64,000 nt of DNA from a virus. The translations under genes and the position numbers were made by a program. A model generated the notes under the pieces. That model was not told the DNA's origin. It ran no database searches and worked only from the letters and a program-made list of their open reading frames with translations. Positions 1 through 64,000 of this stretch are shown here, one piece after another (positions within the stretch are counted from its first letter, which is position 1; the number at the start of each line of letters is the position of its first letter). The DNA is taken from positions 32,001 through 96,000 of IMG/VR virus record IMGVR_UViG_3300027759_003534; one strand, given 5' to 3'.

Positions 1-767
1 GTTAAACTAACAGGAGCTAGTGTGCCTTGGATTGTGGGCCAGGATGTTTTCCATTCGTCACTGCCAAGTAGAACCCAAGTGTTATATAAATCTTGGGCTG
101 TAGCACCATCTTGTAACCATCCTGGTGCTTGATTAACACCGTTAACTGTGGTAGGGCCACCACGCTTGTAGTAAGTTGGATTGAAAGTATTAGTTGCGGT
201 GACCGCGTAGTTGCCAATACTACCATAACTGTCTAGAGGCACTGTGCTTCCAGTCATTAAAAATGCTGTGTCAGTAATAAAACTAGGTATTTGATTAGTA
301 AATGCAGATGTGGTTTGATTCCATTCTTTTATACCCCAAGTACTGGTAGTAGTGTCAAACCAGTAAGTGCCGTTGGCAGGTGCGCCAACTGGGCGAGTTA
401 AACTGGCTGTAAGGGCAGCCAAGTCAATATCTGCTCGCATCACATAGGCAATGTTGGTTACTCCCAGGGCCGAATATCCAGCCAACAAGCCGTATTCGTT
501 GAGTTCATATCCGTTAATCGGAGTACCAGCTGTGGTATTGTAAAAGAATGGAACGCCAAATGTACTGAGTAGGTCTCGCTGACTTGTCATCAAATACAGT
601 TTGTTAGCATTGACTGCCAATGTTCCTGGAGCAATTCCAGTACCTGCGCCAGAGATTTTGTTCTCTGCAGTTGCCAATAAAATAAATGGTACTGAGCTAG
701 CAGCAGCGGGTGTGTAATTGCTTTGGTCAATTACACTGACTTGTACACCTGGGGAGATTAAGGCCAT
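1..767 (-). CDS. gp18: Tail sheath protein, N-terminal part (runs off the left edge; missing from the ORF track)
   Basis: Manual translation from ATG at 767: MALISPGVQVSVIDQSNYTPAAASSVPFILLATAENK, matching the SPGV start of T4-like sheath proteins. Preceded by an AAGGA RBS and TAAATA at 795-800. Frame reads ...QGTLAPVSL at base 1. Confidence 0.9.
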   Translation of the reverse strand, partial: MALISPGVQVSVIDQSNYTPAAASSVPFILLATAENKISGAGTGIAPGTLAVNANKLYLMTSQRDLLSTFGVPFFYNTTAGTPINGYELNEYGLLAGYSALGVTNIAYVMRADIDLAALTASLTRPVGAPANGTYWFDTTTSTWGIKEWNQTTSAFTNQIPSFITDTAFLMTGSTVPLDSYGSIGNYAVTATNTFNPTYYKRGGPTTVNGVNQAPGWLQDGATAQDLYNTWVLLGSDEWKTSWPTIQGTLAPVSL

Positions 768-794
768 AACTAATTCCTTTTTATTAATTAAAGA

Positions 795-800
795 TATTTA
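795..800 (-). promoter_or_regulatory. Late (gp55-type) promoter
   Basis: GATAAATA 27 nt upstream of the sheath ATG. Confidence 0.65.
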
Positions 801-855
801 TCGGTTATGTCAAAAAGAACGGTGTTATGACGGCCTATATGTAGGTCCGCTCAGC

Positions 856-861
856 TAAATA
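856..861 (+). promoter_or_regulatory. Late promoter
   Basis: GCTAAATA 5 nt before ATG 867. Confidence 0.65.
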
Positions 862-866
862 TCCAT

Positions 867-1214
867 ATGACCAGGCCTATTTGCCCAGAATGTAAACAAC
901 GGCCTAGGGCTGTAGCTTATCACAAATATGATCGAATTTATTATCGTAGCATGTGCACCTGGTGTTTGAATAAATCTAAGAAAAAAAAAGCTCCAAAACC
1001 ATTGTGGCAATTAAATGGTTATAAGAAAAAACCCACATGTGATCGATGTGGGTTTAGAGCCAAGTTTGCGGCTCAGCTGTTGGTGTATCATGCAGATGGT
1101 AATTTACACAATACTACTCTTAGAAATTTAAAAACTGTTTGTCAGAACTGTGTGGTGGAAATTGCCAAGACTGATCTGCCTTGGTCTCCAGGAGACCTTG
1201 AACCAGACGTTTAA
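867..1214 (+). CDS. Small zinc-finger / HNH-like endonuclease
   Basis: CPEC, CTWC, CDRC and CQNC pairs; YHADGNLHNTTLRNLKTVCQNC resembles an HNH motif. Confidence 0.65.
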   Translation: MTRPICPECKQRPRAVAYHKYDRIYYRSMCTWCLNKSKKKKAPKPLWQLNGYKKKPTCDRCGFRAKFAAQLLVYHADGNLHNTTLRNLKTVCQNCVVEIAKTDLPWSPGDLEPDV

Positions 1215-1818
1215 CTTGGGCATATAACGGGTCTAGCCCATCTGCATTGTTGTCAATTACAGCATCAAACTCAGTGCCAATCCATGCCCATTCACTAGGG
1301 TGGATTCCTAGATTATTTAAAATTTCTGTAGAAGCATTAGGTTGTGGGTGCTGATTTGCTACTTGTGCTACGCTGAACCACTCAGGTTCCGATCCACGCA
1401 CTACACGAATTACAATACCACCTGCGTTGCGAACTGCTTGGATTTCGTTAGGAAAACGGACGTCGGTAATAACAATATCGTTGTGTGCTCGATTAAGTTT
1501 ATTTTCAAGGCTGGCAATCCAGGTATCGTCGTGCCAGCTTCTACGGGCCACTTCTGTTCCCCACTTTTGTAGCACCAATCTAGGAGTCAAGTCGGGCATG
1601 TTTAACCGATTGGCCCACCATGGATCTACGGTCTCTCTCCAGGCTCTGCTCTCTGTTGTGCGGCCTTCTAGTAGCTCACGATCCCACCCGAACACAGCGG
1701 CTACAGCGTCTTTGAGCGTGGCGGCAAAACTATCTCGTTTAAAGCCGTAAATATTTTGCAGGTAATCGGCGATGGTATCTTTACCTGATCCTTGAAAGCC
1801 AGCAATACCAATAATCAT
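1120..1818 (-). CDS. gp1: Deoxynucleoside monophosphate kinase (T4 gp1-like)
   Basis: P-loop IIGIAGFQGSGKDT, TPRLVLQKWGTE, VITDVRFPNE, SEWAW. Confidence 0.9.
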   Translation of the reverse strand: MIIGIAGFQGSGKDTIADYLQNIYGFKRDSFAATLKDAVAAVFGWDRELLEGRTTESRAWRETVDPWWANRLNMPDLTPRLVLQKWGTEVARRSWHDDTWIASLENKLNRAHNDIVITDVRFPNEIQAVRNAGGIVIRVVRGSEPEWFSVAQVANQHPQPNASTEILNNLGIHPSEWAWIGTEFDAVIDNNADGLDPLYAQVKRLVQGLLETKADQSWQFPPHSSDKQFLNF

Positions 1819-2336
1819 CTAATTTCCTTCACGTTTAAATGTCGTAATGTGGCCTGTAACATGTCAATCTGTCTGCGACAATCTTCAAGGGCATGATGGC
1901 TAGTAGGTGGTTTAGGCAACTCTGGCCACAGGCTGTAGATGGTTCTGGCATCGCGCACATTGTAAAATTGCCAAGGCAAACTTTTGCCGTAGCTCTTGTA
2001 AGCATGTTCAAGTATGTTCATGTCGTAACATATACCATTGGCCCAGATGAATTTGTGTTGCCAGGCTAACTTGTACAGGCTATCCAAGGCTTGGTCAAGG
2101 TCTACCCGACCTTCTTCCATAAATGCCTCAGCTTGTGCTTCTGGTTGGGTGGCCCACCAATCTATAGTGTCTTGTTGTATAGTACGGTTTTCTTGGCTCT
2201 CTAAGGTAATGCGGGCATAGTATTGGCGATCATAGTGGCCGGTACCAAATGGATCAAAGCTTTGGGCTGCAATGGTTAAAATGGTTGCGTCAGGACCAGT
2301 TCCTAAACCTTCTATGTCAATCATTAATGAGCTCAT
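1815..2336 (-). CDS. DEDD 3'-5' exonuclease (Rv2179c/DUF5051-like)
   Basis: LMIDIEGLG, WANG..YDMNILEHAY, RDART, HHALED motifs. Confidence 0.8.
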   Translation of the reverse strand: MSSLMIDIEGLGTGPDATILTIAAQSFDPFGTGHYDRQYYARITLESQENRTIQQDTIDWWATQPEAQAEAFMEEGRVDLDQALDSLYKLAWQHKFIWANGICYDMNILEHAYKSYGKSLPWQFYNVRDARTIYSLWPELPKPPTSHHALEDCRRQIDMLQATLRHLNVKEIR

Positions 2337-2342
2337 GCTAAG

Positions 2343-2371
2343 AGTATAGCATGATTTTAAGAGTAAGTCTA
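2343..2371 (-). promoter_or_regulatory. sigma70-type promoter for exonuclease and kinase
   Basis: TAGACT-17 nt-TATACT with a TG extension, just upstream of ATG 2336. Confidence 0.6.
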
Positions 2372-2378
2372 GAGGGCG

Positions 2379-3149
2379 TTAGCCAATTACCCAGCTAAGT
2401 GGTTGTGAACCATCCACATAATTCTTGAGTTCTTCAATTAATTTGTCCATACTTGCTTGTGCTTCGGCTTTCATGGCTGTGCCATTAAGTGATGATCCAC
2501 CCTGTGGTCCAGCCAGAGTGGCAAATTTTTCACGTGCTTCGCCAATGATTAATTTGCAGTTGGCGGTCATGTAGTCACGGATCCATTGAACAATTTGGAA
2601 ATCGCTTAGGAGATTAAATTCGGGTTTGAGATTGTAGCACCAGAGCAACACCGCTTCGCCTGTGCCTTTGGGATCACGGATTAGTTGTAGCTTTTTAGTT
2701 ACCGGATTCCAAGTATAATTCATATAAGCACCAAACATACGTCCGGCCAATTCTACATACTGACTGTAGAAGTCATAGGTAGCAAGACCGCCAGCCACGT
2801 TGAAATTCATTAGGTACACGTTCATACTTGCTTGACTGAATGGATCAAAATTTGACGCAAACGGGCCGGTTGAATCGCCGAATGTTCTACGGAAAATCTG
2901 TCTAACTGATTGTACTTCTTGTGGCAGGTCGTAGATATTAACGTTGGTTACCAACTCCATGAAGATATAACTTTCTTCATAGGCGTTTTGTGCTCGCTGG
3001 CGATACACACCAATAGTACGTTGATAGGCCGCTTCGTAGTGTTCAGCATCCAACTCAATGTCAATGATTTGATCGCCTAGTTGTAGACGTACATAATCGA
3101 TGAGATTTTGTTTTAATGTATCTAAGCTGGATTGATTTTCTAAGGCCAT
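2379..3149 (-). CDS. gp13: Neck protein (gp13-like head-tail adaptor)
   Basis: YVRLQLGDQIIDIELD, WIRDYMTANCKLIIGEAREKF, GGSSLNG motifs; located in the neck cluster. Confidence 0.8.
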   Translation of the reverse strand: MALENQSSLDTLKQNLIDYVRLQLGDQIIDIELDAEHYEAAYQRTIGVYRQRAQNAYEESYIFMELVTNVNIYDLPQEVQSVRQIFRRTFGDSTGPFASNFDPFSQASMNVYLMNFNVAGGLATYDFYSQYVELAGRMFGAYMNYTWNPVTKKLQLIRDPKGTGEAVLLWCYNLKPEFNLLSDFQIVQWIRDYMTANCKLIIGEAREKFATLAGPQGGSSLNGTAMKAEAQASMDKLIEELKNYVDGSQPLSWVIG

Positions 3150-3172
3150 GTAAGGAAGCTCCGTGTTCCCTG

Positions 3173-3178
3173 TATTTA
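3173..3178 (-). promoter_or_regulatory. Late promoter
   Basis: GCTAAATA upstream of the gp13-like gene. Confidence 0.65.
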
Positions 3179-3183
3179 GCTGT

Positions 3184-4329
3184 TTACCAAGCCCACAGTA
3201 TGATCATGTTGTCGTTGCCACGACCATTAAATTTAGTTTCTGTAGCTTTGATTTCACCAAATGCCTTGCGAGCCGCTGGTTTTCCACCGCCAGTAACTGC
3301 TTTGATTTGTTCAGCTGGTTTACGCAGTGTTTTTTGGACTGTAGCTAGTGTGTCAAATCCTGCAATAGCACTACCTTTAATTGTAAAGGTCCCAATGTGG
3401 CTATCTGCCATGACATGAATCAATCGACGTTTGGCCGTGTCATATAACCATGCTTCACTTGCATTTACTAATTTAGTAACTGGCTCTGATTTAAGACCAA
3501 GTTCTTCAAACTCTCGTAAAAACTTGAATTTGCGTGTGAGTTTTTCTGGGCTTACAGCTTTCTTGGCACGTGGTTTGCGTTCTACTTTCTTCAGTTGCAC
3601 ATAACTGCTGCAGTCATTGATCACTGTTTCGCAAAATTTGACACAATTACGAAGTTGTATTTTTGTAAGGTGACTGTAGCCTTCTACTAGGTCAGCATCC
3701 TCACCTGCCAACACTTCTGTAAACTCTGCTAGCCGTAGTTGCCAAACAGCTGATACGGTTCCTGTCATGTTGGGACTGATATTCATGCCACGCATGAGTT
3801 TGATTGGGCTAAAATCTGCACTCATCTTTGCGCCAGCTACTATAAAATCATCAAACATACCTTCAAGTTCGCCACAGCACTCTGATACTTTTTCACGCAG
3901 GTGATCTTGGATTGTGAGTCGGGCTACAGCCGTGTCGGCATCTACTTCACTTTGTTCGCGTTTCTTTTCTTGCTTGACTCGAAGCATCTGACTAATTTGC
4001 TCATCAACAATGCTCTGTTCGTGTTCGTTAAGCACAAGACCTAACAATGTCATTCGACATACCCATGCTGGTGTAAGACGAATCTGGCTGTCCGGAATAC
4101 CACGCATGGTCTTGGCATCTTTGGATCGAGTGTTGTGCTCTAAATAATGACACAGCATATCCTTGGCATCTTTTTTGCCATAGTGATAGTTGTACCACTG
4201 AAACGCATTAGCAAAACTGCTGATGCGATTTTCTTCAGTGGGTTGAAAGTTCCACTCAGGTTCGTGCCCTACATATTTGGTTTCAGCACCCTTGGGGTTT
4301 AGTCTTTTGATTTCGTTTGATTTAGCCAT
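3184..4329 (-). CDS. Hypothetical protein (~381 aa; start moved to MAKSNE)
   Basis: Long ORF. A sigma70 promoter at 4337-4365 overlaps the ORF-track start, so ATG 4329 is preferred. Confidence 0.75.
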   Translation of the reverse strand: MAKSNEIKRLNPKGAETKYVGHEPEWNFQPTEENRISSFANAFQWYNYHYGKKDAKDMLCHYLEHNTRSKDAKTMRGIPDSQIRLTPAWVCRMTLLGLVLNEHEQSIVDEQISQMLRVKQEKKREQSEVDADTAVARLTIQDHLREKVSECCGELEGMFDDFIVAGAKMSADFSPIKLMRGMNISPNMTGTVSAVWQLRLAEFTEVLAGEDADLVEGYSHLTKIQLRNCVKFCETVINDCSSYVQLKKVERKPRAKKAVSPEKLTRKFKFLREFEELGLKSEPVTKLVNASEAWLYDTAKRRLIHVMADSHIGTFTIKGSAIAGFDTLATVQKTLRKPAEQIKAVTGGGKPAARKAFGEIKATETKFNGRGNDNMIILWAW

Positions 4330-4336
4330 AGTGTTT

Positions 4337-4365
4337 ATTGTATAGTAAAGTTTGAGTAAGGTCAA
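4337..4365 (-). promoter_or_regulatory. sigma70-type promoter
   Basis: TTGACC-17 nt-TACAAT. Confidence 0.7.
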
Positions 4366-4613
4366 CCAAGCAGGTTGGCCAAGGTTATGTGTTGTTCTAA
4401 ATTGGTCAGCAGATCGGCTACTTGTTTTACCAGCTCACGATAGCGTGGTGTTTCTTTATGCAATCTACGACATTCTACGCTTTCCATGTCAGCAGCTACA
4501 ATGGCTTGATCCACTGCCCTGGTCATTTTGAGCAGGTCGCGGCGAGCTACCTTGTTTTTAACCTGGGCTATGTGCTTTTCAGCCCGATCTAGTCTTTGAA
4601 ATAACTCGTCCAT
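4362..4613 (-). CDS. Hypothetical helical protein (83 aa)
   Basis: ORF with its own near-consensus promoter. Confidence 0.7.
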   Translation of the reverse strand: MDELFQRLDRAEKHIAQVKNKVARRDLLKMTRAVDQAIVAADMESVECRRLHKETPRYRELVKQVADLLTNLEQHITLANLLG

Positions 4614-4619
4614 TTTGTA

Positions 4620-4648
4620 ATTATACTGGCTTTTGAATTTGTAGTCAA
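4620..4648 (-). promoter_or_regulatory. sigma70-type promoter
   Basis: TTGACT-17 nt-TATAAT, 6 nt before ATG 4613. Confidence 0.8.
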
Positions 4649-4657
4649 TCTAACCGC

Positions 4658-4663
4658 TAAATA
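4658..4663 (+). promoter_or_regulatory. Late promoter
   Basis: GCTAAATA immediately before ATG 4665/4671. Confidence 0.65.
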
Positions 4664-4664
4664 C

Positions 4665-6023
4665 ATGACTATGCCAAGACTTTCCATGTGGCGTCCTAAT
4701 AGGACGAATGATTATCAGTTTTTAGACCGCACAATCTCCGAACAATACACTGTTGGAGGGCTTGACCTCTATATACACAAATACCTCGGGCCACAGGGCG
4801 CAGGTACAGACAATGGCAACAATGATGCCACTATACCAAATTATAATTCGACCAATCCTTTGTTTATTGAGGATTTGTTGCTGTTAGAAAATCGTGATAG
4901 AGTGTATGCCCCTGATGTGTTTGTCATGCGTGGTGTGTATCGCACACAAGACGTAGATTTTGATCTAACACAATTTGGTTTGTTTTTAAACAACGATACC
5001 TTGTTTATTACCTTTCACTATAATGACATGATTGACACGTTTGGGCGCAAGCTCATGAGTGGTGATGTAATTGAAGTGCCAAATTTAGCAGACTACCATC
5101 CCTTGGACAATACCTTGGTCAAAAGCCTGCCCCGTTATTATGTGATCCAGGATGCCAACTTTGCATCAGAAGGATTCAGTGTTACTTGGTTGCCACACCT
5201 GTGGCGAGTCAAGGCTACTCCAATGGTCAATGCTCAAGAGTACAGCCAGATTATCAATCAACCGTTTATGCCGGAGAATATCTGGGACAATGGAAATTTT
5301 TATCCAGCTGGTACCATTGTCAACTATGGCAACACCTATTACCAGGCCTCACAAAATGTACCGGCAGGAACTGATATTACTGATACTGCCTATTGGACTG
5401 TAATTACCAATCCCAACACAGTGGGTGACAAACAAAGCACAAGGCCCAAAGATTTGGCCATCAACGATGCTATACTTACTCAGGCCTATCATGATGTGCC
5501 ACTGTCGGGCTATGACAATGTTAAATTTTATATCTTGCCCACTGGACCCAACGGTGAGCCAGGGCCGGCTGGTCTTACTGCTGATGACACATTCCCCACA
5601 GTAGACACTACTGAATCGGGCGATGGTATCACTCCCAAAGGATTTGGCTATGTTCAAGGTTACTTGACTGGGTCTACTCATGCTCCTAACGGCTTACCAG
5701 TCACACCCGGAGTGGCATTTCCGCCAAATCCAGTGTTGGGCAACTACTGTTTAAGACTAGATTATTTCCCTAATCGCCTGTTCCGTTACAACGGCCGGGC
5801 CTGGTTGGCCATCACAGACAATGTACGCACTGACCTTGACTATGCAACTGAGTCACTGACACAACGATCCAGTTTTGTAAACAATACCTACACAGTACCT
5901 ACCACAGACATTGGCAATATTCCAAGTCGTCAGAGTCTCAGTCAGATACTTGAAATACAACCCGACAACGGTGACCAAGGTGGCAATATTACACCACCTA
6001 ATCCAAGACCTCCAGGGAGATAA
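4665..6023 (+). CDS. gp14: Head-closure/neck protein (gp14-like) with an inserted CBM5/12-like module
   Basis: DLLLLENRDRVY, FDLTQFGLF, FITFHYNDM..FGRKLMSGDVIE motifs; adjacent to gp13- and gp15-like genes. Confidence 0.7.
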   Translation: MTMPRLSMWRPNRTNDYQFLDRTISEQYTVGGLDLYIHKYLGPQGAGTDNGNNDATIPNYNSTNPLFIEDLLLLENRDRVYAPDVFVMRGVYRTQDVDFDLTQFGLFLNNDTLFITFHYNDMIDTFGRKLMSGDVIEVPNLADYHPLDNTLVKSLPRYYVIQDANFASEGFSVTWLPHLWRVKATPMVNAQEYSQIINQPFMPENIWDNGNFYPAGTIVNYGNTYYQASQNVPAGTDITDTAYWTVITNPNTVGDKQSTRPKDLAINDAILTQAYHDVPLSGYDNVKFYILPTGPNGEPGPAGLTADDTFPTVDTTESGDGITPKGFGYVQGYLTGSTHAPNGLPVTPGVAFPPNPVLGNYCLRLDYFPNRLFRYNGRAWLAITDNVRTDLDYATESLTQRSSFVNNTYTVPTTDIGNIPSRQSLSQILEIQPDNGDQGGNITPPNPRPPGR

Positions 6024-6025
6024 TC

Positions 6026-7441
6026 ATCGCTCAGTTCTTTTACGATCAGCAACTACGTCGTTTTCTACTACAATTTGCTAGAGTGTTCAGCAACTTTGAC
6101 GTAGAGTATGGTGCCAACCAAGCTGGCCAAGGACCTGGGTCAGAGGAAGATACCCTAATACGTGTGCCGGTACGCTACGGTGATTCTAGTCGTCAGGCAC
6201 AGACTATTTTACAGAACAATTCAGCCAATGACATGCCAGCAACACCCCTGATGACATTTTATATCACAGATTTAAAATATGATCGTCCCAGGATGCAGGA
6301 ACCGTACTTTGTAAACAACATAGCAGTGCGTCAACGTACCTACGATAGTGCCACAGACACGTATGAAACCACACAAGGCAACGCATTTACCATTGAACGT
6401 GCCATGCCTGTTCCGTATGAGATGACTATAAATCTTGACATTTGGACATCAAATACCAATCAAAAAATGCAGTTGTTGGAACAGATTCTGACTTTGTTTA
6501 ATCCTGGGTTGGAAATACAAAGCACCGACAACTACATTGACTGGACCAGTTTAACTGTGCTGTATCTCAAGGATGTACGTTGGTCAAGTCGCACTATTCC
6601 TATTGATGCTGGCAATCCTATCGACGTTGCTACCTTATCGTTTACCCTGCCCATGTGGATCACTCCGCCAGCCAAGGTCAAGAAACTGGGTGTTATTGAA
6701 CGTATTATTGCTAGTGTGTACGATGCTCAAGGTGATCTTACCAACGCCCTAACCGACAGTGATTTGTTATTGGGTACTAGACAACGGTTCACCCCCTACG
6801 GCTACCAGGTCCTATTAATTGATAACAAATTACAGGCTCTTCGGCAACAACAGGTCATTAACGAACCCAATGCCAGCTTGACTCCGCCCGATAGCCCCAA
6901 TAGTAATCTGCTGTGGCACAGTATTGTAAACTTGTATGGCACACTACGTCCTGGCATTAGTTATATTACCCTAGAACAACCAGATGGCACAGACGTAACC
7001 GGAACTGTGGCTTTTGACCCTACTGATGATAGATTTTTATTGTTTACAGTAAATGCTGGTACTGTACCACCAAACACCTTGAGCCCAATTACGGCTGTGA
7101 TTGATCCAATTGCCAGTGGTCCTGGGGCTGGACTTGCTGTGGCCGCACTGGGGCAACGGTACTTGTTTACACAGGCCACTGGATCTTATGATAATCCAGG
7201 CTTGACCAATCCCAATTCTTGGAACGGCGTTGATGGCCAACCCTTGGTGGCCAATGCCAATGACATTGTGGAATACGATGGTGCTCGTTGGGCTGTGGTG
7301 TTTGACAGCACCAGCAGTCCTGCAAACATGCAGTACGTGACCAATATCACCACAGAACTACAGTATCGTTGGACTGGTTCAGCCTGGGTCAAGAGTTATC
7401 AAGGTTTATATCCTGGAGGACAATGGACACTGGTATTGTAA
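6026..7441 (+). CDS. gp15: Tail terminator/completion protein (gp15-like), probable non-canonical ATC start
   Basis: RVPVRYGD, VPYEMTINLDIWTSNTNQKMQLLEQILTLFNP, IDVATLSFTLPMWI. The frame is open upstream of GTG 6083 and reads (I)AQFFYDQQLRRFLLQFARVF from ATC 6026, behind a GGAG RBS. Confidence 0.75.
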   Translation: MAQFFYDQQLRRFLLQFARVFSNFDVEYGANQAGQGPGSEEDTLIRVPVRYGDSSRQAQTILQNNSANDMPATPLMTFYITDLKYDRPRMQEPYFVNNIAVRQRTYDSATDTYETTQGNAFTIERAMPVPYEMTINLDIWTSNTNQKMQLLEQILTLFNPGLEIQSTDNYIDWTSLTVLYLKDVRWSSRTIPIDAGNPIDVATLSFTLPMWITPPAKVKKLGVIERIIASVYDAQGDLTNALTDSDLLLGTRQRFTPYGYQVLLIDNKLQALRQQQVINEPNASLTPPDSPNSNLLWHSIVNLYGTLRPGISYITLEQPDGTDVTGTVAFDPTDDRFLLFTVNAGTVPPNTLSPITAVIDPIASGPGAGLAVAALGQRYLFTQATGSYDNPGLTNPNSWNGVDGQPLVANANDIVEYDGARWAVVFDSTSSPANMQYVTNITTELQYRWTGSAWVKSYQGLYPGGQWTLVL

Positions 7442-7863
7442 CAGCCGTGGGTGTTTGGTTTTATGCAATTAACACTCGTCGATACATGTATCTCATGCGT
7501 AATGACCCAAAGCATCCTGGTGCTTGGGGATTGCCGGGTGGCCGAGTAGAAGCAGGCGAAACCTTACTGGCGGCTATGAATCGCGAATGCTGTGAAGAAA
7601 TAGGTTTTGTTCCTGAATATTTTAGGATGATTCCTTTGGAAAAGTTTACCACCGCAGACGCAGGATTTGAGTATCACACTTTTTTCTGTATTGTTGACTC
7701 GGAATTCCAACCCACGCTCAACAATGAACACATAGGCTATGCCTGGATTGATTCAGGCACATGGCCTAGACCTATGCATCCAGGGTTGTGGAGCACTGTA
7801 AATTTTGAAGCTGTGCAAAACAAAATATTAACTATCGAGTCTACTGTTCAAACGTCGCAGTAG
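7423..7863 (+). CDS. Nudix hydrolase
   Basis: Nudix box GGRVEAGETLLAAMNRECCEEIG; GGAGG RBS before ATG 7423. Confidence 0.9.
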   Translation: MDTGIVTAVGVWFYAINTRRYMYLMRNDPKHPGAWGLPGGRVEAGETLLAAMNRECCEEIGFVPEYFRMIPLEKFTTADAGFEYHTFFCIVDSEFQPTLNNEHIGYAWIDSGTWPRPMHPGLWSTVNFEAVQNKILTIESTVQTSQ

Positions 7864-8510
7864 CCAATAAAGTCTCGATAAGTCATGGTCTGGGTATTGG
7901 CACAATTGACCCAGATATCAGGCATGCGAGTGGATTCTCCAACTAGATAAAATTTAGTACCAGAGTATGCGGCAAATATGTTGACAATTTGTTGCATCCA
8001 CTCATTGTGGTTGCCAGCGGTTTCATCTGTATAGCCCAACATGAATATTTCTTTGTGGCCGTCAAATGCCGCTAGATATACTACAGTGGCCAGGTCAACC
8101 AGTCTGGGTCGCAAGGGAATTAGATAAAATTCTCCTGGATGAGCAATACAATAACGTGGACTGGTATAAACAATGTTGTTGGTTTGATAACCAGTTTCTA
8201 AAATTTTAGTTAGGTTATCAATATTGGTTTCCACTGCAAAGTCCAGACGCATTTGTTGAGCAATGTCTCCAGTGCCATAGGTCTGCAATTTTTTACTGCC
8301 CAATAGCCCGCCGCGATGTCGTTGCAGTCTAGTGTAGTCAAAATGTGTGTAATCTAAGGTGCTACCAATGCAGGCCGCACGTCCACTGAGATGGTGGTTA
8401 ACGATAGGATTGTCAATCCATTCGCGAGTTTCAGATTTTTTACCACCGGACCACCGGGTCTCAAGTATGACAAATTCACCAAGGTAATCAGTACGATATT
8501 GTGCTTGCAT
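7848..8510 (-). CDS. Putative CstII/Maf(MptE)-fold glycosyltransferase-like protein; paralog of 31745-32332
   Basis: RAACIG / QTYGTG / LAAFDGHKEIFMLGY align by eye with RAFVLG / TVYGCN / LAAQDGNTRIYLLGF. Confidence 0.5.
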   Translation of the reverse strand: MQAQYRTDYLGEFVILETRWSGGKKSETREWIDNPIVNHHLSGRAACIGSTLDYTHFDYTRLQRHRGGLLGSKKLQTYGTGDIAQQMRLDFAVETNIDNLTKILETGYQTNNIVYTSPRYCIAHPGEFYLIPLRPRLVDLATVVYLAAFDGHKEIFMLGYTDETAGNHNEWMQQIVNIFAAYSGTKFYLVGESTRMPDIWVNCANTQTMTYRDFIGYCDV

Positions 8511-8529
8511 TAAAAGTGTCGATTAACTC

Positions 8530-9003
8530 TCAAACTGGCTCGCCGGGCAGGTCAATCCAAGGGAAGCCAGATTGAGCCGGCACGTCTCTTAATGCTTGGC
8601 AATAATCTTTCCAGGCTTGTGAAGGTGTCAGGTCGCTACGAAAACGCCAATCGGTTTCAGCCAATTTAGCATTACGCTCTTGACGTACAGAATTTGCTTG
8701 GGCCGTGGTTTGTGCATCTTGCTCTTCTTGAGTTAAGGTTTCAATTGACCACCCCAGGGTCCAAACACCGTTGACCAAAGCAGGCACAGTATCTGGAACA
8801 ATTTTTTGAGTTTGTTTATTAAATGTGGGTTCGTCTGCCGGTGTTACACGCACCAGCTCATTGCCATCTAAGTTGTCTTTTGTGCCAGTGTACATCGCAA
8901 GCAGATCGGCTTGATTAAACGCGGTGTAAGGGTTCTTTTTGCATAGCGTGTCGTAGTCGTAAGGAAATGTAACTACCGCTCCATTTTTTATTTCTGCAAA
9001 CAT
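8530..9003 (-). CDS. Tail fibre assembly chaperone-like protein
   Basis: C-terminal VRQERNAKLAETDW...WKDYCQALRDVPAQSGFPW motif. Confidence 0.8.
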   Translation of the reverse strand: MFAEIKNGAVVTFPYDYDTLCKKNPYTAFNQADLLAMYTGTKDNLDGNELVRVTPADEPTFNKQTQKIVPDTVPALVNGVWTLGWSIETLTQEEQDAQTTAQANSVRQERNAKLAETDWRFRSDLTPSQAWKDYCQALRDVPAQSGFPWIDLPGEPV

Positions 9004-9224
9004 ACTTTTTCTCCAATAATTATTGTTGAGGTTTCTTTGTCTACTGTGATAGTACCTTCACAGCACATACTCCAATCTTCGCCTGTCTTTGCGCCCCATG
9101 ATGGCACATTGATCTGTACGTTCTTAACTACATACTCTTTGTTGTTGTCAAATACTCGCCATACGTGGTCAATGGATCCTCGCCCTGGCAGTCCTCGAGT
9201 CTTGTTGTAGCGCACACAAATCAT
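8988..9224 (-). CDS. Hypothetical protein (78 aa)
   Basis: ORF tiles tightly between its neighbours. Confidence 0.65.
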   Translation of the reverse strand: MICVRYNKTRGLPGRGSIDHVWRVFDNNKEYVVKNVQINVPSWGAKTGEDWSMCCEGTITVDKETSTIIIGEKVCLQK

Positions 9225-9817
9225 ACAATTTCCACGATGGGCGCTGGTGCGTCTTCAACACACACATTAAAGTGAATAAACTGGAAAGGGTCATCCAACT
9301 CGTGTCTAGTAAATCCGTGCGGTAACCAACTGTTAAACAACATAAAGTCACCAGCCTTGACATCCAACATAATCTGTTCAGACGCAAAAGTAACTGTTTC
9401 TGGGTTGGCCTGCCGCATTGAGATTTGCTTTTTACCGGGCCTTGGATCAAACACAACAGGCACGCTGCCATTCTCTGGCACGTTAACAAAATAAAACCCA
9501 GTAATCTGCATACCATCGCCATGGATATGTTCTATGTGTTGCCCGTAACGCAAGAACTCTTGGCCCCATAACTCGGCCACTCTAGTCTGTTTGTTAGTCA
9601 TGTTGTAGCCTTGATCTAACATCATATCAAAACTAACCGTTGCAATCGTAGTAAATAAATCATCAAGCCTATCGTCAAGCATTGACTCGCTTTGACAAAC
9701 ATTCCATTGGTTTGGTTTTACTTGAGCAATATATTCAGACAGCACCTTCTTGGCAACTTCTAAATGTTCTGGTTTAGAAAACCGCAAAACGGACGACGGA
9801 AAAAATAGATCAACCAC
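9221..9817 (-). CDS. 2OG-Fe(II) oxygenase (TIGR02466-like)
   Basis: HIEHIH, ITGFYFV, VFDPRP, FMLFNSWLPHGF, FIHFN. Confidence 0.8.
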   Translation of the reverse strand: MVDLFFPSSVLRFSKPEHLEVAKKVLSEYIAQVKPNQWNVCQSESMLDDRLDDLFTTIATVSFDMMLDQGYNMTNKQTRVAELWGQEFLRYGQHIEHIHGDGMQITGFYFVNVPENGSVPVVFDPRPGKKQISMRQANPETVTFASEQIMLDVKAGDFMLFNSWLPHGFTRHELDDPFQFIHFNVCVEDAPAPIVEIV

Positions 9818-10409
9818 TGATAAGCACCCTGTTGTTAGTTAGCAAACCCATTTTGTCTTTATTTGTACTAATTTTATGTATGACATCGGTGATAAACGGA
9901 ACAATATTAGATTCAAAGTCGGGGTGATTTCGCATGGCATTAAGTTGGTCTTCAGGTATTGTACCATTAGATAACAAAAAATTCTCCGTGCGCCGTTGAA
10001 ATTCTAGTAACCATTCTTCTCTTTGTGCAGCCTGTGACGCTTCTAAAAGCGGCAGGTGTGCGTACTTTCTTTGCGGCTCTAGCTCTGTCATAATAGATGA
10101 AATAGTGGCAAGCTCTTGTTCAGCGCCAAGAATAGCCATTTCTAATAACCCCTCGCCGCTTTGCCACTCAATCAAATCTGCCTGTGCGTTAAGTTGTTTG
10201 ATTTGGTCGGTAGATTCCAAATCTTGCTCAATCTCCATGAGTTTGACTTTGCGTCTTAACAGTTTAGCCTTGGTACTTTCTAACTTTATCTGTATGTCTA
10301 GTTTTTGTTCGTACATTATGCACCAAGCAACATCCGCCGTGTGGCAGTTGTTTGCTACAAAGTAGCGCAGTTGAAAGTCTGAGTTGTTACGATGAGGAGA
10401 TGAGTGCAT
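9810..10409 (-). CDS. Coiled-coil hypothetical protein associated with the repeat protein
   Basis: 199-aa helical ORF directly downstream of the propeller-repeat gene. Confidence 0.7.
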   Translation of the reverse strand: MHSSPHRNNSDFQLRYFVANNCHTADVAWCIMYEQKLDIQIKLESTKAKLLRRKVKLMEIEQDLESTDQIKQLNAQADLIEWQSGEGLLEMAILGAEQELATISSIMTELEPQRKYAHLPLLEASQAAQREEWLLEFQRRTENFLLSNGTIPEDQLNAMRNHPDFESNIVPFITDVIHKISTNKDKMGLLTNNRVLISG

Positions 10410-10413
10410 AGTA

Positions 10414-11367
10414 TTATGGTGTGTTTACGCAAGTTGCCCAGGATGTTGCGGCACCGTTTCTTGAACCTGCAGATGACACCGCTACCCCGGAGGCTGTTGA
10501 TGTGTCACATGCGTATGTGTATTTATTTCGGGTGGTAGTAGCAGCACCACAAACAGATCCTATTGCAAAAATTCCTCTTGTGCTATTGCCTGCAGCAGCA
10601 CTATAGAAAGACGCAATGCTTGCAACAGCTACGCCGCAAGCGGTAGAAGTACATGTAGCATAGGTATATTTATTGCGAACATTGGAAGGAACATTGAAAT
10701 AAGGCGTTGCGTTATATCCTATAGCAAATATTCCTCTAGTAGAGTTGCCAGCGGCAGAACCCTGACGACCATAGGCACTTGCTGTACCCACACCACAGGC
10801 GGTTGATGTGTCGCTAGCATACGTATATTTATCACGGACACCGAGCGCATATAGCGAAAATATTCCCCTAGTACTATTTCCTGCGGCAGAACCTTCATAT
10901 GGGCTGGCACTGGATGATGCTACGCCAGAAGCAGTTGAGGTGCAACAGGCATAAGTATATTTATTACGGACATTATTAGTACCTATTGTAAAAATTCCTC
11001 TTGTACTATTGCCTGTAGCACTACTACCGTAGTTGTCAGTACTAGATGATGCTACTCCACAAGCAGTGGAAGAACACGTAGCGTAAGTGTATTTATTTCT
11101 GATTGGTGTGGTGGTAATCCCGTTACATCCCAATTGAAAAATACCTCTTGTAGAGTTACCTGCGCCAGCACCAGAGGTAGTACCTGAACTAACTGAGCCA
11201 ACACCGGAAGCGGTTGATGCGCATGTAGCATAGGTATATTTATTACGGGTGCTTGAGGCGTTCCCCAATTGAAAAATACCTACAGTGCCATCGTTACCGC
11301 CGCTTGCAGCAGCAAAAAGTCCATAACCTTGAGCTGATCCGGCGCCTCTTGTGCTTATTAATGGCAT
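10414..11367 (-). CDS. Six-repeat (~45-50 aa) Cys-containing beta-propeller-like fibre/adhesin
   Basis: Six RNKYTYA...AAGNSTRGIF units. Confidence 0.7.
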   Translation of the reverse strand: MPLISTRGAGSAQGYGLFAAASGGNDGTVGIFQLGNASSTRNKYTYATCASTASGVGSVSSGTTSGAGAGNSTRGIFQLGCNGITTTPIRNKYTYATCSSTACGVASSSTDNYGSSATGNSTRGIFTIGTNNVRNKYTYACCTSTASGVASSSASPYEGSAAGNSTRGIFSLYALGVRDKYTYASDTSTACGVGTASAYGRQGSAAGNSTRGIFAIGYNATPYFNVPSNVRNKYTYATCTSTACGVAVASIASFYSAAAGNSTRGIFAIGSVCGAATTTRNKYTYACDTSTASGVAVSSAGSRNGAATSWATCVNTP

Positions 11368-11376
11368 CGCTATTCC

Positions 11377-11937
11377 TTAAGCAAATTTAGTTTGTGACGC
11401 TAACACAGTAAAGGCGGCGTTGCCTGTTTTGATAATAGTGTAAGCATACACGTCAATACTGGACGAATTTCCGGCTGTTGGTGCTGTGCCACCCTGCCAT
11501 TTTGGTGTTACTGCGTTGCCGTCTATTTGAACAGCAGAGTTGTAATAAGCTGTAGCGCCTTGCGTTATCAAGAACGCTACAGTCAAAGATTCGCCTGTGG
11601 CCATTAAAGTATTTAGAGATGTCCCGCTGGATCCACGGAAGTTTACTGTCCAGTTTGCACTTGCATTAGATGTGTAGTACAGCACGGCTTGGGTAGTTAC
11701 ATCATAGTTAATTGTTCCTGTTGCAGCAGTTGCAGATACAGTGACCCCTTCCAGCACGTCAAATATCTTGGCACCTGCCACGCTAGACGATCCTGTGAAA
11801 GTCTGTAGGGCAGTAAAGTTGGTTGCTGTTGAGGAACTTACAATCCCAGTCAACGCCGAGCCGTTTCCAACAAAAAAATTGCCAGTGACATTGCCAGTGG
11901 CTGATATACCAGTTGTACCGTCGAGAGTTAATGCCAT
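11377..11937 (-). CDS. Fibre-associated structural protein
   Basis: SATGNVTG repeat plus a GTINYDVTTQAVLYYTSNASANWTVNFRG domain. Confidence 0.6.
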   Translation of the reverse strand: MALTLDGTTGISATGNVTGNFFVGNGSALTGIVSSSTATNFTALQTFTGSSSVAGAKIFDVLEGVTVSATAATGTINYDVTTQAVLYYTSNASANWTVNFRGSSGTSLNTLMATGESLTVAFLITQGATAYYNSAVQIDGNAVTPKWQGGTAPTAGNSSSIDVYAYTIIKTGNAAFTVLASQTKFA

Positions 11938-11965
11938 TTTTTGATCCTTGTCATATTTTATGTGT

Positions 11966-12502
11966 TCACGTTATATTTAGCGTACTATCATTAGCAACTG
12001 AAATACTAGTGGCGTTTGCCAAAGTTACAGGGCCTACCAACAGACTATTGGTGCCAGATTCTATTTGTACATTGCTGCTGATTGTTTTTGAGTTTACAAA
12101 AGCTCCAGTTACTACCTGGGTACCACTGGCTGCCAATGTGGCTGATCCCAGCTGTATGGTGTTGCCGCTGAGATACAAATCACGCCAACGCATGTTTGCA
12201 GTGCCCAAATCATAGGTAACATTAGCAGCCGGCAGGATGTTTGCAGTAAATGTGACATTTGCGCCCACTGTCCCAATGATGTTGGCAGTCAATATATTGC
12301 CGCCTGTGATGTTGCCTGCGGCACTTATCAAACCACTGTTCAACAAGTTTCCACCTGTGATATTACCGCTAACGCTGATGCTCACAAAAGAGTTGCTGAC
12401 CGATGTACTCACTGTCCAAGCCGTCAGCGAAGTACTGTAGGTATAAGTTATGCCATTTACATTGGCTTGTTGACCGTTGATTGGTGATTGTGGAAATGCC
12501 AT
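11966..12502 (-). CDS. Fibre-associated protein with MAFPxSPxNG N-terminus
   Basis: GNITGG repeats like those of the large fibres. Confidence 0.65.
   Translation of the reverse strand: MAFPQSPINGQQANVNGITYTYSTSLTAWTVSTSVSNSFVSISVSGNITGGNLLNSGLISAAGNITGGNILTANIIGTVGANVTFTANILPAANVTYDLGTANMRWRDLYLSGNTIQLGSATLAASGTQVVTGAFVNSKTISSNVQIESGTNSLLVGPVTLANATSISVANDSTLNIT
11974..11979 (-). promoter_or_regulatory. Late promoter
   Basis: GCTAAATA 36 nt upstream of ATG 11937. Confidence 0.55.
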
Positions 12503-12520
12503 GTTATAATCTTCCTATTT

Positions 12521-12661
12521 TTATACAGACCCGCCAGCACCAGTCATATTTGAGCTGCCGCAGGCAACTGCAAGATAACTTGCTGTTATAGTCGCAGGCG
12601 GTGAGTCAAATAATATTCGAATGCCACCTGAAATTGTTATTCCTGATAATTGCAATGCCAT
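12521..12661 (-). pseudogene. 46-aa vestige of a glycine-rich fibre-tip gene (not in the ORF track)
   Basis: MALQLSGITISGGIRILFDSPPATITASYLAVACGSSNMTGAGGSV*. Start overlaps the upstream stop (TAATG). 24/25 nt identity with 17563-17587. Confidence 0.6.
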
Positions 12662-15600
12662 TATAGTCTTCCCACAGCTACTTCAATAATTCCTATTGTG
12701 TCTGAATCGTATGCTTCAAGAGCTTTGCCAATAATACAACCAGGTTCATATTTGGTCATATCTAACCGTGTGGCCACACCCGGGGTTGAGCTGGCTACCA
12801 GTCGATCGCCTTTGGCAATAGTGCCCACTACACAGCATGGAACTCGACCAACTAGGGCCACTTCTACAGCATCGATACAAGCAAGCGTACTGTTCATTAG
12901 ATAGCTAGGATTGGTACTAACAATGCCGGCTATCCTAGTACTGTGTGAAGTTGTTGTTGCTGTGACTTCTTCGTTACCGCCAAAATCAAGCACAGTTCCA
13001 GGCGTATAGATTGAATCAGCACAGTACATTTCTGCCAAGTCAGCGTATTGTGCTGATGTTGCTTTGGCAAATACTGTATCAAAGTATGTGGTTGAGCTAC
13101 CAATATTACCTACACCGTTGGCACTTGAGTTAGTGATGTTGCCAACTATTAATGTATTGGCCGAAATAATGTTGCCACCAGTTATATTGCCTGTGGCACT
13201 TATATTGCCTGTGGTAACTGTTCCTGTGCTACTGATAGTTAATATATTGGCTGTGCCGGCAATACCAACAGTTACATTACTGCTGGCCGCAACAACCACG
13301 TTACTTGTTCCGTTGGTTATTGACGAACCACCACCGCCGCCACTGAAGGCAACACCATTGGCATAGTAATAGCCGTTGGTTAAAATGTTGCCGGTATAGA
13401 TATTTCCTGTGCCTGAAATTATTCCACTAGATCCACTTGTAAGTAAATTACCAGTAGTTATATTACCACTGTACACATTGCCATTAAAACTGGTTGCATT
13501 TACGTTTCCGGTGACACTGACACTCGATCCGGTGATTACACCACCCACTGTACTTGCGGCTGTTTGTGTACCAGTGACACTGACACTGCTACCTGTTATG
13601 ACACCACCCACTGTTGAGGCGGCAGTTTGTGTGCCAGTTACACTTACCGTGGTACCTGTGTGATTGATGGCACTAATATTACCACCAGTGATATTACCAG
13701 TAACACTTAACAATCCAGAAATATATTCACCAGTGGTAGCAAACACAGCCACATTGCTGGTGCCACCAACTCCTATTGTGACATTACCACCTGAACTGAC
13801 CACGGTTACATTACTTGTACCATTGTTGATATTGGCCACACTGGTAATAACTCCAGTGAGCGATGCACCATTTCCTAAAATATAGGCACCAGTTATATTG
13901 CCAGTGGCACTGACAATACCACTTGTTAATAAATTACCAGCGGCAATATTACCAGTACCAGATAGGGCTCCACCTGATCCACCTGTAACTATGTTGCCTC
14001 CAGTGATTGTTCCTGTAGCACTGACAACGCCACCTGTTAATATGTTACCACTGGTAATGTTACCCGATGTAATTGTGCCGGTGGTACTGATTGTGTTTGA
14101 TCCAAACGCAGCCAGTAATGTTGCCACATTGGCATTGCCATAGCTGGCCGGAATACCAGTCATAAATGCCGCATTACCAAGCACATAGTTGCCGGTGATA
14201 TTACCAGTGGCACTGACAACACCACCTGTTAATAAATTACCAGCAACAATATTACCAGTACCAGATAGGGATCCGCCCGAGCCGTTTACAACTAAATTGT
14301 TACCAATGATATTACCAGTGGCACTGACTGATCCACTGGTCACAAGATTGGCACCAGTGATGTTGCCCGTAGCACTTAATATTCCTTGTGATGACAGCCC
14401 ATTGGTTGCCACCCAAATATTAGATGTGCTGTTGTAGGTTAAACTAATGTATTCACTACCAGCTGGTCCAACTCCAATACCGCCTCCGTTGGCGGCGGCG
14501 GCAGTGGCCGCATTGTTGGCCATGTTGATGGTTAGGTCGTTTGTGGTGACATTGTTACTGTTGATATAAGTCACATTACCAGTAACGCTCAAGTTACCAG
14601 TGATGATTACGTTGCCGTCAGTTCCGCCAGATCCGTTTGGATCAATGGTCAATGTTGGGCCTGTGCTGACAATATTTGCACCAGTAATTGTAATGTTACC
14701 ATTGGTTAATGTGGTAGATGCTACAATATTACTACCGTTTACATTGCCAGTTACACTAGCACTTGATCCGGTGATTACACCACCAACAACACTAGCGGCT
14801 GTGGTAGTACCTGTAACACTTGTACTAGTTCCTGTGATTACTCCGCCTACTACTGACGCAGCAGTGACAGCTCCGGTTACAGATACAACTGCACCTAAAT
14901 GACTTGTACCAGTAATGTTACCGCTGGCACTTACAATACCACCTGTTAATAAATTAACACCTGTCACATTACCAGAAGTGATTGAACCTGTAGTACTAAT
15001 TGTGTTTGAACCAAATGCAGATAATAATGATGTTACATTTGAATTGCTGTATGAACTACTAGCAATGCCAGTCAATTGACTGCCATTACCAAAGATATAG
15101 TTACCTGTAATGTTTCCAGTGGTGCTGATCACTCCGGTAGCTGTGGCAGTAACAACATTTAATCCGTTGACTGTAAGCTGAGTGGCGTTGCCTGATAAAG
15201 TCAGGTTTCCAAGATAGATGGTACTGTTAGATAACCAAAGGTCTTTCCAACGATTTGTAGTGTTTCCTAAACTGTAAGTAATGTTTGCACTTGGAACGAT
15301 ATTTCCAGCCCACCCAGCTTCACCATATGATATCACATTTGAGTTACCATAGGTTGCAGGTAATCCAGTTAATTGACTTCCGTTTCCAAAAATATAATTA
15401 CCAGTGACATTACCAGTGGCACTGACCAACCCATTTGTAAGAACATTGCCGCTTTGGATATTACCAGTGACTGATAAGTTGTAAAAACTTGTGGGAGGAC
15501 TTTGATCAACCCACTGGTTGCCAATGCCATCATTTACGTATAGATAATATTTAGAGGCATAAGAATCGTACCAGGCGTCGCCTGGCACTGCATTAGAAGG

Positions 15601-16596
15601 AGCCGTGTTTGCCTGGGTGGTCCATTTATAAGCTCTTACTCCGCTAGATATTACATTACCACCTGTGATGTTGCCCGTGGCACTGACTCTACCTGTGACA
15701 TCTAATCCACTGGTGTTGAACACTGCCACGTTGCTGGTTCCGTTAATACCTACAGTGACATTGCCGTTGGAGCTGACCACTGTGACATTACTGGTGCCAT
15801 TATTGATGTTGGATGAAGTGGTGCTTACACCTGTTAGCAAGGCGCCATTACCTAATACATAATTTCCAGTAATGTTGCCAACAGCACTGACCAAACCATT
15901 TGTAAGAACATTGCCGCCGGTGATATTGCCTGCTGTGATAGTGCCAGTAGAGCTGATAGTGTTGCTACCGTATGCAGCCAAGAATGTGGCCACGTTGGTA
16001 TTGCCATAACTTGCCGCTATGCCAGTTAGTTGACTTCCGTTTCCAAAGATATAGTTACCTGTAATGTTTCCAGTGGTGCTGATTACTCCACTTACAAACG
16101 CACCAGTGTTGCTGATAGTTAACACATTGGCCGTGCCGGCACTGCTTATTGTAACATTGGCATTTGAATTTACCACAACATTTGATGTGCCAGCTGATAT
16201 TGAGTTGGCCATGTAGTTTTGAGTAAACGTCAGGGCTGTGGTATTGATTATGATAGGATCGTCAGTGATCAGTTTCCACTGTGTGTCAGCGTAAATCACG
16301 CCCTCAGTAACCATAACGATCATGCCGGCTTCAATTTCACCGTTTTCGTTGCCGTCGCTGGTTCTAGCCCAAGTTCCGTTTGCTCCTGATCCTAAGGTGG
16401 TTACATAGTAAAGTCCGTTTTGGGTGCCTGTAGTTTGGCCTGTGACCAACACACGATCACCTAGACTTAGCGAAACTCCGTCAACCAAACTGGGTGCTCC
16501 GCCACTCAAGGTGATGTTAGTGGCAGTAACTACTCGCGTGGATTGTTTGTAATCTAAGTTGAATATCTGCGCGGCACGCGGTTTAGTTAAGCCCAT
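12661..16596 (-). CDS. Large tail-fibre-like protein (1311 aa) with S/T/N/G repeats and a C-terminal chaperone-like domain
   Basis: About 20 GN(I/V)T repeats; C-terminal SAQYADLAEMY..PGTVLDFGG..GIVSTNP..VALVGRVP domain shared with 20969-25804. Confidence 0.8.
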   Translation of the reverse strand: MGLTKPRAAQIFNLDYKQSTRVVTATNITLSGGAPSLVDGVSLSLGDRVLVTGQTTGTQNGLYYVTTLGSGANGTWARTSDGNENGEIEAGMIVMVTEGVIYADTQWKLITDDPIIINTTALTFTQNYMANSISAGTSNVVVNSNANVTISSAGTANVLTISNTGAFVSGVISTTGNITGNYIFGNGSQLTGIAASYGNTNVATFLAAYGSNTISSTGTITAGNITGGNVLTNGLVSAVGNITGNYVLGNGALLTGVSTTSSNINNGTSNVTVVSSNGNVTVGINGTSNVAVFNTSGLDVTGRVSATGNITGGNVISSGVRAYKWTTQANTAPSNAVPGDAWYDSYASKYYLYVNDGIGNQWVDQSPPTSFYNLSVTGNIQSGNVLTNGLVSATGNVTGNYIFGNGSQLTGLPATYGNSNVISYGEAGWAGNIVPSANITYSLGNTTNRWKDLWLSNSTIYLGNLTLSGNATQLTVNGLNVVTATATGVISTTGNITGNYIFGNGSQLTGIASSSYSNSNVTSLLSAFGSNTISTTGSITSGNVTGVNLLTGGIVSASGNITGTSHLGAVVSVTGAVTAASVVGGVITGTSTSVTGTTTAASVVGGVITGSSASVTGNVNGSNIVASTTLTNGNITITGANIVSTGPTLTIDPNGSGGTDGNVIITGNLSVTGNVTYINSNNVTTNDLTINMANNAATAAAANGGGIGVGPAGSEYISLTYNSTSNIWVATNGLSSQGILSATGNITGANLVTSGSVSATGNIIGNNLVVNGSGGSLSGTGNIVAGNLLTGGVVSATGNITGNYVLGNAAFMTGIPASYGNANVATLLAAFGSNTISTTGTITSGNITSGNILTGGVVSATGTITGGNIVTGGSGGALSGTGNIAAGNLLTSGIVSATGNITGAYILGNGASLTGVITSVANINNGTSNVTVVSSGGNVTIGVGGTSNVAVFATTGEYISGLLSVTGNITGGNISAINHTGTTVSVTGTQTAASTVGGVITGSSVSVTGTQTAASTVGGVITGSSVSVTGNVNATSFNGNVYSGNITTGNLLTSGSSGIISGTGNIYTGNILTNGYYYANGVAFSGGGGGSSITNGTSNVVVAASSNVTVGIAGTANILTISSTGTVTTGNISATGNITGGNIISANTLIVGNITNSSANGVGNIGSSTTYFDTVFAKATSAQYADLAEMYCADSIYTPGTVLDFGGNEEVTATTTSHSTRIAGIVSTNPSYLMNSTLACIDAVEVALVGRVPCCVVGTIAKGDRLVASSTPGVATRLDMTKYEPGCIIGKALEAYDSDTIGIIEVAVGRL

Positions 16597-16617
16597 TGTA
16601 GTCCCAATAATATCTAA

Positions 16618-16623
16618 TATTTA
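16618..16623 (-). promoter_or_regulatory. Late promoter
   Basis: GGCTAAATA just downstream of a terminator, 21 nt before ATG 16596. Confidence 0.7.
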
Positions 16624-16626
16624 GCC

Positions 16627-16656
16627 AAAAAAAACAGGACCAGTGTCCTGTTTTTT
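16627..16656 (-). terminator. Intrinsic terminator (symmetric, possibly bidirectional)
   Basis: AAAAAACAGGAC-ACTG-GTCCTGTTTTTTTT. Confidence 0.85.
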
Positions 16657-16719
16657 GTACAAGGTATCTGTTAAGTAATGCTGTGTTAATTCCGTTGCCT
16701 GTATAGAATAGCTGTGGTA

Positions 16720-17061
16720 TTATTGTTCTGTTGCTGTCCAAGAAGTTGTTGCTTCATCCCACTGATACAGCTTGCCATCTGTAGGCGCAGGTACGGGCGC
16801 TTCCCATGACCAAGTGGATTGATTTAGCGTCCAGCTTGCGTATGGTTGTGCGGCATAAAACACATCATGAGTTTGATCGTATGTGTACCCAACTCCTGCA
16901 TAATTTCCACGCAGGGGTCTACCCTCTGGATGTTGATTTCCATGGGTGTTGTATGATGTTTGAATCCAACCTGTGCCAAACAGGCCAGAGTCAATGACCG
17001 CTTGTTCAGCCACGATCACTTGTGTTACTGTGTTGTTTTCAATTTTGGCAAAATGACTCAT
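16720..17061 (-). CDS. M(S/A)HFA-family small phage protein, copy 1
   Basis: MSHFAKI...WIQTSYNT...RGNYAGVGYTYD; paralog of 19147-19551. Confidence 0.8.
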   Translation of the reverse strand: MSHFAKIENNTVTQVIVAEQAVIDSGLFGTGWIQTSYNTHGNQHPEGRPLRGNYAGVGYTYDQTHDVFYAAQPYASWTLNQSTWSWEAPVPAPTDGKLYQWDEATTSWTATEQ

Positions 17062-17069
17062 ATTGTTCC

Positions 17070-17960
17070 TTAAAAAGTTATTGATCCGGAAGCAGTAAAA
17101 GTATAGATAGTGTTGCCACCGGATGTTGTGACTGTTGGTGTGCCTGTTGTAGATGTTGCTGGCGCAGAGGAAGAAATTATAACTACACCAGACCCACCTG
17201 AAGCACCTACACCGTTGGCAGGATCACCTACTGCGCCGCCACCGCCGCCACCGCCGGTATTTGCTGTACCGGCAAAAGAAGACCGGTATGACCCTCCTGC
17301 TCCCTGAGCACCTCGACCACCACCGCCAGCACCGCCAGCGCCGCCGCCACCGTAATACGCAGCGCCTCCTCCGCCGCCAGCGTAAGTTACAGATGTTCCA
17401 GTAATAGACGAAGCCGTTCCAGTACCACCAGCGCCACCCGCATAGCTCCCCGCTGCATTTGATGGGCCACCAACAGCTCCTGCACCGCCGCCACCTCCAG
17501 AACCAGCATTGCTAGTTGATGCTGCAGTACCGCCAGCAAATCCTTGATCTGCTGTTCCAGCACCGCCAGCACCAGTCATGTTTGAGCCACCGCCACCAGA
17601 CCCACCGCTACCGCCCGGTAAATCATAGGCATTAGCACCACGCCCACCGCCGACCGCTGTAACAGTTGTTATATCTGATCCGCTTAATACAGAGTTAGCT
17701 CCGTTGGTTGCATCTGAGGAGTATGCTGTACTTGTGCCGCCTGTGCCGCCACCACCGACTGTAACCGTATATGTTGTTCCAGAGGTTAAACTAGTTGTGC
17801 CTGTTAATAATCCCCCGGCACCACCACCACCGCCAATATAACCACCGGCGCCGGCGCCGCCAGCAACTACTAGGTATTGAGCCGTGACCAGAGGTGGCGA
17901 TAATGTTCCGCCGGTCCATCCTGCTCCTAAAGTCCATCCAGGTCCGATTATTAAGCCCAT
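17070..17960 (-). CDS. Glycine-rich fibre-tip protein, copy 1
   Basis: YLVVAGGAGAG...GGSGVVII...YTFTASGSITF; N-terminal IGPGWTLGAGW. Confidence 0.8.
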   Translation of the reverse strand: MGLIIGPGWTLGAGWTGGTLSPPLVTAQYLVVAGGAGAGGYIGGGGGAGGLLTGTTSLTSGTTYTVTVGGGGTGGTSTAYSSDATNGANSVLSGSDITTVTAVGGGRGANAYDLPGGSGGSGGGGSNMTGAGGAGTADQGFAGGTAASTSNAGSGGGGGAGAVGGPSNAAGSYAGGAGGTGTASSITGTSVTYAGGGGGAAYYGGGGAGGAGGGGRGAQGAGGSYRSSFAGTANTGGGGGGGAVGDPANGVGASGGSGVVIISSSAPATSTTGTPTVTTSGGNTIYTFTASGSITF

Positions 17961-17984
17961 GTGTATTAATTTATTAAGTTCTAA

Positions 17985-17990
17985 TATTTA
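17985..17990 (-). promoter_or_regulatory. Late promoter
   Basis: GGCTAAATA; the 17-nt context is identical to 16614-16630. Confidence 0.7.
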
Positions 17991-17998
17991 GCCAAAAT

Positions 17999-18022
17999 AA
18001 TAGGACTTCCTAGAGTCCTATT
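17999..18022 (-). terminator. Intrinsic terminator
   Basis: 9-bp stem AATAGGACT/AGTCCTATT followed by ATTTT. Confidence 0.7.
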
Positions 18023-18041
18023 TTGCAGTAAAAATTATAGT

Positions 18042-18776
18042 TTAATATCCAAATCTTGTCCGATAAACACTCCACTGCGCCTGTATCTGTGTTAGGGTCA
18101 GCACACTGTCCCATACTTTGACCAAGCCTACATCAGCAATGGGTACTTCTGTGCTGGTAGTAGGGCTAGCATATCTACCAAACAATCTCAAACCTTCAAA
18201 TCCACCGTTGGTAGTATCAGTACCAAAAGCGGTTGTTGGAACTGTTGAATTAGCAACATAGTTTTGCGAAACCGGTGATCCTGAATTGCCGTTATACGTT
18301 GCCCATATAAATTGCCACGCATTGTCAGCTGGAGTAGTGCCGCCTACAAAGTTACCGTTATAGAAAACGTCTTGAACACCGCCGCTATTACCCCATAGGC
18401 CTGCTAGCCAATCTGGGGCAGCACTGTTGGCGTTTAACAATCTACCCAGTGCTCCGGGTTGCGATCTATAGACCATCATCACTGTATAAGAATCTGATGT
18501 TGCTGAGTAGTTTGGACCAAATGTTAAGAAGTCTGTGTCAGTGTCTGAGATCTTGCGGAATATTCCACCGTTGGTGGCAGACCATGTCATGCTACCACCA
18601 GGATTAAGTGTTGTTATAGTATAGCCGCCTGTGCCTACTATTGTGGTTCCATTCACAGGCATGGCTGAGTAGTTGGCCGCATCAAGACTAAGAACTAGGA
18701 CGGGCTCTGGTGGTCCACCAATTTCCCAACCTGCTCCTATGGACCATCCTGGTCCTATGTTTACTTTTACTGACAT
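18042..18776 (-). CDS. Concanavalin A/LamG-like lectin domain protein
   Basis: VLSLDAANYS, YTVMMVYR, GRLL, WQFIWATY, VGLVKVWDSVLT; N-terminal IGPGWSIGAGW. Confidence 0.7.
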   Translation of the reverse strand: MSVKVNIGPGWSIGAGWEIGGPPEPVLVLSLDAANYSAMPVNGTTIVGTGGYTITTLNPGGSMTWSATNGGIFRKISDTDTDFLTFGPNYSATSDSYTVMMVYRSQPGALGRLLNANSAAPDWLAGLWGNSGGVQDVFYNGNFVGGTTPADNAWQFIWATYNGNSGSPVSQNYVANSTVPTTAFGTDTTNGGFEGLRLFGRYASPTTSTEVPIADVGLVKVWDSVLTLTQIQAQWSVYRTRFGY

Positions 18777-18794
18777 AGTTTATTCCTTAGTGTA

Positions 18795-19154
18795 TTAGTC
18801 CTTGGTTAATGGTACGGTGGCCATTAATTCCCATGCTTGCTCAATTGTAATATCTGGGCTTGCAATACCATCTAATTCATCTTTTTCTCGAATTGCATGA
18901 ATACAGCAAAATACAGTATTAGGCTCTAAAGCGGTAAATTGATGCTTAATTCCTTTAGGAGTAACAATCAAATGAGGAGCTTTATATTCAGCCTCGCCAT
19001 TGTCATGCACCATTTTTACTGAACCATTGGCTAATAAAGTAATGTGGTCAAAGGCATGAGAATGACCTTCATGCGTATCACCAATTCTTAAAAAATGATG
19101 TAATTTAACAAAAACATTATCTACAATTTTAAGGTCTGTTGTTGGATTAGACAC
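18795..19154 (-). CDS. Cupin-fold protein
   Basis: HEGHSHAFDHITLLANGSV...KHQFTALE metal-binding cupin motifs. Confidence 0.75.
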   Translation of the reverse strand: MSNPTTDLKIVDNVFVKLHHFLRIGDTHEGHSHAFDHITLLANGSVKMVHDNGEAEYKAPHLIVTPKGIKHQFTALEPNTVFCCIHAIREKDELDGIASPDITIEQAWELMATVPLTKD

Positions 19155-19551
19155 GGGTCACCTCAATAACTGGCTGTGGTGGGTTGTAATCCCACAAACA
19201 AGCAAATTCATTAAATGTGACATATTGTTCATCTTCGGGTGGCACGATTGGTTTAGGATTAATAAACGCATTACGAGTTAAATCGTAACTGTACTCTTTG
19301 CCAGCATAGTTTTTTCTGAACGCTAGTGATTGATCTGGACTAACTTCATTAGTGCCAGGCACATAGTAAATACCAGCCCTAGTGTTGTAGCTTGTTTGTT
19401 TCCAAATGGTATCTGTGCCATATAAGTTTTGTAAAAACTCAACACCAAGTTGCTCTATACGCTGCCCTTGGTCGTTTTCCATAACAAAATTATCTAAAGC
19501 AAGAACTCTTAAAACAATATTGTTTGAGTCCAATTCTGCAAAATGAGCCAT
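19147..19551 (-). CDS. M(S/A)HFA-family small phage protein, copy 2
   Basis: MAHFAELD...WKQTSYNT...RKNYAGKEYSYD; ATG 19551 overlaps the upstream TAA. Confidence 0.8.
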   Translation of the reverse strand: MAHFAELDSNNIVLRVLALDNFVMENDQGQRIEQLGVEFLQNLYGTDTIWKQTSYNTRAGIYYVPGTNEVSPDQSLAFRKNYAGKEYSYDLTRNAFINPKPIVPPEDEQYVTFNEFACLWDYNPPQPVIEVTRV

Positions 19552-20492
19552 TATTGGAATCTCCATTTAATTACAACAATACCTGAACCGCCAGAACCAC
19601 CATTCTGACTAGCCGCACCGCCGCCACCACCGCCTGTATTGGCTGTCCCTGAATTTCCTGCGCTAGTAGTAAGTTCAGCATTTCCACCGCCACCTAAACC
19701 GCCTGTTCCAGCAGTTAAAGTTTTTGGTGTGCCATCAGAAGAAGCACTACCACCACCGCCACCAGCATAATAAGTAGAAGTTCCAGTTATTGAAGAAGTT
19801 GCGCCAATCCCACCATTTCCACCTACACCAATAAATGCTGTCGTTATGGTTGCAGATGCGTTACTGCCAACCGCACCTTTGCCACCACCACCACCTGATG
19901 CCCTAACTACTCCACCTTTTTCACTAGCAGAACCGCCAGTACCGCCATTATTTCCTTCTCCAGATGTTCCAGTTCCAAAGCCATCATTTTGACTATTTCC
20001 ACCAGCACCAGATCCACCGCTTCTACCAACATTACCGTTAAAACTGCCACCACCACCAGTTGTTGCAATTAAACTTCCAAAACTAGAAGCATCTCCATCG
20101 CCACCTGCGGCAGTACTTGTTGCACCTGGGCCACCAGCGCCTACAGTAATTGTGTAAGAAGTTGCAGTAACAGTTTGTCCAGTTCCTGATTTCATACCAC
20201 CAGCACCACCACCAGCACTAGGATTAATATTGCTTGGATAAGTTCCACTTTTTCCAGCACCACCGCCACCAGCTACAACTAGGTAATCAACGCTGTTAGC
20301 TTCGGTGGGTGCAGTACCTAATGAATTAACTGTAAAAGAGCCTGTGCCATTAAACACCGCAGTTTTATAATTACCGCTTGTGGTTACCGTTGCGCCTGTG
20401 GCCGTGGCATCAAGATAAGTTAATGGTGTTGATTCAACATCAAATCCCCACCCTGCACCTATGCTCCATCCTGATCCTATTAGTATTGCCAT
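19551..20492 (-). CDS. Glycine-rich fibre-tip protein, copy 2
   Basis: YLVVAGGGGAG...GGSGIVVIKW; N-terminal IGSGWSIGAGW. Confidence 0.8.
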   Translation of the reverse strand: MAILIGSGWSIGAGWGFDVESTPLTYLDATATGATVTTSGNYKTAVFNGTGSFTVNSLGTAPTEANSVDYLVVAGGGGAGKSGTYPSNINPSAGGGAGGMKSGTGQTVTATSYTITVGAGGPGATSTAAGGDGDASSFGSLIATTGGGGSFNGNVGRSGGSGAGGNSQNDGFGTGTSGEGNNGGTGGSASEKGGVVRASGGGGGKGAVGSNASATITTAFIGVGGNGGIGATSSITGTSTYYAGGGGGSASSDGTPKTLTAGTGGLGGGGNAELTTSAGNSGTANTGGGGGGAASQNGGSGGSGIVVIKWRFQ

Positions 20493-20531
20493 TAATTATT
20501 TCTTATTTTATAATATTGTTAATTACTAGTG

Positions 20532-20537
20532 TATTTA
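20532..20537 (-). promoter_or_regulatory. Late promoter
   Basis: GTTAAATA 39 nt upstream of ATG 20492. Confidence 0.5.
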
Positions 20538-20909
20538 ACTAATACTCCAGCCTGGACCTATACTCCAGCCTGTACCAATTGATGCAGAACCAGGGGACGA
20601 GGCAATTATTATTGTGCTACTTGTGCCATACACTGTGCCGCCGATTGTTGATTGATGAAGAGCAATAGTGAATGTTTCACCACCTGCAGGCACACCTGTA
20701 GTACTGACTGAAAAACTACCTGTGCTGCTGGTAACTGTAAATGATCCTGATACCGCAGTAAAATCACCATTGACTGATGTACCGTTAGTAATGGTCCAGT
20801 ATATTACACCGCCATCGCTTGTCAAAGTTGTAGTGACGTTAAAAGTTGTTGACGAATTTTTTACGATGCTTGTGGGTTGTGATACAAACGTGTAAACTGG
20901 AACTGCCAT
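20535..20909 (-). CDS. Thr/Ser-rich Ig-like (Calx-beta-like) small protein with C-terminal IGTGWSIGPGW
   Basis: Beta-strand pattern IYWTITNGTSVNGDF..VSGSFTV. Confidence 0.6.
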   Translation of the reverse strand: MAVPVYTFVSQPTSIVKNSSTTFNVTTTLTSDGGVIYWTITNGTSVNGDFTAVSGSFTVTSSTGSFSVSTTGVPAGGETFTIALHQSTIGGTVYGTSSTIIIASSPGSASIGTGWSIGPGWSIS

Positions 20910-20921
20910 ATGTTATTCCTT

Positions 20922-20949
20922 AAAAAAGATAGGGCCCGAAGACCCTATC
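20922..20949 (-). terminator. Intrinsic terminator with cUUCGg loop
   Basis: GATAGGGTC-TTCG-GGCCCTATC-TTTTTT. Confidence 0.9.
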
Positions 20950-20968
20950 CTGTACAGTGTTACCTGTG

Positions 20969-23900
20969 TTAGAAACGTCCGACTACCACTTCTATAGTAC
21001 CTTCTGCACCGTCAAAGTCTTCCAGTGCCTTACCAATCACAGATCCAACTGTTGGAGTTGCTTCAGCTTTGGCACGACCTAACCCAGCGGCCACCATCAA
21101 GTCACCTTTGCGTACTGGACCAACAACCAAAGTTGGAACACGACCTGTTAATGCCACAGTAGCAACGTGATCGCCTTCTAGTCCAGCATTCATAGTGTAA
21201 CTTGGATTTGTACTTACTACACCAGCAACCTTGCGATCACCTTCTACAGCGTTGACTGTAACTTCTGCTGTGCCGCCAAACACTAACACTGTGCCAGGAG
21301 TATAAGCTGCGTCAGCTACATATTTCTCAGCCAAGTCAGCGTACTGAGCTGACGTGGCCTGGGCAAATACAGTGTTGAAGTAGTTGGTTGAACTGCCAAT
21401 GTTACCTGTGGCATTACCGGCTCCGTTTGTGATATTTCCAGTAATAGTAACTCCAGTTGTGGTAAACACAGCCACGTTACTTGTTCCACCAATACTAATA
21501 TTAGCATTACCGCTGGCTGTTTGGATGTCAAAGCTGGTACTACCGTTTTGGATACGATCACCCAAGATGTTACCACTCAATGTGGCATTGCCTGACACAC
21601 TCAAGTTGCCCACAATGTCTACCAAGCCTGGGCTGATGGTCATTACTGTTGTGCCGGCCACGTTGCCGCGGATGTTGCCACCACTGCTGACAATTGCCAT
21701 GTTTGACGTGCCACTAGTGATAGCTGTACTGTTGATATTTCCACCTAGAATACTTCCACTGACACTAAGATCGCCAGTGACGTTGACCTGTGCGGCTATA
21801 GCACTTGCTGCTACTACAGCATTACCAGATTGATTAGAAATACTTGTAACTGAAGTTGTTGTGGTAATTTGACGTACATCAATTAAGTCACCAACTGCTG
21901 GTGCTTCAGTAAATGTCAACACGCATGTTGGGTCGGTTCCAGCAACTGCATAAGCCAGGGTTGGAATCTGTACCACACCGTTGATACTGACAATACAACT
22001 GTTGGTTGTTTGTGTTGAGCTTAATGTAAAGGCTACATTTACACCATCGCCGTTGAACTGTTGATCGGCAATAACTGTAAACACTGGAACACCAACCGAG
22101 ACCCAGGCACTGTTGTCATATACTTCAACTGCGTTATTGGTTGTATTGAAACGTATCATACCTGTTACGCCAGTTGCTGGACGTTGTGCGGTATTACCAA
22201 CCGGAGCCAAGATTGAGTTAGTTGAATTAAATGCTACAATTGCATTGGTTGTTTGTGTTGCTGACCCAAAACTGGCTGTTTCTGTTCCAGCATCAACAAA
22301 AAATACTGTTGTTGTGTCGCCATTGACTGCAAAGTTTACATCTGCACTGGCACCGTTGACTGTGATAGCGGCAGCTGAACTGTTTATGTTGCCGCCGCTG
22401 ATGCTTAGATTGCTTCCACTAACATCACCAGTAACACTCACACTTGATCCTGTAATTACACCACCTACAGTACTTGCAGCTGTTTGTGTACCAGTGACAC
22501 TGGTACTTGATCCAGTAATAACACCACCTACAGTGCTTGCGGCTGTTACAGTGCCACTTGCACTGACTGAGGTACCGTATACATTGCCATTGAAATTTGT
22601 TGCATCAACGTTGCCGCCTACTGCAAGTAAATTTGATGTTTTGGTAAATGTAAATCCTGATACTGCATTAGTTACTCCGCCATCATTAAACAACACGTAG
22701 GTGTTTGCACCTGGTGCGGATACACTTCCTTGGATATTACCGATCAACCAAGCTGCCATCACATTGCCAGTAGCACTTACGTTGCCACTTGTTAAGATAT
22801 TTCCACCGGTGATGTTGCCTGTGCCTGAAATTGCTCCACCGGCGCCGCTTGTAAGCAGATTACCACCGGTTACATTACCTGTAGCACTGACTGTTGTACC
22901 GTACACATTACCGTTGAAACTGACAGCATCTACGTTACCAGTAACACTGACACTTGAACCAGTGATTACACCACCCACAGTACTTGCGGCAGTTTGTGCA
23001 CCTGTTACCGAACTAGAGCTACCAGTGATAACTCCACCCACAGTACTGGCAGCAGTTTGTGTACCAGTAACACTAGAACTTGAACCTGTAATTACACCAC
23101 CCACTGTGCTAGCCGCAGTTTGTGTGCCTGTTACTGATGAACTTGAACCTGTAATTACTCCGCCCACTGTGCTAGCCGCAGTTTGTGTGCCTGTTACTGA
23201 TGAACTTGAACCGGTAATTACACCACCCACTGTTGAGGCTGCGGTTACAGTGCCACTAGCACTGACTGTTGTTCCATATACATTACTATTGGTATTGCTA
23301 GCATCTACGTTTCCTGTAACGCTAACTGAACTGCCGGTGATTACGCCACCCACTGTTGACGCGGCTGTTTGTGTACCAGTAACACTGGTACTTGAACCAG
23401 TGATTACACCACCCACTGTACTTGCGGCAGTAACTGACCCAGTAACACTTAAACTTGTACCTGTTGCAGCACCAATGTTTGGTGTTGTAAGATTTGCACC
23501 GGCTTTGACACTGATATTGCCTAGACCGTCAAATGCTGTGGTGTTGTTATCAACCTTGGCTGAAAATACAGTGCCTGTTAAACTTAAACCAGCTGCGGTA
23601 TTAGCTGTGTAAACTTGGCTTTGACTAAAGATACCAAATCCAATGTTGCTGGTACCAAAGGTAATTGTACCTGTTGGTGCATTAACAATAAAGGCCGTAC
23701 CTGCGTTGACGTTACCACTTGTGGTAAAGAAGTAGTCGTTGTAGCTTAATTCTTCTGTGCTACTAGCACCGTATTGGTCAGTGTCTATGCTTCGTGTAAT
23801 TACTGTGGCATTGGAATACACATACACACCATTTTGTACAGCATTGGCCTGATCTTTGACCAGGATGCGTGTACCTACAGTTTGAACGTTGGCAGTATCA

Positions 23901-25804
23901 ATTGTGGTATATGTGCCAGTTGTGGTCAGTGTTGCGCCAATACCATTGGCAACGCCATTGGGTTGAGCATATGTCACTGTACCACCAGTGGCTGTGGCCA
24001 GGGTGGTGTTGGTGGCTGCGAATACTGCTTCGTGTATGGTTATACCTGTGGTTACAGCCTGGTCAACATAGTATTTGCTGGCTGCATCAGCATCTTGTAG
24101 TGGTTGTAATTGCAAACCATTAATATAGGTATTGTTGATCACAACGTTACCGGTTGGTTCTAAATTAATGTTGCCGGCATTTGTTCTAACTGTAAGTGCT
24201 GTAGGGTTAGTAACTGTGGCTGATACCAAGTTTCCACCAGTTACGTTACCAGTAACACTGACACTTGAACCAGTGATTACACCACCCACAGTACTTGCGG
24301 CAGTTTGTGCACCTGTTACCGAACTACTTGAGCCAGTGATAACTCCACCCACAGTACTGGCAGCTGTTTGTGTACCAGTAACACTAGAACTTGATCCTGT
24401 AATTACACCACCCACTGTTGACGCGGCTGTTACAGTACCACTTGCACTGACTGTTGTTCCATATACATTACTATTGGTATTGCTGGCATCTACGTTACCG
24501 GTGACACTAGTTGAAGTGCCTGTGATAACTCCACCTACAGTACTGGCAGCAGTTTGAGTTCCGGTTACTGAACTAGAGCTACCAGTGATTACACCACCTA
24601 CAGTACTGGCAGCAGTTTGTGTGCCAGTGACACTAGAACTTGATCCTGTAATTACACCACCAACAGTGCTTGCTGCAGTTACAGTACCACTTGCACTAAC
24701 TGTTGTTCCATATACATTACTATTGGTATTGCTAGCATCTACGTTACCGGTGACACTAGCACTTGATCCAGTGATTACACCACCTACAGTACTGGCAGCA
24801 GTTTGAGTTCCGGTTACTGAACTAGAGCTACCAGTGATAACTCCACCTACAGTACTGGCAGCAGTTTGAGTTCCGGTTACTGAACTAGAGCTACCGGTGA
24901 TAACTCCACCCACTGTTGACGCGGCTGTTTGTGTACCAGTAACACTAGAACTTGATCCTGTAATTACACCACCTACTGTTGACGCGGCTGTTTGTGTACC
25001 AGTAACACTAGAACTTGATCCTGTAATTACACCACCCACTGTTGACGCGGCTGTTACAGTACCACTTGCACTGACTGTTGTTCCATATACATTACCATTA
25101 AAATTCTGTGCATCAACGTTGCCACCCACTGTGACCAAGTTTGCTGTTTTGTTGAATGTAAATCCTGATGTTGCATTGGCCACGTTGCCGTCGTTGAACA
25201 GCACTTGAGTGTTTGCTCCAGCTGCACTAACATTTCCTTGGATGTTACCAATAATATAATTACCAGTAATATTGCCAGCGGCGCTGATTAATCCTGGAGT
25301 TAATAAGTTGCCACCAGTTACGTTGCCTGTAAAGTTTGTTGCGCCTAATACGTTGCCAATTAAACTAGTGGTGCCACTTACTACCATATTATTGGTATGT
25401 AAATTAGCATAACTGCTGATGCTTATAACTGTACTGGTTTCACTGGTACTGGTAAATGCTGTTACAAACTCGGAATTAGCTTCGTTCCATACAAAGGCAA
25501 TATTATTTGCTGAGCCGCGCTCGCCAATAAAACCAATATCAACTGCTGGAGCACCAGTTTGGGTGCTGGCTAGTACAATAACTGGATCTTCAATGGTGGT
25601 AATTGTGGTGTCAATTGCGGTACTACTACCTTGAACTGTAAGATTACCAGTAACTGTAAGGTCGCTGCCGTAGGTTAAATTATTTGCAATCTTGTTGGAT
25701 GTGATTGAGAAATTTTGCAGTTTGGCATTAGCGTTGATACCAAGGTATACGTTACCTGCACTTGCGTCAGTTATCTGATTATTATTAATTCTAGTTACGG
25801 CCAT
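20969..25804 (-). CDS. Large tail-fibre-like protein (1611 aa) with 20 copies of a 21-aa repeat
   Basis: TAASTVGGVITGSSSSVTGTQ repeats; LAPVGNTAQRP..GMIRFNTT and FNGDG modules; C-terminal ADLAEKY domain. Confidence 0.8.
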   Translation of the reverse strand: MAVTRINNNQITDASAGNVYLGINANAKLQNFSITSNKIANNLTYGSDLTVTGNLTVQGSSTAIDTTITTIEDPVIVLASTQTGAPAVDIGFIGERGSANNIAFVWNEANSEFVTAFTSTSETSTVISISSYANLHTNNMVVSGTTSLIGNVLGATNFTGNVTGGNLLTPGLISAAGNITGNYIIGNIQGNVSAAGANTQVLFNDGNVANATSGFTFNKTANLVTVGGNVDAQNFNGNVYGTTVSASGTVTAASTVGGVITGSSSSVTGTQTAASTVGGVITGSSSSVTGTQTAASTVGGVITGSSSSVTGTQTAASTVGGVITGSSSSVTGTQTAASTVGGVITGSSASVTGNVDASNTNSNVYGTTVSASGTVTAASTVGGVITGSSSSVTGTQTAASTVGGVITGSSSSVTGTQTAASTVGGVITGTSTSVTGNVDASNTNSNVYGTTVSASGTVTAASTVGGVITGSSSSVTGTQTAASTVGGVITGSSSSVTGAQTAASTVGGVITGSSVSVTGNVTGGNLVSATVTNPTALTVRTNAGNINLEPTGNVVINNTYINGLQLQPLQDADAASKYYVDQAVTTGITIHEAVFAATNTTLATATGGTVTYAQPNGVANGIGATLTTTGTYTTIDTANVQTVGTRILVKDQANAVQNGVYVYSNATVITRSIDTDQYGASSTEELSYNDYFFTTSGNVNAGTAFIVNAPTGTITFGTSNIGFGIFSQSQVYTANTAAGLSLTGTVFSAKVDNNTTAFDGLGNISVKAGANLTTPNIGAATGTSLSVTGSVTAASTVGGVITGSSTSVTGTQTAASTVGGVITGSSVSVTGNVDASNTNSNVYGTTVSASGTVTAASTVGGVITGSSSSVTGTQTAASTVGGVITGSSSSVTGTQTAASTVGGVITGSSSSVTGTQTAASTVGGVITGSSSSVTGAQTAASTVGGVITGSSVSVTGNVDAVSFNGNVYGTTVSATGNVTGGNLLTSGAGGAISGTGNITGGNILTSGNVSATGNVMAAWLIGNIQGSVSAPGANTYVLFNDGGVTNAVSGFTFTKTSNLLAVGGNVDATNFNGNVYGTSVSASGTVTAASTVGGVITGSSTSVTGTQTAASTVGGVITGSSVSVTGDVSGSNLSISGGNINSSAAAITVNGASADVNFAVNGDTTTVFFVDAGTETASFGSATQTTNAIVAFNSTNSILAPVGNTAQRPATGVTGMIRFNTTNNAVEVYDNSAWVSVGVPVFTVIADQQFNGDGVNVAFTLSSTQTTNSCIVSINGVVQIPTLAYAVAGTDPTCVLTFTEAPAVGDLIDVRQITTTTSVTSISNQSGNAVVAASAIAAQVNVTGDLSVSGSILGGNINSTAITSGTSNMAIVSSGGNIRGNVAGTTVMTISPGLVDIVGNLSVSGNATLSGNILGDRIQNGSTSFDIQTASGNANISIGGTSNVAVFTTTGVTITGNITNGAGNATGNIGSSTNYFNTVFAQATSAQYADLAEKYVADAAYTPGTVLVFGGTAEVTVNAVEGDRKVAGVVSTNPSYTMNAGLEGDHVATVALTGRVPTLVVGPVRKGDLMVAAGLGRAKAEATPTVGSVIGKALEDFDGAEGTIEVVVGRF
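22435..25075 (-). repeat. In-frame 63-bp tandem repeat arrays (blocks of 11, 7 and 2 units)
   Basis: Counted from the translation; some adjacent DNA units are near-identical (around 24780-25070). Confidence 0.9.
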
Positions 25805-25858
25805 TATGGTCTCCAGTTAATGGTTCATGCTACTCGTGGTTTTTCACGGGCTATGACT

Positions 25859-25903
25859 TATTTACCGTGGCCGTGCTAAAACACTTATCTGTGCCGTTAT
25901 TTA
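25859..25903 (-). promoter_or_regulatory. Two late-promoter motifs (25898-25903 and 25859-25864)
   Basis: CTAAATA and GTAAATA upstream of ATG 25804. Confidence 0.55.
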
Positions 25904-25974
25904 GAATAAATTAGCTCTGGAGCTGATTTGTGTTGGAAAAACTGTGTTGCTGGCGCCGCTAGACTAGGATTTTG

Positions 25975-27006
25975 TTACAAGAATCTGATGTCAATCACAT
26001 CGCTTGTTTCAGGGGCTTCTGTAAACACCAAGTTTGTGCTGGGGCTAGGAACCATGGAATAGGACTGAGCTGGCACCTGTGTGATACCATTTAATATGAC
26101 TAAGACAGCCGCTGTAGTAGTTGAACGATCCAGTGTAAATGTAGTGGCTGTTCCATTACCGTACAGGACTTGATTAGTAACTGCGGTACTGGTAGAGGCC
26201 CAAGCATTGCCATTGTAAACTTCTAGCAACGTGGTTGTGGTGTTAAATCTAACAGTGCCGGTGGTGCCCGGACTAGGGCGTTGGTCAGTATTGCCCACTG
26301 GCAATATCAATCCTGTTGTGGTGTTTATGCTAACTAACCCTGTGCCAGTGGGTTGTAGTGTAATTGTTGCATTGGCTAAACTGGAGCTAATTGTGGTATT
26401 GCTTATTGTTATGTTACCCAATACAGCGGCGCCACCTACACCAAATGTGCCTACGTACCTGTAGCCTACAATGAACACAGATTTTCCTGTGACTCCACCA
26501 GCAATTACACTTGGAATAGTTGCGCCGTTGAAGTTTAAAACCCCGGCTTGATAATCAAAAAACCAAGTATCATCGCTGCCAGAACCTGCTTGGAACAATC
26601 TAGTACCAGTGGTTTGTGGAGTTGTAGATCCTGTGGTGTCCACGTAAACCACTACCAAATAGTTGTCACCAAACTGTGTGGGTATCCAGTTGGCAAGATT
26701 AGTTTTCCAGGTCTGATTATCAGGTGCTGTTAGATCTTCTGTGCATTGTACTGTAGGGCTGTAACTACCGCCGCCATCTTTGTAGACCTGCACGATTGAT
26801 GTGGTGTTAGCCGGTGGAGTGCTGGGAATATCGCCACTGTTAGTCCAAACCAAGTCACCACGATACAGTAGTGGGCTGGCTATGCTTTCGTTAAACGCTT
26901 CTTTGGAACCAGAACCCGGTGGCGGTATAGAGGTCTTGGCTACTCCGTACCCTAGTTTCTTCCAGAGATAGTCTAGTTTCTGGCTTTCACCAAATGTAGC
27001 AGCCAT
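25975..27006 (-). CDS. Fibre/baseplate-associated structural protein
   Basis: QKLDYLWKKLGYG N-terminus; LPVGNTDQRP and YGNG.TTFTL modules. Confidence 0.7.
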   Translation of the reverse strand: MAATFGESQKLDYLWKKLGYGVAKTSIPPPGSGSKEAFNESIASPLLYRGDLVWTNSGDIPSTPPANTTSIVQVYKDGGGSYSPTVQCTEDLTAPDNQTWKTNLANWIPTQFGDNYLVVVYVDTTGSTTPQTTGTRLFQAGSGSDDTWFFDYQAGVLNFNGATIPSVIAGGVTGKSVFIVGYRYVGTFGVGGAAVLGNITISNTTISSSLANATITLQPTGTGLVSINTTTGLILPVGNTDQRPSPGTTGTVRFNTTTTLLEVYNGNAWASTSTAVTNQVLYGNGTATTFTLDRSTTTAAVLVILNGITQVPAQSYSMVPSPSTNLVFTEAPETSDVIDIRFL

Positions 27007-30000
27007 TATGCAGCGTCTCCTATTGAAAGCGCAGTAATGGTCTGTCCACTACTTAGTGCTATGCGAACTAAAATATTGTTGCCTGTGCTATTGCTTGAAT
27101 TCTGTGAACCCAATGTCATGGTATAGCCCACGTTGGCAATAGCCGAATTAAGCGGCACTACATCGGCACCAGTTAGGGCGACACCATTACTGCCGTTGCC
27201 GCCGCCTGCAATACTTGCTCCAGGAACACCTGATCCGTTATACTGTAGTGAACAACTTAACCAACCGTCAAGCGTACTTGTTGGACCTGGAAAACCAGGA
27301 GTTGGTGAGCTAAATCCACCTGTATCAATAGTTGTGCCAGGGGCTGCGATCCACATGCCGGCTATGCCTGTGGTAGTTGTAAGCCTAATGTCAAAGTTGG
27401 CCATGGTAGCTCTGCGGAACGCAAACGTAAAGTATTGTAGTCCGCTGCGTCCTGTGGCGAGATCAGGACCTACTGGCAAATATCCCGTACTCAAATTGGT
27501 CACAAAATGTTTAACTACACCATATCGGTCAACTGCTTCGGCGGTACCAGCAACGGTTTGAACACCAGACCACACATTGCCAGTATAGTAGTTAGTAGCG
27601 CCGCTGAATGCTGGTGTATTAGCCGCGGCACCAAAACCAGTTATTCGTAAAGCGTTGTCAGTATATACAGATCCCAAGGTAGCACTGACCGCGATGTTGC
27701 CTTCACTAATGCCGGTGTTGGCTGTGGCATTTACTTGTATTTTGGTTGGTAATTGTACTGTAGTGCTTGTACCAACCACATTGAATATTGTAGCTGTTAC
27801 GTTTGCTACGGCATTGACTGCTCCGTTGATTAGAACATTAACATTGCCCATGGTATAGTTTGATGAAATACCTGTGTTGGCCTTGACATTACTACCAGTC
27901 AACATTGTGCTTGGTCCATCAATCTGGGCCAGAGATTTAGTTTGCGTGGCAATAATTGAGCCAGTCCCTTCTATGGCTGAGCCAGCGGCCAGTGTAAACG
28001 GATCAGCACTACGGAAAGTTTGACCTGTAAAGTTTTGTAATTCTACAGTAGCCACTGTTATACTTGGGCTTCCTGTGGAGCTGTAATATGGTATGCCTGA
28101 AATATAAGCAAAAGTGCCGTTGACATTACCGGCCATGGCCACGTTGCTGGTTATCAAAGTAGGAGCTGAATTTAAATTGTCTTTGACCATGCCTACTGTA
28201 TTGGTATTGCCCGACACCGTGTGTCTCAGTTGGAAATCATTGTAGCCAGTGCCTAGACTGGCTAGTGTGTTGCTGATAGTTGCTGAAAATACTTTGTAAA
28301 ATCCTGTGGGCACAGCGGCATTGGCCACGTGCAGATCTCGATCAGCCGACACTATTAGCGCACCTACAGTGCCTACTGTGTTTCCACCTGTGGTGAATGT
28401 TACGTTACCCGAGGCTGTGTTGTTGACAAAGGCAGATAATGTACCTGTGGTTGCTGTATTGGCATTTTGGACTTGTGTACTTGTGGAAACTGGTGTAGTA
28501 GTAGCCACACGAATTACTGATGTGCCGTTGGCTACAATGTTACCACCAGTGTTGTCTGCAGCGCCAGCGGCCAACAGCGGGCTAGTTCCTTGACTGGCGG
28601 TGGCTATGGTCACATTGGTATAGCCGCTGAGATTAGTGGGCGCAGTAGGATTGGCCAAAATTGTGATATAACTGGTTCGAGTCAGAGTATTGCTTTGTGA
28701 TATGGTTCCAGGAGTGCCGTTGGCTTGTAAGGCCACAGTTTTACTTCCTGTGGTTGGCGAGCCTACTGCACTTTGATATGAATGCGTGATGTTGGCAAAA
28801 GTTATTAGGCCAGTGTTACTTGTTGTGTCGCCCCAGGTCCAGTTGAATACGTTGCCGGTAAAAGCCACGTTAGGCGATGTTTGATTTTGAAAATTAAACA
28901 AACTTCTATCAAGGCCGTTGTAGTCAGTGTATAGGTATCCAACCTGTGCGTTAGAGGTAAATCCTGTGGCATCAGTTTGCGTATTGCTGGTTCCTACAAA
29001 GCCAGCTCTAACTTCTGGTTCAATAGAAACAGTTACGTTGCTTGACTTGAATGGGCTAGTACTATAGCCGGTGTACAACCAAAGATTGGCCACACGGTTT
29101 ACCGTGGTTGCAGCATTTTGTTGCACTGAAGTAAGAGCAAAGGTATGAGTAATATTGGCCGCACTAGGATTACCGGCTAGGCCAGTTTGAATGTTGATAT
29201 TGCTGTTGGCTGTGCTATCGCCCCACTGGAAGTTATACAACTGTTGGGCACCAAAGCTGGCTGTGTTGCCGGGACTGCCCGGAGTGTCGTTGCGGAAACT
29301 TACCACACCACCAGATGTGGCCAGATAGTTAATGGTTGTTGTTACATTGGCTGTAACAGCAGGACTTTGTTGTGTGTATATTTTAACGTTGGTTGCTGAG
29401 GATGTTACGCTGTAGGGTGGTGCGTTACCGGCTGTTTGATTTGTACCTGTTAGTGTGATACTACGAAGAGCATCAACATTGGCTGAATTATTATAGGTAT
29501 GACTATTAGTAGTCCAACTGTTTCCTGGGTTAACCGCTGTGTTACCGTCACCGTAGTTGATTGTATAGGATGTGGCATACAAACTGGTGTTGGTCAATGT
29601 TACACTACTACCAGTGTCTAACGTTGTTGGACTTGTAGTAAATGATGGTAATGGTAGCGGAGTATACAGAGTAATGTAATCGGTGTTGGTCGATGTTGCT
29701 GTTGATCCTTTGGCGCCAAGGGCAGCATTGCCACTATAGGTTCCATTGGTGTTGTAGGCCGTGTAGACCACTGTGAATTGTCCGCCAAGCACATTGCTAT
29801 AGGTGTGTGTTGGATTGGCCGATGTGCTGGTTGTGCCATCACCAAAATTCCAAAGATAGCTATTAGGGTTACCAATGTAGTGTCCAGTAAATGCCACACT
29901 TAATGGACTTGGGCCCGATGTTACGTTGGCAGTGATGTACACATTGCCTACATAGGTATTTCCAGCAATATTCAAAGCCACTTGGTTTAGATCATCCAGT

Positions 30001-30383
30001 CCGTCGGTTACAAATGTAGCCGTGGTCCAACCCGGATAGGCCACGTTGGTAGTTAAACTACCGTCTGTGGGTGTTCCTAGTGGAATGAGATTGCCAGTAA
30101 CATTGCCGGCAACATTGCCTATTGTTTGATCTACATAAAATTTGGTGGTGGCATCTGCGTTGGCTACTGGTTCTGCTAGGTTGTTGATGTTGACATTGCC
30201 AGCACTGATATTACCAATGTTGGAAATTGTCACATTTCCAACTGTAAAAATACCAGCTACTTCAAGTGTGGATGAGGGACTAACAGTGTTAATGCCCACG
30301 TTGGCATTACTAATAGACAGATCAATGCCATCTCGTTCAAGATTGCTTGATAGTATCTGCCCTTTTACGTAGTTAACTGCCAT
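27006..30383 (-). CDS. PKD/Ig-domain virion protein (1125 aa)
   Basis: SYLWNFGDGTTSTSANPTHTY, INYGDG, FQWGD and NWTWGD PKD motifs. Confidence 0.75.
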   Translation of the reverse strand: MAVNYVKGQILSSNLERDGIDLSISNANVGINTVSPSSTLEVAGIFTVGNVTISNIGNISAGNVNINNLAEPVANADATTKFYVDQTIGNVAGNVTGNLIPLGTPTDGSLTTNVAYPGWTTATFVTDGLDDLNQVALNIAGNTYVGNVYITANVTSGPSPLSVAFTGHYIGNPNSYLWNFGDGTTSTSANPTHTYSNVLGGQFTVVYTAYNTNGTYSGNAALGAKGSTATSTNTDYITLYTPLPLPSFTTSPTTLDTGSSVTLTNTSLYATSYTINYGDGNTAVNPGNSWTTNSHTYNNSANVDALRSITLTGTNQTAGNAPPYSVTSSATNVKIYTQQSPAVTANVTTTINYLATSGGVVSFRNDTPGSPGNTASFGAQQLYNFQWGDSTANSNINIQTGLAGNPSAANITHTFALTSVQQNAATTVNRVANLWLYTGYSTSPFKSSNVTVSIEPEVRAGFVGTSNTQTDATGFTSNAQVGYLYTDYNGLDRSLFNFQNQTSPNVAFTGNVFNWTWGDTTSNTGLITFANITHSYQSAVGSPTTGSKTVALQANGTPGTISQSNTLTRTSYITILANPTAPTNLSGYTNVTIATASQGTSPLLAAGAADNTGGNIVANGTSVIRVATTTPVSTSTQVQNANTATTGTLSAFVNNTASGNVTFTTGGNTVGTVGALIVSADRDLHVANAAVPTGFYKVFSATISNTLASLGTGYNDFQLRHTVSGNTNTVGMVKDNLNSAPTLITSNVAMAGNVNGTFAYISGIPYYSSTGSPSITVATVELQNFTGQTFRSADPFTLAAGSAIEGTGSIIATQTKSLAQIDGPSTMLTGSNVKANTGISSNYTMGNVNVLINGAVNAVANVTATIFNVVGTSTTVQLPTKIQVNATANTGISEGNIAVSATLGSVYTDNALRITGFGAAANTPAFSGATNYYTGNVWSGVQTVAGTAEAVDRYGVVKHFVTNLSTGYLPVGPDLATGRSGLQYFTFAFRRATMANFDIRLTTTTGIAGMWIAAPGTTIDTGGFSSPTPGFPGPTSTLDGWLSCSLQYNGSGVPGASIAGGGNGSNGVALTGADVVPLNSAIANVGYTMTLGSQNSSNSTGNNILVRIALSSGQTITALSIGDAA

Positions 30384-30402
30384 AGATTGTCCCTGTATAG
30401 GA

Positions 30403-30408
30403 TATTTA
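30403..30408 (-). promoter_or_regulatory. Late promoter
   Basis: CAGCTAAATATCC, identical to the context at 852-864. Confidence 0.65.
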
Positions 30409-30413
30409 GCTGA

Positions 30414-30812
30414 TTAGTTTGTGGTGTGAATCACGTTGATTGGCACAGTATTGGGCGGTGCTGATGTAAATGTAATGTTATATCCACCGTCAACGGTATA
30501 AGACGAAGCCGGGTCTTGGTAAATTGAACCTACAAATACTATAAGTTGTGTTGCTGTATTTTCTGCTACACTCATTAAGAACACTGTGGTGCTACCATCA
30601 CCAACAAAGTCGTCCACAGTGTAAGTAATACTTCCGCCTGTGCTAAGTGTAGTCCAACTGCTACCGTTGAAAAACTCCACCAGGCCCGAATCTGTATTGT
30701 AACGAATCATCCCAAATGCAGCATTATCAGGACGGTTAGCAGAACTGCCAGTGGGCAATACCACACCTGTACTGCCACTTTGCAACTGGCGATTTTTTAC
30801 AAAATATCCCAT
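30414..30812 (-). CDS. Small structural protein (LPTG..ANRP and FVGDG modules)
   Basis: Modules shared with 20969-25804 and 25975-27006. Confidence 0.7.
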   Translation of the reverse strand: MGYFVKNRQLQSGSTGVVLPTGSSANRPDNAAFGMIRYNTDSGLVEFFNGSSWTTLSTGGSITYTVDDFVGDGSTTVFLMSVAENTATQLIVFVGSIYQDPASSYTVDGGYNITFTSAPPNTVPINVIHTTN

Positions 30813-31129
30813 TAAATTGTAGTATACGAAGTCACTGCGGTTACTGTATTAGCTGTGGCTACTACCTGTACAAAGTCTCCAGCACCTAACAATAATTTTT
30901 CTCCAGCGTTATAAAGTTGATAGGTGTCGCCGCTGGACAGTGACAACGCATATAAAATTTGATTACTGGTTGTTGCGATGTTGCCGTTTGGTACCACAAA
31001 CACGTTGGCAGTCACATTTGCAGCGCCCCAATTGTTTAAACTGAGCCAGGTAATAGCAGTGTTTCCACCACTGGTGTAAACCACGTTACCAACTACTGTG
31101 TTACCGATTACTTGTGTTGTTATTGACAT
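30812..31129 (-). CDS. Small structural hypothetical protein
   Basis: EKLLLGAGDFVQV C-terminal motif; stop overlaps the next start. Confidence 0.7.
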   Translation of the reverse strand: MSITTQVIGNTVVGNVVYTSGGNTAITWLSLNNWGAANVTANVFVVPNGNIATTSNQILYALSLSSGDTYQLYNAGEKLLLGAGDFVQVVATANTVTAVTSYTTI

Positions 31130-31138
31130 TTTTGTTCC

Positions 31139-31744
31139 TTAAAGTATAATTGCGTAAACAATGGCTTTGCCTTTGCTGACCAATTCGTCGTTGGCTGATG
31201 CTGATGTAAAGTACAATCCTGTACCTCCGCCGCCTATCACATTGCTGTAAACAGCCACCGCATTGGCCACATTGGCTGGTGTAGCGGTATTGGCAAACAC
31301 TTGGTGTCCGCTTAAAAAAAGTTTGTTGGTTGCTGTATCAAACGACAAGTTTGCTGTTGCACCAAATGCACCAGAATTGTTAAACTGTATCTGGGTGTTT
31401 GATCCAGCGGCTGCTACTGCGCTAGTAGTGGTAATAATATTGGCGTAACTGGCAATAGGTGCACCCAAACTTGATACACTGTTGCTGATCTGCCAGGCAT
31501 TGGCCACTGAGTTGAATCGTAGTCCAGCAAAGGTAGTGGGTCCAGTTTGCCCAAGCAGGCCCATTTCTGTAACAGTACCGGTGTTGTTGGCGGCAACTAC
31601 AATAAAATCGTCCACTGTTGACAAGTTACCTGTGTAGGTTAAACTACCATTGAAAATGGTGTTGGCATAATTGATCGTAAGAGTGGCAACCCCGTCATCG
31701 CCGGTTAGAGTTAAATCGCCACTGGTGTTCTTGTATGTAGACAT
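31139..31744 (-). CDS. Structural hypothetical protein
   Basis: AGSNTQIQFNNSG module also present in the 1611-aa fibre. Confidence 0.7.
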   Translation of the reverse strand: MSTYKNTSGDLTLTGDDGVATLTINYANTIFNGSLTYTGNLSTVDDFIVVAANNTGTVTEMGLLGQTGPTTFAGLRFNSVANAWQISNSVSSLGAPIASYANIITTTSAVAAAGSNTQIQFNNSGAFGATANLSFDTATNKLFLSGHQVFANTATPANVANAVAVYSNVIGGGGTGLYFTSASANDELVSKGKAIVYAIIL

Positions 31745-32332
31745 CTATAGATCCTTTTTGTTATTTATGCGGTCTACAAAGGTATCTAAATCAACGTGTG
31801 TGAAGTTTGGTACAGCACTAAGCTCTGGTATTAGGGCTGTGGTTGTGCCTTGTACCCGTACAAATTGCACAAGAGGGTGATCTTGTGCAATACGACATAG
31901 TTGTTTGATCCAATTTCCAGTAAAAGTAGGAGGAGCGTCTACTCGTTTGTAAAATTCTGTGCCGGCATACAAGTTGTTAACCGTATTATTTTCTGTAGGA
32001 CCCATGTCAAATCCCAGCAGGTATATGCGGGTATTCCCGTCTTGTGCTGCCAACCCTGTAGCAATAGGACCACTACTAAATCCAAAGTATGGTTTGGGTA
32101 CCCCTTGTGCGCCTAGGCCTGCAATGGGTCTGCGAGTGTGAAATCTATGTTGGGCACTGTATCCAGATTCTTGTATGTGTGTGGCGATGGGTCGGTCAGT
32201 AGATATCAACACATCTGGAGTAAATTCTCTGTACAGGGCATTACAGCCGTAGACAGTGCCCAACAGTTGTAGTTGGTGTAAATCAACGCCTTGGCGGCTA
32301 ATGCCGTTGCCTAACACAAATGCTCGAGTCAT
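31745..32332 (-). CDS. CstII/Maf(MptE)-fold glycosyltransferase-like protein
   Basis: VLGNGIS, YGCNALY, SSGPIA..LAAQDG..IYLLGFD resemble the CstII motifs AGNGPS / FRCN.FY / GY.EIYL.GID. Confidence 0.6.
   Translation of the reverse strand: MTRAFVLGNGISRQGVDLHQLQLLGTVYGCNALYREFTPDVLISTDRPIATHIQESGYSAQHRFHTRRPIAGLGAQGVPKPYFGFSSGPIATGLAAQDGNTRIYLLGFDMGPTENNTVNNLYAGTEFYKRVDAPPTFTGNWIKQLCRIAQDHPLVQFVRVQGTTTALIPELSAVPNFTHVDLDTFVDRINNKKDL
31762..31767 (-). promoter_or_regulatory. Late promoter
   Basis: CATAAATA 17 nt before ATG 31744. Confidence 0.6.
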
Positions 32333-32366
32333 AAAAAATCCCCACAGTACTTATTGTGGGGATTTT
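32333..32366 (-). terminator. Terminator hairpin with a TAAGTA late-promoter variant in its loop
   Basis: 12-bp stem AAAATCCCCACA/TGTGGGGATTTT, loop ATAAGTAC; the U-tract abuts ATG 32332. Confidence 0.75.
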
Positions 32367-32381
32367 AGGGCTACAACAAAA

Positions 32382-33203
32382 TTAGCTTGTGTAGTTTTCT
32401 ACAATAGCAAGATCTAAAGCGCCTGTTGCCAATTGCTCTGAACCGTTGGTTCCCCATGTGTCAACTTCGGCACCGGATTTGGCTGTTGTGCCTTCGTCAC
32501 TGAAGAAGTTGTCAGCGTATACCACATTGTTAACAACCTGATCTGCATTCCAAACATCCCCGGTGTTAGCAACACCGCCAACTTCGCCGCCAGCAAAGTT
32601 TTGTAGGAACTTGTTGGTCAACTTACTGATTGCTGTTTCAACAGAGTCGTTACTAAAATAACTAATACTCATGTTTCCAGCAGTTGGTGTTAAATCACTT
32701 GTTAATACACAAATACCAACTTCTTGAGCTGTGCCAGTGGTGCCTGCACCAGCGGCTGCTGTTGGTGTGAAAACAGTACCTACACCATAGCCTGCTGGAG
32801 CACCCATGGCTGTCCAGTTAGTATCGCCAACTACTCGAATACGTAGTGCCACTGATGGTGATCCACCGATTACTGCGTTTTCTGGATCAATGCCAGCGTT
32901 AGTAGATACCAAAAACTTGTGTGAACCTTTTTGACGGATGATTAATCCGGCTGCTTGACCGCTGGAACTATTAGTAATATTTACTTCGCACTTGACTACT
33001 GGATAGTTTGCAGTGGCCACTGTTGGAGGCTGAACACCACCAACTACGCCAAGATATTCTGTGCCAGTCCAAGTATTACTTGGGTACACAGGTGCTGTTA
33101 AACTTGTTAGTGCATTGAAACCAATATCAACACCAGGGTTTGCACCGGTACTGGCGTTATAACTAGCTTCGGTAATTTTTTTGATTTTAAGAGGACGTCC
33201 CAT
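32382..33203 (-). CDS. MGRP-family virion structural protein
   Basis: MGRPLKIKK start, strong AAGGAG RBS, late promoter, two genes downstream of the capsid gene. Confidence 0.65.
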   Translation of the reverse strand: MGRPLKIKKITEASYNASTGANPGVDIGFNALTSLTAPVYPSNTWTGTEYLGVVGGVQPPTVATANYPVVKCEVNITNSSSGQAAGLIIRQKGSHKFLVSTNAGIDPENAVIGGSPSVALRIRVVGDTNWTAMGAPAGYGVGTVFTPTAAAGAGTTGTAQEVGICVLTSDLTPTAGNMSISYFSNDSVETAISKLTNKFLQNFAGGEVGGVANTGDVWNADQVVNNVVYADNFFSDEGTTAKSGAEVDTWGTNGSEQLATGALDLAIVENYTS

Positions 33204-33220
33204 TTTGTTTTCTCCTTAAA

Positions 33221-33296
33221 GAAGTCCGATCGGAGTTCTAGTCCGTACGCGGTAGGGTTCTAGTCCGCCGCATAAAACGCATGATTGCGTTGACAA
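33221..33296 (-). ncRNA. Candidate structured cis-regulatory 5' UTR
   Basis: Two CGGACUAGAAC copies, an AACGCA/UGCGUU hairpin, a UAUGCGG/CCGCGUA stem and a UCCGAUCGGA palindrome. Confidence 0.5.
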
Positions 33297-33297
33297 G

Positions 33298-33303
33298 TAT
33301 TTA
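33298..33303 (-). promoter_or_regulatory. Late promoter
   Basis: CATAAATA upstream of the structured leader. Confidence 0.6.
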
Positions 33304-33340
33304 TGGCACTGCAAATATTTTGGGTGCGTACCGAGCAAAT

Positions 33341-33346
33341 TAAATA
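33341..33346 (+). promoter_or_regulatory. Late promoter
   Basis: TTAAATA 5 nt before ATG 33352. Confidence 0.55.
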
Positions 33347-33351
33347 CATGC

Positions 33352-34500
33352 ATGGATACAGAACACTTGGTAGCACACGGCAATACCTGCCGAGAACAAC
33401 ACAACCCTGAAGGTGCCTTGGCCTACTATGCCCAAGCTCTAACACAGGATCGACATCACGCAGGTGCGTTTAATAATTATGGCAATGTGCTACGTGAATC
33501 AGGTGATCCTGCAGGTGGTATTCCGTTTTTGCAACGGGCTATACAACTGGATCCCACCAATGTCACTGCTCAATTTAATCTAGCTGTGGCTTACTTGCTG
33601 AGTGGTGACTATGCTCGCGGATGGCCGCAGTATGAGTGGCGCTGGCGGTACGAACACCTAAATGGTCAATTACCCACGTATGAGCAACCGCGCTGGACTG
33701 GCCAGGATTTAAAAGACAAAACTATCTTGGTGTTGGGTGAACAAGGGCATGGGGATAATATACAGTTTATCCGCTTTGTGGGTGACTTGTCTGGTCGTGG
33801 TGCTCGAGTACTAGTTGCTGTAAATCCGAGCCTTATTCCCTTATTCCAGAGCATTCCACAAATTACAGAATTATTTGGGCCAGATCAGCCGTTGCCAGCG
33901 TTTGATTATTGGACTCCTATCATGAGTATTCCTGGTGCAATTGGTAATACCTTAGACAATCTAAGTCATGTGCAATACTACCTTCGAGCTGACGAACAGT
34001 TGGCACGAGCTTGGCAAGAAAAATTAGGACCAAAGACTCGACTGCGTGTGGGCTTTTGCTGGTCGGGTCGAAAAGATACCTGGATTAATCAACACAAGGC
34101 CATGCCTTTTGAAACCATGTTGGCCTTGATCCAACGCAATCCCAGCTATGAGTGGGTTAATCTACAGTGCGATTGTAGTTCAGAAGAAGAACAGCAATTG
34201 GTTGCTGCTGGCGTTCGAGCATATCCTGGGGCTATCACCACGTTTGCAGATACAGCGGCCTTGATACATCACATGGATGTTGTGCTGGCTGTGGATACTG
34301 CTGTGGCACACTTGTCAGGTGCATTAGGACGACCTGTTTGGGTCATGTTAAATCAGTTTGGTCTAGACTGGCGCTGGTTGTTGAATCGTGATTCAAGTCC
34401 GTGGTATAGCACTGCCACCTTGTTCCGCCAACCAGTCATGGGCGACTGGGCCAGTGTAACTGACCGGATTGACAAATATCTCAGTTGGTATAAAGTCTAA
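33352..34500 (+). CDS. TPR-repeat glycosyltransferase (GT-B, GT9/heptosyltransferase-like)
   Basis: N-terminal TPRs; ILVLGEQGHGDNIQFIRF, RVGFCWSG, FADTAALIHHMDVVLAVDTAVAHLSGALG, DWRW. Confidence 0.85.
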   Translation: MDTEHLVAHGNTCREQHNPEGALAYYAQALTQDRHHAGAFNNYGNVLRESGDPAGGIPFLQRAIQLDPTNVTAQFNLAVAYLLSGDYARGWPQYEWRWRYEHLNGQLPTYEQPRWTGQDLKDKTILVLGEQGHGDNIQFIRFVGDLSGRGARVLVAVNPSLIPLFQSIPQITELFGPDQPLPAFDYWTPIMSIPGAIGNTLDNLSHVQYYLRADEQLARAWQEKLGPKTRLRVGFCWSGRKDTWINQHKAMPFETMLALIQRNPSYEWVNLQCDCSSEEEQQLVAAGVRAYPGAITTFADTAALIHHMDVVLAVDTAVAHLSGALGRPVWVMLNQFGLDWRWLLNRDSSPWYSTATLFRQPVMGDWASVTDRIDKYLSWYKV

Positions 34501-34799
34501 GGCTGGTAATAAATGACTTCGCCGGTGACAGGATTGTAGTACATGGCATAAAATCCTGCAGGTACAGTATTGCTGACTCTGGCAGGACCTAGATATAAGT
34601 TGGCGCCTGATCCTGATATGACCAAATTCAAGTTGCCATCCACATTGCCCAGATAGATATTTCCGGTGTTGGGATTCACAGTCATCTCACCTGGTCTAGC
34701 ATTGCCGTTGTAGTTGGTCACAGACTCCTGAGCGTTGTCTTTCATAACTGTTCTAGTGATGCCAGTTATGTCTGCGTATGGTGGAGGTGGATTTGCCAT
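34497..34799 (-). CDS. Small late hypothetical protein (MANPPPP)
   Basis: 100-aa ORF with a late promoter. Confidence 0.7.
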   Translation of the reverse strand: MANPPPPYADITGITRTVMKDNAQESVTNYNGNARPGEMTVNPNTGNIYLGNVDGNLNLVISGSGANLYLGPARVSNTVPAGFYAMYYNPVTGEVIYYQP

Positions 34800-34804
34800 A
34801 CCAG

Positions 34805-34810
34805 TATTTA
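34805..34810 (-). promoter_or_regulatory. Late promoter
   Basis: GCTAAATA 5 nt before ATG 34799. Confidence 0.65.
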
Positions 34811-35548
34811 GCGGCTTGGGCAGTGATCGCCGTGCCAGCGGGCGTAACCATTCACAGCTACCAGTTGATCACAGTGCGGGCATAGCCGCTTTTCACGCTT
34901 CTTGCCCATGTTAGCTAGACTTCTTGCCAACTTTTCTTCTTCAGTTTGTTTACGGCCACGCAGTTTGTCTCCAATTTTTTTACGAGTGTTGTCTGATACT
35001 TCTGCTCCATAACGTGGGTTATTTTTTCCTGACTGTGCGGCTGATAATTTTGCTCGATGTTCTTCTGTTATAGGAGGTTTCGTTTTGCCAGTTGTGTTTG
35101 CCACCAATCTTGCATGTTGTTCTGGTGTCAGCGTATTACCTAGATTTTTTTGTCTAATTTTTTCTCTTGCTTCTGGTGTATGTGTTTTGCCCCACATTGG
35201 GTTTTTCTCCCCAAGGATTCTTTCACGTTGTAGTATTGCATATTCTTGTTTAATACTTTCATATACTCGTGCGGTAATTTTTGTAGCATAACGTTGTTGT
35301 CCTGATTTCTCTGCTCGCATCATCCTAAGTGCATTTAGCATTTTATGATGTTCTTGTCCTGTAGTCATTTTGACCAACAACCAATGGCATACAAAGTGTT
35401 CTCTAGCAGTTAGATTTACCAAGTTATCTGGCTCATCTCCACCACCTAAACTACGTGGTACTATGTGATGACTCTCTGTGTAAGTTTCTAGGACACGATT
35501 TTTGGCTCGATTTGTAATGTTTGCGTACCATTGTTTATATTTGTTCAT
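34808..35548 (-). mobile_element. Free-standing HNH homing endonuclease with NUMOD3-like repeats (start moved to MNKYK)
   Basis: ESHHIVPRSLGGGD..DNLVNLTAREHFVCH; NPMWGKTHT and NPRYG repeats; C-terminal CPHC. Confidence 0.85.
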
Positions 35549-35553
35549 ATGTT

Positions 35554-35602
35554 TATTTATGTTAGTAAGCTCCATGATAACATTTATAAACAAAAATGTC
35601 AA
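35554..35602 (-). promoter_or_regulatory. Tandem sigma70 (TTGACA-17-TGnTATCAT, 35574-35602) and late (ATAAATA, 35554-35560) promoters
   Basis: Both lie between the capsid terminator and ATG 35548. Confidence 0.65.
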
Positions 35603-35603
35603 C

Positions 35604-35627
35604 AAAAAAGCGCCTTTCGGCGCTTTT
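35604..35627 (-). terminator. Intrinsic terminator of the head operon
   Basis: AAAAGCGCC-GAAA-GGCGCTTTTTT. Confidence 0.9.
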
Positions 35628-35671
35628 CTGCTTCTTCCCATCCCTGAGAAAAATAAACAAACAATCTCTGA

Positions 35672-36868
35672 TTAAGAGAAAGACAAGTTTTGGACGGCAA
35701 TCTCCCCGACGTAGTCGGCAGCATTACCAAACGAACTTGCAGTATTTGTTAATTCTACGAAGCCATATCTCGTCATGAAACTTACGACTGGTTCGAATGT
35801 TGACGGATCCAATACCACGCCACTGCTCATCAACGGAATGTATGGGCAATAGAACGCAGCAGCATCAGCTTCGCTTGTACCCTTGTAGCCAACCAATACA
35901 CTAGCTGTATCACTAGCGTAAGAGTTTACAAACACACGCATTGCACCGTTCAATGTACCAACAAACTTAGTGTTTGTAGGAGCTTCAAATGTGCCTTCTG
36001 TTGTGCGGGCAAAAGCACTAGTTGTTGCACTTTGCAATACTGTCAAGCTAGCTGGGGAAACAACAGCCCAGTTACCAGCGCCACGACGTGTACGCTGAGC
36101 GATCAAGTTAGCAACGCGGTTGATCAACACTGCCAAAGCGGCATGCTCATCACCAACGAATGTTGCTGTACCAGATACAGTTGCTTGGTTGTATGTGTAC
36201 TCTGTAGCAGCCAATGTGCTCAAGGATAACAAGATCTCTTGATCAATCTCAGCTGTGATCTCTTGTGCAAGAGCAGCCATGATTTCAGCTTCTACGTCGA
36301 TACCGTGCATGGCTTGTGCATCTTGAGCAGATTCAAATGTCCAACGAGCTTGTAACTTGCGTGTCTTTGCTTCAACAGCTTGCTTCAAGATTTGTACGGA
36401 GATTTGCTTACCGCCTGTGCCTTCCATAACTGCTGTGTTGTTACCTGTGTAACCAGTAGCTGTTGTAGTAGCTTGTGGCACTGTAGAGTAAGCAGTAGCA
36501 ATTGTGAATGGGCTCAAAGCTTCTTGACCAGCTTGGACGCTAGTAGCGGCTGCTGAATTGTCTGTCAAACTCTGTGCATAGCGAACACGTAATGTGTGGA
36601 TTTGGCCTACTGGACCTGTCATTGGCTGTACGCCTACCAACTCGTTAGCAATAACTGTTGGCATAACACGTCGAATAACTGGCAGAATCACACGGTTTAA
36701 TGTGGCGATGTTACCAGAAACTGTAGAACCTGAACTTGCATTCTCACGCAAGTATTTTTTTGTGTTTTCGAGGATAACTGACATGGAAGTACGCTTAGAG
36801 CCGGACAAGCCTTCTAAGAGTGCATCTTTAGTTTCAGTCCAACGACCTTCTAATAATTCTTGTGACAT
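35672..36868 (-). CDS. gp23: Major capsid protein
   Basis: VIRRVMPTVIANELVGVQPMTGPVGQIHTLRVRY, VEAKTRKLQARWT, FYCPYIPL, FMTRYG. Confidence 0.97.
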   Translation of the reverse strand: MSQELLEGRWTETKDALLEGLSGSKRTSMSVILENTKKYLRENASSGSTVSGNIATLNRVILPVIRRVMPTVIANELVGVQPMTGPVGQIHTLRVRYAQSLTDNSAAATSVQAGQEALSPFTIATAYSTVPQATTTATGYTGNNTAVMEGTGGKQISVQILKQAVEAKTRKLQARWTFESAQDAQAMHGIDVEAEIMAALAQEITAEIDQEILLSLSTLAATEYTYNQATVSGTATFVGDEHAALAVLINRVANLIAQRTRRGAGNWAVVSPASLTVLQSATTSAFARTTEGTFEAPTNTKFVGTLNGAMRVFVNSYASDTASVLVGYKGTSEADAAAFYCPYIPLMSSGVVLDPSTFEPVVSFMTRYGFVELTNTASSFGNAADYVGEIAVQNLSFS

Positions 36869-36895
36869 TTAAGTCTCCTTATATTATGTCTTGGA

Positions 36896-37996
36896 TTACA
36901 GCCCTGCCAAACGCTTTAGATCGATCACATTGCTGGTATTCTCAGCTTGTTGATCTGCATCTGGACTGCGGGCAGATTTATCGCCAGTGGCTTCAGATAA
37001 TGACTCTGTGATTACCTTGGAGGCTTTCGCAGAACGATCTTCTAAAACTGCTGGTAGATACTTTTCAAATGCGTTGGACAAACGAGTTGTCTGTACGCTT
37101 TCGAGCAAACTACGCATCACTTGTTGCTTTTCTTTGTTTAAAGGAGCTAGCAATTCCTCTAAGGCAGCTTCACGCTGATTAGATTCTTTAAGGATACGCA
37201 TTTCGCGTTCTTTGTTTTCGACCAAAACTTTTGCTTTCTGGGCGAATCGGATGGCCTCTGACAGTTTGGCATCTTTGGCAGCGATTGTGTCATGTAGTTT
37301 ACGAACTTCTTGCTTCTCATTTAAATGAGTTGCACCAAATTCACTTGCATACGCTTCAAAAATACGACGTCCAAAATTGTTCTCACGAGCAACTTTGATG
37401 TCTTCTTGTAACTGACTGAGTTCAGCTTTAAGATGTGTGCTAACAGCGTTAGACATTTTCCGGGCACTTTCTGTAACAAAACGTGCTTTGAGTGTTTCTA
37501 ACTGTTTACGAGCTTCACGCACCAAACGAACTTTAGTTTCAACAACGTCCTGTTTGTCTTGTGCAAATTCTTGAATCTCACGTGCAAGTGCATGTACCAC
37601 AAACTGTTCTAGTTTCTGAACACCTTCTGTGTGCATCTTGCGGTCTCGACGCAATTCGCCAATTTCTTCAGCAAGTTTAGTAACCATAAACGAATTGAAC
37701 TTCGTTGCTGATTCTTTCATCTTGCCTTGGAATTTGACGCGATCTTCTGCAAGTGCTTGCTTTTCAGCTGCAACTGCTTGGATTTCTGCGGTAAGACCAT
37801 CTGTTACCATACGATCTAAGGCTTCCACCATCACTGTTTTATCATGCTCATAGCGTTGTGCAAACTCTTCGCGGAGTTCTGCACGTACCTGTTCACGAGC
37901 TTCGTTCAACTGTGTTTCCCATGCTTCTGAGATCTGTTGTTGAGCTTCTTCGTTAATCAAGTCGCTATCTAGTAACGGTTTAATAGCATCTAGCAT
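36896..37996 (-). CDS. gp22: Prohead core scaffold protein
   Basis: Coiled-coil protein lying between the protease and capsid genes. Confidence 0.85.
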   Translation of the reverse strand: MLDAIKPLLDSDLINEEAQQQISEAWETQLNEAREQVRAELREEFAQRYEHDKTVMVEALDRMVTDGLTAEIQAVAAEKQALAEDRVKFQGKMKESATKFNSFMVTKLAEEIGELRRDRKMHTEGVQKLEQFVVHALAREIQEFAQDKQDVVETKVRLVREARKQLETLKARFVTESARKMSNAVSTHLKAELSQLQEDIKVARENNFGRRIFEAYASEFGATHLNEKQEVRKLHDTIAAKDAKLSEAIRFAQKAKVLVENKEREMRILKESNQREAALEELLAPLNKEKQQVMRSLLESVQTTRLSNAFEKYLPAVLEDRSAKASKVITESLSEATGDKSARSPDADQQAENTSNVIDLKRLAGL

Positions 37997-37997
37997 A

Positions 37998-38648
37998 TTA
38001 TTTTCCTTCGATCTTGAGACTACGGATCAAACGAACTACTTCGTCTTTGACGTATCTCTGTGCTTTGCCGCTCTTGGCCGGGTCTTTGAACATATCCAAC
38101 AATCTTTGACCGCCTTTGTGATTCAAAAGGCCTTCATAAATTGCTGTGGGATATGCATTTGGAGCACTCGGCTGAGCAACTACATCTACAGTGACTATTT
38201 CAAAGTCACTGACATGTCCATTAGCGTCGTTTACATTACCCGATCCACGACTGCTAACACCTAGTTTAACACCCGAAGTCAACATGGTCTTAACCAGTTC
38301 TCCCATGGGTGTAGGTAGTATCTTTAGTGTGCCCATTCCAGCAGGGCCATCCATCCACATTTTTTCAATCATGTGACTGACACGATCCAAATTGATTTTT
38401 AAATCATCTGGGTGATCAACTTCGCCTAAAACTGAATGACCAGTTTTGATTTGTTCGTTGATGGTGTCTACTGCATTGGCTATTTCACTTACAGGATATA
38501 CTCGCTCGTTTGCGTTTCTAACGCCGCCCTCAATGCAGATACCTTTCAACTTCATGGTTTTCTGACCAGAGCCATCCATGGCTTCCTCAAGCAAGACTTC
38601 CGCCTGTGCTTGAGTGAAGCTTAGATGTTCTTGTAGATATCGAGCCAT
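37998..38648 (-). CDS. gp21: Prohead protease
   Basis: RNANERVYP, LGEVDHP, LGVSSRGSG, DVVAQPSAPNAYP. Confidence 0.95.
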   Translation of the reverse strand: MARYLQEHLSFTQAQAEVLLEEAMDGSGQKTMKLKGICIEGGVRNANERVYPVSEIANAVDTINEQIKTGHSVLGEVDHPDDLKINLDRVSHMIEKMWMDGPAGMGTLKILPTPMGELVKTMLTSGVKLGVSSRGSGNVNDANGHVSDFEIVTVDVVAQPSAPNAYPTAIYEGLLNHKGGQRLLDMFKDPAKSGKAQRYVKDEVVRLIRSLKIEGK

Positions 38649-38656
38649 ATCTGTAA

Positions 38657-39514
38657 TTAAGCCTTAGGAAATGGAGTTTTCGTATTCACACCACTGGCTT
38701 GTGTTGTAACCGGCTTTGGAGCTGCTGACATTTGTTTGTTGCCAGTAGCTGGAGAGTTTTGTACTTTACCAATTAACTCGCCGGTCTTAGGAGCAGGACG
38801 GCCTTGCGCTGTGTCACCGGTCATTTTTACAGGACTAGCTACAGCACCCTTAGCGCCACTGTTGTTGGCGTTTGTGCTTTTGGTGTTGGTACCAGCTGGC
38901 TCTGAAGTTACAGGAGCAGGAGCTTTGGCTAGGTTAATAGCTTCCATCATGCCCATTTCTTCATCACTGAATTCAGCTGTGTCTGTGTCATCCATTTCTA
39001 AAGCGTCGCCGCCGTCAATGTCAGATACACTATCGCCACCTTCACCGCCCATTAGGCTCTCAAATTCAGCCATGAGTTCGTCAAGTTTGTCTTCTAAATC
39101 AACCACGCGGTCTTCAATATCAGCACCGTCGTCATGATCTTTTTCCATGTCATGTGTGAGATCTTCGCCGTCTTCTTCAGCAGCGTCGTCAAATTCAACG
39201 TCAGACTCTTCGTCTTCTTGCATGCCTTGTTCCTCAGCTTCTACGTCGTCAATCAAGTCGTCACTAGCGTCGCCGCCCATGTCTTCGTGCATTTCGTCGT
39301 ATTCAATGTCTTTGGCAACTTTTTTGCCAGCTTTTTCAGCATGGTCGTCGCGGTCAGCGTCAGACTCTTCGTCCAACTCTTCTACTTCTTCGTCCATTAA
39401 ATTTTCATAAATTTCACGGGATTTTTCTACCACGATGTCGTGGAAAAGCTCTTTAGCTTTGGCTTCTTCATCATTGATCACGTATTCGATCAATTGTTCA
39501 AATTTCGATGTCAT
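38657..39514 (-). CDS. Highly acidic prohead core-like protein
   Basis: D/E-rich; position equivalent to T4 gp67/68. Confidence 0.6.
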   Translation of the reverse strand: MTSKFEQLIEYVINDEEAKAKELFHDIVVEKSREIYENLMDEEVEELDEESDADRDDHAEKAGKKVAKDIEYDEMHEDMGGDASDDLIDDVEAEEQGMQEDEESDVEFDDAAEEDGEDLTHDMEKDHDDGADIEDRVVDLEDKLDELMAEFESLMGGEGGDSVSDIDGGDALEMDDTDTAEFSDEEMGMMEAINLAKAPAPVTSEPAGTNTKSTNANNSGAKGAVASPVKMTGDTAQGRPAPKTGELIGKVQNSPATGNKQMSAAPKPVTTQASGVNTKTPFPKA

Positions 39515-39543
39515 AATTTCTCCTTAAGGTATGGCTCGTGAAG

Positions 39544-39549
39544 TATTTA
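39544..39549 (-). promoter_or_regulatory. Late promoter of the head operon
   Basis: AGTAAATA upstream of an AGGAG RBS and ATG 39514. Confidence 0.65.
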
Positions 39550-39616
39550 CTACAGAGCAGTAATACTAGTGTATTATGTGGAGAAAACTGGGTGTTTTTG
39601 ACTGCAAATGTTACAA

Positions 39617-39838
39617 TTACATTGCAGGTGCGGCTGGCGCAGGTGCATACTGCTTTTTGACTTTTTTAAGTTTTTCTTTGAATTCCCAACTTCTAACATC
39701 TTGCATTTGACGCAGTTTGTTTAGCTGGCGCAGAGTTAGTCGTGTTTTACGTAAATTATTCAGTTGAGGTTGGCTGTTATCTTGACTCAAGTCTTGATAT
39801 GCTTCAGGTTCTCGAGAATAAATTTCGTTTAAGATCAT
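39617..39838 (-). CDS. Small basic protein (start moved to MILNE)
   Basis: RKTRLTLRQLNKLRQM; late promoter at 39843-39848. Confidence 0.7.
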   Translation of the reverse strand: MILNEIYSREPEAYQDLSQDNSQPQLNNLRKTRLTLRQLNKLRQMQDVRSWEFKEKLKKVKKQYAPAPAAPAM

Positions 39839-39842
39839 GCTG

Positions 39843-39848
39843 TATTTA
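39843..39848 (-). promoter_or_regulatory. Late promoter
   Basis: AATAAATA 4 nt before ATG 39838. Confidence 0.6.
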
Positions 39849-41678
39849 TTAAATTGATGGAATTGGGGGGGCGCCTGCTGGGGCAGCAGTTCCAGGAGCG
39901 GTGGTTGGGGCACCGGGCATGCCACCTTCGGGTGCTTCGGCTCCTGCTTCGCCGCCGGCTAGTTCTTCTCCGGTGGCAATGTCACTTTCCAATCCGGCGG
40001 GTGTAATACCGATTGAGCGTAGATCTTGCCCTTGTGTGGTGGTTAATTCTGGTTCGTCGCGCTCTTCAGCCCAAAGTGTTTCGTTTTCCACAATCTCTTC
40101 TTCGGTCAAGCCCAGGTAGCGTTTCATCATAAATCGCTTGCTCATGTAGGGCATTTGCTCCAGCTGTGTAAATGATGCAATACGGCTGGTATCCAGCTCG
40201 CTTTGACGATAGCTGGCAAAATTTTGTGGCTCGCACAGGCTGACTGAGAACAGTCCTGCGTCAATATTAAAGCCTCTCCAGCGCAGGAACATCTTGAATT
40301 CATCATCTAATTTTTGCATGATTAGCCGTTGTAGGCGCATGCAATACTGGTTAAAGCGGTATTCTTGGATTAGTGCTGTGCCTACTTTGCCGTCATTCAT
40401 GGCACGGTCTGAATCGTCTGGACCTGTGGGCAAATAACTGCTTGGAACACGCAGACCGCGGGCCATTTTGTTGTTGAAGTATTTTAAATCGTCAATTTCG
40501 CCTAGGTTTGAGCCGCCCGGTAGGGTAGTAACATCTGACCCACGACCTTCAGCGGTAACTGGAAAAAAGAAGTCTTCGTTGATGCTGAGTGGGTTATAAC
40601 TAGCATCCATCATGTTGGCGCCACCACCGGTATTAGTAGGAATACGCCGCTGATGCATTTCGTTTTTGACACGTTCTACAAACTGCATGGCCATATGACT
40701 GGGCATGTTGCCCACGTCAATTTTGAATATTCTGCGCTCTGGAGCACGTTGTACACGATAGATCAGCACTGAATCTTCTAACAATTCTTTTTGTTTGTAA
40801 ACTTTAAATATATTTTCTAGGATACTTTGTCCAAATGGCCAGAAAAAATCAAGCCCTTCGTTCAGTCCAATATGCACTACGTGACGTGCATCAATACAGG
40901 TTTCATTCATGGCCTGCGTAAATCTGCTGTTGCCAACCCCACCGTTGCCGGTGCCGCCACCTGCACCACCACCGCCTGGTGAAGTATAGTTGTTGGTAGT
41001 GCTACCACCGCCCATGGCACGGCTTACATAATAGTCTGATGTGGTTTTTTGAGCTACACTCATGTTTTGGAAGTTGGGATTGATGTCACGAATAATGTAC
41101 TGCTCAGGACGTTTGCCTTCGCTTTCGTTTACAATAACACGGGCCACTTTGACCATGTCTACCCACATCATTTCAAAGGTTTCTGGGTCACGCACAAACA
41201 CCTGATCACCGTACTTGATGGTGTTGCGGAACAGTTTAAAAATTCGTTGATCCAGCTTGTTTAATTTGGTCCACTGCTGTAGTTGCTTTTTGATAATTTC
41301 CACTTCGTGATCTGTGGGCTTGTCTGTAAAATTGATATCAAACGGTGTTTTGTTGTCGTCGTTGATCTGTGTTGAAAACTCAGCAATGATGTCTAAACAG
41401 GCATTAACTTCACTGTCCATGTCCATGTTTTCGTATTGATTATAGCGTTCAATACGGTTGGGATGTCCAGAATATACTTCGGGTAATCTGCTGGCATAGT
41501 TGCGGAAGGCAAAGTCATTGGGTGTGCCACCGGCGCCGTATCCGTCGCCTGTTTGTCTAGGATAGCCGTCAAGTCCAAATTGATTTTGCCCTGATATTGG
41601 ACTGAGTTGGCCACCAGCACTGGCCACTTTGAAATACTTTTTCCAACCGCGTTTACGGTTATTATCGTTATCTGCCAT
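39849..41678 (-). CDS. gp20: Portal vertex protein
   Basis: YENMDMDSEVNACLDII, LEDSVLIYRVQRAPERRIFKIDVGNMP, EDFFFP, LKYFNNKMARGLRVP. Confidence 0.97.
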   Translation of the reverse strand: MADNDNNRKRGWKKYFKVASAGGQLSPISGQNQFGLDGYPRQTGDGYGAGGTPNDFAFRNYASRLPEVYSGHPNRIERYNQYENMDMDSEVNACLDIIAEFSTQINDDNKTPFDINFTDKPTDHEVEIIKKQLQQWTKLNKLDQRIFKLFRNTIKYGDQVFVRDPETFEMMWVDMVKVARVIVNESEGKRPEQYIIRDINPNFQNMSVAQKTTSDYYVSRAMGGGSTTNNYTSPGGGGAGGGTGNGGVGNSRFTQAMNETCIDARHVVHIGLNEGLDFFWPFGQSILENIFKVYKQKELLEDSVLIYRVQRAPERRIFKIDVGNMPSHMAMQFVERVKNEMHQRRIPTNTGGGANMMDASYNPLSINEDFFFPVTAEGRGSDVTTLPGGSNLGEIDDLKYFNNKMARGLRVPSSYLPTGPDDSDRAMNDGKVGTALIQEYRFNQYCMRLQRLIMQKLDDEFKMFLRWRGFNIDAGLFSVSLCEPQNFASYRQSELDTSRIASFTQLEQMPYMSKRFMMKRYLGLTEEEIVENETLWAEERDEPELTTTQGQDLRSIGITPAGLESDIATGEELAGGEAGAEAPEGGMPGAPTTAPGTAAPAGAPPIPSI

Positions 41679-41685
41679 AGTGTTA

Positions 41686-41691
41686 TATTTA
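41686..41691 (-). promoter_or_regulatory. Late promoter
   Basis: GATAAATA 7 nt before the portal ATG. Confidence 0.65.
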
Positions 41692-41698
41692 TCGTGAC

Positions 41699-43918
41699 CT
41701 AGCTGGCGTACTGCATTATTTTTGTACTGACGTCTAATTGATTTTTCATTACCGAAACCATTTCCTCTAGTTTTTCTAGTTGGGCGGCCATAAGACCTGT
41801 GCTCTCGCCACTGCCCAAGCCCATGCTTTGGGCTGCTGGACTGTTTAGCGGAACAATTGCTTCGGTACCGTGCATGGTTAAATTGGGACGATATCCGCCT
41901 GTTGGTCCACTTAATATAGCACCATTGGCTGCAGATACTTCTGCGTGAATATGTCCACCAGTACCGCCAGGACTTAGAGTAGCATATTCATCCTGAGCAT
42001 ATGATGCACCCATTTGCTGTAACATGCTAACAATACTAGCACCTTCTTCTCTAGATGGAGTTTTTCCTAAAGCAAAATCTAATGCCAGTCCCTTAACATG
42101 GTTACTTCCACCTTTTTTATCTTGATGGTATTGATCATTGAAACCAGAAAAATATGCAAACCCTGGAACACTTGCTTGAATTTGTTGGGCTAACTCAATT
42201 AGGTTTGTGCTAATCCCGCTGTCTCCGGCTTGAACATCACCTTTTTTAATTTTAAGGCCCATGCTTGCTAAATCGGCCTGGGTAGTTGGTACTACGGGTG
42301 CGGTTGCGCCGCCAGCTCCGCTAGCACCACGTTTAGGTGGTACTACACCAGGTCGACCTTGTTTTTCTAAATATTCCGATTCGTTATCAACCCGTTGTCC
42401 TTGTAGGAAATTTTTACCAGTGGTACTTACTACCCCCACTGCTTTTTCTAAACCGCGGGCAAGACTACTTTGGAATTTTTCCCCTGTGGTCATTTGTTTC
42501 CAGTTAGCTGCGTCTTGCTCTTCGGTATCTACATCTTGGCGGCCCATTTCTTTGTTAACCCATTTGATCATGTCTAACATAGTGTCAGTCATTTTTTTGG
42601 TAGCATAAGCGGCCTGTGGCATCAGTTTGATTGCCATCTTGCTAAATTCAATATTCATTTTTTCAAGATTTTGCTGGGCCTCAACCGTGGCCTTTGTTAG
42701 ATCGTCTGTTTTCTTAACTTGTGTAGCTTGTGTTGTTGCAGCTTTTTCGTAGGCACCTTCATTTTTGGCATTGATTGCATCCATCACACCGGCGGCTTTT
42801 AAATACACACCCGGAGCATCGCCTACTTGTCCTGCTGTTTCTAACTGTGCTTTACTATGGCGCTCCATAGCACCAACCAATTCATTCTGTGCTTGATCTT
42901 GATCAATCATGCCAGCTTTAAGTCGTGCCATAATGTCGCTTGCAGCACCACCAGTACTGCCCAGCAGTTTAATCGATGCATCTGTATCAGCTACGCCTGA
43001 TGATAGATCTCTGACTCCCTGTCCCATTTCTGCGTCAAACGACGACATGCGAGTTTGCAAGGTCATCATTGCTTTGGCGCCGCGAATTCGATCTTCGTCG
43101 CCACTTCGCATTGCTAATTCATAGTTGGCGCGGAATTTGCTTTCGCTTAAGGCAGCATCTTGTTGTTTTTGAATTGCGTCTCTGCTGAGACCGGTTACTT
43201 TGCTCAACAAGTCTAATTCCATTGCATACTGTTTAGATCCAGCAGTTAGCTGGTCTGTAGACATAGACTGTGCTTTGCCTAGTCTTGTTTGTTGTGTTAC
43301 AAAAGCAGCAGTTGTGGAAGAAATATCTTCGGCACTCATGCCTATCTTACGTAAGTCAGTATCTTGTTTTTGTGTTAGATTGCCAACTATTTGGCTGAAC
43401 TCTTCTGCGCCGTCGCCGGCTGTGCCGCTAAAACGTGCTAATGCTACAGAGTTTTGAGTAACAACTTTTTGAAATTGTTGTAAATTTAAACCAGCGGTAG
43501 TAAACTGACGAGATAAGCCTGTCATGCCGTCGGCAACAAGAGCTCCTGTTGCTGACATGGCGTTGAATGTTTTGGCTGTTGCGTCCAGTTGGTTAACTAC
43601 TAGTTTAGCGCCTTCAGCAACTGCCTTGGTTGCTGCTGACAGGGCTTCGCCAAATACCGGAACTGTTTTTGCCAAACCGCTAACAGCATTTGCAGCTACG
43701 TCAACTACTGTGTTCATGCTGCTAAGGCTAGTGTTTCCCTTAGTAATTTCGTTAACAAACCCACCCATGCCTTTGGCTATGTCAAGCGGTAGTCCTTTAG
43801 CTGTTTTCTTAAATGCATCAAGCCCTACAGTAGCATCTTTAGTAGCCGCAGTGATTCCTTGCATTGCATTGCGGTAGTCTTCTGCCATCTGCTGTAGTTC
43901 TTGATTTTCTAAAGCCAT
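41699..43918 (-). CDS. Tape-measure-like protein with a C-terminal M15/Hedgehog-type zinc peptidase motif
   Basis: Long Ala/Gln-rich helical region; NHVKGLALDF (H-x6-D) and GGHIHAE; C-terminal LTMHGTEAIVPL. Confidence 0.7.
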   Translation of the reverse strand: MALENQELQQMAEDYRNAMQGITAATKDATVGLDAFKKTAKGLPLDIAKGMGGFVNEITKGNTSLSSMNTVVDVAANAVSGLAKTVPVFGEALSAATKAVAEGAKLVVNQLDATAKTFNAMSATGALVADGMTGLSRQFTTAGLNLQQFQKVVTQNSVALARFSGTAGDGAEEFSQIVGNLTQKQDTDLRKIGMSAEDISSTTAAFVTQQTRLGKAQSMSTDQLTAGSKQYAMELDLLSKVTGLSRDAIQKQQDAALSESKFRANYELAMRSGDEDRIRGAKAMMTLQTRMSSFDAEMGQGVRDLSSGVADTDASIKLLGSTGGAASDIMARLKAGMIDQDQAQNELVGAMERHSKAQLETAGQVGDAPGVYLKAAGVMDAINAKNEGAYEKAATTQATQVKKTDDLTKATVEAQQNLEKMNIEFSKMAIKLMPQAAYATKKMTDTMLDMIKWVNKEMGRQDVDTEEQDAANWKQMTTGEKFQSSLARGLEKAVGVVSTTGKNFLQGQRVDNESEYLEKQGRPGVVPPKRGASGAGGATAPVVPTTQADLASMGLKIKKGDVQAGDSGISTNLIELAQQIQASVPGFAYFSGFNDQYHQDKKGGSNHVKGLALDFALGKTPSREEGASIVSMLQQMGASYAQDEYATLSPGGTGGHIHAEVSAANGAILSGPTGGYRPNLTMHGTEAIVPLNSPAAQSMGLGSGESTGLMAAQLEKLEEMVSVMKNQLDVSTKIMQYAS

Positions 43919-43932
43919 ACGTTTTTATCCAA

Positions 43933-43950
43933 TAAGTAATGTTATATTTA
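43933..43950. promoter_or_regulatory. Face-to-face late promoters: TAAGTA (+, 43933-43938) and TAAATA (-, 43945-43950)
   Basis: Within the 44-nt gap between divergent genes. Confidence 0.55.
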
Positions 43951-43962
43951 TGGTGGACAAAA

Positions 43963-44805
43963 ATGACCCAAACTAACAACCCTTTACGTCGATATTTTCG
44001 ACAACCAGTGATTCATGTGCGTTTGCCCAGTGGCGGAAAATACTACCCCGCAGGCGCACTGGAACTGCCTCCCAACGGCGAAATACCAATTTTGCCAATG
44101 ACTGCTATTGACGAAATTACTAGTAGAACACCCGATGCATTGTTTAACGGGTCAGCTGTTATAGATATCATTGGAAGTTGTGTGCCGGCCGTTCGAGATC
44201 CGTGGCAAATGCCCATGGTTGACTTTAATACCTTGCTGGTGTCTGTACGATTGGCCAGCTACGGGCACGAAATGGAAATCGGTAGTACCTGCCCAAAATG
44301 CGGCCATATTCATGCACTAACTATAGACTTGCGAACTGTGCTTGATAATCTTGGCAGTCCCAATTACGACGAGTCTGTTAGCGCTGGCGATTTGACAGTG
44401 TACTTTACACCGTTAACCTATCGTCAGGTCAATGCCGTTAGCAGGACCAACTTTGAAGATCAAAAACTTGTACAGGCTGTGAATAGTGCTGAATTATCTG
44501 AAGAAGAAAAGTTGATAAAATTGGGCGACGCTTTTAGAAAAATAACCGAACTTACTATTCAATCAATAGCCGAGTCAATTGCAGTAATTAAAACCGCAGA
44601 TGCTATGGTCACCGATAAACCTAGCATATTAGAGTTTTTGCAAAATTGCCCAAAGCATGTATTTGATCAAATACGCGATCATACTGTTAAACTTCGAGAA
44701 GCAACTGATCTAACTCCAGTTAGTGTGACCTGTGAGGAATGTTCCGAACCATACAAACAGTCGTTTACACTAGATATGTCTAATTTTTTCGGGAACGCCT
44801 CCTAG
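43963..44805 (+). CDS. gp26: Baseplate hub assembly/tail chaperone protein (gp26-like; start moved to MTQTNN)
   Basis: VRLPSGGKYY, ILPMTAIDE, DFNTLLVSVRLASYG, CPKC, CEEC, ends ..SNFF. Confidence 0.8.
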   Translation: MTQTNNPLRRYFRQPVIHVRLPSGGKYYPAGALELPPNGEIPILPMTAIDEITSRTPDALFNGSAVIDIIGSCVPAVRDPWQMPMVDFNTLLVSVRLASYGHEMEIGSTCPKCGHIHALTIDLRTVLDNLGSPNYDESVSAGDLTVYFTPLTYRQVNAVSRTNFEDQKLVQAVNSAELSEEEKLIKLGDAFRKITELTIQSIAESIAVIKTADAMVTDKPSILEFLQNCPKHVFDQIRDHTVKLREATDLTPVSVTCEECSEPYKQSFTLDMSNFFGNAS

Positions 44806-45020
44806 TACTAGACTCTGATAGCATCTCCAACATGGTTGATGCTATGGAAAAAGAAACACGCGACATTCGGCTTGATGTTTTAAAATTGTGTTGGTATATG
44901 AGAGGCGGTGTAACATATGAAGAAGCCATGCAGATGAGTCAGCAAGAGCGTGGCATTATCAACGATATTGTCAAAGACAATTACGAAACAACTAAGAAAT
45001 CCGGAATGCCGCACTTTTAA
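44784..45020 (+). CDS. gp51/GT-like ORF, probably a -1 frameshift extension of the gp26-like gene (in-frame ATG at 44832)
   Basis: The -1 frame opens exactly at T-TTT-TTC (44784-44790), right after TAA 44781-44783, and runs to 45020. Confidence 0.7.
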   Translation, partial: FFRERLLVLDSDSISNMVDAMEKETRDIRLDVLKLCWYMRGGVTYEEAMQMSQQERGIINDIVKDNYETTKKSGMPHF

Positions 45021-45529
45021 TGTTAAAATTAGACACAGTACAATACGAAATAGAACGCTGGATAGAAACGTTTGTAGAGGTTCCGCACCCAGCCCTAGGA
45101 GGCTGGGCTCCGTGTCCGTATGCTAGAAAAGCCAGACTAGACAGAGACTTCGAGGTTAGACTAGGGTTAGCACCCCTGCACGACTTGATTAAAATTAGTA
45201 AAAACGGATTGGGCGGCAAGAGTGTTGTTGTCATTGTCTACGATCCTAAACATTTTACATATGAGTCTTTTAGTAAGGATTTAGAAACTGCCAATAAAGA
45301 ATTTTTATTACCAAATAATTTATTGGTTTTAGAGGATCACCCGGGTGATCCAGAAATTGTCAACGGTGTTAGTATGAATCAAGGAACCTACGCACTAGCA
45401 TTAGTGCAGAGTCTCAGCGACTTAAATGAAAAAGCCCAACTTGTTGCCAAGAAGGGCTTTTATGACACATGGCCAGAAGAGTACTTAACCGCCTTGTTTA
45501 GACATCGTAAAGATCCGCGACAGATTTAA
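45020..45529 (+). CDS. DUF1415-like protein
   Basis: WIETFVEV.....GWAPCPYARKA motif; LEDHP. Confidence 0.55.
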   Translation: MLKLDTVQYEIERWIETFVEVPHPALGGWAPCPYARKARLDRDFEVRLGLAPLHDLIKISKNGLGGKSVVVIVYDPKHFTYESFSKDLETANKEFLLPNNLLVLEDHPGDPEIVNGVSMNQGTYALALVQSLSDLNEKAQLVAKKGFYDTWPEEYLTALFRHRKDPRQI

Positions 45530-46175
45530 TCTTGCTGTCGCGTCGACATAGTTGGCGATATTGTTCTGCATTAGCTGTCCACTCTACTCCGTCCCACCAC
45601 TCAAATCCTTGTATGTCGGCCTTGTACAAACTGCTGCGCTCGTATCCGGGTCCTAGATAAACAAATTCATACCCGGCTTGTTTAGCCCAGGCAATTTCGT
45701 GTTCTAAACTGCAACTGCCCAATCTGCTAGAAGGTACGCTATAGTCCCATACAAACAATGCTGTTTCGATTGACCTCGGCGTGTAGTGTCTGAGTTTGGC
45801 CCAAGCTACCATTTCGTTGCTATCGTTGTAGTAGGCCATAAACTGATCAAACGGCAAGTGCTCGCCTACTTCAAAATATTTTTTAAACTTTTTGTAGTAG
45901 CAATAGGCAGTATAGATATGATCCATTTCTGCCACGGGCAGGGGTTTGCTCATTATATGTGCTGATTGGATTAATGCATAGTTGGTGTCGGTAGTACGCA
46001 CACGACAGCTACGGCTTTGATACCAGTGTGCCTGGCCTCGATCTACTGTGAGTAGGAATCCCATGGCCAGTGCTGTATCGTATTCCTCTGGAGAAACATC
46101 AACTAGACTGCACCCAAAGTGAAAACATTCGCCTTGTTCCTGGTGACCAAAATTATGACTGAACTGAATTTTCAT
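45498..46175 (-). CDS. Arginyl/leucyl-tRNA-protein transferase-like (ATE/Bpt, GNAT-related fold; start moved to MKIQF)
   Basis: LAMGF, WYQSRSCRV, SRLGSCSLEHEIAWAKQAGYEFVYLG.GY...YK....FEW resemble the ATE C-terminal domain. Confidence 0.7.
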   Translation of the reverse strand: MKIQFSHNFGHQEQGECFHFGCSLVDVSPEEYDTALAMGFLLTVDRGQAHWYQSRSCRVRTTDTNYALIQSAHIMSKPLPVAEMDHIYTAYCYYKKFKKYFEVGEHLPFDQFMAYYNDSNEMVAWAKLRHYTPRSIETALFVWDYSVPSSRLGSCSLEHEIAWAKQAGYEFVYLGPGYERSSLYKADIQGFEWWDGVEWTANAEQYRQLCRRDSKIKSVADLYDV

Positions 46176-46213
46176 ATAATTATGTATGTACTTTACCACT
46201 CAAGGAAAAAATA

Positions 46214-46549
46214 ATGGCAGACTTATACACAATATGGGCAAACAAAGAAGGCGACATTAGCGACATTGATTTTGTAAACAACATGAAGGGTTTTTTGCAA
46301 CATCTTGTAGACGAAGATAAAATGATATCATTTAGAATTACTCGATGCAAGATGGGTTTTCGCAGTGTAGCAGACATGCCCGAATGGTTTATTATTATGG
46401 AATTTAAGGATATGGCACAGATTGATGAAGCATTCCATCGTGTTGCTCCACTAAAGGGCGAACTCGAAGACAAACATCGTAGCTTTAATCAATTTGTTGC
46501 AGGAGACATTCAACATGCACTTTGGCGAGATTATCCTGATACATTCTAA
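46214..46549 (+). CDS. DUF6614-like dimeric alpha/beta-barrel protein
   Basis: LYTIW, FRITRCKMGF, FIIMEFKDMAQIDEAF; AAGGA RBS. Confidence 0.55.
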   Translation: MADLYTIWANKEGDISDIDFVNNMKGFLQHLVDEDKMISFRITRCKMGFRSVADMPEWFIIMEFKDMAQIDEAFHRVAPLKGELEDKHRSFNQFVAGDIQHALWRDYPDTF

Positions 46550-46556
46550 GTGGTAC

Positions 46557-46978
46557 TAAAAGATTAGCTACGCTAATCTGTGTCTTTCGCTTTAGCTCAG
46601 ACACATTGTTTCTTCTTACGCATTATCCAGATTATGTGGTCACAATTCACCGTATGCACGGTGAATTGACTCTTTTCACATTATCCGAGTGACAGCAGTC
46701 ATTTATTATAAAGAGATTGTATGTACCACCATACACGGAGGCGGTTGACCGGTACCCCCTACTCTAGCTTCACAAATCAACGGAACCCTAGTGACCCGAT
46801 AACAAATCCAAGTCCTACGAGCATGAGTTGTATCTTTTTCTACAGAGCTCAAACCATTTGTTGCCTTAAGTTAGCAATTGCCTTTCGCACACAAGATTAT
46901 CCGGACCGGGTATCTCACCGTTCCTCCTTGCAAGTCTAGCATCCTAGACCAAACATAGCGGATTGTTGCCTATCTGGT
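46557..46978 (-). ncRNA. Candidate large structured non-coding RNA (~420 nt)
   Basis: Longest intergenic gap in the window, with many perfect hairpins and a long-range pairing (see findings). Confidence 0.65.
46558..46579 (-). terminator. Terminator closing the nuclease/ncRNA unit
   Basis: AGATTAGC-GTA-GCTAATCT-TTT. Confidence 0.6.
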
Positions 46979-55173: not shown

Positions 55174-58116
55174 ATGGCAAATTATACCGTACCGCCAATA
55201 ATAGGTACCCTTAGATTAAACAACGGACGAGTTGCCACTTTTTATGAATCTCAGCGTGATCAATACGAACGGTCATTGGCCTCAGGAGCAACCCCTGTAG
55301 ATCCGCCGCCAGCAGATACCACAACTGTTGACGGAAAGGAAGTTTCAACTACTGCAAATGTACCGCCGCTTGCTAATACAGTAACAACCAGCGAAAGCCA
55401 AGCTACCCCACAACCCGCAACTCCGCCAACTCAGCCCGGGCCAACTAGTGCCAACGACGATGGCCCTACCCAAGCTCCTACATCAGGCGGAGCTGGATCG
55501 GGCACTAGTTCCAGCTCTGCTGACAGTGTTCGGCCAGACGATAATCCCGGATCATCAGTCAGCACCAAAAACGCCACAGTTACTGCGGTTGATAACTTGT
55601 TTGGCGAAGGCTCAATTGTGCCACAGGCCAACGTGCTTGATCAGTATGCCAGTTACACTTATCAAGCATCAGTATATTTAATGAAGCCCGAAACATTTCA
55701 ACAGATGGTCAAAAGTAGAAAAAAAACACTAAATGGTACTCAGTTGTTATTTCAAAGTGGTGGTGCCCCAGTCGGTGGCCGTAATCCTTATTTTAGTGAC
55801 GATTATTACATTGATAAAATTGAACTCAAATCCACACTGCAAGGCAAAGGAACAAATGCCGCACACAATGTAAGCACTATTAAGATGACCTTGATTGAAC
55901 CAAATGGAATTACTTTGCTTTCTAATCTTGACCGGGCTGTAGAACAGTATTTAGGTGCTGCAAGTAAAAAACAAAACTATGCTTCGCCATTATATTTGTT
56001 GGTTATTAAATTTTTTGGATATGATGCAAACGGGAACTTGGTGCAAGCGGGTCAAGCAAACGGCACCACAAACCCAATTGGCAATGTTCCTGGAATATCT
56101 GGCGCTGTTGTTCCGTCTACTGGTGCAGCATTTGTGGAGAAATACTATCCCATGGCCATTAGTAAACTTACTTTTAAAGTGGCCAATAAATTAGTTGAAT
56201 ACGAAATTCTAGCCACAGCACCTCAATATCAAATTGGTGTAGGGCAAAGTCGCGGCACCATTCCTTATAACGTAGAATTAAGCGGCATGTCAGTAAAAGA
56301 AGCATTGGCAGGCAGTGCCGAAGTTGGCACATCAACAGCAACAGCAACAAGAACAAAACAGTTGACCGAAGAAGAAAGGCAAGAACAAGACGGTAATGGA
56401 AAAAGTCCGCCATCTGCACCACCCACTGCTGCATCTGCACCAAGTCCAAAATTGACCATACGCAAAGGATTGATGGAAGCATTGAATCAGTATCAAAAAG
56501 ATTTAGTTGATCAAAAAATTTACACTGTAGCCGACCAGTACAGCATAGAATTTACCGACTCTGTTCTTGAACAAGCAAAGATTACTGTGCCCGGAACTGA
56601 TTTTAAAAATACAAGTCCACAAATAGCAAAAACTGCCGGGGATCAAATCCTTAAAGAAAAACAAGCAGTAGATCCTAACAGTAGAATTCTTACAATAACA
56701 GCAGGCCAACAAATTGTTCAAGTCATTGACCAGGCCATGCGTAACAGCAGTTATATACGATCCCAACAAACAGCAGAAGTGATAGAAAATACACAAAAAC
56801 AAAAAATCAATGGGAGCCCTGGAAAAAATGTAGCTTGGTTTAAAATTAATTTAGAGTGTGTGCCTATTAAATGGGACCCAAAACGCAATGACTATGCCTA
56901 TAAAGTAAAATATATTATAAGTCCTTATCGAATCTTTACGACCAACAGCAACTACTTTACAACTCCAATCTACAGAGGAGCACAAAAACAATATAACTAC
57001 TGGTTTACAGGACAAAATACCCAGGTACTCAGTTATGAACAAACTTATAACTCCTTGTATAACTATGTGCTGTCTGGCGGAAATACTGATGTAGCAAAGA
57101 CTACAACCGCCAAGCTCACCCATCAACCACGCAGTGGTCAGTCCAGTCAGGGTGCTGATCTTAGAACCAACGAACCTGCGGCAAACTTAGCTGATTCATT
57201 GTATAATCCAGCAGACTTAGGCACAGCCAATTTGACCATTGTAGGCGACCCTGCATGGCTACAACAAGGTGAAGCATCGTTTTCTGCACCTGGTAAAGAT
57301 AGTTTTATTGCTGGCGCATTTTTACCAGATGGCACAATTAATTTTGATAGCCAACAAATACTGTTTGAAATTGTAATCAACACTCCTACTGACTATGATT
57401 TACGCACAGGACTTATGGATGTTAATAACAGAAGTGTTGGTCAAAATAATATTCAGGCAAAACCACTTAACGAAAGTTATGTATACATTGCCAATACATG
57501 TACAAGTGAATTTAACAAAGGCAAATTTACACAGAATCTTAAAGGTACGTTGTTACAACGTACAACACCAAAATCAGCTGCTAGTGATGGTCGCTCGTCT
57601 GCTAATACAAATAGAAATATTGCAGGAACTCTGCCTAGTCGTACCACAAATGCACCAGGTACTGGGTTTGGTGACGAAGAAGAAACGTACACTGCTGATA
57701 GTAAAGGTAATACATTTAAAGATGGAACCTTATACCGTGCAGCCGAAGTTGAGGAGTTCCCAGAAAATCAACCGCCGGCATCTCCACAACCAGCACCACC
57801 GCCGGGAGACCCAACCTCTAGTGGAGATATTGACTTCAATGCTGGACTTGCAGGCAGTGGCGAATCAGTAGCAGCGCCGCCTAATGCCAGTGACGCACCT
57901 GCCAATAATAATAATATTGACGACCAAGCGTCCAAAGCTATTAAAAATCAGGCCGCAGCAGATGCTGCAACTGCGTCTGGAGATTTATATGCAGCTGCCT
58001 ACTATAATAACATAGCAAAAAACAACAGAGAAAATGCAGCCGCAAATGCTCGCAGTGCTGCCAAATATGGAGTAGTAACTACTCCACCACAACAAATAGC
58101 AAGGGATGATGCATAA
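55174..58116 (+). CDS. Baseplate hub protein (gp27/GPD-like) with low-complexity termini
   Basis: NVLDQYASYTY, EPNGITL, LTIVGDPAWL, GKFTQNL; located between gp53 and gp5. Confidence 0.55.
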   Translation: MANYTVPPIIGTLRLNNGRVATFYESQRDQYERSLASGATPVDPPPADTTTVDGKEVSTTANVPPLANTVTTSESQATPQPATPPTQPGPTSANDDGPTQAPTSGGAGSGTSSSSADSVRPDDNPGSSVSTKNATVTAVDNLFGEGSIVPQANVLDQYASYTYQASVYLMKPETFQQMVKSRKKTLNGTQLLFQSGGAPVGGRNPYFSDDYYIDKIELKSTLQGKGTNAAHNVSTIKMTLIEPNGITLLSNLDRAVEQYLGAASKKQNYASPLYLLVIKFFGYDANGNLVQAGQANGTTNPIGNVPGISGAVVPSTGAAFVEKYYPMAISKLTFKVANKLVEYEILATAPQYQIGVGQSRGTIPYNVELSGMSVKEALAGSAEVGTSTATATRTKQLTEEERQEQDGNGKSPPSAPPTAASAPSPKLTIRKGLMEALNQYQKDLVDQKIYTVADQYSIEFTDSVLEQAKITVPGTDFKNTSPQIAKTAGDQILKEKQAVDPNSRILTITAGQQIVQVIDQAMRNSSYIRSQQTAEVIENTQKQKINGSPGKNVAWFKINLECVPIKWDPKRNDYAYKVKYIISPYRIFTTNSNYFTTPIYRGAQKQYNYWFTGQNTQVLSYEQTYNSLYNYVLSGGNTDVAKTTTAKLTHQPRSGQSSQGADLRTNEPAANLADSLYNPADLGTANLTIVGDPAWLQQGEASFSAPGKDSFIAGAFLPDGTINFDSQQILFEIVINTPTDYDLRTGLMDVNNRSVGQNNIQAKPLNESYVYIANTCTSEFNKGKFTQNLKGTLLQRTTPKSAASDGRSSANTNRNIAGTLPSRTTNAPGTGFGDEEETYTADSKGNTFKDGTLYRAAEVEEFPENQPPASPQPAPPPGDPTSSGDIDFNAGLAGSGESVAAPPNASDAPANNNNIDDQASKAIKNQAAADAATASGDLYAAAYYNNIAKNNRENAAANARSAAKYGVVTTPPQQIARDDA

Positions 58117-59630
58117 TGGCAGAAAACGTACAACGCAGTAAAGGCCGGCCCGAGGGATATAAATTTGACCGTGGCGGGCAACCAGCGGAAATGGGTCCAT
58201 ATATCGGCATTGTCGTCAACAATGTTGATAACACCCGTAGCGGCCGATTACAAGTTTACATTGAAGAATTTGGAGCAATTACAAAAACTGGCTCACCTAA
58301 CCTCGCTGATAAAAGTTTATGGAGAACCGTAAGTTATTGTCCTCCATACTATGGAGCAACCCCACAGTCTGGTACCAGTGCCGGTTCAGGAAAATATCCA
58401 GGAAACACCAATAGTTATGGTATGTGGTTCACACCACCAGACTTGGGTGTTAGTGTATTGTGTTTCTTTGTAGGCGGCGATCCTAAACAAGGTTATTATG
58501 TTGGTTGTGTGCCAAATCAAGGTGCCAATCAAATGATTCCAGCTATTGGTGCTGTTAAGAATTTTCAAACGAATAATGCTAGTCAAAAAAAATATTTTGC
58601 CGATGCAACACAATTGCCTGTTACGGAGATCAATACTAAAAATGCAGCAATTGAAAGTAATCCTAAATTTTTTGATCAGCCTAAACCTGTACAAAGTTAC
58701 GTAGCAGGTATAATGTTTCAACAAGGATTAATAACTGACAATGTACGAGGGCCAATTGCAAGTTCAAGTCAACGTGAAAGTCCTAGTAATTGTTACGGTA
58801 TTAGTACTCCGGGCCGCGCCATTTATCAAGGCGGTTTAAGTGACAAAACGATCCAACAACAGGTTCAGTCGGGCGGAGTTAAACTAGAAGAGATTAACAT
58901 CATTGGACGTCGTGGGGGTCATACTCTGGTCATGGACGACGGAGACTTATCGGGCAAAGACAACCTAGTTAGAATACGTACAGCTAAAGGTCATCAGATT
59001 ACTATGAGTGACGATGGTGATTGTTTTTATATCTGCCACGCCAATGGACAAGCCTGGATTGAAATGGGGCAAGAAGGCACGTTGGATGTGTACACATCCA
59101 ACAGTGTAAATTTACGCACACAAGGCACTATAAATTTACATGCCGACGAGGACATTAATATGTTTGCAGGCGGTAAGATCAACATGAAAAGCAACAAAGG
59201 TACTACCATGCAAAGTAATACCGATATGAGTATATCAAACAAGGGCCAATTGACCTTGTTTAGTCAGGGCTCTGTTGGTATTAAAAGTGCCGGAACAGTG
59301 GCTATAAGCAGTCAGCTGGGCAGCTGGGCCGCAAGTTCTGAACTGAGTCTTAACGGCAGTAAAATACAACTCAACGGTGGGCCAAAGGCCGAAGTTGAGA
59401 CTCCTGCCGGGCTAACCACATACCTACATCCAAAGGTTGAATTTGATGCTAGTGTTGGCTGGTTAGCCATTCCGTCTGCTGAGGAAAGTATAGTAAGTCG
59501 TGCTCCTACACATGAACCATATCCTTATCATAATAAAGGTGTAAGTGTGTCAGTTAAATTTAGTGGATCCCCAAGTCCTCCGCCCGATGCTCCAGATGTT
59601 CCAGCAGACAACACAATTACAGCAGAATGA
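58116..59630 (+). CDS. gp5: Baseplate spike protein (gp5/VgrG-like OB fold plus beta-helix; no lysozyme domain seen)
   Basis: DNTRSGRLQVYI, YGMWFTPPDLG..VLCFF, GHTLVMDD, IRTAKGHQITMSD. Confidence 0.8.
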   Translation: MAENVQRSKGRPEGYKFDRGGQPAEMGPYIGIVVNNVDNTRSGRLQVYIEEFGAITKTGSPNLADKSLWRTVSYCPPYYGATPQSGTSAGSGKYPGNTNSYGMWFTPPDLGVSVLCFFVGGDPKQGYYVGCVPNQGANQMIPAIGAVKNFQTNNASQKKYFADATQLPVTEINTKNAAIESNPKFFDQPKPVQSYVAGIMFQQGLITDNVRGPIASSSQRESPSNCYGISTPGRAIYQGGLSDKTIQQQVQSGGVKLEEINIIGRRGGHTLVMDDGDLSGKDNLVRIRTAKGHQITMSDDGDCFYICHANGQAWIEMGQEGTLDVYTSNSVNLRTQGTINLHADEDINMFAGGKINMKSNKGTTMQSNTDMSISNKGQLTLFSQGSVGIKSAGTVAISSQLGSWAASSELSLNGSKIQLNGGPKAEVETPAGLTTYLHPKVEFDASVGWLAIPSAEESIVSRAPTHEPYPYHNKGVSVSVKFSGSPSPPPDAPDVPADNTITAE

Positions 59631-61324
59631 GCCAATTTAAATATACACTTCCGTCTGGCGCAACATTTACCTTGGAGGCCCCAGCTGGCACTACCCAGGA
59701 TCAGGCTGACTATACATTTTATAGTCAAGTGGCTGCAGGCGCACTAGTAGGATTCCTTCCAGGGCAAAGCATTAGCGGAACTACCTCGTCTTTGGCCAAG
59801 TTTGAACTCAGTCGCTTAGATCGTGGCACCGCTGGTGTAGACGACACAGTAATCCTTGCTATTATCAATGGATTGCCTACAATTAATACCACAACAGGTG
59901 CAATTCCATCGTTAGTTAACACGCCATTAACTAATCCTGTGACGCAGGCCAATATAGCGGCAATTGCAGGCACTGGATTTACTGCACCAGCAATAGGGTC
60001 GTTGACCTCTACACAAATTCAAACACTCATGGCTCAAGTGGTTAACACAGTAGATCAACCAGCTACAACAATAACTAACACTAGAGGAGCTGGCAAATAC
60101 GGACTTAGTTGTCAACAGTTAGAAAACGCTGGGTATGTGAAACCAGGAACATGGCAACAGTTTATACAAAACGGTCCTAGTACAGAAGTTGAGGTGCTTA
60201 ATGCTCCGGCTATCTGGACAGGATTAAACGGGATTTATTCACTTGACGAGTTTCTTAATAGTCCTGCAACTCAAAATAACGCTCAAGCAAGATTAATGCA
60301 AAACGGGTATGAAAGTTTACAAGCCACTGGCGTGATAACAACCCCGGCGGCCCAATCTGTTTCAGCTGTGGTAGGCACGGTCTATACTGGAAGCAATGTG
60401 GCCTTGACAACAGCAACAACAACAATCACCAACGATGTAAACGGTCAAGTAGCAGCATTAATTACAAATTCTAGCCAATATGGAACTGCGCTCACAGCAC
60501 AATGGGCCAGCGACTTGCCTCCTGTGACTAATCTTACTTCTAATCTGGTTGGCATACAGGGACTGTTGCCAACTGTGGACGGGCTACCCGGATTAGGATC
60601 ACTTACTTCTGGAATAACTCCCAATTTAATGTCAGTAAAAACAGCCATGGATACTTTAGGCAAAGCTTCACAATTTGCTGCTACAGCTTCTAGTACGCTA
60701 ACCAGTGGACTAACATCTTTATCCAATCTTAGCGTTGGCGGATTGAGTGACAAATTATCTAATCTTAGCGTCAGTGGGTTAGCAGACAAATTAGGAGGAT
60801 CAGCTACAGCATTAGCAGGGCAGATACAAGGTCAGATAGTAGGACAGGCCAACGCCTTGGTTGGTCAAGTACAAGGACAGGCTAATGCGTTAATAGGACA
60901 GGCACAGGCACAGGCTAATGCGTTGATTGCACAAGCACAAAGTCAGGTTAACTCGTTGATTGCACAAGGACAAGGTCTCGTTGCAGGTGTAGAAAAAGCT
61001 GCAGGATTTGCTAATACTGTAAATCGTGCTACAGTTGACACAGCATTTACAAAAATACTTGGCAGTTCTAAAATATCTGTTCCTAGTTTTGGAGCGGACT
61101 TGCCTAGCTCAGCTAGCATTGGAGCTGCCCTTGACATCAGTAAAGCTCAAGCTGTATTAACAAATTTGCAAGGACAAGGAACGGCCCTACTTAATCAAGC
61201 ACAAGGCCTGGCTAGCCAAGCTCAGAGACTGGCTAGCCAAGCTCAGGGACTGGCTAACCAAGCCCGAGGACAGGCCAATAACTTGCTAGCCAGCGCCAGA
61301 ACCAGTGTAAATCAGATAGTTTAA
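59627..61324 (+). CDS. Baseplate-associated protein with Gln/Ala/Gly helical repeats
   Basis: GAGKYGLSCQQLENAGYVKPG; 11-aa and 7-aa (21-bp) tandem repeats near the C-terminus. Confidence 0.65.
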   Translation: MSQFKYTLPSGATFTLEAPAGTTQDQADYTFYSQVAAGALVGFLPGQSISGTTSSLAKFELSRLDRGTAGVDDTVILAIINGLPTINTTTGAIPSLVNTPLTNPVTQANIAAIAGTGFTAPAIGSLTSTQIQTLMAQVVNTVDQPATTITNTRGAGKYGLSCQQLENAGYVKPGTWQQFIQNGPSTEVEVLNAPAIWTGLNGIYSLDEFLNSPATQNNAQARLMQNGYESLQATGVITTPAAQSVSAVVGTVYTGSNVALTTATTTITNDVNGQVAALITNSSQYGTALTAQWASDLPPVTNLTSNLVGIQGLLPTVDGLPGLGSLTSGITPNLMSVKTAMDTLGKASQFAATASSTLTSGLTSLSNLSVGGLSDKLSNLSVSGLADKLGGSATALAGQIQGQIVGQANALVGQVQGQANALIGQAQAQANALIAQAQSQVNSLIAQGQGLVAGVEKAAGFANTVNRATVDTAFTKILGSSKISVPSFGADLPSSASIGAALDISKAQAVLTNLQGQGTALLNQAQGLASQAQRLASQAQGLANQARGQANNLLASARTSVNQIV

Positions 61325-61329
61325 TAGAG

Positions 61330-61335
61330 TAAATA
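61330..61335 (+). promoter_or_regulatory. Late promoter
   Basis: AGTAAATA 4 nt before ATG 61340. Confidence 0.6.
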
Positions 61336-61339
61336 CAAC

Positions 61340-61714
61340 ATGCCCACATTTATTGGATTCAACACTATAGGTCAAAACAAAAAGTTCACAGCCGTGGATT
61401 TTGATCTAATCAAAATTGACCTGCTTAATGCCTTTAACATACGCCAAGGCGAGTTAGTGGGACGTCCTGGCTACGGCACTGTAATCTGGAATTACCTGTT
61501 TGAAAATCAAACTCCAGAAACACAGTCAGCAATCTACACAGAAATCCAGCGGGTATGTGCCGGAGATCCTAGAGTGTTTATCAGTGGCATACAAGTATTT
61601 CCTCAACAAAACGGCATCTTAATACAACTAGGCCTAGCTGTAGTACCTAGTACTACAGCACAGCAAGTAAGTCTGTTTTTTGATCAACAACAACGCACGG
61701 CCACCTACGTTTAA
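61340..61714 (+). CDS. gp25: Baseplate wedge subunit
   Basis: LIKIDLLNAFNIRQGELVGRPGYGTVIWNYLFE...DPRV. Confidence 0.9.
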   Translation: MPTFIGFNTIGQNKKFTAVDFDLIKIDLLNAFNIRQGELVGRPGYGTVIWNYLFENQTPETQSAIYTEIQRVCAGDPRVFISGIQVFPQQNGILIQLGLAVVPSTTAQQVSLFFDQQQRTATYV

Positions 61715-61735
61715 CTACCCAGATTATTAGTTCCA

Positions 61736-61741
61736 TAAATA
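61736..61741 (+). promoter_or_regulatory. Late promoter
   Basis: CATAAATA 19 nt before ATG 61761. Confidence 0.6.
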
Positions 61742-61760
61742 CTTTAACATTGGAATAACT

Positions 61761-64000
61761 ATGGCCACAACCTCAAGACAAACTGTGATATTTGGCGTTG
61801 AAGATTGGAAACGAATCTTTCAAACCTACCGCGAAGCTGATTTTCAAAGCTATGATTTTGAAACCCTACGCAAGAGTTTTGTAGATTATTTGCGCCTTTA
61901 CTATCCAGAAACATTTAACGATTACATTGAGTCAAGTGAGTTTATTGCCCTGCTTGATGTCATGGCTTTCATGGGTCAAAGTCTGGCATTTCGCACAGAT
62001 TTAAACACTAGAGAAAACTATCTAGACACAGCAGAACGTAGAGACAGTGTTGTTAAACTTGCAAATTTAGTCAGCTATACACCCAAACGTAACACCGAAG
62101 CAAGCGGATACCTCAAAGTATTTTCTATCTCAACCACAGAAAATCTCACCGACTACAACGGCATTAATCTAGCCAACCTTACAGTCAACTGGGCTGACCC
62201 AACCAACCTTGATTGGCAAGAACAGTTTATTACAATTATCAACGCCAGCCTGACCAATGCACAAAAATTTGGAAATCCTGGCAATCGTCAAACACTTTTA
62301 GGCGTAGACACACAAGAATATACCATTAACTTAGTGCCTGGGTTCTTGCCAGTGATTCCATACACTGCTACAGTAGACACAGTAAATATGCCATTCGAAG
62401 TGGTTAATGCTACATCTATTGGTGCAGATTTTGTGTATGAACCTCCTCCGTTGCCCAATGGACAATTCAATGTATTGTTTCGCAACGATCAACAAGGATT
62501 CCTTAGCAACAACACAGGATTTTTCTTCTTATTCAAGCAAGGCGTACTACAGAATCAAGATTTTAATTTGCCCGAGCGAATTGACAATCGTGCAGTGGCT
62601 ATCAATATTGAAGGCATCAACAACACCGACATTTGGTTGTATCAATTAGACAACTTGGGTAATGTTGCAGGTTTTTGGGAACGAGTGCAAAGTGTGTATG
62701 CGGCTGCAGTAGAACAACTGGCACCCGGCACAAGAGATATCTATAGCGTGAGCAGTAGAACCAATGACCAGATCACTTTAAACTTTGGTGATGGTATATT
62801 TGCTACTATACCAGTTGGCACTTTCCGTACCTATGTTCGCGCCAGCAACGGTCTGACTTACATTATTAACCCTGTGGAAATGCAAAGCGTTAGTGTGCCT
62901 ATCAGCTACGTAAGCCGTACAGGACAAATTGAAACACTGACATTTACCTGTGGTATTACCGAGCCGGTGACAAATGCTCAAGCACGTGAAACTATTCAAG
63001 AGATCAAGCAACGTGCCCCGGCTCAGTACTACACACAAAACCGTATGGTCAACGGCGAAGACTATACAAACTTTCCGTTTACCCAATACAACAGCATTCT
63101 CAAAAGTTCAGCTATTAATCGCGCCAGCATTGGCACCAGCCGCTATCTTGACCTAGTAGACGGCACAGGAAAATATTCCAGCACCAACATATTTGCCAGT
63201 GATGGTGCCTTGTATGAATCTAATAATTTATACGCTTTTCAGTTCAGTTGGTTGACTAGCAATGACATTAGTGATGCTGTAGTTAATCAGATTAATCCCT
63301 TGGCACTAAGAGCAGGCCTACAACAATTTTACTACGCTAATTTTCCACGCCCTAATCTAGCTGTGTTGAATTACACTTGGCATCAAAGTACTTCAATTAC
63401 CAACGAAACCACAGGCTATTTTGAAAATGCACTAGGCAATCCAGTATCTATTGGGGTCTTTGCTAGCAACAGTGGCAAGTACATTACTGAAGGCAGTTTA
63501 GTTGAATTTGCAGCACCCACAGGATATTATTTTAATGCTAGCAATCAATTAGTAGTTGGAGCCCCTACACAGCCAGACGAAAAACTCACAATCTGGGCTA
63601 GCCCTACCGCAGTATATCTAGCAGGAACAGCACAAGGCCTGGGTAATTTACCATCAGGTGTTGGTCCAGTGGTGTTGAATAATTTTGTACCCACAGGAGC
63701 AATTCCTGTGCAAGTGATTCCAGTATTCACCACAGATATTCCTACTAGTGTGCAACAGACCGTGGTTGCACAAATTGCATTAAATCAGAATTTTGGTTTA
63801 GGATATAATAATCTCACTAACACTTGGTATGTGATCACTTCCAGCAATCTTGACGTAGATGCAAACTGGAGCCAATCCAATGCACAAAGCACCGCAGGTA
63901 CCAATAGTGATGCCAGTTGGTTAATACAGGCCACCTACAGTGGGGCAACCTACACTGTGGGTTCAAGAAGCTTGGAATATTATTTTGGCAGCGTGTTGCA
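61761..64000 (+). CDS. gp6: Baseplate wedge subunit, N-terminal part (runs off the right edge; missing from the ORF track)
   Basis: Manual translation MATTSRQTVIFGVEDW..YDFETLRKSFVDYL..FNDYIESSEFIALLD..TAERRDSV; NRMVNGEDY; frame reads ..YYFGSVL at the edge. Confidence 0.92.
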   Translation, partial: MATTSRQTVIFGVEDWKRIFQTYREADFQSYDFETLRKSFVDYLRLYYPETFNDYIESSEFIALLDVMAFMGQSLAFRTDLNTRENYLDTAERRDSVVKLANLVSYTPKRNTEASGYLKVFSISTTENLTDYNGINLANLTVNWADPTNLDWQEQFITIINASLTNAQKFGNPGNRQTLLGVDTQEYTINLVPGFLPVIPYTATVDTVNMPFEVVNATSIGADFVYEPPPLPNGQFNVLFRNDQQGFLSNNTGFFFLFKQGVLQNQDFNLPERIDNRAVAINIEGINNTDIWLYQLDNLGNVAGFWERVQSVYAAAVEQLAPGTRDIYSVSSRTNDQITLNFGDGIFATIPVGTFRTYVRASNGLTYIINPVEMQSVSVPISYVSRTGQIETLTFTCGITEPVTNAQARETIQEIKQRAPAQYYTQNRMVNGEDYTNFPFTQYNSILKSSAINRASIGTSRYLDLVDGTGKYSSTNIFASDGALYESNNLYAFQFSWLTSNDISDAVVNQINPLALRAGLQQFYYANFPRPNLAVLNYTWHQSTSITNETTGYFENALGNPVSIGVFASNSGKYITEGSLVEFAAPTGYYFNASNQLVVGAPTQPDEKLTIWASPTAVYLAGTAQGLGNLPSGVGPVVLNNFVPTGAIPVQVIPVFTTDIPTSVQQTVVAQIALNQNFGLGYNNLTNTWYVITSSNLDVDANWSQSNAQSTAGTNSDASWLIQATYSGATYTVGSRSLEYYFGSVL

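Follow-up and report, generated by a model that had tools for sequence, protein, structure and literature searches.

The giant lake phage from which the DNA analyzed here originates very probably uses a single gene to make two tail-hub assembly proteins, a short one and a long one. We consider it highly likely, on the basis of sequence comparison, that a programmed −1 frameshift gives rise to these two proteins. The case is built on the frameshift signal and its conservation, the switch of reading frame at the slippery heptamer, the existence of in-frame fused homologs and complementary gene copy numbers. The ribosomal nature of the slippage, its efficiency and the need for both products are what we infer.

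Within the stretch of 64,000 nucleotides studied (referred to as the window; positions 32,001 to 96,000 of IMG/VR record IMGVR_UViG_3300027759_003534), the gp26-like baseplate-hub gene occupies positions 43963..44805 on the plus strand and encodes a 0-frame product of 280 aa with two CxxC pairs. ATG 43963 is favored over ATG 43939 as its start by the N-termini of homologous proteins, with which the N-terminus MTQTNNPLRRYFRQP agrees. The 3' end of the open reading frame reads ATG TCT AAT TTT TTC GGG AAC GCC TCC TAG and contains the heptamer T_TTT_TTC (44784..44790, plus strand) in the phase X_XXY_YYZ, such that tRNA-Phe is present in the P site as well as in the A site, and the 0-frame stop codon TAG (44803..44805) lies four codons 3' of it. 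The −1 frame is closed by TAA at 44781-44783 and then open from 44784 through TAA 45018-45020 (78 codons), its translation from the heptamer beginning with FFRERLLVLDSDSISNMVDAM. The extension proper (44790..45020, plus strand) consists of 76 further codons plus the stop codon TAA and exhibits the motif pattern RxRLL...CWYMRGG...ER...TTKKSG. The predicted trans-frame product, join(43963..44790, 44790..45020), comprises 276 + 76 = 352 aa. The end of the reading frame, the phase of the heptamer, the limits of the −1 frame and the product sizes of 280 versus about 352 aa had already been given in a first-pass annotation and are all borne out by the sequence.

We propose that most ribosomes would read AAU UUU UUC and stop four codons later, releasing a 280-aa protein with the architecture of T4 gp26. 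In a minority, tRNA-Phe on UUU in the P site and on UUC in the A site would slip back by one base onto UUU UUU. These ribosomes would pass the 0-frame stop in the −1 frame, add the conserved helical domain of 76 residues and complete a protein of 352 aa that is built like T4 gp51, i.e. a T4_baseplate body followed by a C-terminal tail. One gene would thus deliver a fixed ratio of short to long protein, a purpose for which T4 and some of its relatives would employ two adjacent paralogous genes.

The affiliation of the gp26-like product is well defined. Pfam family PF12322 (T4_baseplate) matches residues 54-276 (model positions 35-218) with an E value of 3.8e-16 and 59.9 bits as compared to a gathering cut-off of 24.5, and in a six-frame search of the window's own contig the T4_baseplate match stops exactly at 44790. 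The product is also assigned to phrog_150, the T4_baseplate model is matched by all 61 homologs in alignment A4, and four cysteines (C110, C113, C257 and C260) are invariant. An AF2 model of the gp26-like product reached a pLDDT of 91.2 and a pTM of 0.85, and a second AF2 model, of a fused homolog, shows the extension domain as helical. When the latter model was compared with BFVD by Foldseek, 59 matches were obtained at E ≤ 1e-3, among them baseplate hub proteins of Aeromonas phage 25 (gp26), CP220, SP-15 and AF3. Neither model found a match in the PDB at E ≤ 1e-3 with Foldseek, a sequence search of the PDB was likewise without a match, and a wide structure search with VIA-align returned generic helical matches and one weak TAC lead. 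The locus had no blastn match among cultured phages. For the extension, no family was found in Pfam or PHROGs, and the suggestion of the first-pass annotation that it resembles the T segments of tail chaperones finds no support there.

Conservation of the heptamer among homologs, which that annotation had singled out for inspection, turned out to be nearly complete. The comparison set of 126 distinct frameshift-type sequences, drawn from IMG/VR loci and nine cultured jumbo phages, contains TTTTTTC in 125 cases and TTTTTTT in a single one, although such raw counts overstate independence because the loci are phylogenetically related. Carriers include RaK2, 121Q, GAP32, PA5oct, SCTP-2, Xoo-sp13, Atu_ph07 and Phosso, and the phase of the heptamer is correct in each of the 75 frameshift-type loci of one check as well as in all seven isolates. 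Across the 126 sequences the entropy of heptamer positions 1-7 and of the following G amounts to 0-0.07 bits, as compared to 1.3-1.9 bits at flanking third codon positions, and other Phe-Phe pairs in the same genes are spread over all four possible codon pairs (13/12/8/7). Though without a coding role in either frame, the heptamer's first T is invariant: the codon to which it belongs is of eight kinds (AAT, GAT, AGT, CAT, ACT, CGT, TAT and GCT), such that the encoded amino acid varies while the third base is always T. The 0-frame stop codon is kept 1-10 codons after the heptamer in 126/126 sequences, and the sequence of the short 0-frame tail is variable. The signal is far beyond chance. A sequencing artefact was rejected as the origin of the T run because the run recurs in 126 distinct sequences stemming from many projects and platforms.

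At the heptamer, the third-position periodicity switches frame, from 0 to −1. In the 32 extension peptides of alignment A1, no gap occurs from the first column on, and FFR, WYMR, E, R and K never vary. The extension has a length of 77-79 codons in the 63 closest loci and of 72-80 codons in seven cultured jumbo phages, and in 117/126 sequences the invariant Trp follows the heptamer start at a distance of exactly 36 codons. These observations bear on a reading that dispenses with recoding altogether, according to which the downstream reading frame is a separate small gene, expressed from its own start at ATG 44832 or by termination-reinitiation, with the heptamer as a by-product of overlapping coding constraints. 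Gene callers indeed annotate a 62-aa ORF from the first ATG of the −1 frame (44832..45020, plus strand), annotators of related phages call separate small ORFs as well, and a −1 frame ATG is present in all sequences but one. In Atu_ph07 and Phosso (ATGA) and in 121Q (TAATG) such an ATG overlaps or adjoins the 0-frame stop codon, so that coupled initiation is possible there, and ATG 44832 could also give rise to an independent 62-aa peptide in the window phage. On the other hand, no start codon in the −1 frame is conserved among homologs. Counted from the heptamer start, the first ATG falls anywhere between codons 3 and 39 and is the Met of WYMRGG in 22/126 sequences; a start at codon 38 would cost half of the extension domain. 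The 62-aa ORF itself lacks the first 16 conserved residues of that domain, and no SD-like sequence was seen before ATG 44832 when the window sequence was read. Residues upstream of ATG 44832, which the first-pass annotation had also proposed to inspect, are conserved from the very first codon, with FFR invariant. Just 5' of the heptamer the −1 frame is mostly closed and devoid of a start codon in the homologs. An independent small gene would also leave unexplained the invariance of the non-coding first T, the occurrence of in-frame fusions and the complementarity of one-gene and two-gene genomes described below. We therefore hold it to be very unlikely.

A programmed frameshift, in contrast to a separate small gene, is in line with natural fusions of the two reading frames. 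An exhaustive profile search uncovered approximately 20 clusters of proteins of 319-351 aa, in which a T4_baseplate body and the extension are joined in frame. An earlier homolog search for longer proteins had not revealed any fused forms, a blank that must be ascribed to limited sensitivity since such forms were later found by the exhaustive search. The junction of the fused homologs, D-x4-F-[RK], is colinear with LDMSNFFRERLL of the window, the DNA encoding it is not slippery, and the predicted 352-aa product of the window aligns with the fused proteins without gaps.

Gene copy numbers point in the same direction. T4 possesses two T4_baseplate genes, i.e. genes 26 and 51, while 14 heptamer-type genomes contain one each (RaK2, 121Q, PA5oct, Atu_ph07, GAP32, Vibrio 2.275.O, Xoo-sp13, Phosso and, from IMG/VR, three genomes that are 95-100% complete, two partial ones and the window's own contig), a count that depends on the sensitivity of a single Pfam model, which missed the gene of SCTP-2. 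All five contigs with in-frame fusions that were inspected contain two adjacent genes, a long one with and a short one without the extension. One gene together with a −1 shift would thus stand in for the gp26/gp51 pair. The same distribution speaks to the possibility that the long product alone is functional, be it that the shift is very efficient or that the short form is inert, in which case frameshifting would merely serve as a 'correction'. As the fused lineages demonstrate, the long form functions as one continuous chain; yet those examined all keep an adjacent short paralog, T4 retains both genes 26 and 51, and the 0-frame stop after the heptamer has been preserved without exception. Of all explanations considered, exclusive function of the long product appears the least probable.

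T4 gp26 and gp51 have been listed as hub assembly chaperones, of which gp51 does not occur in virions, while for gp26 this is uncertain (PMC3004832). Their bodies belong to the same Pfam family as that of the window protein. Residues 1-201 of T4 gp51 match T4_baseplate (E 3.9e-52) and are followed by a tail of about 48 aa; from its sequence, gp51 is a T4_baseplate protein plus a C-terminal tail and gp26 its tail-less paralog. T4 gp26 ends at the conserved FF, as does the 0-frame product of the window; in T4 the motif is encoded by TTC TTT, and no extension follows. The gp51 tail starts from an equivalent F-K, corresponding to F-R in the trans-frame product. Genes 26 and 51 are adjacent in T4; unlike in the window, however, they are two separate and divergently transcribed genes without a slippery site (GAG TTC TTT GAG), and the tail of about 48 aa, as compared to 76 aa in the window, is only weakly similar to the extension. 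A quick tree unites the two T4 proteins, both of them on long branches.

Several profile comparisons address the relationship between the two tails. In the ESM Atlas, the nearest Pfam-bearing cluster carries Gp51_C (PF28602) on 33% of its members (score 0.92, 182 shared features), and among the best 120 of 415 homologs of the 62-aa ORF no Pfam matches are recorded. Comparison of the extension with a gp51 alignment by hhalign resulted in weak, colinear matches with probabilities of 34.5% (E 4e-4) and 14% (E 2e-3) in which the ER motif is aligned. Values of 1.9-38%, obtained with the extension or the fused profile against single T4 sequences, carry no information, since T4 gp26 itself, although an established family member, scored no more than 38%. 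The sequence link is weak, and the extension may be homologous to the tail of gp51. The first-pass annotation had proposed a gp26/gp51 pair linked by a −1 shift; the linkage withstood all comparative tests that were run but the 62-aa ORF is not gp51, as it would correspond only to its C-terminal tail.

The 70 nt following the heptamer of the window fold with −16.6 kcal/mol (RNAfold), a value that is not significant (z = −1.6). A local hairpin predicted by the same program (44814..44848, plus strand), formed by AUAGCAUC and GAUGCUAU with arms 44818-44825 and 44838-44845, starts 24 nt 3' of the heptamer and holds AUG 44832 in its loop; any role of it is doubtful. RNAalifold, applied to all clades together, did not predict a family-wide consensus structure. 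In one clade, a 10-bp hairpin starts 3 nt after the heptamer, with 92.9% of cells paired versus 34-49% with slid partners and two pairs showing compensatory changes. The lambda G/GT shift is not known to need a stimulatory element.

The same two products would result if RNA polymerase added an extra U on the T6 run. Transcriptional slippage would yield an identical product N-F-F-R..., an invariant T run including its first T is equally expected, and a stimulatory RNA structure conserved family-wide is not found. Six U are short for efficient slippage by bacterial RNA polymerase, however, runs of 8-9 being usual, and a T4-type late sigma factor encoded in the window suggests that the host RNA polymerase is in use. 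The sole variant of the heptamer is TTTTTTT without any further lengthening, and the covarying hairpin 3 nt downstream in one clade is a typical ribosomal stimulator. In addition, Christie and colleagues (Christie et al. 2002) are said to have described a −1 shift at TTTTTTG for E/E+E', the myovirus tail chaperone pair of phage P2, a site that is reportedly shifted on the level of translation. Slippage of RNA polymerase is accordingly regarded as unlikely, albeit the least unlikely of the alternatives to slippage of the ribosome.

Ribosomal frameshifting of this kind is well established for tail assembly. Lambda gpG and gpGT are the products of a −1 frameshift that is conserved in long-tailed phages (Levin 1993; Xu 2004, 2013, 2014; reviewed in PMC5009743). 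As proposed for the window, a tail-assembly gene there carries, close to its 3' end, a heptamer that gives rise to a short and a C-terminally extended product, and the shift site and the arrangement of frames are conserved despite low protein similarity. The layout in the window sequence, with a common N-terminus and a longer form predicted to arise by a −1 shift near the 3' end, is that of G/GT. P2 E/E+E' shares the contractile tail, a T-run site decoded by tRNA-Phe and a short −1 extension, whereas its proteins are much smaller and unrelated in sequence and its gene directly precedes the tape measure gene T. The dnaX gene of E. coli (tau/gamma) likewise combines a −1 shift at a homopolymeric heptamer, a set ratio of two products and a nearby stop codon; there, however, the shift truncates the protein, which it would extend here, and is stimulated by strong SD-like and hairpin elements, none of which are evident in the window.

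With regard to genomic position, G/GT-type genes are found directly upstream of the tape measure gene and after the tube gene, whereas the neighbor of the gp26-like gene is divergent, and the T4 gp19 (tube) family of Pfam was not found in the half-complete contig of the window. This neighbor (41699..43918, minus strand, phrog_14121) encodes a 739-aa virion structural protein and is a tape-measure-like candidate. Its nearest ESM Atlas clusters are tape measure families (scores 0.91-0.93), the RaK2 annotators noted similarity of its homolog to tape measure proteins, and the CBB homolog, CBB_251, is a virion protein with 29 peptides in the virion MS table of phage CBB (PMC5259590), whose passage from CBB_247 to CBB_251 contains neither CBB_250 nor CBB_249. 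Neither BLASTP against T4 gp29 nor Pfam searches with the two halves of the 739-aa protein gave anything significant. In at least 96 of 143 frameshift-type loci, a detectable homolog of the neighbor is located upstream in divergent orientation, an arrangement that Atu_ph07 and Vibrio 2.275.O lack. The first-pass annotation, which had described the gene as back-to-back with a tape-measure-like gene, was correct in that the neighbor is adjoining and divergent, while its identity as a tape measure protein is a lead only. The hub of T4 includes the tape measure protein gp29, and by analogy the short and long products may act like lambda G/GT on a complex of tape measure and hub. It is conceivable, albeit rather less than probable, that gp26/gp51 is the T4-superfamily counterpart of lambda G/GT and that a single frameshifted gene is the older state in a clade of jumbo and lake phages, which would have been split more than once into a short and an in-frame long gene, T4 genes 26 and 51 being one such case or a parallel outcome.

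In sources that largely leave out subscription journals, no earlier publication was found that describes a frameshift for gp26, gp51, the baseplate hub or jumbo phages, a string search of PMC4066793 did not find an efficiency for U_UUU_UUC, and a frameshift is annotated in none of the ten cultured-phage records examined. Programmed −1 frameshifting of tail-assembly genes characterizes the long-tailed phages, T4 being cited as the exception (PMC5009743). Our findings reveal a deeply conserved frameshift signal within the T4-type hub-assembly family itself, which spans well-studied cultured jumbo phages (RaK2, 121Q/PBECO4, GAP32, the CBB group, PA5oct and Atu_ph07). By sequence, it is common to RaK2-, 121Q-, PA5oct- and Atu_ph07-like jumbo phages, whereas T4 and some relatives have separate genes 26 and 51. 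The 'hypothetical protein' of 40-70 aa or the gap that follows a 'baseplate hub' gene in such genomes should then be part of a joined coding sequence, and gp26 and gp51 would become one protein in a short and a long version. Heptamer-bearing lineages with a single gene and two-gene lineages lacking the heptamer are available as natural controls. How T4-type tails handle the tape measure without a G/GT pair would now be testable in phages of E. coli, Klebsiella and Pseudomonas.

The gp26-like ORF of the window (43963-44805, plus strand) encodes a 280-residue protein that matches T4_baseplate (PF12322, E 3.8e-16) and phrog_150 ('baseplate hub') and for which AlphaFold2 returned a confident model (pLDDT 91.2, pTM 0.85). 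Its 3' end, AAT TTT TTC GGG AAC GCC TCC TAG, holds the slippery heptamer T_TTT_TTC (44784-44790, plus strand) in X_XXY_YYZ phase. The -1 frame of the same strand is closed by TAA at 44781-44783 and then stays open for 78 codons up to the TAA at 45018-45020, its first ATG lying at 44832. A -1 shift is predicted to yield a product of 276 + 76 = 352 residues. The first-pass annotation had proposed a frameshifted gp26/gp51 pair here, and its description of the ORF end, the phased heptamer, the limits of the -1 frame and the ATG was borne out when the window was re-read. The stop codon of the extension overlaps the start of the next gene as TAATG (45018-45022). Translation of this gene (45020-45529, plus strand, 169 aa; phrog_28122, weak DUF6875 match) could be coupled to the minority of ribosomes that have shifted and read the extension.

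In tblastn searches with the -1 peptide, Agrobacterium phage Atu_ph07 and Sinorhizobium phage Phosso matched from the first residue and therefore also over the part upstream of ATG 44832; the baseplate-hub gene of both ends with CAT TTT TTC G. A scan with extension peptides, in which one of six search patterns spanned FFRERLLV with degenerate codons, provided 60 IMG/VR loci, and a scan for the motif W[FY]MRG, 36 codons away from the heptamer, provided 80 more distant ones. Seven further cultured jumbo phages (RaK2, 121Q, GAP32, PA5oct, SCTP-2, Vibrio 2.275.O and Xoo-sp13) were found via the gp26-like protein, and altogether 144 loci with 126 distinct sequences showed the frameshift architecture. 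Conservation of the heptamer at the 3' ends of related gp26 genes had been suggested as a check on the initial proposal; the site reads TTTTTTC in 125 of the distinct sequences and TTTTTTT in the remaining one, followed by G in 124 of the 126. Elsewhere in these genes, Phe-Phe pairs are written TTT TTT (13), TTC TTT (12), TTC TTC (8) or TTT TTC (7). The preceding codon is AAT, GAT, AGT, CAT, ACT, CGT, TAT or GCT, specifying seven amino acids with a third base that is always T. Across the 126 sequences, entropy amounts to 0-0.07 bits at the eight conserved positions versus 1.3-1.9 bits at neighbouring third positions. The T that opens the heptamer carries no coding information in the 0 or the -1 frame and yet is invariant, as a slippery site would predict.

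Counted from the heptamer, the -1 ORF spans 77-79 codons in the 63 closest loci; in the cultured jumbo phages it spans 72-80. Of the 126 sequences, 117 have an invariant Trp exactly 36 codons past the start of the heptamer. When entropy is averaged by codon position, the order is third > first > second in the 0 frame upstream of the heptamer (1.58, 1.20 and 0.81 bits) and likewise in codons 3-15 of the -1 frame, ahead of most ATGs (1.63, 1.33 and 1.04 bits). The 0-frame tail past the heptamer is variable and comprises 1-10 codons. The extension peptides align without gaps from their first residue, with F1, F2 and R3 invariant, so that the residues encoded upstream of ATG 44832, a second point on which the proposal could be judged, are conserved as well. 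An independent start of the -1 ORF cannot explain this pattern, given the conservation from the heptamer onward, an upstream -1 frame that is usually closed within 0-13 codons and offers no start codon, and the scatter of the first ATG over codons 3, 4, 8, 14, 16, 20, 21, 32, 34, 38 and 39, with none at all in one sequence. In 22 sequences the first ATG, at codon 38, is the Met of WYMRGG, and a start there would lose half of the domain.

As to mechanism, tandem tRNA-Phe would slip from UUU_UUC to U_UUU_UU with full re-pairing allowed. Slippage of RNA polymerase on the T6 run would give a protein identical to that of the ribosomal shift and is considered less likely. For ribosomal frameshifting, a search for a stimulatory RNA structure revealed none conserved throughout the family. 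One clade alone (loci L044-L062) possesses a 10-bp hairpin, GUAAGAUCU...AGAUCUUAC, which extends 11-46 nt past the heptamer start, begins 3 nt after the heptamer and shows two compensatory pairs and 92.9% pairing versus 34-49% in slid controls. In other clades (loci L026, L027, L031 and L039), GCCUCCU pairs with a distal AGGAGGC some 50 nt further on, so that stimulators appear to differ from lineage to lineage. The lineage of the window has only a weak hairpin 24 nt past the heptamer, with AUG 44832 in its loop (z = -1.6). Lambda G/GT shifts at a few per cent without stimulatory elements.

Searching exhaustively with a profile of the extension returned 448 proteins, most of them small ORFs truncated at an ATG picked by the gene caller. 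In about 20 clusters of 319-351 aa proteins, the extension forms the C-terminus of an in-frame fusion, and the N-terminal T4_baseplate domain scored above gathering in all five fused proteins tested. The fused junction, D-x-x-x-x-F-[RK]-x-[KRQ]-[IL], aligns gap-free with the predicted LDMSNFFRERLL of the window, and its DNA is not slippery in five contigs (e.g. TAT TTT CGG, CAA TTT AGA). AlphaFold2 modelled one fused protein with confidence (pLDDT 85.9, pTM 0.79), the extension forming four helices.

Six-frame searches with PF12322 detected two T4_baseplate genes in T4 (26 and 51) and two adjacent ones in each of five in-frame-fusion contigs, one long (333-350 aa, with extension) and one short (272-318 aa, without). 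A single one is present in each of the heptamer-type phages RaK2, 121Q, PA5oct, Atu_ph07, GAP32, Vibrio 2.275.O, Xoo-sp13 and Phosso, in three heptamer-type IMG/VR genomes of 95-100% and two of 60-69% completeness, and in the contig of the window; SCTP-2 gave no match, which illustrates the limits of the model. Among the functional arguments that the phage needs both a short and a long form, with the heptamer supplying the long one, this complementarity carries the most weight. In the fusion contigs L152, L153, L154 and L155 the short paralog adjoins the long gene, and the short paralog of L154 and L155 has lost both CxxC pairs. A quick tree (SH-aLRT only, midpoint-rooted, long branches) has the long and the short genes nested in several positions within the frameshift-type genes and groups T4 gp26 with gp51; it hints at repeated resolution of the frameshift form into two genes, a point on which we do not lean.

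T4 gp26 (residues 1-206, E 8.8e-64) and the 249-aa gp51 (residues 1-201, E 3.9e-52) both match T4_baseplate and are therefore paralogs, encoded by adjacent, divergent genes (3803-5229 of the T4 locus). At its C-terminus gp51 continues for about 48 more residues, a tail named Gp51_C in precomputed annotation from newer Pfam releases, which begins at F-K past the second Cys pair, where the window product has F-R at the equivalent position. T4 gp26 ends in ...KEFFELL (GAG TTC TTT GAG), keeping a non-slippery FF motif, and no extension follows, since the next stretch belongs to gene 25. The start of gene 25 lies in the -1 frame with respect to gene 26 and overlaps the gene 26 stop codon (TAATG); gene 26 also yields an internal-start product, 26'. 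Comparison of extension and gp51 tail by hhalign was weak and colinear (34.5%, E 4e-4; 14%, E 2e-3), and it matched the invariant E-R of the two. A third of the members of the nearest Pfam-bearing ESM Atlas cluster carry Gp51_C, and no Pfam annotation was recorded for homologs of the 62-aa ORF among the best 120 of 415 matches. Homology of the extension to the gp51 tail is likely but unproven.

The hub assembly chaperones listed for T4 include gp26 and gp51; the latter, whose function is unknown, is essential and does not occur in virions (PMC3004832). The T4 hub includes the tape measure gp29, whose gene is three genes downstream of gene 51. The first-pass annotation had placed the gp26-like gene back-to-back with a tape-measure-like gene; the arrangement holds for a 739-aa virion-protein gene (41699-43918, minus strand) and can be traced in at least 96 of 143 loci. 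Tape-measure identity is a lead only, drawn from this arrangement, from protein-language-model neighbours in tape measure families (scores 0.91-0.93), from the RaK2 homolog, TMP-like according to its annotators, and from the abundance of the CBB homolog in virions. ESM Atlas neighbours also include VanY (D-Ala-D-Ala carboxypeptidase) clusters, and SNHVKGLALDF near residue 605 resembles a motif of VanY-type peptidases; Pfam did not confirm a VanY-like reading. In phage CBB, the homolog of the 739-aa protein is an abundant virion protein (29 peptides), and the gp26-like CBB_250 is not listed in the examined part of the virion mass spectrometry table (PMC5259590). In the text of that paper an 894-aa gp5-like protein is called 'CBB_250', the name that GenBank gives to the 285-aa gp26-like gene; the numbering in the paper is probably a slip (PMC5259590). 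An analogy to G/GT would fit the logic of the gene and the T4 literature.

The IMG/VR contig of the window comprises 182,566 bp at a judged completeness of 49% and therefore stems from a phage of jumbo size, with T4-type head, portal, late-sigma, gp5-like and gp6-like genes. A homing endonuclease gene (34808-35641, minus strand; phrog_655, E 5.5e-53) directly adjoins the major head protein gene (35672-36868). Literature searches for recoding in gp26, gp51, baseplate-hub genes or these jumbo phages retrieved no report, and none of ten cultured-phage genome records contains a joined CDS, the place being taken by a separate 'hypothetical protein' or nothing. The predicted shift is of the kind well known from tail-assembly genes, here in another protein family, and the frameshift gene ties together two classical T4 genes, 26 and 51.
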